Below, in pieces: positions 1 through 32,386 of a stretch of DNA of 32,386 nucleotides. The first letter of the stretch is position 1; the number at the start of each line of letters is the position of its first letter. The notes under the pieces are model-generated. The model saw nothing but the letters and a program-made list of their open reading frames with translations, did no database searches and was not told where the DNA came from. Origin of the DNA: Methylovulum sp. (lineage in GTDB: Bacteria > Pseudomonadota > Gammaproteobacteria > Methylococcales > Methylomonadaceae); contig JACXTQ010000202.1 of NCBI GenBank assembly GCA_016919605.1, positions 1 through 32,386 on the forward strand, given 5' to 3'. A program made the position numbers and the translations under genes.

Positions 1-8116: not shown

Positions 8117-9418
8117 TTAAAACCCTTTCGGCAAGCCGCCTAAATAGCCGCGCAGGAAGGCTTCTGATAATTTCAAATCTTCACCGCTTGCCGATACGGG
8201 CTTGTCTTTTAAATCTATCCGTTTGAAACGGGTGTGGCCTTGTTTGTTACGCGACACCACCAATAAGCGTTGTTCTTCATCACCCAAATCAATGCCGTCC
8301 AAAATCGCGGGGTTGTGGGTGGTGACAAACACCTGCTTATCGTATTTTTTCGCCAACCGTACCAATTCTTTAATCAGTTTGGTACACAGCTTGGGGTTAA
8401 GCGCGACATCAATATTATCAATTGCGAAAATTTTCGGAGTATCGTCCGACACCATCAGGGCAATATAAAACAGCACAAATAAAAAGCCTTCATTAGCACT
8501 GCGTTGGTCAAAATCGGTGCTTAAATAACGGTCGGTGATGGTGACTTTATCTTCGTGGGATGATAAGCCTTGCGGTATGTCGAGCCTGTCATACCAATCA
8601 AAAAGCTGTAAGGACGTGTGGATTTCTTCGCGCTGTTCGGGTGATTTGCTTTGGATGACTTTTAACAGTTTCAGCAAGCCTTCACCATTAATGCCTAATG
8701 GCTCAATTTGGCCTTCTTTTGTGAAGTTTCTTAGGGCGGTATTTTCAGGGGAATAGATTAGGAAGTTTTTTAGTTGGTCTTGTTTGCTTTCTGTGGAAAC
8801 ACTGTGTTCAAGATATTTTTTGGCATCATCTTCGTTTATATCCAATAATTTTGCAGTCTCAGCTAATATTTTTTTTTTTAAATCATCAAGTGAGTTTTGA
8901 CTACGTAACAGTAAGGATCTCAAAAAGAATTTATCTTTATCTTTATCTTTATCTTTATCCTCAATTTCAGCTTTTGAAACATCATCTTCAAGATTTTGAA
9001 TATCCTGTTCAAATTTTTGAAGTTCACTTGATAACATTGTTTTAATTTCCCAGTCAGAAATTAACTCAGATTCTTGCCATTCCCATTTGGAATAAGGCTG
9101 GTTATCATTTGCTAAAGTATATTTTTCTAATATATCTGGTTTTTGAAAATTTACATCAATTCGTATAGGTTTATTCGATTTTTCCTCTGCATCAGCAAAT
9201 GCCGACCGCATTAATTGCGGCTCAGTTACCCGTATCCCTCTGGATGCCAAAAACTCATTATCCAGTTTATCAGCCGCTGCCGCCCCCGCTAAAGCAATCG
9301 CTTCCAATACATTACTTTTCCCGCAACCGTTTTCGCCGATAAGCACATTAAAACGTCCGACTTCCAACGTCAGGTCAAACAGGGATTTGTAATTGTTGAT
9401 ATGCAGTTGACGGATCAT
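8117..9418 (-). CDS. ABC-type ATPase (AAA_15/AAA_21-like)
   Basis: I.NYKSL, Walker A GENGCGKS, helical insert, signature-position SANEG, Walker B FAIDNID, H-loop VTTHNP. Confidence 0.9.
   Translation of the reverse strand: MIRQLHINNYKSLFDLTLEVGRFNVLIGENGCGKSNVLEAIALAGAAAADKLDNEFLASRGIRVTEPQLMRSAFADAEEKSNKPIRIDVNFQKPDILEKYTLANDNQPYSKWEWQESELISDWEIKTMLSSELQKFEQDIQNLEDDVSKAEIEDKDKDKDKDKFFLRSLLLRSQNSLDDLKKKILAETAKLLDINEDDAKKYLEHSVSTESKQDQLKNFLIYSPENTALRNFTKEGQIEPLGINGEGLLKLLKVIQSKSPEQREEIHTSLQLFDWYDRLDIPQGLSSHEDKVTITDRYLSTDFDQRSANEGFLFVLFYIALMVSDDTPKIFAIDNIDVALNPKLCTKLIKELVRLAKKYDKQVFVTTHNPAILDGIDLGDEEQRLLVVSRNKQGHTRFKRIDLKDKPVSASGEDLKLSEAFLRGYLGGLPKGF
8869..8879 (-). repeat. A11 homopolymer inside the ATPase CDS
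   Basis: 11 consecutive T on the plus strand; the coding strand reads TTA AAA AAA AAA ATA (LKKKI). Confidence 0.9.
8930..8959 (-). repeat. Hexanucleotide tandem repeat (GATAAA)x5 encoding (DK)5
   Basis: Five perfect TTTATC units on the plus strand. Confidence 0.95.
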
Positions 9419-9613
9419 GTGCGGTAGGATTTTCCAGCTGAAAATTAAGGCTTAAATCATAGCATACCCGAAGTGGGTTTGTATAAACGCCTATTTTTGA
9501 TGTTAGCTTAGTGCCATGGGGATGGGGATGTTAATTCGGTGTGAAAAAGTTTTTTAACAAAATTTTTTGCAGAACTAACGCCCTATATTTTCACTGTAAA
9601 ATTAAAGAAGCAT

Positions 9614-9738
9614 CGTCATTCCGGCCGGGATTGCCGGAGCCGTTAGACCGCGTTAGCGAATCCAGATTACAGGGATGTGCACCCATACAGATAGCCTTCC
9701 ATGGCTCATGGATTCCGGCAATCCCTGCCGGAATGACG
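9614..9738. repeat. REP/MITE-like palindromic element (CGTCATTCCGGC...GCCGGAATGACG type)
   Basis: Terminal inverted repeats CGTCATTCCGGCCGGGATTGCCGGA / TCCGGCAATCCCTGCCGGAATGACG (one mismatch). Imperfect pairing extends to TTAA at about 9602 and 9750. Confidence 0.85.
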
Positions 9739-9780
9739 GCCTCTTCTTAAAAATGTTAAGAAATTTATGCACATCTACTT

Positions 9781-9847
9781 ATTGACCGTAAAGGACACGA
9801 AGTTTTACCGAAACACCTTGGTAAACTTCGTGCCTTTCGCGGTTAAT
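9781..9847. repeat. Second REP-like long hairpin (CACGAAG...CTTCGTG type)
   Basis: ATTGACCG-T-AAAGG-A-CACGAAGTTT-TACC ... GGTAAACTTCGTG-CCTTT-CG-CGGTTAAT; lies downstream of the ilvD stop. Confidence 0.7.
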
Positions 9848-9915
9848 GTCTTAAAATTACAGATGATTGAGTAGGATTTTTAGGATTATGGCAATGGGCT
9901 TTTACCCATCCCGTC

Positions 9916-11613
9916 CTAGTTATCCGTAACCGCCCCCAAAGAAGCCGAGTTAACCAGCTTGGCATACTTAGCCAAAACACCACGCGTATAACGGGGGGCG
10001 GGTTGTTGCCACTTGTCCATGCGCCGCGCCATTTCGTGTTCGTTGATGTGCAGGGTCAAGGCGTTGTTTTCGGCATCAATGGTGATGGTGTCGCCGTTTT
10101 CGATGATGGCTAAGGGGCCGCCGACGTAGGCTTCGGGGGTGATGTGGCCGACTACGAAACCGTGGGTGCCGCCGGAAAAACGTCCGTCAGTGATTAAGGC
10201 CACTTCTTTGCCTAAGCCTTTGCCCATGATGGCGGAGGTGGGGGAGAGCATTTCGCGCATCCCTGGGCCGCCTTTGGGGCCTTCGTAACGGATAACAATG
10301 ACATCGCCTTTGACAATATCGCCGTTCAGGATGCTTTGCAGGGCTTGTTCTTCGGCATCAAACACTTTTGCCGTACCCGTAAAGCACAGGCCTTCTTTAC
10401 CAGTGATTTTCGCCACCGCGCCTTCGGGGGCGAGGTTGCCATACAGTACCACCAAGTGGCTGTCTTTTTTGATCGGGTTGCTTAAGTCATGGATCATGTC
10501 TTGACCGTCGGGGTACGGGGCGACTTCGGCGAGGTTTTCCGCCAAGGTTTTGCCGGTGACGGTCAGGCAGTCGCCGTGCAACAGGCCGGCTTCCAGTAAG
10601 ACTTTCATCAACGGTTGGATACCGCCGATTTCAATCAGTTCGGCCATTTGGTAGCGGCCACTGGGTTTTAAGTCCGCCAACAAAGGCACGTGTTTGCCGA
10701 TACGGGTAAAATCGTCCAGAGTGATGTCCACTTTGGCGGCGTTGGCCATAGCTAAGATATGCAGCACGGCGTTGGTGGAGCCGCCGAGGGTGATGACCAC
10801 GGTGATGGCGTTTTCAAAGGCGGCTTTGGTCATGATGTCGCTGGGTTTGATGCCTTTTTTCAGTAATTCCAATACCGCCGCGCCCGCACGTTCGCAGTCT
10901 AGGCGTTTGTCGTTGGAAATGGCGGCTTGTGCCGAGCTGTTAGGTAGACTCATGCCTAGGGCTTCAATGGCGGAGGCCATGGTGTTGGCGGTATACATAC
11001 CGCCGCAAGAACCCGCGCCAGGGATGGCTTTGGCTTCGATTTGTGCCAGTTCGGCATCGTCGATTTTGTTGTTGGCCCGCGCGCCGACCGCTTCAAATAC
11101 GGACACGACATCGAGTTTTTTATCTTTGTGGCAACCGGGCATGATAGTGCCGCCGTAGACGAAAATCGCCGGACGGTTGAGGCGGGAAATGGCGATCATG
11201 CAACCGGGCATGTTTTTGTCGCAGCCACCGATGGCGACCACGCCGTCAAAACCTTGGCAACCGACTACGGTTTCTATGGAGTCGGCGATGACTTCGCGTG
11301 ACACCAGCGAGTATTTCATGCCTTCGGTACCCATTGAGATGCCGTCAGAGATGGTGATAGTGTTAAAAATAACGGCCTTGCCATTGGCGTTGTTGACCCC
11401 TGTCGCCGCATCATCGGCCAGTTTGTTGATGTGCATGTTGCAGGGTGTGACCATGCTCCAGGTGGAGGCAATGCCGATTTGTGGCTTTTTGAAATCATCG
11501 TTGCTAAAGCCGACCGCGTGCAGCATGGCGCGGCTAGGGGCGCGTTCCATGCCGTCCACGACTAAGGAGGAGAAGCTGCGGGTGTTGGGAGAGGTTTCGT
11601 CTGAGTGGGCCAT
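9916..11613 (-). CDS. ilvD: Dihydroxy-acid dehydratase
   Basis: [52 protein letters not shown] motifs; 565 aa. Confidence 0.98.
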
Positions 11614-11773
11614 GTAACAATTCCTTTAGGTAGTAGTAAGTGGAATGGGTAAATAAGGGTTTTTGATGCCGTTAAGCGGTTGCGGCTTTGGGATAGGGGG
11701 CGTAGGTAGGGGAAGCGTCAAGGGCCGGTAGGTTTTGGGCCTTACATGATGGTTTTGCCGCTTAGTTTAAATG

Positions 11774-12442
11774 TTAGTACATATCCCAGCTACGTTTGCG
11801 CCGCCAGCCCAGTTTAGGCAAGACAAAGCCTAAGATAACGCTGAAAAAGACTAAGATACCGCCGTATAAAAACCAATCTTGTTCGCTGGTGTTTTTTAGG
11901 CTGGCATTTTCGCGCTCTAATTGTTCGAGTTTGCGCTCGGCATTGACCACGCGCTCTTGCAGTTCGTCACGCTCATTTTTTAATTGGACAACACCTGCCG
12001 CCGATTGTTTTAGCTCGCCCAGTTCCAGTTTTAATTTGTCGCGTTCTAAGGCCAAGGATTTTTCCAGCGACGTGCCGGGGGTGATGGCTTCTTTGGCGAT
12101 TCTCAGCTCGGCTTTTAAGGACAGGTTTTCCGACTGTAAGGATTTGAGGGTTCTTTGGTTGGTTTCTATCTGATCGCGGGCGGGTGGCTCTTTTTGGGTG
12201 TGGCGGGTTTGGATGAAACCCTCGGTGCCATCTTCCATGCGCACGGGGGTAAAGCCGGATTTGGTTTTGGCCCCCGTTACGGTGAGCGGCGTGCCTGTCG
12301 GCAGCAGTTTAATGACTTTCGCGTCATTATCCGGTGCGCTCTTGATCGATAAATTGAGATTGTCTGTGACATACACGGTTTCGGCTTGCGCCAGTCCTGA
12401 GGCAAGCACAATGGTAACAAGCGCAAAGAGTCTTTTGTTCAC
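11774..12442 (-). CDS. TIGR04211-family SH3 domain protein (YgiM/HtrG-like)
   Basis: Signal peptide, ETVYVTD.L SH3b domain, coiled coil, C-terminal WFLYGG TM helix and a basic tail ending SW. Confidence 0.9.
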   Translation of the reverse strand: MNKRLFALVTIVLASGLAQAETVYVTDNLNLSIKSAPDNDAKVIKLLPTGTPLTVTGAKTKSGFTPVRMEDGTEGFIQTRHTQKEPPARDQIETNQRTLKSLQSENLSLKAELRIAKEAITPGTSLEKSLALERDKLKLELGELKQSAAGVVQLKNERDELQERVVNAERKLEQLERENASLKNTSEQDWFLYGGILVFFSVILGFVLPKLGWRRKRSWDMY

Positions 12443-12485
12443 GGAAAATCCCTACAGTTAGCCGTCTAATAGACGGATTTTAACG

Positions 12486-13388
12486 TCATTTGCCACAGAG
12501 AAGAAATTCTAGTAACGCTTTTTGGGCATGTAAGCGGTTTTCGGCTTCTTGAAAAACTACGCTTTGTGGGCCGTCAATCACGTCAGCGCTGACTTCTTCG
12601 CCACGATGGGCGGGCAAACAGTGCATGAACAACGCATCAGGATGTGCCGCCGCCATGACTTTTGCATCCACTTGATAGTTTTTAAAGGCTATTTCGCGTT
12701 GTTTTTGCTCTTCTTCTTGCCCCATGCTCGCCCAGACATCAGTCACCACCAAATCGGCATTTTGGGCAGCGGCGACGGTATCTGGAAAGAATTCCACCCG
12801 CGCACCTGCGGCGGCGACAATGTCAGCGGCGGGTTCGTAACCGACCGGACAGGCAATGTGCAGGGTAAAGTCTAAAATCATGGCCGCGTGGATGTACGAG
12901 TGGCACATATTGTTGCCATCACCGATCCAGGCCACGGTTTTGCCTTGGATGTCGCCGCGCAATTCAAAAAAAGTATGGATGTCGGCCAGTAATTGGCAAG
13001 GGTGTTGCTGGTCAGTCAAGCCGTTAATTACCGGAACGCGGGAATGCTCGGCAAACGTGGTCACGGTTTGGTGTTTGTCGGTGCGCAGCATGATGCAATC
13101 GACCATGCTGGAGATGACTTTAGCACTGTCGCGCAACGGTTCGCCGCGACCTAATTGGGTGTCACGCGGCGACAAAAACAGGGCGCTACCGCCAAAATGG
13201 CTCATCCCCGCTTCAAAGGAAATACGGGTGCGGGTCGATGATTTTTCAAAGATCATCGCCATGACCTGCCCTTTTAAGGGTTGATAATCAACGTCGCGGT
13301 GGTTTTTCAGGGCGATGGCGCGGTGGATGAGGGCGCGTAATTCGTCACTGGAAACATCGAGCAGGCTGATAAAGTGTCTGGGATTCAT
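12486..13388 (-). CDS. argF: Ornithine carbamoyltransferase
   Basis: [29 protein letters not shown] motifs. Confidence 0.98.
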
Positions 13389-13398
13389 GAAGGACTAC

Positions 13399-14577
13399 CT
13401 ACAACTGTGCGGTAAACGCTAAGATAAGTGGTGATAAAGTGTCAATAAGCAACTGGATTTGCGCCTCGTCCATAATCAGCGGCGGCAACAGGCGGATGGT
13501 GCGCTCGTTAGTGACGTTGATCAGCAGGCCCGCTTGTAGGGCTTGCCCGACCAATTCCGCGCACGGGCTGTCTAGCTCTATGCCGATCATCATGCCTTTA
13601 TGGCGAATATCAACGATATGGGGTTGGCCTTGCAGGCGTGCGCTGAAGCCTTGGTGGATGGCTTGGCCTTTGCGGGCGGCGGCTTCGATCAAATTATCGG
13701 CATCCAGTGTCGCCAACACCGCCAACGCGGCGCTACAGGCCAAAGGATTGCCGCCAAAAGTCGAGCCGTGGCTGCCAGCGGTCAGTACCTGTGCGGCTTT
13801 GCCCCGTGCTAGACAAGCGCCTATTGGTACGCCGTTGCCCAAGGCTTTGGCCAAGGTACAGACATCCGGCAAGATGGCGTTATGTTGGTAAGCCAAAAAT
13901 TGTCCGGTACGGCCTATGCCGGTCTGGATTTCATCCAGCATGAGCAACAGGTGGTGTTCATCGCACAATGCCCGTAATTGGTTAAGGTAGTCGGCGGCTG
14001 GAATATTTACGCCCCCTTCACCTTGGATAGGTTCTACCAAAATGGCGACAACATTATCGTTTTGGCTAATCGCCTGTTGCACCGCGCCGACATCGTTGTA
14101 AGGCACACGGATAAAGCCTTCGACCAGCGGCGCAAAACCCTGTTGGATTTTGGTGTTGCCAGTCGCGCTTAAGGTCGCCAGCGTCCGTCCGTGGAAACTT
14201 TTTTCCATGACAATAATCATAGGCTTGTCAATTCCTAAGCCATGACCATATTTACGTGCCAGTTTGATCGCCGCCTCATTGGCTTCCGCCCCTGAGTTAC
14301 TGAAAAACACATTGTCCATGCCGCTTTTTTCAATCAGCCTATCCGCCAATTGTTCTTGCACGGCAATACCGTAGATATTGGAGGTATGCAGCAATTTTTG
14401 GCTTTGCTCGCATAAGGCTTTATGGACGGCAGGATGCGCATGGCCTAAGCTGCACACGGCGATGCCGGAGAGTGCATCCAGGTAGCGCTGGTTATGGTTA
14501 TCCCATAACCAAGCACCTTCTCCGCGCTCGAAAGCGACCGCTAAACGTCCGTAAGTTGGCATAATGTGGCTGGTCAT
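13399..14577 (-). CDS. argD: Acetylornithine aminotransferase (class III PLP)
   Basis: NSGAEANEAA, FHGRT, EPIQGEGG, DEIQTG.GRTG, AKALGNG, HGSTFGGNP; adjacent to argF. Confidence 0.95.
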   Translation of the reverse strand: MTSHIMPTYGRLAVAFERGEGAWLWDNHNQRYLDALSGIAVCSLGHAHPAVHKALCEQSQKLLHTSNIYGIAVQEQLADRLIEKSGMDNVFFSNSGAEANEAAIKLARKYGHGLGIDKPMIIVMEKSFHGRTLATLSATGNTKIQQGFAPLVEGFIRVPYNDVGAVQQAISQNDNVVAILVEPIQGEGGVNIPAADYLNQLRALCDEHHLLLMLDEIQTGIGRTGQFLAYQHNAILPDVCTLAKALGNGVPIGACLARGKAAQVLTAGSHGSTFGGNPLACSAALAVLATLDADNLIEAAARKGQAIHQGFSARLQGQPHIVDIRHKGMMIGIELDSPCAELVGQALQAGLLINVTNERTIRLLPPLIMDEAQIQLLIDTLSPLILAFTAQL

Positions 14578-14753
14578 AAGGTTTGCCTATCCAGAAAACA
14601 AGGGTTGTGTTACCCGATAAAAAAATGGTCGATTATAAGTTTCAATTTACCCCTAAGCAAGAGCTGCTGTTAATATTTGCTTTTTTAAGTGGCGCAATCT
14701 TGATAAAATCGCTAGGTATTTGTATTTATTTAACCTAATGAGTGATGTTTACT

Positions 14754-15077
14754 ATGAACGTGATAGAAAGAATTAAGGATCAGCTTGAGAATAATCCGGT
14801 CGTGTTGTACATGAAAGGCACTCCCGATTTCCCTCAATGCGGTTTTTCCGGGCAAACCGTGCATGTGCTGGATTTGTGCCGGGCGAAATACATGTACGTC
14901 AATATTTTTGAAGACCCCGAATTGCGTGAAGCCTTGAAAGACTATTCAAGCTGGCCAACTTATCCGCAATTGTATGTCAATGGCGAATTGGTCGGCGGTT
15001 GCGACATCGTGGTCGATTTGTATAAAAAAGGCGAATTGGCACCTATGTTGGCGGCGGTTGGCGGCACTGCCGAATAA
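14754..15077 (+). CDS. grxD: Monothiol glutaredoxin Grx4
   Basis: MKGTP.FPQCGFS, WPTYPQLY, GGCDI; ATG at 14754. Confidence 0.96.
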   Translation: MNVIERIKDQLENNPVVLYMKGTPDFPQCGFSGQTVHVLDLCRAKYMYVNIFEDPELREALKDYSSWPTYPQLYVNGELVGGCDIVVDLYKKGELAPMLAAVGGTAE

Positions 15078-15097
15078 GCTTGCACTTGTTACCCCTT

Positions 15098-15137
15098 AAA
15101 AGCCTGACAAAGCGGCACGCTTTGTCAGGCTTTTTTT
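15098..15137 (+). terminator. Rho-independent terminator after grxD
   Basis: AAAAGCCTGACAAAGCG-GCA-CGCTTTGTCAGGC-TTTTTTT, a perfect long stem with a U-tract. Confidence 0.92.
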
Positions 15138-15305
15138 AAGCTAACGGTTGCTGTCAACACTCTGCCGTAACAGCCTGAAAATAAATCCGGTTAACGGGAC
15201 ATACTCGATTAAGATACTATTGGGTTATAATGCCCTGCTAACCTAGGCCTTTCATAGCCAATACTATGAAATACATCAAAACCTTATACTTATAGCAATC
15301 AATAA

Positions 15306-16316
15306 ATGGCAGCGAACGCACACTCCCCTTCGAATGTATCGACCCCTATAGACTTTGATTCCATCAAAAACTTAACGGATACCGAAGCCAAAGCCGTTGA
15401 CCAGCTCATTATTAATGAACTAAGCTCCGATGTGGTGCTAATCAATCAAATGGGGCATTACATTGTCGGCAATGGCGGCAAGCGTTTGCGTCCCATGTTG
15501 TTGTTATTAGCCGCCAAAGCGCTGGGTGGAGTAAGTGACAATCATCTCATCCTTGCCGCTGTGATTGAGTTTATCCATACCGCCACCTTGCTGCATGATG
15601 ATGTTGTGGACGAATCTGATTTAAGGCGCGGCAAAGAATCCGCCAATGCCGTATGGGGTAACGCCGCCAGCGTTTTGGTCGGGGATTATCTGTATTCAAG
15701 TGCGTTTGAAATGATGGTGCGCACTGGCAATTTGCGGGTGATGGAAATCCTGTCAAAAACCACCACTGCGATTGCCGAAGGCGAAGTGCTGCAATTGCTC
15801 AATTGCAACAACCCTGAAACTACCGAAGCCAAATATCTGGAAGTGATAGCCCGCAAAACCGCTATTCTGTTCAGTGCTGCCACTCGCTTAGGGGCGCTAA
15901 TTGCCGGAGCCGATACCGATGTTGAGGAAAATTTGGCACGCTACGGTCAGCATTTGGGGATTGCCTTCCAATTGATTGATGATGCGCTGGATTACAAAGC
16001 CAACCAGGACGATTTGGGCAAAAATCTCGGCGATGATTTGGCGGAGGGCAAACCAACTTTGCCCTTGATTTACGCCATCCAAAACGGTACGGCCAGCGAA
16101 GCCGAGATTATTATCGACGCGATCAAAAACGGCGACCGCGAGGCCTTTAATGCCGTTTACGCCATTGTCCAACGCACCCAAGCGATTGCCTACACCGAAC
16201 AACGTGCCGATGAAGAAGCCCAAAAAGCTATCGATGCCTTAGGTTGTTTGCCAGATTCTGATTATAAGCAAGCGTTGACCTTATTGGCGAAGTTTTCTGT
16301 ACAGCGCAATTATTGA
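15306..16316 (+). CDS. ispB: Octaprenyl diphosphate synthase
   Basis: GGKRLRP, first DDxxD (LLHDDVVD...RRG), second FQLIDD, DDLAEGKPTLP. Confidence 0.96.
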   Translation: MAANAHSPSNVSTPIDFDSIKNLTDTEAKAVDQLIINELSSDVVLINQMGHYIVGNGGKRLRPMLLLLAAKALGGVSDNHLILAAVIEFIHTATLLHDDVVDESDLRRGKESANAVWGNAASVLVGDYLYSSAFEMMVRTGNLRVMEILSKTTTAIAEGEVLQLLNCNNPETTEAKYLEVIARKTAILFSAATRLGALIAGADTDVEENLARYGQHLGIAFQLIDDALDYKANQDDLGKNLGDDLAEGKPTLPLIYAIQNGTASEAEIIIDAIKNGDREAFNAVYAIVQRTQAIAYTEQRADEEAQKAIDALGCLPDSDYKQALTLLAKFSVQRNY

Positions 16317-16442
16317 TAATCGCCGTTGGTGGTAAAAGACTAAGAGCTTGTCGTGCTTAAGCTTTTCGGTGGTGATGTGCGCCCTTTTGGTGGCGCAACA
16401 TCGGAGGTTTTAGTTTTATGGCGTTAGGTATGCCGCTGGCGG

Positions 16443-16745
16443 TTATTGGTCGCTATCGCGCGGTACTAAGTCAATATCATTAATCTTGTCTTGGCCTATC
16501 GTCTTGCTATACATGTAGTAGCCTGGGGCGTTGACGATCATTGCTTCGCTGGTATCAGAAATTTCCAAGCTATACGCACCCATGGCATTGGTGGAAGTGC
16601 TTTCCTTGCCAACGCTCACCGTTGCCGAAGACAGCGGGTTGCCTGTGGGTTTATCCCGAACAACGCCTTTAATCTCAATGCTGGAGCAGCCCGCGATTAA
16701 AACAAGCAAGGCTGCTGTGGCAATGGATGTCAGTTTTTTATTCAT
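16443..16745 (-). CDS. Small lipoprotein with carboxypeptidase-regulatory-like (transthyretin-like) domain
   Basis: Lipobox LIAG-C, then GVVRD..TG.PL..ATV...T.TNA.G.Y.L...APGY. Confidence 0.85.
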   Translation of the reverse strand: MNKKLTSIATAALLVLIAGCSSIEIKGVVRDKPTGNPLSSATVSVGKESTSTNAMGAYSLEISDTSEAMIVNAPGYYMYSKTIGQDKINDIDLVPRDSDQ

Positions 16746-17113
16746 ATTTTTTATTCCTTTGGAGGGGCATTAGGGTTATAAGGATGTGCCTAACCAACTG
16801 AAACCAGTCTGCTATGCCTGAAAGCTCCGTTAGTTATGGCATGTATTTTAACTGCTTAATCAGGATAGAGAAAATTTATCATGGATGGTGCTGTTTTTAA
16901 AATCAGAACCCCAGCCATTTTATGAAATAATGTATAATTGTTGGCCAATATTGCGTTAACGTAATTTTAGCCCGTTGTCAGCCACCGCTGATTGCACCAC
17001 CCAAGTTGCCAAAGGCTTATGCCGACTATTTACGGGTATGGGCTTGACCAGGAAAGTCTTGTGGTTTTACCGACAAGATCAAAGTAACATCGACAGTAAA
17101 GCCACTATCAACC

Positions 17114-17896
17114 ATGATTCAATTTCTACAGAATTTGGGTAAAACTACCCGTGCTTCGTTTACCAAATTGGGGCGGGCCACCTTCTTTTTGCTGCAAGTT
17201 TTAGCGGGTATTTTCAGCGTTTTGCTCAGGCCGCGCTTATTGCTTAACCAATTGTATTCTGTAGGGGTGTTGTCATTTTTAATCATCACCATCTCCGGTT
17301 TGTTTGTGGGCATGGTGTTGGGTTTACAGGGTTACTATATCCTCTCCGATTTTGGCGCGGAAGCGACGTTGGGTGTGATGGTTGCCGCGTCTTTGGTCCG
17401 CGAATTAGGGCCGGTGGTGTCGGCACTGCTGTTTGCAGGCCGTGCAGGTTCGGCTCTGACCGCCGAAATTGGTCTAATGAAAGCCACCGAACAGTTATCA
17501 GGTATGGAAATGATGGCGGTTGACCCGATCCGGCGTATCATTTCGCCACGCTTCTTGGCGGGCTGCTTGTCCATGCCTTTGCTGACGGCGTTGTTCAGTG
17601 CGGTTGGGATTGTCGGCGGACATTTGACCGGTTGCGGCCTGTTGGGGGTCGATGAAGGCGCCTACTGGTCGCAAATGCAGGCCAGTATTGACTTTCGCGA
17701 TGACATCATTAATGGGGTCATCAAAAGCTTTGTCTTTGGCTGGGCGACTACTTGGATTGCTCTATTTGAGGGTTACGATGCCATCCCCACCTCGGAAGGG
17801 GTCAGCCGTGCAACCACCCGTACCGTGGTCAATTCCGCATTTAGTATTTTAGGCCTTGATTTTATTCTTACCGCTCTCATGTTTGGAGACAATTAA
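17114..17896 (+). CDS. mlaE: Lipid-asymmetry ABC transporter permease
   Basis: [52 protein letters not shown]. Confidence 0.97.
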
Positions 17897-17897
17897 C

Positions 17898-18361
17898 ATG
17901 CAGCACACCAGTACTCAGGACACGCTTGTCGGGCTTTTTGTCGCGGCAGGGATTGCCGGACTGTTTTTTTTGAGTTTTCAAGCCAGTAATTTAAGCTCAT
18001 TTACCCAAAAAGACACCTATACCGTAACCGCTCGCTTTGACAATTCCGGCGGCTTAAAAATCAAGTCACCCGTATCGGCGGCGGGCGTTAAGATAGGTCA
18101 AGTCAGCAATATCAGCTTTGACCCGAAAACCTACCAATCGGTGGTGGTCATGCAAATTGAAGCACAATACAACACCTTGCCCGATGACACCACAGCCAGT
18201 GTATTTACGGCAGGGTTGTTGGGCGAGCAATATGTCAGTTTGGAGCCAGGCGGGTCGGAGACATTTTTAAAAGACCACAGCGCTATTGATATTACCCAAC
18301 CCGCCATTATTTTAGAAAAAGCGATTGGGCAATTTTTATTTAAAGCGGCGGAAGAGAAAAA

Positions 18362-18365
<4 letters not shown>
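17898..18365 (+). CDS. mlaD: MCE-domain protein MlaD
   Basis: ATG 17898 with GGAG RBS; N-terminal TM, FDNSGGLK, GV.IG.V, TAGLLGEQY. Confidence 0.96.
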
Positions 18366-19968
<1,603 letters not shown>

Positions 19969-19979
19969 AAGGTTGCCCC

Positions 19980-20609
19980 ATGCTGACGATTGCCGTATCC
20001 AAAGGCCGCATTTACGAAGAAGCTCTGCCATTTTTGGCAGAGGCTGGCATTATTCCGACCGATGACCCTTCAACCTGCCGGAAGCTGATCTTACAAACCA
20101 CCCGCCCCGATGTGCAACTGGTCATTATCCGCGCTACTGACGTGCCGACTTTTGTCGAATACGGCGCTGCGGATTTGGGCATTGCCGGTAAAGACGTGTT
20201 GCTTGAGCACGGTACGGAAGCGTTATACGAACCGCTGGATCTGAATATTGCCCGTTGCCGCCTAATGACCGCCGCGCATAAGGATGCACCGCCCATTATC
20301 GGACGAGTCCGGGTCGCCACCAAATATGTCAAAACCGCCCAACGCTACTTTGCCAGTTTGGGCATACAGGCGGACATCATCAAATTGTATGGTTCTATGG
20401 AACTCGCCCCGCTGGTGGGCTTGGCCGATTGCATCGTTGATTTGGTCGATACCGGCAACACCTTAAAAGCCAATGATTTGGAACCGCGTGAACTGATTAT
20501 GAACATTAGCTCCCGTTTAGTGGTCAACAAAGCCGCCATGAAAATGAAGCATGAAGTGATTGCGCAGTTGTTAGGGCAGTTTGAGATGACGTTGGCGAAA
20601 AGGGCGTAA
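19980..20609 (+). CDS. hisG: ATP phosphoribosyltransferase, short form (HisZ-dependent)
   Basis: [28 protein letters not shown]; 209 aa with no C-terminal regulatory domain. Confidence 0.97.
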
Positions 20610-20736
20610 ATTTGTGGGGGCGGGTGCGGATTGCTTGCCTAAAGGCTGGCTTTGGTGCGCTCTCGGTATCTTATCCGATAGGGCAAATCCGGTAAAATTA
20701 GGCGATTTACAGTGACAATTTAATCTTGATACCATC

Positions 20737-22095
20737 ATGGAAAAACTAGCCATCACTAATTTCCTGTCCATTGAGCAAGCGGAAATAGACATTAAACCGA
20801 TCAATATTTTTATCGGCCCGCAAGCACAAGGGAAAAGCGTCATTGCCAAACTGATTTATTTTTTTAAGGAATATCCGCAATCTCTTGTAGAAGCCGTTTA
20901 TCGCGGTATGACCACAAAAGAAGGCTGCGATAAATTAGCTTTAGCGAAATTTGAAAAAATTTTTCCAAAATATACTTGGGAAAAACATCAATTTACCGTC
21001 ACTTATTCAAATAAATATTATTCAGTTTCACTTTCTAATCAGCTTATTAATGATCAATTGGTTTTTGATTTGGCCAGCGATTTCATTATTCGGGACGTTT
21101 TTACCAGCTTAAAAGAAGCCAAAAGCCTCGACCCTTATTTATACGGTTTTGACAATAAAGATCCACTTGCAACCCCACGTTTTTTTTCAGGTAAAAATCA
21201 ACAGATATTCTCATTATTGAGTGAAAATTTCTCTTTTTTAGAAGGCGTATTAATTGATCAGCTGTTTCGTGAAAATCAGAAGCCTTATTTAGAGAGAGTT
21301 TTTTATATTCCAGCAGGCCGTTCATTTTTTGCAAATCTAAGCAGTAATATCTTTTCTTTTATCAGCTTAGAGATAAAAATAGATCATTTATTGGCATTGT
21401 TTGGCAAAACTTATGAAAAAACTAAAGCAAACAGGAAAAAAGGCCATGGTTCTGCCGAGAAAGAACAGCAACTGCGAATAAACCACATCATCAAGCAAAT
21501 TATTTATGGTGATTTTGAGTTTGACGAGAGCGGTGATTGGATTGTCAATAACAAAGGCAAAGTTGATATTGCTGATGCGTCATCGGGGCAACAAGAAGCC
21601 TTGCCAATGGCAGTGGTTTTATCAACCGAACCCTATATCAGCCATAGCCATATTGCCCATCATTTTGTCATTGAGGAACCGGAAGCCCATCTCTTTCCAA
21701 TAGCGCAAAATCAAATTGTTTTGCTAATTGCCAATGCTTACAATTACTTAAAAAAGTATAAAAAAATTGAAAACTTCAAAATCAATGGTTTTAATTCTTT
21801 TACTATAGCAACCCATAGCCCCTATATATTGGCTGCGCTTAACAATCTCATCCAAGCGGGCAATGTTGCCGCATCAAAGTATTACGAAAATTTAGCGGAG
21901 CTTAATAAGGTTGTACCTGAATCAGAATGGGTCGATTTTAACGATGTTTCGGCTTATTTGGTCGATCAGGGAACGGTGAAATCGATTCTTAATCAAGACT
22001 TAAAACTGATTGATGCTAATATGATCGATGAAGTTTCCAACCATTTCGCGGATACTTTTGAAAAATTGATTGGTATGGAAGAAGTGGATGAATAA
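20737..22095 (+). CDS. ABC-type ATPase (AAA_15/AAA_21-like), AT-rich insert
   Basis: Walker A GPQAQGKS, YIPAGRS, signature ASSGQQE, Walker B FVIEEPEAHLFP, H-loop ATHSPY; no TM segments. Confidence 0.9.
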   Translation: MEKLAITNFLSIEQAEIDIKPINIFIGPQAQGKSVIAKLIYFFKEYPQSLVEAVYRGMTTKEGCDKLALAKFEKIFPKYTWEKHQFTVTYSNKYYSVSLSNQLINDQLVFDLASDFIIRDVFTSLKEAKSLDPYLYGFDNKDPLATPRFFSGKNQQIFSLLSENFSFLEGVLIDQLFRENQKPYLERVFYIPAGRSFFANLSSNIFSFISLEIKIDHLLALFGKTYEKTKANRKKGHGSAEKEQQLRINHIIKQIIYGDFEFDESGDWIVNNKGKVDIADASSGQQEALPMAVVLSTEPYISHSHIAHHFVIEEPEAHLFPIAQNQIVLLIANAYNYLKKYKKIENFKINGFNSFTIATHSPYILAALNNLIQAGNVAASKYYENLAELNKVVPESEWVDFNDVSAYLVDQGTVKSILNQDLKLIDANMIDEVSNHFADTFEKLIGMEEVDE

Positions 22096-22552
22096 TCCTT
22101 GTATATCCGTTGTTAAAGACAAGAATATCGTTTTTTCTGACGAGAAATCTAAATCTGAATTAAAAATCACCAACGAAAACTTGCGCGAAATTGAAAGGCA
22201 TAAGGTTGATGGTTGTTTGATTAAGGGTGAGGAATCTAAAAAGTGTGATTGGTTGGCGATTATTGTTATTCCGTTAGCTTCTGAAAAGACATTGAAAAAA
22301 GAGGTTTTTATTGAGTTAAAAGGTAAAAACGTCCCTCATGCTATTGAACAGCTTTGCGTTTCTGTAGAAAAATTATCAGCCGATAAAAAATCTAAAAAGT
22401 TAGGCTATATCATTTGTACGCGTTCACCGTTAAGCAGCACAGAAATTCAAACACAGGCCAAAAAGGTTTTGCGTAGCCATAATTTAATGCTCCGTGTAAA
22501 GTCTAATCATACTGAAACCGTAGAAAAGTTAATCGCTTCTCTAGCAGATTAA
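22088..22552 (+). CDS. Small basic protein with PD-(D/E)xK-nuclease-like motif
   Basis: ATG overlaps the ATPase stop (ATGAATAA). Motif KVDGCL...KCDW...VFIELKG....AIEQL fits D...ExK followed by a helix with Q. Confidence 0.65.
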   Translation: MNNPCISVVKDKNIVFSDEKSKSELKITNENLREIERHKVDGCLIKGEESKKCDWLAIIVIPLASEKTLKKEVFIELKGKNVPHAIEQLCVSVEKLSADKKSKKLGYIICTRSPLSSTEIQTQAKKVLRSHNLMLRVKSNHTETVEKLIASLAD

Positions 22553-22600
22553 CCCTAAGCAACCATTGCCATTAATTAAATACCGCTAATCCTTTTTATT

Positions 22601-23905
22601 ATGCCCAACCCCATGATTAAAAAACTTAACGCAGCTGACACCGACTTTCTAAAGCAATTGCAAGAACTATTGGCTTGGGACGAATCCGATGATCTGGACA
22701 TCCAGCAGCGGGTGTTGGCTATTCTGGCCGATGTCCGTGCAACTGGTGATGCGGCTGTGCTTAACTACACTAACCGCTTCGACCACCGCACGGTTACGGA
22801 TGCAAGCGAATTGGAATTGCCGAAAGCGGTACTGAAAGCAGCGTGGGAAAATTTGCCCACCGAACAAGCCCATGCCCTGCAAACGGCTGCCGAGCGTATC
22901 CGGGCTTATAGCGAACATCAAAAACTGGCCTCGTGGCAGTATGAAGAAGCCGATGGTACAGTGCTGGGGCAAAAAATAACCCCGCTGGACAGGGTAGGGC
23001 TGTATGTGCCGGGGGGTAAAGCCGCGTATCCATCATCGGTATTGATGAACGCCATCCCCGCCAAAGTCGCGGGTGTCGGTGAGCTGATTATGGTGGTGCC
23101 AACCCCGAACGGGGAAACCAATGAGTTGGTGTTGGCCGCCGCCTATATCGCGGGCGTAGACCGTGCTTTTTCTATCGGTGGGGCGCAAGCGGTCGCGGCC
23201 TTGGCTTACGGTACGGACACCATCCCTGCCGTTGCCAAAATTGTCGGCCCTGGCAATATCTACGTTGCCACCGCCAAAAAACTGGTGTTCGGTCATGTCG
23301 GTATTGATATGATCGCCGGCCCTTCGGAAATTCTGGTGATTTGTGACGGTAAAACCAACCCCGATTGGATTGCGATGGATATGTTTTCGCAAGCCGAACA
23401 TGACGAAAATGCCCAAGCGATACTGATTAGTGATGATGGCGACTTTCTTGCCGCCGTCGAGCAAAGCATCCATAAGCTGCTGCCCGATATGGAACGTGCC
23501 GACATCATCCGCGCCTCCTTAAGTACACGCGGGGCGTTGATTAAAGTTGATAGTTTGGATAGAGCGGCTGAAGTCGCCAATAGTATCGCACCGGAACATT
23601 TGGAACTGTCGGTCGCCGACCCTGATGCTTTATGTGCAAAAATACGCCATGCCGGGGCGATCTTTATGGGTCGCTATACCGCCGAAGCTCTAGGCGATTA
23701 TTGCGCCGGCCCCAACCACGTCTTGCCTACATCCAGCACTGCGCGTTTTTCTTCGCCGTTGGGGGTTTATGATTTCCAAAAACGCACCAGCCTGATTAAC
23801 TGCTCGGCAACAGGTGCAGATACTTTGGGTAAGATCGCTTCGGTATTGGCACGCGGCGAAAGCTTGACCGCCCACGCCCGTTCGGCGGAATATCGGATTA
23901 AGTAG
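22601..23905 (+). CDS. hisD: Histidinol dehydrogenase
   Basis: [51 protein letters not shown]. Alternative start at 22613. Confidence 0.98.
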
Positions 23906-24005
23906 GGTGATGGGTTTATCTTAAGTGCATGGGCCATCTTAAAGGGTTAAAGGTGTACGCGTGATGGTAGCTGTGGATACTTTGATGTTCACAAATAGTT
24001 CCTTC

Positions 24006-24980
24006 CTACGGATTCTTTGCAATCACAATCGCTCGTTTCGGTGCGGGCAACCCTTCCGCCGTCAACTGTGGGTTTTCAGGGTCGAGATAATCTTGTAACG
24101 AGTTAAAGCGCATCCAAGCGGTGCTGCGTTGTTCGGCGACGCTAGTGACCGTGATATCAACGACACGGACATCAACAAACCCGCAACGTTGCAGCCAGCT
24201 AACCAAGGTGGCGCAGCTGGGTAGAAACCAGACGTTGCGCATTTTCGCATAACGACTCGGAGGCAGCAGTGCCTCACCTAAACCGCCATCAATCACCAGC
24301 GTTTCCAAAATCAGTTCGCCGCCGGGGCGTAAGCAGCCTTTTAGCTCCAGTAAATGGTCGATGGGTGAGCGGCGGTGATAAAGTACGCCCATAGAGAAAA
24401 CGCTGTCGAACAATTGTAGGTTGGCAGGCAAATCTTCCATGCCCAGCGGCAACACATATACGGGCGCAGTGCCATGCAGTTTTTTGATAACTTGGAACTG
24501 CATCACGTTCAACAACATCGGATCAATGCCGACTACAGTTTTCGCCCCCGCTCCCAGCATTCGCCAACAATGGTAGCCATTGCCACAGCCGACATCCAGC
24601 ACTCGGCGGTAGGTGAGGGGGCTGATATGGTCTTGTAGGCGTTGCCATTTCCAATCCGAGCGCCATTCGGTGTCGATAAAAATGTCGAACAGTTGGTAAG
24701 GGCCTTTGCGCCAAGGATGCAGGGCTTGCAGATTTTGTTTTAGCGATAGTCGTTGAGCGGCAGTCAGGTCCTCGGCACAGCCTATTTCAATCACATCGGC
24801 ATTGATGCAGGTGTGGCTGTGCGGAAAATCAGGGATGGCATCAATGGCCGCTTGCCATTTGACCAAATCGCCGTGGTTGTTAGGGTCGAAAGCCTTTGCC
24901 AGTTGGCTTTGTAGGCTGGCGACCCAGGTATCGGCATCGGCGGTTAATAAGTCTTGTAATAAGGGCTGGTAGTCGATCAT
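24006..24980 (-). CDS. cmoB: tRNA U34 carboxymethyltransferase
   Basis: PWRKGPY, IDTEWRSDWKW, LDVGCGNGYH, SMGVLYHRRSP, RYAKMRNVWF. A start at 24980 (MIDYQ) gives 324 aa. Confidence 0.97.
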   Translation of the reverse strand: MIDYQPLLQDLLTADADTWVASLQSQLAKAFDPNNHGDLVKWQAAIDAIPDFPHSHTCINADVIEIGCAEDLTAAQRLSLKQNLQALHPWRKGPYQLFDIFIDTEWRSDWKWQRLQDHISPLTYRRVLDVGCGNGYHCWRMLGAGAKTVVGIDPMLLNVMQFQVIKKLHGTAPVYVLPLGMEDLPANLQLFDSVFSMGVLYHRRSPIDHLLELKGCLRPGGELILETLVIDGGLGEALLPPSRYAKMRNVWFLPSCATLVSWLQRCGFVDVRVVDITVTSVAEQRSTAWMRFNSLQDYLDPENPQLTAEGLPAPKRAIVIAKNP

Positions 24981-25142
24981 GACCGATAAAGTTGATGGGG
25001 GTGGTGTCTGTGTGTTTAGGGCTTTGCAGCCTTGGGTCGTGAGGGTAAATTTTACTGCTCGCCAGTGTGATGCCCCAAAATAAGGCCTTTTCACTTATGA
25101 AAAGTGTTGGGCGGGTTGCACCCATTGATGGGATTGAATGGG

Positions 25143-25170
25143 TGCTTGCCTTAAAGGCTTAAGGCAAGCA
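25143..25170. repeat. Perfect 12-bp inverted repeat just downstream of the Rpn gene
   Basis: TGCTTGCCTTAA-AGGC-TTAAGGCAAGCA; no U-tract. Confidence 0.7.
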
Positions 25171-25178
25171 AATCCGCG

Positions 25179-25370
25179 TTAGTGGCTATCAGTAAGCTTC
25201 AGTAGTTCGCTGGCATCTAGCCCTGTGATTTCCAATATCTCGGTGGCAGAAAAATTTTTATTGATTAATTGCCGGGCGACCATAAGAGCTTTTTTTTGTT
25301 CACCAACGGTTATGCCTTGCTCCTGACCCATAATAAAGCTGGGTAGTTTTTCTATTTCTACTTGCAGCAT
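25179..25370 (-). CDS. Putative internal in-frame small protein (RpnS-like antitoxin, 63 aa)
   Basis: CAGGAG-TTTGCA-ATG inside the Rpn CDS, in frame, just before the C-terminal helical tail. Confidence 0.6.
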   Translation of the reverse strand: MLQVEIEKLPSFIMGQEQGITVGEQKKALMVARQLINKNFSATEILEITGLDASELLKLTDSH

Positions 25371-25979
25371 TGCAAACTCCTGCTGTATGTCTATATTGAT
25401 GTTCCGGTTACTGGCCAATATTTCCAACATGCTAAGGTATTCTCTCAAGCGTTTGTTGTCATCTTGGGTCATTGCGATTAGTTTGGCGATAATGTCATGG
25501 ACGACAGTTTTGGCATCGGTATCCTTCAGGTCGCACAGCAAGGCCATGACGATGGCATCGGGGCTATCTTGGTTGATAAAGAACCGATAGTCCAAGTCGT
25601 GCATGTCAATGGCCGTATAGCGGTAGTGCAGTTGCGGCGTTTGTATGTGGTCTGGCATTGTCAAGGCTGGCTTGCCAATGTATAGCAGATACTGGAACAC
25701 CTCCTCTTTTGGGTGGCACAACCTGATGTCGGTCAAATAGCGCAACATCCTGTCCGGCATGTCCTGTTGGTTTTGATTTTGGATTTCAATATGCAGGATG
25801 GACACTTTACCGGTATTATCGCTAACCCGTGCGAGCAAATCCGCCCGTCTGTCTTCTATCCGTTGCTGCTCGGTCTCTATTAGTTCGACCGTTGCCAATT
25901 GCAAATTAAAAATATACGTCGCCACATCGACGAGGATGCGTTTAAAAACCTGCTTGGAGATAATGTCTTTTTGTCCCAT
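25179..25979 (-). CDS. Rpn/YhgA-like PD-(D/E)xK nuclease (recombination-promoting nuclease / putative transposase family)
   Basis: D...K, RRADLL, ILHIEIQ, M..RML.Y, C-terminal GQEQG...GE...VAR.L......EI.EITGL tail. Confidence 0.88.
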   Translation of the reverse strand: MGQKDIISKQVFKRILVDVATYIFNLQLATVELIETEQQRIEDRRADLLARVSDNTGKVSILHIEIQNQNQQDMPDRMLRYLTDIRLCHPKEEVFQYLLYIGKPALTMPDHIQTPQLHYRYTAIDMHDLDYRFFINQDSPDAIVMALLCDLKDTDAKTVVHDIIAKLIAMTQDDNKRLREYLSMLEILASNRNINIDIQQEFAMLQVEIEKLPSFIMGQEQGITVGEQKKALMVARQLINKNFSATEILEITGLDASELLKLTDSH

Positions 25980-26131
25980 ACCGATGGTATTCCGTTTAAG
26001 GTTTTACCGCCAAGCAGTTTTGTTCCATTCGAAGATAGGGCTATTGATGTCCGAATGGGTGTTGCGAGCCAGTAAGCCGTGCCTACAGCTTAAGTAACCA
26101 GATGGCGTTAGCGGTATCTTAAAATGGCGTA

Positions 26132-26776
26132 TCAAGATTTGTTTTGAGGTTTTGCCGCTAAGGCTTCGATGTTACGTTTTGCCAAGCTGTCGATGACGGC
26201 GTTTAACGAGCCTTTGGTTTGTATCTCGCTGTTAAACGTAGATCGGTAGTTGGTGACTAAGCTCACGCCTTCTATCATAATGTCGTAGGCTTTCCATTCT
26301 CCTTCGTGCAGAGCCATGCGATAATCAATGGCTATCGGCTGGATGCCAGGTTGCAACACTTCGGTCTTCACCACCACTTTCGTGGCACCCGGTTCCATTT
26401 CCATCGGTAAAAAACGTACTGACCATTCTTTAAAATCGATAAATGCACGGGAGTAAGTACGTATCAATAAAGTCTGGAACTCTTGTTTAAAACGGTTGCG
26501 TTCTTCAACAGTGGCGGTTTTCCACAATTTACCCAATACTAAGGCGGCGATGTGGTCAAAGTCGACATGTGGATAGATGACTTGGTTAACAAACTCGTTG
26601 ATCTTGGCAAAATCTTTGGTGAAATTTTTGTCCTGCATTTGCGATTGCAATTGCGCCGAAGCTGATTCAATAGCCTGTTGTGGCGGTTGTAAATCGGCGG
26701 CGAACACCGGGGTCAGGGGGGCGGCAGTCAATAGTAATGCTAATAATGCAGATAAGATAGGGTGTCTTGCCTTCAT
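26132..26776 (-). CDS. mlaC: Periplasmic phospholipid-binding protein (Ttg2D/MlaC)
   Basis: Signal peptide, DF...A.LVLG..W, F...L.RTY, WKAYDI.IEGVSLV.NYRS.F. Confidence 0.94.
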   Translation of the reverse strand: MKARHPILSALLALLLTAAPLTPVFAADLQPPQQAIESASAQLQSQMQDKNFTKDFAKINEFVNQVIYPHVDFDHIAALVLGKLWKTATVEERNRFKQEFQTLLIRTYSRAFIDFKEWSVRFLPMEMEPGATKVVVKTEVLQPGIQPIAIDYRMALHEGEWKAYDIMIEGVSLVTNYRSTFNSEIQTKGSLNAVIDSLAKRNIEALAAKPQNKS

Positions 26777-26967
26777 AAAATCCTCTAAAATGCGGCGGTT
26801 AAAATATACGACTTTGGAAAATGAATTTAGTTTCTTAAAAAAGCCCGTTTATATTGAAAATTCCTAGGGTGATGAAGCGGCTGTGGTCTTTGTAGCACCT
26901 AACCGTGCATCGGCGAAAACACCGAGCTTTTGTTAGCCAAATGTTACGGCAATAAAATTCATCATAA

Positions 26968-28855
<1,888 letters not shown>

Positions 28856-28859
<4 letters not shown>

Positions 28860-29350
28860 GCCGTGAACTGTGGCTATTACGGCACAGCCAAGCTGAACAC
28901 AATGATGGCGTAGCGGACTATGATCGCCGCCTAACCGCCAAGGGTGAGCAAAAAGCCTTGCGTATCGGGCAATGGTTGCAACATGCGCACTTAAGCCCTG
29001 ATATAGTGCTTAGCTCACCGGCCGCTCGCGCTTACCATACCGCGTGTATCGTCGCTGACACCTTGGCGTGGGACAAATCGCGTGTGCAGCAAGAGGCTCG
29101 TTTGTATTTTCAAGGATTTATGGAGATTAAGGCTATCTTGGCAGAACTTCCGGCCAGTTTTAAAAAAGTGCTGGTAGTGGGGCATAACCCTGATTTTGAA
29201 GCGCTGTTGGTAAATTTGGTAGGGGGGGATAAGTTGGCTTATGACGATGAGCTGATGCCTACGGCGACTTTGGTCAGGTTACAGTTGCCGGATGATTGGC
29301 AGGCTTTGGCCGCAGGATGCGGGGTTGTTTTGGAAAGGATCGTGGCTTAA
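28856..29350 (+). CDS. sixA: SixA-like histidine phosphatase
   Basis: LLRHSQA, D.DR.LT..G, SSPA.RA..T, VVGHNP. Confidence 0.85.
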
Positions 29351-29375
29351 CTGGCTAGATTATGCGTTGATAACA

Positions 29376-29403
29376 GCCATAAGGGTCATGCAACCCCTAT
29401 GGC
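29376..29403. terminator. Hairpin between convergent sixA and smbP
   Basis: GCCATAAGGG-TCATGCAA-CCCCTATGGC, a near-perfect stem. Confidence 0.5.
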
Positions 29404-29416
29404 CGCAGTGTCTCGC

Positions 29417-29755
29417 TTATTTGCCGGCGCTGGCTTTTATATGTTCTACAGCTTCTGTTGCCGATTGGGTGGCAGATTCGGTTTGGTCTAGGCCACCTCG
29501 GTCAATAGCATCTTGCAGCGACTTTGCCGCCGCGTCCAGATGATTTTTTGACTTACCTTTAGCGACTAAGGAGCCTGCTAAAGCGTGCTCTAAAGCTAAC
29601 TTTGCGTGTTCGACCAAAACCGGTGGATGACCTGCTTTGCCGTGTTCTACAGCGGCTTTGGCGTGGCTCAACGCTTCGGTGGCATGATCTTCAGCGAAAA
29701 CAGCAGTGCTTAACATCAAAAATAAGCCTGCACAGACAGATGCTATTTTTTTCAT
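29417..29755 (-). CDS. smbP: Small metal-binding protein SmbP family
   Basis: Signal peptide, then heptad His pattern H..EAL.HA..AV.HGKAGH...LVEHA..AL.HA ... EAVEHIK, as in Nitrosomonas SmbP. Confidence 0.88.
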   Translation of the reverse strand: MKKIASVCAGLFLMLSTAVFAEDHATEALSHAKAAVEHGKAGHPPVLVEHAKLALEHALAGSLVAKGKSKNHLDAAAKSLQDAIDRGGLDQTESATQSATEAVEHIKASAGK

Positions 29756-30064
29756 TATTCTTTCCTCGATATTTTCGGTTGATACGACTTATTAGTTATT
29801 ATGTTTGCCGATGTCACTATTAGCGAATCGACATTATTATTTTAAATATCAATGCGTTTATTTTCAAGTGGGCTGATAATTGGCTTGCGACTTAAATTTG
29901 CTGCTAATCAAAATGTACAATCATATCCGTTTATGGCGTTTTTACGAGCCTATCCGCTAATGTCGTAGCACAAAGATAAGACTGGATGACTGATTTTAAG
30001 GACGGCCCTAGGTCTTGGCTTGCAATCTGTTATGTTTTCCTTTAACTTAGATCGACATCGGTAA

Positions 30065-32067
<2,003 letters not shown>

Positions 32068-32243
32068 GCCATCGCCTGCTCCCCAGTTTAAATAGATAGT
32101 CTCTATCCGGCTAAATTGGAGGGCAATACCATCCGCATCGATTGCCCTCGAAAATGCCGTAAACCGAGTGCCCTGTCATTTCTGTGATTAGCTAACCTAC
32201 TAATAAATAAGATTTAGACTAAGTTGTTGCTTGGCTTAAGGTG

Positions 32244-32308
32244 AAAAATAAAAAAATAACCTGAAAAGGTGTTGACGTATAAGTTAAGGAATGTATAATA
32301 GTCGGCTC
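32244..32308 (+). promoter_or_regulatory. Strong sigma-70 promoter with UP element, probably for an rRNA (or tRNA) operon
   Basis: A-tract UP region, TTGACG (32272-32277), 16-bp spacer, TATAAT (32294-32299), then a hairpin-rich leader with no evident start codon before the window edge. Confidence 0.75.
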
Positions 32309-32386
32309 TTCACGGGAAACGTGGAGAAGCCCTTCGGGGCTTTCGCGGGGCCGATGTTTGGCCTTGGGCCCCTTCCTGAAGTCGCT

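What the first reader, a model, noticed from the sequence alone, without database searches (positions are those of the whole stretch)
20737..22552. ABC-ATPase + small PD-(D/E)xK-like nuclease cassette inserted between hisG and hisD: candidate undescribed defence system
Seen: two overlapping (ATGAATAA), visibly AT-rich genes split the usually adjacent hisG-hisD. They are co-oriented with the mla-murA-his run, with no obvious terminator. The 452-aa ATPase has intact Walker A, SSGQ signature, Walker B and H-loop and no TM partner. The 154-aa partner has a D...ExK...Q pattern. Established: soluble ABC-ATPase + nuclease pairs such as Septu (PtuA + HNH PtuB) and PARIS (AriA + TOPRIM AriB) are anti-phage systems. 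Inference: this is an analogous sensor-effector pair with a restriction-endonuclease-fold effector that I cannot assign to a named system. Its position would allow constitutive read-through expression.
Basis: partly seen in the sequence, partly recalled or inferred. Interest (0 to 1): 0.8.

Follow-up and report, generated by a model that had tools for sequence, protein, structure and literature searches.

The report
WonAB phage-defence pair in swappable slot
Two genes wedged between hisG and hisD belong to the already described WonAB anti-phage family and likely halt protein synthesis in an infected cell; related species carry other defence-like gene pairs in the same slot, likely swapped by recombination.

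Summary
In detail: a 452-aa OLD-type ABC ATPase (20737-22095) and an overlapping 154-aa PD-(D/E)xK-like gene (22088-22552), GC 0.35 against 0.49 for the genome, split hisG from hisD. The claim 'undescribed' fails. The pair belongs to WonAB, an anti-phage system validated in 2025 (PMC12137116). It is 31-42% (ATPase) and 29-35% (nuclease) identical to pairs matching that paper's WonAB list, nests among them in a tree, and keeps all five residues shown essential there. Homologues are linked in 95 of 100 loci. By homology it likely aborts infection by ATPase-dependent translation shut-off; nothing was tested for this copy. The less ordinary part is the site. Of 21 same-genus genomes, 10 have hisG-hisD adjacent and 8 carry a low-GC insert of four kinds. 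The closest relative carries a different ATPase pair followed by an 84-bp, 94%-identical remnant of this nuclease gene. Two species share a 96%-identical ATPase but 31%-identical nucleases, and their hisG is unusually alike. This points to a small defence hotspot without mobility genes, exchanged by homologous recombination. Verdict: new member of a known kind; modest interest.

The parts
19980..20609 (+). hisG, left flank of the variable slot
   Evidence: Pfam HisG E 7.5e-53; present in all 22 genus genomes
20610..20736 (+). 127-bp spacer; holds a sigma-70-like site at 20706-20735 that is not above chance
   Evidence: no stable fold, z -0.28; no Rfam match; no second copy in the assembly
20737..22095 (+). 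wonA-family OLD-type ABC ATPase, 452 aa (K33, R195, SSGQQ 282-286, E314, H360)
22088..22552 (+). wonB-family PD-(D/E)xK-like nuclease, 154 aa (D41, D54, E76, K78, Q88)
22469..22552 (+). 3' 84 bases of the nuclease gene, which survive as a remnant (79 of 84 identical) behind a different cassette in G017
22601..23905 (+). hisD, right flank of the variable slot
   Evidence: Pfam Histidinol_dh E 3.9e-166

Best explanation
The two genes are a WonAB-family pair, an OLD-type ABC ATPase and a small PD-(D/E)xK-like nuclease, that likely defends against phage by abortive infection: the ATPase would sense infection and switch on the nuclease, which would shut down translation. Shown here: family membership by sequence, conserved catalytic residues, tight linkage, low GC, and a variable hisG-hisD slot in the genus. 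Shown for the reference system only (PMC12137116): both genes and both active sites are needed, the nuclease is toxic only with an active ATPase, it is unstable and Lon-degraded, chromosomal DNA stays intact and translation stops. The rRNA or tRNA target is the authors' suggestion. Inferred here: this copy is active, is expressed largely by read-through from murA-hisG, and reached the site by homologous recombination through the flanking his genes.
For: Locus L123 is 100% identical to NC_009801.1, whose two genes are WonAB hit 2 in the paper's Table S4. The window's proteins match them at 42.0% over 457 columns (E 5e-105) and 35.3% over 136 (E 2e-20). Three more stored pairs read as Table S4 hits by eye (L097 hit 167, L129 hit 37, L130 hit 42). 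Against these four pairs the window scores 31-42% (ATPase) and 29-35% (nuclease), while they score 33-43% and 27-34% among themselves. In a quick ML tree of 47 ATPases the window's protein groups with L123 and P0121 (hit 116) at SH-aLRT 97, inside a clade (94) holding all five listed members. Residues whose loss abolished defence (K34, R182, E300, H333; WonB K71) correspond by eye to K33, R195, E314, H360 and K78. A homologue of the small gene lies directly downstream in 95 of 100 ATPase loci. The model of the small protein (pLDDT 89.8) has PD-(D/E)xK nucleases as top hits: MUS81, MspJI; Cdn1 Z 6.1, rmsd 3.4, 112 aligned; Can2 Z 5.9; FokI Z 5.9, rmsd 3.5, 115 aligned. Complex prediction gave weak support: 0.35 against best control 0.00, runs agreeing in at least 85% of contacts, partner pLDDT at least 81; the mark was reached by 116 of 157 solved complexes and 2 of 215 mismatches, but at 0.60 or under by only 18 of the 157 and by both mismatches.
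Against: No experiment on this copy. The reference V. cholerae proteins were compared by eye only, and the authors' HMMs were not run. The Table S4 members are themselves predictions. Structural matches are weak: no Foldseek E under 0.001, best Z 6.1 with small GTPases at 5.7. The tree is the quick one, without bootstrap, with long outgroup branches. A restriction-enzyme fold more often cuts DNA, and the RNA target of WonB is unproven. The ATPase's middle differs strongly among homologues, so trigger and phage range need not match the reference. No Methylococcales hit is listed in Tables S4-S5, nor Serratia marcescens, Pseudomonas fragi or P. moraviensis, which carry close ATPase homologues (the tables cover complete RefSeq genomes of May 2024 only).
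Confidence: 0.75

Rival explanations
1. Same family, different output: the nuclease cuts invading phage or plasmid DNA directly, as a restriction-like enzyme licensed by the ATPase, rather than stopping host translation.
For: Top structural hits are DNA nucleases (MUS81, MspJI, FokI). The nuclease is only about 30-35% identical to listed WonB proteins. PD-(D/E)xK folds act on both RNA and DNA (10.1101/2025.07.10.664194).
Against: In the tested family member genomic DNA stayed intact and translation stopped. No methylase lies next to the pair in the window. Can2/Cdn1-type nucleases score as well as the DNases.
Confidence: 0.12
2. A selfish addiction-type module kept by post-segregational killing, with the ATPase as antitoxin; phage defence is incidental or absent.
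For: The slot also takes toxin-antitoxin-like pairs: a PIN-domain gene with a small upstream partner in G006 and G021. Pfam labels the ATPase AAA_21, 'putative AbiEii toxin, type IV TA'. WonB is unstable and Lon-degraded.
Against: In the reference system the ATPase is needed for toxicity, which the authors say rules out simple sequestration. The cassette was displaced in G017.
Confidence: 0.07
3. The pair is better filed as PADLOC candidate PDC-M29 or another sister branch of the wider OLD-ABC ATPase + REase class, not WonAB proper.
For: PDC-M29A (E 1e-26) and PDC-M29B (E 2.7e-5) are the best PADLOC hits.
Against: The listed WonA of L123 also hits PDC-M29A best (E 1.9e-31), so the hit does not separate the two. 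The M29 scores are low next to true PDC matches such as M38A at E 1e-140. PADLOC-DB 2.0.0 dates from 2023, before WonAB. The tree nests the protein among listed WonA.
Confidence: 0.06

Closest known systems
WonAB (Adams et al. 2025, PMC12137116)
   Same: Gene order, two-gene overlap or near-overlap, sizes (421/140 aa against 452/154 aa), OLD-type motifs, all five tested residues, 31-42% and 29-35% identity to pairs matching the paper's list.
   Different: The reference sits in a prophage behind a putative regulator gene; this copy sits alone inside a housekeeping operon, with no regulator or mobility gene. The ATPase has longer variable middle segments. No Methylococcales member is in the paper's tables. 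Untested.
'OLD-ABC ATPase + novel REase' class (Krishnan et al. 2020; seen only as cited in PMC12137116 and 10.1101/2024.01.29.577857)
   Same: The wider class; the paper says it contains all WonAB homologues, and L123's pair is also in its Table S5.
   Different: Broader; includes more distant ATPases and longer nucleases.
PDC-M29 (PADLOC candidate, Payne et al. 10.1101/2024.01.29.577857)
   Same: Best PADLOC hit for both genes.
   Different: Weak scores. The PDC set is described as computational candidates. The name occurs in 0 full texts searched; its description would be in bioRxiv supplements that could not be seen.
PD-T4-4, HEC-02, PARIS (AriAB), Septu
   Same: ABC-ATPase plus nuclease layout; ATPase hits AriA E 3e-19, PD-T4-4_A E 2.5e-11, HEC-02A E 5e-8, PtuA E 2.5e-6.
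   Different: The small protein hits none of their partner models at E 0.1. PMC12137116 treats PARIS and Septu as distinct and PD-T4-4 as similar but variant.
Core defence hotspots of Pseudomonas aeruginosa (PMC10250203, passages)
   Same: Variable low-GC defence cargo between conserved core genes; transfer by flank recombination is raised there as a possibility.
   Different: Those are 6-26 kb in median, next to tRNA or tmRNA and filled by mobile elements. This slot is 1.7-2.6 kb, inside an operon, with no tRNA in the window and no mobility gene recognised in the 8 inserts.

Membership tests
WonAB | Two-gene operon, ABC ATPase then small nuclease | tested here: met
   95 of 100 homologous loci keep the order
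WonAB | OLD-type ABC motifs incl. tested K34, R182, E300, H333 | tested here: met
   K33, R195, E314, H360; identical in four listed-type pairs; reference numbering counted by hand on the sequence shown
WonAB | PD-(D/E)xK-variant nuclease of about 16 kDa with catalytic K71 in IELKG | tested here: met
   K78 in IELKG; D54, E76, K78, Q88 in 95 of 95; reference shown
WonAB | Full-length homology to proteins the authors list as WonA and WonB | tested here: met
   42.0% / 35.3% to hit 2; nested among five listed-type WonA
WonAB | Restriction-endonuclease fold of the small protein by structure | tested here: inconclusive
   top hits are PD-(D/E)xK nucleases, but E above 0.001 and Z about 6
WonAB | Called by the authors' HMM / MacSyFinder model | not testable with these tools
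   models not held in the libraries
WonAB | ATPase-nuclease complex | tested here: inconclusive
   weak support, 0.35 against control 0.00, 1:1 only
WonAB | Phage protection by lysis-independent abortive infection and translation shut-off | not testable with these tools
   needs bench work
PDC-M29 | Adjacent hits to PDC-M29A and PDC-M29B | tested here: inconclusive
   both hit, E 1e-26 and 2.7e-5; PADLOC's own thresholds were not available
PARIS / Septu / PD-T4-4 / HEC-02 | Partner matches AriB (TOPRIM), PtuB (HNH), PD-T4-4_B or HEC-02B (NERD) | tested here: not met
   only PDC-M29B hits the small protein at E up to 0.1 among 5027 models

The most novel reading that the evidence does not exclude
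The hisG-hisD junction of this genus, and of at least one other genus in the family, is a miniature defence hotspot inside a housekeeping operon. Promoter-poor ABC-ATPase/nuclease cassettes replace one another there, between species, by homologous recombination through the his genes and through conserved stretches of the ATPase, with no integrase or tRNA. One such event left a natural chimera: G006 and G011 have a 96%-identical ATPase, but the last 17 or so residues and the whole nuclease differ (31% identical). That would make the ATPase's last helix plus the nuclease an exchangeable effector module, separable from the sensor body.
Probability: 0.55. Interest if true: 0.5.

Novelty: new member of a known kind. 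Interest (0 to 1): 0.3.

Why it matters
The system itself is known, so this copy adds a likely methanotroph member to a family with one tested example. The site is of more use. It gives a marker for mining further defence candidates in this family (one ATPase pair and one 403-aa gene in the slot match no partner model). It also gives sequence evidence for flank-mediated recombination of defence cassettes, which PMC10250203 raised as an open possibility. The G006/G011 pair is a ready-made test of which part of a WonA protein selects its nuclease.

Tried and rejected
Pfam and NCBIfam gave the small protein no significant family (NucS_C E 0.034; an unrelated hit at E 0.024). Foldseek found no match at E up to 0.001. 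No plasmid record matched the small protein; one unannotated phage record did and two matched the ATPase. A published wonA primer matched nothing in viral contigs, so the reference proteins were never held as stored sequences. No tRNA or tmRNA in the window, no Rfam match at 16500-24200, and no terminal or target-site repeats that stand out from chance, so an IS or integrase route has no support. The spacer has no second copy in the assembly. The search of cluster representatives and the Atlas search gave no result, so the remote reach of the nuclease family is untested. Covariation of ATPase windows with the partner across 78 non-redundant pairs was mixed: the last 20 residues ranked 3rd of 55 windows (partial r 0.26), behind 217-236 (0.31) and 233-252 (0.26), and kin are not independent. 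rpoB was missing for G000, G013 and G014, and the draw left out G016-G021, so the genus tree rests on murA+hisG, which recombination may distort. Literature searches with no paper: 'PDC-M29'; hisG + hisD + hotspot + anti-phage; Methylovulum + phage + defense system. One search listed 7 papers, none on this site by title or abstract start. Three look-ups of earlier findings returned nothing.

Full report
Observation. hisG and hisD flank them. The run mlaE-mlaD-STAS-murA-hisG-ATPase-small gene-hisD is on one strand. The host is likely a Methylovulum-type methanotroph: a named record titled Methylovulum sp. carries murA, hisG and hisD with HisG 94.7% identical to the window's, and the ATPase's near homologues include Methylococcales names.

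Identity of the genes. The ATPase is AAA_15/AAA_21. In PADLOC both genes hit PDC-M29 best, weakly. A literature search for the neighbouring system PD-T4-4 led to WonAB (PMC12137116; I read passages, sections 7 and 9, and searched supplementary file 12). WonA is an OLD-type ABC ATPase and WonB a PD-(D/E)xK variant. The paper's Table S4 lists 198 WonAB hits with sequences. Locus L123 from my own search is 100% identical to NC_009801.1, whose two genes are hit 2. The window's proteins match them at 42.0% (E 5e-105) and 35.3% (E 2e-20). P0121 reads as hit 116 over the 400 residues shown, L097's partner reads as the WonB of hit 167, and L129 and L130 read as hits 37 and 42 over the segments I printed; these four were compared by eye. 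Identities of the window's proteins to four listed-type pairs fall in the range those pairs show among themselves. A quick ML tree of 47 ATPases (43 stored family members, P0121 and 3 outgroups; the careful search did not finish) places the window's protein with L123 and P0121 (SH-aLRT 97), inside a clade (94) that also holds L097, L129 and L130. Counting by hand on the reference sequences shown, K34, R182, E300, H333 and WonB K71 correspond to K33, R195, E314, H360 and K78.

Linkage and active site. I examined 101 loci: the best 80 of 545 from genome contigs and the first 21 of 45 from viral contigs (24 weak partial matches left out). One had no full ATPase ORF. Of the other 100, 95 have a homologue of the small gene directly downstream; of the five misses, two have under 500 bases of room. 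The family spans Proteobacteria, Cyanobacteria and other phyla. D54, E76, L77, K78 and Q88 are in 95 of 95 partners and D41 in 94. The predicted structure is confident (pLDDT 89.8). Its best matches are PD-(D/E)xK nucleases, but only at Z about 6 and E above 0.001, so structure alone would not prove the fold. Complex prediction gave weak support (0.35 against 0.00; counts under Best explanation).

Mechanism. For the reference system the paper shows that both genes and both active sites are needed, that WonB is toxic on overproduction only with an active WonA, that DNA stays intact, that translation stops and that WonB is Lon-degraded; it suggests an rRNA or tRNA target. The trigger is unknown (PMC12409358, passages). 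I transfer this to the window's copy by homology. Expression by read-through is an inference. It is helped by G011 and G013, where the same ATPase starts about 25 bases after the hisG stop. The window's own 127-bp spacer may add a promoter, though the site is not above chance.

The slot. Among 21 same-genus genomes, hisG and hisD are adjacent in 10, separated by a 1.7-2.6 kb insert of GC 0.34-0.40 in 8, no longer neighbours in 2 (G007, G009), and cut by a contig end in 1. The 8 inserts: WonAB-type in G006, G011 and G013; PDC-M38 (ATPase + DUF3226) in G015 and G020; a 375-aa ATPase with an unassigned partner in G017 and G019; a PIN pair plus an unassigned 403-aa gene in G021. G006 has the PIN pair in front of its WonAB. 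The same cassette types recur on distant branches of a murA+hisG tree. In a sample of 150 family genomes (7 of them same-genus), 36 outside the genus gave two matches to a hisG-hisD query (42 match rows were not listed). I fetched 18 of the 36. Three genomes of genus g30 carry an ATPase with a PDC-M38B partner there, two carry other inserts (G119, G123), three have short spacers, five were false splits, and five have no hisD in the stretch fetched. So the slot is patchy, and most of the family is empty.

Replacement and recombination. G017 is the closest relative (murA/hisG 94-98%). It shares the first bases after the hisG stop, then carries the other ATPase pair, then rejoins the window's sequence inside the nuclease gene: the last 84 bases are 79 of 84 identical and the match runs on into hisD at 95%. 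The simplest reading is that G017's ancestor had this cassette and another replaced it. G006 and G011 are 83.4% identical in rpoB and 85.1% in murA, but 91.0% in hisG; that hisG excess (+7.6 points) is the largest of 55 pairs (mean -0.9, sd 1.85; pairs not independent). Their ATPase genes are 97-100% identical over the first 1,080 or so bases, 83-93% over the next 240, and then diverge: the last 17 or so residues differ and the nucleases are 31% identical. G006-G021 and G021-G011 show the same step up in identity near the murA end and hisG. No tRNA, repeat or mobility gene was found. Homologous recombination through the flanks and inside the ATPase fits best; it is an inference from a few MAG-quality genomes. 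The paper predicts that WonB binds WonA's C-terminal extensions, which fits the tail travelling with the nuclease, but my wider covariation test was mixed.

Comparison and novelty. Works like: WonAB. Member of: WonAB by every sequence feature tested; the authors' HMM call and the phenotype could not be tested. Hotspots between core genes are known (PMC10250203, passages), so the slot is a new small instance of a known kind. My searches found no paper on this site, but subscription journals and bioRxiv supplements, including the PDC tables of 10.1101/2024.01.29.577857 (parts 1-3 of 5 read), were not visible. Of 10.1101/2025.07.10.664194 I read part 1 of 6. Krishnan et al. 2020 I saw only as cited.

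Verdict. A real feature, a new member of a known and validated family, in a mildly interesting variable slot. Interest 0.3.

Noticed in passing
window 7420-9418 (-): A second low-GC ABC-ATPase pair (433 aa + 230 aa) downstream of the ilvD/edd-family gene; best PADLOC hits PDC-M31A (E 5e-80) and PDC-M31B (E 2.5e-8).
   Followed up: partly
window 25179-25979 (-): A 266-aa gene with a weak PDDEXK_2 hit (E 0.002) between mlaC and a methyltransferase gene; a gene with the same weak hit follows hisG in G007 (L034:14687-15511).
   Followed up: no
L058, L064, L067, L085, L086, L116, L117: In 7 of 11 Methylococcales loci inspected, a WonAB-type pair sits right after a 417-aa gene that I read as glyA from its N-terminus, often before an fhs-like gene (names by eye, from recall). 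Possibly a second housekeeping slot for this family.
   Followed up: partly
L033:1441-2652 (G021): A 403-aa low-GC gene in the hisG-hisD slot with no Pfam hit and only a weak Csm2 hit (E 0.002): an unassigned defence candidate.
   Followed up: partly
L031:822-2461 (G017) and L040:893-2535 (G019): A 375-aa OLD-like ATPase with a 172-187 aa partner that hits nothing in Pfam or PADLOC; the partner begins with an acidic motif that looks TOPRIM-like by eye.
   Followed up: partly
L039:7669-11576 (G009) and L034:11197-13243 (G007): Where hisG-hisD synteny is broken, defence-like genes still follow: a two-ORF SIR2/Dsr1-like pair in G009, and a PDC-M30-like pair after the next gene in G007.
   Followed up: partly
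window 22088-22552: Three cysteines of the small protein are conserved without explanation: C5 in 93, C43 in 89 and C53 in 89 of 95 partners. The reference WonB appears by eye to keep only the third in register.
   Followed up: no
G000 assembly: The AAA_21 search gives 37 matches; about ten lie in open frames of 375-460 aa on different contigs, suggesting many scattered ATPase cassettes of this general type.
   Followed up: no
window 5665-6889 (-): Two tandem PixA inclusion-body protein genes.
   Followed up: no
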